The position numbers and the translations under genes are program-made. From Selaginella moellendorffii (Eukaryota > Plantae > Lycopodiophyta), in assembly GCF_000143415.4 (NCBI RefSeq), contig NW_003314277.1:2361834-2370330 (forward strand): a stretch of 8,497 nt of DNA. Reading direction: 5' to 3'. Shown one piece after another: positions 1 to 8,497 of this stretch. The notes beneath the pieces were generated by a model. The model made no database searches. It was given only the letters and a program-made list of their open reading frames with translations, and was not told the origin of the DNA. The stretch's first letter is position 1. Every line of letters starts with the position of its first letter.

Positions 1-1325
1 GGATGATGGAAATATTCTTTGCAATATGCCAAAGGTGATTGCCTCAAGATGGTCACTCTTTATAAGCATTATATATCATCTGCATTTTGGAAGTTTATAA
101 TAGGGGGCCTAGTATACTTTTTTTGTTGTTCATAATTTGCCCCATACCCTTACATATATGCATTTTTTCAAATCTTAAATAAGATTAATTCATTAATAAT
201 AAAATTATTTCACCCTTCTACGACAATTGATATTCCTACTTTTATCTTTGATGAAATTATCAAAAACTTCCCTATTGTGTTGTGGAAGCAAATATCTTTT
301 GACTTCTGGATGATATGATAATGATGCCAAAACAATCAAACTTGTCAATTCCACTAGCATATTATCAGGAAGGTTGTATGTATACCATGAATTCCCTTTG
401 TCATCAGCTTCAAGAGCATCACATTCCCTGTAGTAGCATAAGTTCATTTGAAAATCAGCAAAATCAACTAGAAGATTGGTTAATTCAATCACTTCCCTTG
501 TGTCCCTCCAGGTATTGTTCACTTTTTTCCTCATGGAAATAATTCAACCAACATACCAAACAAACTTCAAATGACTTCCTTCTTGTTCTTCAAACCACAA
601 GGCACAATCACTCCCAACAACAAGAGCTGTTTGTGCACTGAGATTTCTTCTTGGTTCAAAAATTGTTAGGTTATTCTTCACCTATATGAGCTGGTCTTTG
701 GAGAGAAATGGATTTCCATTTAGCTGAGAAACAATGGTTGACTTGCAGATTTTCTTTCCATCAACCAAAACTGTTGCTTCCACTTTTAATGACTCAAAAT
801 CTTCAATATGATCCCAAACAGCATCAAAAGTATGCCTCAGTTCACTTGCTACTTCAGTAGCTTCTTCTCATACTATATGTTCCTCTTATGCTCTCCAGAA
901 TTTTCTAAAACCTTGTGAAAATCCTCAAAATCTTTAGGTTTATCCCACCAATCTCTTCCAGATATGCCAAGGCCATGAAGAAGTTCTTGTGCTTTGGCTT
1001 TACCCTGAATCAGCTCATTAACTATCAGAGCATTTGTCTCCACTGAACTGTAATCCCTAAGTCTGCTACTACTCTCTTCCCATCATGCTCTATCTTTTCC
1101 TAAATATTTTCCTGTTTGCAATGAGCTTTAGAGGAAGGCAATGTACCTGCTGCCTTGCATTTTGCTAGCATGTTCATACTAGTCGCACTATGAACAATGT
1201 CAGCTCCATCATAACATTGTTCATTCCCAATCATTCCTCCTATTTTGGAGAAAAAGTTCTCACAAATGTTAGAACTGGTTCTACTAAATGGGATTGGCAA
1301 ATATGAATAGTGATCCCGGAAATAT

Positions 1326-1373
1326 CTATCTCAAAAGCAAAATTAACAAAAGAAAGATATATATGAAACATAC
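1326..1373 (-). other. Spliceosomal intron, 48 nt (GTATGT...GATAG)
   Basis: Canonical donor GTATGT, T-rich body with an in-frame TAA. Removal gives ATC AG|A TAT TTC CGG, i.e. ...VLLI-R-YFRDHYSYLPIPFSR, in frame with ORF 1100-1300. Confidence 0.8.
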
Positions 1374-2618
1374 CTGATTAGAAGGACAACAAAGTGACAT
1401 GATAATTGAATGTCCAAGAAGGTTTCCTTGCTGATGAATTTGTGTTTCAGGTTCCACTTGCTTTCCTTCAGAATCCACAACCTCCATAAACAAAAGAAGA
1501 AGGACACCATTGATGCAGCTCTCACTCACTCTCCAAGGCTCAAGTACGGGTGCAAAAAGATAACAATATATGTTGCCACCATAGCAAGATAAGTTCCAGT
1601 TCCCAGCATACATAAAGGTCTTCTATATGTTGTTTCTCACATAATCAAAAGACAAACTTGCACTGGCCTGCTACAAAGTTGCTAAGCAGCACCCCAGTTT
1701 TGTCTATTAGAGTGCCTGACATCCCCAAGTTGCAGTTTGTGTTTACTATGAAAGTCTTCAAAAACTTCCCAAATGTCATTCAAATGCACAAATTCATCTC
1801 CCAGAAACAATTTCCTTATTCAACTATGCAATGGATTGATCAGCTTCTTCCCATTATGCACATAGTCTTGATCATGTATCAAAATGTTCCCTGTTAAGTT
1901 CCACTTTCCAGAGAATAGCCACCCTAACCAAGGTACAGAGTAAGTTCCTGTTGTTATATCCCCTAGACTCATGTCTTCAAGCATTAGTTTATGCCATCTT
2001 TGATCTCCATCCAATGAATGGCCAATCAAGGGGCCAACAACATTGTGAAGGTGTTGTCCCCATATTTGATGGATCGAGTTCCATTGTTGTTGAACATCTG
2101 AAGCTGTAAACCAATTGCAAGTAATCTGAATAGAGAGAACCAAACACGGCAACTGTCTATGCAATGGATTAACCATCAACACTCGTGCATAGTGAGCTTT
2201 CTCGTTGTCTAGAAAATCCTGAGTGATCTATTGATAACCTACTTTTCCATTGCCAACCTTCACAACAAAACCATTCACACACTTGTGACCCTCCCCCTTC
2301 TTTCCACAAAACCCAAGCAAAGCATCATCACGAGCAATCCATTTGATCACCCTTTTAATAACAGTTTCATCTTCTACAATCAAAACAAGCACACTCCCTA
2401 GCTTGAGCTGTAAACTCTCTATCTTGAACTTGTAAACCTTAGAAAAGTTCAAAAATATCTCAGATTGTAAACCTATTGTGTATCTGAAGTTTGTTCTCAT
2501 GTCACGCTTTGTTGTTGACAAACTTGGCAATCCAAGGTTTAAGTGAAGGAAGTTGTTAAGCCTACTCCCCCCCCACATTTGTGTTACTCAGAAAATCCAT
2601 TTCATGGTTTCATGGTAC

Positions 2619-2663
2619 CTGTTAAGAGTGTAAGGAAATAACTTTGAATAAATAAAAAAATAC
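2619..2663 (-). other. Spliceosomal intron, 45 nt (GTATTT...CTTAACAG)
   Basis: AG|GT at both ends and a very T-rich body. Removal gives GM-R-YHETMKWIF, in frame with ORF 2228-2578. The length is a multiple of 3 with no stop, so read-through cannot be excluded. Confidence 0.65.
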
Positions 2664-3281
2664 CTCATTCCTTATTTTTTCCTAGTTATTCCCTACAGCA
2701 AACCTTGCATCACGTGAAGAACCGTCTCCTTGCCCTCGTATTTGCCTTGTTGCCAAGCTTGTTTGAGGTTAGAGGTGAATTTTTTGATATCCTTGTCAAT
2801 GGTGCTTTCCTTCAAAGATTCTTTAAGCTCTAGTAATGAACTGAAAGAGTTGCTATCTTGCATCTTGTGGTCGATAGTTCCTCTATTCTTTGCTTGCACT
2901 AGCCTAGCCTACTGCTATCTATGTGCTCAACTATAGTCATGTAGTCAAGTCTCATGCCACACCTCTTCAATCTTTATCCTTGTGGTATTGTTGCTTTGCT
3001 TTCCCGTAAAGCATATTCTTTGAAGTCACTACAAGCTGGTATTGTCATACAAAACTTGCACTGCTTGCTCTTGAATCCACAAATGTTGTTTGTCACTTTC
3101 AAACACTATTTTGATTTGAATGTTTTGTTAACAACAACACCATCTGCTGCTGCTTTGAAGTTTGGATCACAAAACCAACAACCTCCTTCTTTTACATCTT
3201 GGAGAAAAGGATGAACATTCACAGAACTCAAACTATATTTGTAATAATTTTGCTAATATCCAAAGCAAAGTTTTTCAATTC

Positions 3282-3350
3282 CTATCAACATATAACAGAT
3301 TATACTATATAAGCAATCACACTATGTAAAGCATATGAAATGCTAGTTAC
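3282..3350 (-). other. Spliceosomal intron, 69 nt (GTAACT...GATAG)
   Basis: AT-rich. Phase-1 removal gives TCA A|GA ATT GAA AAA CTT TGC, i.e. ...PDESS-R-IEKLCFGY. Confidence 0.7.
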
Positions 3351-3413
3351 TTGAAGACTCATCTGGAGATGCTATAAAGTTTTGAGAAGAACTACTTGAC
3401 AAGACTCTTTTTC

Positions 3414-3474
3414 CTAAAAAAATTTAAGCGACACATATTATTAACTTTACAAAAACTAAAATGCAATTTCTTAC
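3414..3474 (-). other. Spliceosomal intron, 61 nt (GTAAGA...TTTTTAG)
   Basis: Near-consensus donor AG|GTAAG, poly-T acceptor and AT-rich body. The following 63-nt exon is open (GKRVLSSSSSQNFIASPDESS). The upstream exon is frameshifted, so the phase cannot be verified. Confidence 0.7.
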
Positions 3475-3555
3475 CTCGTGTGATATAGCTAAGGAGGTTT
3501 CCTTGTTCTTATGTTAGTGTTTGCAACTTGTGCTTCTTTCTCAACCAGTATTCTT

Positions 3556-3645
3556 GTGCTTATTCCTAGAAATGTGAACCACCAGATTGTTCAAGAGACT
3601 CCTGGCAGGAGGAAAAAGCATTAATGTCTTCTCACAATGCTCGCA
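3556..3645 (-). other. C2H2 zinc-finger motif 2 of the transposase (C-x2-C-x19-H-x5-H)
   Basis: Uninterrupted translation VYCEHCEKTLMLFPPARSLLNNLVVHISRNKH. Confidence 0.7.
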
Positions 3646-3891
3646 ATAAACCCAAATGTTGTTCTTCCTCTAAAAATTTCCTACACTTGGTTTGTAGAGA
3701 GTGAAGCTAATGTTGTTCTTATCGCAAAACCTTTTCACAATTCCATTCATCAGCTTCTCCACTTTGTTTTGTGTTTCTTCACAATTAGCAAGTTCAGCAC
3801 CTTCATTAGCACCCTTAATAGAACTTTCCACATCAGCTTTTTCCTAATCATTTTTCTCCCACTGCAGCTGATTTTCCATATAGTTTGCTTC

Positions 3892-3976
3892 ATGCCTAGC
3901 TCCACTACAGTGATTTGAAATGAAATTGTAACAGGTGTTCTTTTAGGCCTCCTCAAACAATTCCACACTCCTGACA
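3892..3976 (-). other. C2H2 zinc-finger motif 1 of the transposase (broken by a stop and a frameshift)
   Basis: IMCQECGIV* followed, in a shifted frame, by NFISNHCSGARH (H-x5-H). Same pattern as finger 2. Confidence 0.6.
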
Positions 3977-4577
3977 CATGATTTTGAAGTGAGCGCATCC
4001 ATCCTGGTCATATGAAAACAATTCAAACTTGTCTTTCCTCCCTTTTGCTCTTAGCTTTCTCTCATTTTGCTTGAACAATCTCTTCCAATCATGCATCTCT
4101 CTAGCTGAAGCAAGTTTGGAATTCAAACCAGGTAAAAATCCAATTGGATCTTCTTCATGAGCTTCACTGGTTGTTGTTGAAAATTGCCCCTCTTGAATTG
4201 GTTCTACTACTACAAGATTAAGCATATAAACCAGAACTTCAGCTCCAAAAAACGAATATCTCTCCTACCTACATATCATTGCAAGGGAAAGGGCACCCAA
4301 GAAGACAAAATCACTCTCAACAAGGCCTCAATCTCATCTGAAACAATAGCTTTGCGGAGTTGATGATAAGAACACTCCTTTTAAACCCTGACAAAACCCA
4401 CAAGCTTCTTTTGATCCCTATCCTCTACATACACAATAACATCACACTCCATACCTACTACGCTTGAGATCTATTGCCCTCTACAGCCTGCTACTATAGA
4501 GAGCCCTAGAGGAGCTTTGCCTCCTCCCCTACCCGTATGTATGAAAATTTTCAAATTAAACTCAACCCTAAGACCTG

Positions 4578-4591
4578 TATATATATATATA
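4578..4591. repeat. (TA)7 microsatellite
   Basis: TATATATATATATA read directly. Confidence 0.95.
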
Positions 4592-4650
4592 GTTTGCATC
4601 CAGAATAACCCCAATTTATACATGCAGATGATCTATATAATTATATAAGA

Positions 4651-6101
4651 GTGACTACCTCGAGGTGACTACTGACTTCATTGATGATGTCTTGATCCAC
4701 TCGAAGGGGACATGGGAAGAACACATTTGTGATATTCGTAAAGTGTTAGATTGGCTACAAGAAATTGGTTTAAAGCTGAAGTGGTCAAAGTGTGTGTTTG
4801 GGTTCAAGGACACGACTTATCTTAGGTACCATATTTCTCGTGAGGGTTTGCAAGTTGATCATAACAAACTTGTAGCTATTCTAAAGTTCCCTACTCTAAA
4901 GTGTGTGAATCATGTGTAATGCTTCCTAGGCAAGGTGCAGTATCTCAATTGTTTTGTGGATCATCTTTTTGATTGCATTGCACTATTGCAAGTGTTATTA
5001 AAGTCATCAATGTCATTTTTCATTTGGTCTGTAAACTATAAGTGGGCGTTCATGGATCTCAATGAGCTATTGACGACTCCTCCGGTTTTAGCATATCCTA
5101 ACTACACTCAACCTTTCATTTTACGCGTGGATGCTTCTGATATTGGTCTTGGAGGTGTATTGATGCAAGAGAGCCCCAAATGTGCTTAGTTAGCGCCATT
5201 CCATTGTATAAATAAACTGTACATTACAATCGGTGGAGGTAAACTACTTCACAACAAAGAACGAGTGTTTAGCAACAGTCTGGGGTTTTGAGAAACTTCA
5301 TGCATATCTACATAGTTCTCAGACGTTACTGAAAGGTGATCATGTTGCCATTACTTCATTATTGAAGTAGAAAGATTTCGTTAGTTGTATTGCTCGGTGG
5401 GCTTTGAAGCTTCATATATATGATTTTGATATTGTTTATCACCTAAGGAGTTTTATGGCTGATGTTGATGCCTTTTCTCGGGCTCTTCTTCCTTCTTTGC
5501 TCTCTTCTCATATTTCTAACAAGCTTATTGCTCTAGCATCTGTGAATTTTCTAGACAAGGATTCTATGCTGTCAGCAATTGTTGTACTTGACGTTTAGTG
5601 TCCATAAGATGCAGAGCAAGATTTACCTTCTCTTGATGAGGTTCATGAAGCTCAAAACATTGAGCCATAGATTTAAAGGTTTCGAGATGGGTTTGAGAAT
5701 CTTGCATCACTTGCTGATGACCTACTATTCTGGCATTTACATTCTTCATATCGCCTTGAAGATGGCCTTCTTTATTTCGTGGGATAAATCCTGATGATCA
5801 TTTATGACTGATAGTGCCTTCAATCTTTATTCCATGGTTTCTCTATGCTTACCATGATTCTCCTGTTCTAAGTGGGCATATAGGACATCGTCGTATGAAG
5901 GAGAAGCTGCACAGGTCTTTCTATTGGCCAAAGATATGACATAATATTATCCAGTATGTGCATAACTATGTTTAGTGTCAAACTCGTAATACTCCCCCTC
6001 GTGTTATGGAAGGATGATTGGAGTCAATTGTAATTCCTCGTCCATTTGAGTTAGTGGCATTTGATCTTATGGGACTTTTTCCATGATCAACTACGAATGA
6101 G
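4651..6101 (+). mobile_element. Ty3/Gypsy LTR-retrotransposon pol fragment, copy A (C-terminal RT, RNase H, integrase zinc finger, start of integrase core); degenerate and truncated at both ends
   Basis: RT: DFIDDVLIHS, LKLKWSKCVFG. RNase H: PVLAYPNYTQPFILRVDASDIGLGGVLMQ, KNECLATVWG, ADVDAFSR. Integrase: YHDSPVLSGHIG...FYWPK...CQ (HHCC remnant) and RPFELVAFDLMGLFP. The order RT-RH-INT identifies Ty3/Gypsy rather than Copia. Multiple stops; no LTR or gag visible. Confidence 0.93.
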
Positions 6102-7684
6102 CCATTCCACCAGACCATTTGATTGTGGATGATAAGCACTTGTGAAAGTGTGGTGTATCCCCAACCAAGACGTCAAAACATGAAATGCCTCAGCCATAAA
6201 TGCGGGACCATTATCCAAAAGAATCAGCTCTAGACAAGAATGTTGGAACACCACTCGATTGAGGAGAAAGTATCCAATAGTAGTTGTAGAGGCACTAGCA
6301 AGAGCACTAACTTTTACCTAACGAATCAAGTAGTCAAAAGCAATAATAACATACTCATTGCCAGCAGTTAACTATGAAAAAGGTCCCATAAGATCAAATG
6401 CCACCAACTCAAATAGACGGGAAACTGCAATTGACTCCACCGTCCTTCTGCAGTACAAGGGGGAGTATTACAAGCTTGGCACTAAACGCAACTACACACA
6501 TACCAGATAATATCACATCACATCTCCAGCCAATAAAAAGACCTGTGCAGTTTTTCAGTTACACGACAATGTCCCATATGCCCACCTAGAACAGGAGAAT
6601 CATGGTAGGCATGGAGAAATTGCGAAATAAAGACAGAAGGCACCACCAACTATAAATGATTATTAGAATCCGTCCCCAAAAAATAAAAAAGGTTGTCTTC
6701 AAGGCGATATTGAGAATGTAAATGCCAAAAACGCATCTCAAACCCATCTCAAAGCTTTTGAATCTCAGTGACATAGAATCCTTGTTTAGAAAATCCACAG
6801 ATGCTGGAAAAACAGGCTCGTCAGAATCATGAGAAGAGAGTGGAGAAGAAAGAAGAGCTCAAGAAAGGGTATTAGCATTAGCCATAGAACTCCCTAGGCG
6901 ATGAACAACATCAAAATCATATATCTGAAGCTTCAAAGCCCATCAAGCAGTACTACTAATTAGGTTCTTTCACTTCAATAATGAAGTAACGGCAGCATGG
7001 TCACCTTCAACATTTAAGAACCATGTAGATATGCATGAAGTTTCTCGAAACCCCAGACTACTGCTAAACACTCCTTCTCTATCATGGAGTAATTCACCTC
7101 TGTTAGTTGTAATGTACGGCTTATATACACAATGGGATGGCGTTGACCAAGCACACTCAGGCTCTCTTGCATCAACACACCTCCAAGACCAATATCAGAA
7201 GCATCTACATGCAAAAAAAAAAATCGAGTGTAGTCAGGATATGCCAAAACCAGAAGAATCCTCAATAACTCTTTGAGATCCATGAACGCCCACTCATAAT
7301 CTAGAGACCAAATGAAAGATGATGTTGATGACTTCATCAATGCTTGCAATAGTGCAGTGCGATAAAAAAGATGATCCACAAAACAACTGAGATTCTGCAC
7401 CTTGCCTAAGAAGCACTGCACATCATTCACACACTTCGAAATAGGGAACTTTAAAATAGCCACAAGTTTGTCAAGATTAACTTGCAAACCCTCACGAGAA
7501 ATACAATATCCAAGATAAGTTGTGTCTTTGGACCCAAACACGCACTTTGATTGCTTCAGCTTTAAACCAAAGTCCCATAGCCGACCCAACACATTACAAA
7601 CATCACAAATATGCTCGTCTTATGTCCTCTATTAGTGGATCAAGACATCATCAATGAAGTTAGCAATTATCTCTAGCATATCGC
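4651..7684. repeat. Long imperfect inverted repeat: arms ~4651-6092 and ~6366-7684, spacer ~270 nt
   Basis: The reverse complement of 6366-7684 aligns with 4651-6092. A hand count over ~158 nt starting at 4681 gave ~32 mismatches (~80% identity). Confidence 0.9.
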
Positions 7685-8497
7685 AAAGAACCTCGTCCAT
7701 CATATGCTAGAAAGTTGCTGGAACATTGTTCAAACCAAACAGCATCACCAAGAACTCATACAAACCAAATAATGTATGAAAAGCAGTCTTAGGAATATCT
7801 TCTTTAGCCATCGGTACTTGCCAGTACTTAGAAGCAAGATCTAGCTTGGTGAACCAACAACTTTGCCTCAAATGATCCAAGAGATCAGTAATGTGAGGGA
7901 GAGGGTACACATTCGGGATCGTCACTTCGTTTAATAAACGATAGTGTTCAAACCAAACAGCATCACCAAGAACTCATACAAACCAAATAGTGTATGAAAA
8001 GCAGTCTTAGGAATATCTTCTTTAGCCATCGGTACTTGCCAGTACTTAGAAGCAAGATCTAGCTTGGTGAACCAATGATTTCGCCTTAGATGATCCAAGA
8101 AATTAGTAATGTGAGGGAGAGGGTACACATTCGGGATCGTCATTTCGTTTAATAAACGATAGTCAATGCAAAAACAAATACTCCCATTAGACTTCATCAC
8201 AAGATGAGGTTCACATGCCCAAGAACTCTATGACTTCTGAATAACACTCTTCTCTAACATCTCCTTGACGTTTGTATGTAAAATTTTGATCTCTTTGGGT
8301 GACCGACGACGAACAACAACCTTGATGAGACGAGCATCCTCAGTTGGAATCAGATGATGTGTGGCAATCTTGGCCCCAGACGATAGGTCAAATTCAAAGA
8401 GATCAAAATAATCCTTCATGAGCCGGTCAACTGCTGCAACACAAAAATTGTTGGAGGGATCAGAAAAAGGGAAGAGTAGAACAAAACGGAAACATAG
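6093..8497 (-). mobile_element. Ty3/Gypsy LTR-retrotransposon pol fragment, copy B (RT, RNase H, integrase up to the catalytic E); degenerate and continuing beyond the window
   Basis: RT: RRRSPKE...[60 protein letters not shown]. RNase H: VDASDIGLGGVL, EKECLAVVWG. Integrase core: FDLMGPF...LDNGPAF...SAYHPQSNGLVE, with D (6215) and E (6107) 36 codons apart (D-35-E). Confidence 0.95.
7727..8162. repeat. Tandem direct duplication of 218 bp within RT (7727-7944 and 7945-8162)
   Basis: Both units run TGTTCAAACCAAACAGC...TTAATAAACGATAG with 10 substitutions and no indels. This explains the near-identical ORFs 7707-7925 and 7931-8200. Confidence 0.97.

Follow-up and report, generated by a model that had tools for sequence, protein, structure and literature searches.

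Does the genome of the lycophyte Selaginella moellendorffii carry a P-type transposon, and does the large decayed gene that raises this question belong to a whole mobile element? In animal genetics, P-type transposons are a classic subject. Of 21 species surveyed in the green lineage, Chlamydomonas was the only one with P-type MITEs (PMC9641971), and no P elements are listed among the recently active clusters of 1,007 plant genomes that were surveyed with Pfam (PMC12973397). The locus described here lies in a stretch of 8,497 nt, which was analysed as a whole (the window), and for which an initial annotation had proposed the catalytic core of a P-like transposase. We find that the window probably contains a full-length, dead copy of an autonomous cut-and-paste transposon, whose transposase of about 1,300 aa is of the P element/THAP9 kind and lies on a deep branch that lacks THAP (Table 1).

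Ends of the element and insertion site

The element is bounded by imperfect terminal inverted repeats of about 43 nt, whose local alignment scores 46, in comparison with 19.7 ± 2.5 (maximum 30) in 500 shuffles. Its ends are of the CTCG..GGTCACTCTT type, and the terminal motif CTCG..GGTCACT is common to it and to the related element L001; this locus and the others up to L007 were reached through two short fragments matched in a protein search by a 135-aa piece of the window. The sequence TCACTCTT is shared between the 3'-side repeat of the window and the Calypogeia locus L009, in which it is contained in an inverted repeat of 36-40 nt; a clear duplication was not found at the edges of that alignment, and a second inverted repeat, looked for at L007 and L008, was not found there.

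When the two flanks are joined, they give a Ty3/gypsy reverse transcriptase (RT) sequence that aligns without gaps to the uninterrupted copy at 7625-7735. The target-site duplication of the window copy is imperfect, GTGATTGC and GTGACTAC agreeing at six of the eight positions; L001 has a perfect 15-nt repeat, and its 8-bp duplication, ACAATTAC, is likewise perfect and lies equally far from the shared terminal motif. A duplication of 21 nt at the insertion site was considered and rejected, because 8 bp gives a gapless empty site and fits L001. The exact right end is uncertain by a base or two, since the right repeat adjoins the palindromic CCTCGAGG. The retrotransposon sequence on the right, 4665-6092, and 6366-7676 form the two arms of an inverted duplication.

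Table 1. Features of the element and of its flanks in the window.
Feature	Positions	Strand	Basis
Ty3/gypsy RT sequence, left flank	1-42	+	aligns, as far as the insertion point, with the reverse complement of 7625-7735
Target-site duplication (8 bp), left copy, GTGATTGC	35-42		position set by empty-site alignment
Complete decayed TIR DNA transposon, 4,622 bp	43-4664	- (transposase gene)	inverted repeats and 8-bp duplication at its bounds
Terminal inverted repeat, 3' side of gene, begins CTCAAGATGGTCACTCTT	43-85	+	local alignment with the other end
Terminal inverted repeat, 5' side of gene, begins CTCGAGGTAGTCACTCTT on minus strand	4622-4664	-	alignment with the other end; L001
Target-site duplication (8 bp), right copy, GTGACTAC	4665-4672		empty-site alignment and L001
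Ty3/gypsy pol (end of RT, RNase H, integrase), right flank	4665-6092	+	Pfam RVT_1 and RT_RNaseH_2
Decayed transposase coding region, ~1,300 codons with introns, stops, frameshifts	208-4453	-	tblastn with P0197
N-terminal extension, Cys/His-rich stretch CAHFKIMCQEC (~3956-4000)	3109-4453	-	L007 match
Cys-rich module (C..C..C, then IP and conserved F.)	2977-3105	-	weak colinear match, family profile positions 17-48
Putative coiled coil and HTH (MWGGSRLNNFLHLNLGLPSLSTTKRD), followed by D1 and the first RNase H strands	2231-2908	-	profile positions 89-142 (E 0.0017), 168-288 (E 1.4e-31)
EDET (D1)	2363-2374	-	frame reading; first RNase H strands
RNase H strands with D2 and D(2)H	1823-2227	-	profile E 5.1e-50
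GHSLDGD (D2)	2003-2023	-	frame reading
DYVHNGKKL, D(2)H motif	1841-1867; DYVH at 1858-1867	-	frame reading
All-helical insertion domain, with NRQNW and FISKETFLDIQLSCHFVVLLIR	1374-1822	-	pieces 1685-1819, 1529-1636, 1346-1525 match profile positions 430-580 in order
NRQNW	1694-1708	-	frame reading; within insertion domain
Intron, 48 nt, GT..AG	1326-1373	-	sequence and phase read; removal restores motif conserved in relatives
Helix alpha4 with catalytic E (SNICENFFSKIGG)	1103-1325	-	profile E 3.5e-18
SNICENFFSKIGG, catalytic E	1235-1273	-	frame reading
C-terminal part, shifted frames: linker and BAH-like beta domain (~271-633)	208-1082	-	profile

The transposase gene and its catalytic core

In tblastn, residues 1-991 of the relative P0197 cover the window from 3204 to 244; one segment, from 2908 to 1082, is 39% identical over 616 aa (E 4e-131), and residues 780-991 map to 852-244. 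In the same C-terminal part, the pieces 876-1082, 685-867 and 208-543 match positions 661-963 of a profile of the family. The initial annotation had placed the catalytic core at 1100-2618, and that range holds the core only; the coding region is longer (~4453 to ~208), and the whole element, with both ends, lies within the window, which had gone unnoticed there. The size of about 1,300 aa that it estimated is about right.

The core is a single minus-strand frame, read directly from 2587 to 1103, which carries all five motifs and no frameshift. The earlier description of an ordered motif set in one frame, once the 48-nt intron is removed, was borne out, with five in-frame stops in the core exons (TAG 2228-2230, TGA 1820-1822, TAG 1682-1684, TGA 1637-1639 and TGA 1526-1528); some stop codons of the window copy are codons for Q or R in relatives. 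Splicing joins LLIR to YFRDH, where intact relatives have LLMRLFRDQY and LLIKLFRDRH. The spacing is 122 residues between D1 and D2, 46 between D2 and DxxH, 186 between DxxH and E and 232 between D2 and E, in agreement with the ~120 (D1-D2) and ~234 (D2-E) residues given previously. All of the searches with the window gene were run piecewise, on stop-free pieces, and those of the core match the family profile with E values of 1.4e-31 (2231-2587), 5.1e-50 (1823-2227), 4.2e-10 (1685-1819), 2.8e-20 (1346-1525) and 3.5e-18 (1103-1330); with such matches in colinear order, the motif set is far beyond chance. For 1329-1622, frame 2 was rejected, since by the profile the real pieces are 1529-1636 and 1346-1525, both in frame 1.

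Upstream of the core, an ATG at 4451-4453 starts an N-terminal stretch, MECDVIVYVEDRDQKKLVGFVRV and then KECSYHQLRKAIVSDEI, that looks similar, by eye, to the start of the L007 ORF and of P0009; by eye, comparable stretches are present in L007, P0009 and P0006. The extension has no match in Pfam, and the tblastn match of the L007 N-terminal ORF is limited to 3965-4126 (39% identity, E 1e-7). The Cys-rich module that follows it sits where P transposase has its THAP domain, and the same motif is found in P0019, P0043, P0197 and L007.

A family of spore-bearing plants and marine animals

At E≤1e-3, the family counts at least 584 clusters at 50% identity, with proteins of ~1,000-1,500 aa; a 1,529-aa ORF from Calypogeia fissa is one of its intact members. 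Its hosts include spore-bearing land plants (lycophyte, fern, liverworts) and marine animals, and all five of the rows of known land-plant origin (the window, one fern and three liverwort proteins) fall in one clade. Among 30 long relatives, the D, E and T of the first motif, the S, G and D of the second, the D..H and the final E are invariant or nearly so, so that the three acidic residues are conserved in the family. A BAH-like C-terminal domain is present, a THAP domain is absent, and a Ulp1 peptidase domain occurs in two members, P0270 and P0274.

Among the relatives are some long ORFs that are intact, lie on contigs of transcript size and are annotated as ordinary hypothetical proteins, as would be expected if the window gene were not that of a mobile element but a host gene in decay, or a transposase domesticated in the way of THAP9 in vertebrates. 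This is very improbable, because the window copy has inverted repeats, a duplication and many stops and interrupts a retrotransposon gene, L001 is an insertion with perfect ends, and many clusters of the family consist of tens to hundreds of near-identical members.

Sequence searches and predicted structures

The reading of the gene as a P-type transposase was examined by sequence and by structure. No Pfam family was matched by ten window pieces, eight ORFs of L001 gave nothing meaningful, and most intact relatives have no Pfam match. Searches of PDB sequences with the D2 piece (phmmer) and with the 30-sequence profile (hmmsearch) returned chance matches only, and did not find 6p5a, the Drosophila P transposase. 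The P-specific models are reached by a few members: P0133 passes PF12017 (P-type HTH) with 23.7 bits (cut-off 23) at residues 135-188, upstream of its D2 region (residues 304-433), a position that would correspond to window 2231-2908 by order and not by alignment, and P0123 gives a weak match to the same model, to which the window pieces and most members give none. PF21787 (P-type RNase H N-terminal) is passed at the D1 region by P0313 from Nymphon (49.4 bits, cut-off 24.6), which is there 37% identical to P0197, and by P0315 (33 bits); P0009 from Adiantum stays below threshold (E 0.0022). PF21788 and PF21789 were matched by no scanned member, and PF21787-PF21789 by no window piece. In language-model features, the core lies next to clusters of P transposases (0.96).

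Structures were predicted for two full-length relatives, P0019 (pLDDT 84.5) and P0197, of the plant clade (pLDDT 83.4). The P0019 model matches 6p5a with a Foldseek E value of 8e-11 and a TM of 0.68 and, in VIA-align, with a Z of 27.3 (rmsd 4.8 Å, 407/442 residues), followed by Transib (13.0), RAG1 (11.4) and Hermes (8.8); the P0197 model matches 6p5a with a Z of 27.1 (412/442 residues), and over both models Transib reaches 12-13 and Hermes 8.8-9.0. The match spans residues 128/134-566 of the 6p5a chain, starting in the HTH region and taking in the RNase H fold and the all-helical GTP-binding insertion domain, and is one of fold only, at 13-15% identity, which is beyond HMMER detection. The catalytic residues occupy the expected elements, with the first D on beta1, the second after beta4, D(2)H after beta5 and E on alpha4; in P0197, D269 is in strand 264-272, D388/D390 follow strand 382-387, D434 and H437 are at the start of helix 435-447 and E621 is in helix 618-630. 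For the C-terminal domain of the models, the matches are BAH domains (EBS, DIM2 and DNMT1; Z 6.7-7.7). With P transposase far above Transib, RAG1 and Hermes for these two models, the P-like interpretation of the initial annotation is supported, as is the THAP-less character given there, since Pfam found no THAP domain in any window piece or scanned relative. Kolobok, Zisupton/KDZ, Novosib and Dada lack solved structures, so that nearer kin may exist among such families.

Proposed mechanism and significance

By analogy with P transposase, the protein would bind the terminal inverted repeats of ~43 nt through its N-terminal Cys-rich module and HTH, and the coiled coil would pair both ends. DNA would be cut and rejoined by an RNase H-fold active site, split by the all-helical insertion domain of ~190 aa and formed by the D of EDET, the D of SDGD and the E of CENFF, with the help of D(2)H; integration would then generate the 8-bp duplications. 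P transposases use GTP as a cofactor and cut their ends with a stagger of 17 nt; we infer that any dependence on GTP, like any targeting to chromatin by the BAH-like tail, would belong to the same picture. The window copy inserted into a Ty3/gypsy RT gene and was later inactivated by stops and, in its C-terminal part, by frameshifts.

A wider view, which we put forward only tentatively and consider rather doubtful, is that P/THAP9 has in this family a sister lineage, uncatalogued and spread across eukaryotes, without THAP and with a BAH-like chromatin-reading tail steering integration to particular chromatin; it would have persisted, perhaps vertically, in lycophyte, fern and liverworts, in the last of which it may still be active. 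Pfam-based surveys would miss the family because those models cannot see it, and in repeat annotation it would probably stay unclassified. With a profile of the family, the transposons of lycophytes, ferns, bryophytes and many marine invertebrates would be better annotated; furthermore, its members are natural variants in which to study how the P-type insertion domain functions when THAP is absent, and whether integration is directed by a BAH-like tail.

Comparison with known systems

The 8-bp duplication is common to P, hAT and Zisupton/KDZ and hence does not discriminate among them; it fits P and excludes Kolobok. Both hAT and Kolobok transposons have a C/DxxH motif and an insertion domain like P, and yet an assignment to either of them is highly unlikely and is already largely refuted. 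In particular, hAT elements such as Hermes share with the window element the 8-bp duplication, C/DxxH and a helical insertion in the RNase H fold, and Hermes is among the fold matches, but its Z is only about 9, against 27 for P, and Pfam found no hAT dimerisation domain (Dimer_Tnp_hAT) in the scanned relatives. Between D2 and E, Hermes has ~324 residues and the window 232. Kolobok elements make TTAA duplications and in almost all cases (all lineages but Kolobok1) have a zinc finger between C/DxxH and E (PMC9587614), unlike the window element, with its 8 bp that are not TTAA, and unlike its family, in whose consensus no conserved Cys/His cluster was found between DxxH and E.

It is also unlikely that the family is already catalogued or is better placed in another superfamily with 8-bp duplications, Zisupton/KDZ or Novosib, which might look P-like as well, given that their structures are unsolved. 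Zisupton makes 8-bp target-site duplications (PMC12730594), its transposases are large, the top language-model match (0.98) is a cluster found most often in Basidiomycota, which are rich in KDZ elements, and the Ulp1 domains of the two members mentioned above point in the same direction. However, the Pfam KDZ model matched none of ~50 scanned family proteins, 30 of which were scanned with E values as high as 10 allowed, while some members pass two P-specific models and the structures match P. Novosib is mostly plant-associated, but a broad screen found only 10 of its transposases (bioRxiv 10.1101/2021.09.26.461848), in comparison with the hundreds of clusters of the window family.

With the P superfamily (P, 1360, Galileo, THAP9/Pdre), the family shares a DNA-binding module, a coiled coil, a probable HTH, a split RNase H fold and an acidic stretch in the same order, an all-helical insertion of similar size, the DDE triad and a D(2)H right after beta5, where [C/D](2)H is part of the P signature string (PMC8230255). 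The DxxH-E distance of the window (186 residues) is close to the 192 of Drosophila P transposase and the 199 of human THAP9 (PMC8230255), and the terminal inverted repeats and 8-bp duplication of the window element agree with those of the P family, in which the duplication is of 7-8 bp (PMC3698922). Unlike in Drosophila P, in which D1 and D2 are 73 residues apart, the window has 122; the THAP domain of the former is replaced in the window family by a different Cys-rich module, and its 751 aa compare with the far longer proteins of the family. The window gene, the L007 ORF, P0009 and P0006 have a further N-terminal extension, and the family adds the BAH-like C-terminal domain. THAP domains are restricted to animals according to a review (PMC7776569). 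The hosts of this THAP-less family include a lycophyte, a fern and liverworts.

Catalytic Core and Extent of the Transposase Gene

In the plant-like window, a single minus-strand frame, running from 2587 to 1103, carries in order all five motifs that the initial annotation had recognized, namely the catalytic motifs D1, D2, DxxH and E together with NRQNW (see the table). The proposed 48-nt intron has GT..AG ends, and its excision fuses LLIR to YFRDH, restoring a motif that reads LLMRLFRDQY or LLIKLFRDRH in intact relatives. The spacings of about 120 residues between D1 and D2 and about 234 between D2 and E measured 122 and 232, respectively, with 46 residues from D2 to DxxH and 186 from DxxH to E, and the initial observation is thereby confirmed. 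The core exons contain five in-frame stops (2228-2230, 1820-1822, 1682-1684, 1637-1639, and 1526-1528), two of which occupy positions that are Q or R in relatives; in our interpretation, such stops would be consistent with C-to-T changes in a methylated repeat that decayed after silencing.

In all searches of the window, stop-free pieces were used singly, and a Pfam scan of these pieces gave no match. With tblastn, residues 1-991 of P0197, a family member of the plant clade, spread over 3204 to 244 (including one segment of 616 aa at 39% identity, E 4e-131), and the window pieces matched a 30-member family profile colinearly from profile position 17 to 963. Further upstream, an ATG at 4451-4453 on the minus strand starts an N-terminal extension that resembles, by eye, the N-termini of the L007 ORF (a relative on a 300-kb ENA contig) and of the family proteins P0009 and P0006; the L007 ORF matches it by tblastn at 3965-4126. 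Taken together, these colinear matches, the P0197 coverage and the upstream extension indicate that the window gene is a pseudogene close to its full length, with about 1,300 codons as predicted from sequence. The extension of the window gene and that of the L007 ORF comprise about 80 aa followed by a C..C...H..H zinc-finger-like motif, with no Pfam match in either; the N-terminal regions of P0009 and P0006 are likewise long.

Features of the window element, its surroundings and related sequences (window positions unless stated otherwise)
Feature	Position	Strand	Remarks
EDET (D1)	2363-2374	-	read in frame
GHSLDGD (D2)	2003-2023	-	read in frame
DYVHNGKKL (DxxH)	1841-1867	-	read in frame
NRQNW	1694-1708	-	read in frame
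SNICENFFSKIGG (E)	1235-1273	-	read in frame
48-nt intron	1326-1373	-	GT..AG ends
N-terminal extension	3956-4453	-	upstream of shared core
N-terminal extension, L007	7892-8632 of L007		upstream of shared core
C-terminal beta domain	about 271-633	-	BAH-like
BAH-like domain, models	P0197 853-982; P0019 836-943		residues
Terminal inverted repeats	43-85; 4622-4664		flank gene; local alignment score 46
Target-site duplication	35-42; 4665-4672		GTGATTGC; GTGACTAC; 6/8 positions equal
Ty3/gypsy pol fragments	4659-6092; 6366-7676		RT, RNase H, integrase
Gypsy RT gene segments	7707-7925; 7931-8200		tandem duplication

Element Ends and Target Site

The inverted repeats flanking the gene score far above 500 shuffles (19.7 +/- 2.5, maximum 30), and the element ends read CTCAAGATGGTCACT and CTCGAGGTAGTCACT. 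Ty3/gypsy RT sequence lies on both sides, and window 1-42 plus 4673 onwards aligns without gaps to an uninterrupted gypsy copy at 7625-7735, which fixes the target-site duplication at 8 bp. The core initially annotated is thus extended to a complete element with both ends and a target-site duplication. The gypsy pol fragments are the two arms of a large inverted duplication and are 76-85% complementary. Only one arm has the P-like element, at its outer edge, and the partner arm thus serves as an empty site. An RT gene segment is also duplicated in tandem, with both ORFs sharing start and end sequences.

The related 7,038-bp element at L001 (1173-8210), which comes from a eukaryote and whose terminal motif is common with that of the window element, suggests a recent insertion, since both its 15-nt inverted repeat, CTCGGGGGGGTCACT, and its 8-bp duplication, ACAATTAC, are perfect; about 2 kb of sequence follows its transposase gene. 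In the liverwort Calypogeia fissa (GCA_965154635.1), locus L009 carries an uninterrupted 1,529-aa ORF of the plant clade (6001-10590) and an inverted repeat of 36-40 nt (1728-1767 and 11839-11874) containing TCACTCTT, and is a candidate still-active element.

The Protein Family

Two fragments retrieved by word search from the D2 piece led, through their contigs, to better copies, namely L001-L006, a single locus recurring in several JGI metagenomes, and L007. Pfam scans of ORFs on these contigs gave no match. An exhaustive HMMER search, for which three sequences of the D2 region were made into a profile, retrieved 584 family clusters at E<=1e-3, of which 324 remained at 1e-10 and 45 at 1e-30; a length of 1,000-1,150 aa is common among these proteins. 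The acidic residues noted in the window are conserved among homologues: across 30 aligned long members, the invariant positions include D, E and T in AEDET, S, G and D in SDGD, both D and H in DxxH, and E in the CE..FS motif.

Some members carry extra domains, such as a C-terminal PTM/DIR17-like Tudor domain (P0042), a Ulp1 peptidase (P0270 and P0274) or, in Nymphon P0313, a YqaJ/viral alkaline exonuclease domain that may reflect a fused gene model. At L008, a DUF7869 gene (12655-13923) adjoins an intact 1,079-aa member.

Fold and Domain Architecture

When the family profile was compared with the sequences of solved structures, none was found. AlphaFold2 models of two full-length members, P0019 (mean pLDDT 84.5, core above 90) and P0197 (83.4), both matched best the Drosophila P element transposase, 6p5a (Z 27.3, rmsd 4.8 A, 407/442 aligned; and Z 27.1, rmsd 4.5 A, 412/442 aligned), with other superfamilies far lower (Transib 13.0, RAG1 11.4 and Hermes 8.8 for P0019; Transib 12.1 and Hermes 9.0 for P0197). 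Foldseek also placed the P transposase on top for P0019 (6p5a, 6pe2; E 8e-11, TM 0.68 on target). For this model, the VIA-align span pairs residues 145-643 with 6p5a chain residues 134-566, and the match therefore covers the HTH domain, the RNase H fold and the helical insertion domain. The P signature string places the catalytic residues on set secondary-structure elements (PMC8230255), and the P0197 model agrees with it: D269 within beta1, D388/D390 directly past beta4, D434-x-x-H437 directly past beta5 and E621 in the helix past the insertion domain. From DxxH to E, the 186 residues of the window compare with 192 in the fly P transposase and 199 in human THAP9 (PMC8230255).

Sequence models also reach some members. 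P0133 exceeds the Pfam P-type HTH cut-off (23.7 bits vs 23). At their D1 motif, the sea-spider proteins P0313 (49.4 bits) and P0315 (33 bits) exceed the cut-off of 24.6 bits for the P-type RNase H N-terminal model; both clearly belong to the family, with 37% identity to P0197 between the D1 region and DxxH. The fern protein P0009 matches this model below threshold (E 0.0022). In protein-language-model features, the core adjoins P transposase clusters (0.96). No THAP domain was found in any member, a different Cys-rich module standing in its place; THAP domains are restricted to animals according to a review (PMC7776569). The initial description of a divergent, THAP-less P-like transposase core in a plant is supported.

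The C-terminal beta domain resembles the BAH chromatin-reader domains of Arabidopsis EBS (Z 7.0-7.7), Neurospora DIM2 (Z 7.3) and mouse DNMT1 (Z 6.7). Although borderline, the scores are repeated in two independent models, and the domain might be a chromatin-reading tail steering integration.

Distribution

Named plant members come from the liverworts C. fissa, Riccia sorocarpa and R. fluitans and the fern Adiantum nelumboides, and named animal members from a brittle star, a mussel, a hydrozoan, a coral and a sea spider; they are annotated as hypothetical or unnamed, except for a single UniRef entry (R. fluitans), 'Transposase'. No seed plant is among the named matches, which is suggestive only. 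A quick FastTree run on the D2 region used 184 rows and 140 columns. One 28-row clade with local support 97 takes in every row known to come from a land plant, five in all (the window, one protein each from Adiantum and Riccia, and two from Calypogeia), and the metagenomic L001 element, with the Clytia and Amphiura proteins outside. As the tree covers a short region and has an arbitrary root, it gives only a hint of a plant lineage within the family.

Among 21 species of the green lineage, only Chlamydomonas was reported to have P-type MITEs (PMC9641971), and across 1,007 plant genomes, in which P was screened by Pfam models, recently active clusters were found only in seven other superfamilies (PMC12973397). 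The present family would go undetected by those models. The finding is of use for transposon annotation and P transposase biology.

Comparison with Known Superfamilies

An 8-bp duplication is also made by hAT elements, but the Hermes fold match is far weaker than that of the P transposase, and Pfam detects no hAT dimerisation domain. Zisupton elements make 8-bp duplications too (PMC12730594); the Pfam KDZ model, however, matched none of roughly 50 family proteins scanned, whereas P models match some members. Kolobok is excluded by the 8-bp duplication, since its elements make TTAA duplications; their transposases also usually place a zinc finger in the stretch from C/DxxH to E (PMC9587614). 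P elements produce 7-8-bp duplications (PMC3698922), which the window element fits. We regard the family as a P-type variant with no new mechanism: it has the architecture and predicted chemistry of the P transposase but differs from it in lacking THAP, in a longer D1-D2 spacer, in a BAH-like C-terminal domain and in hosts that include spore-bearing land plants.
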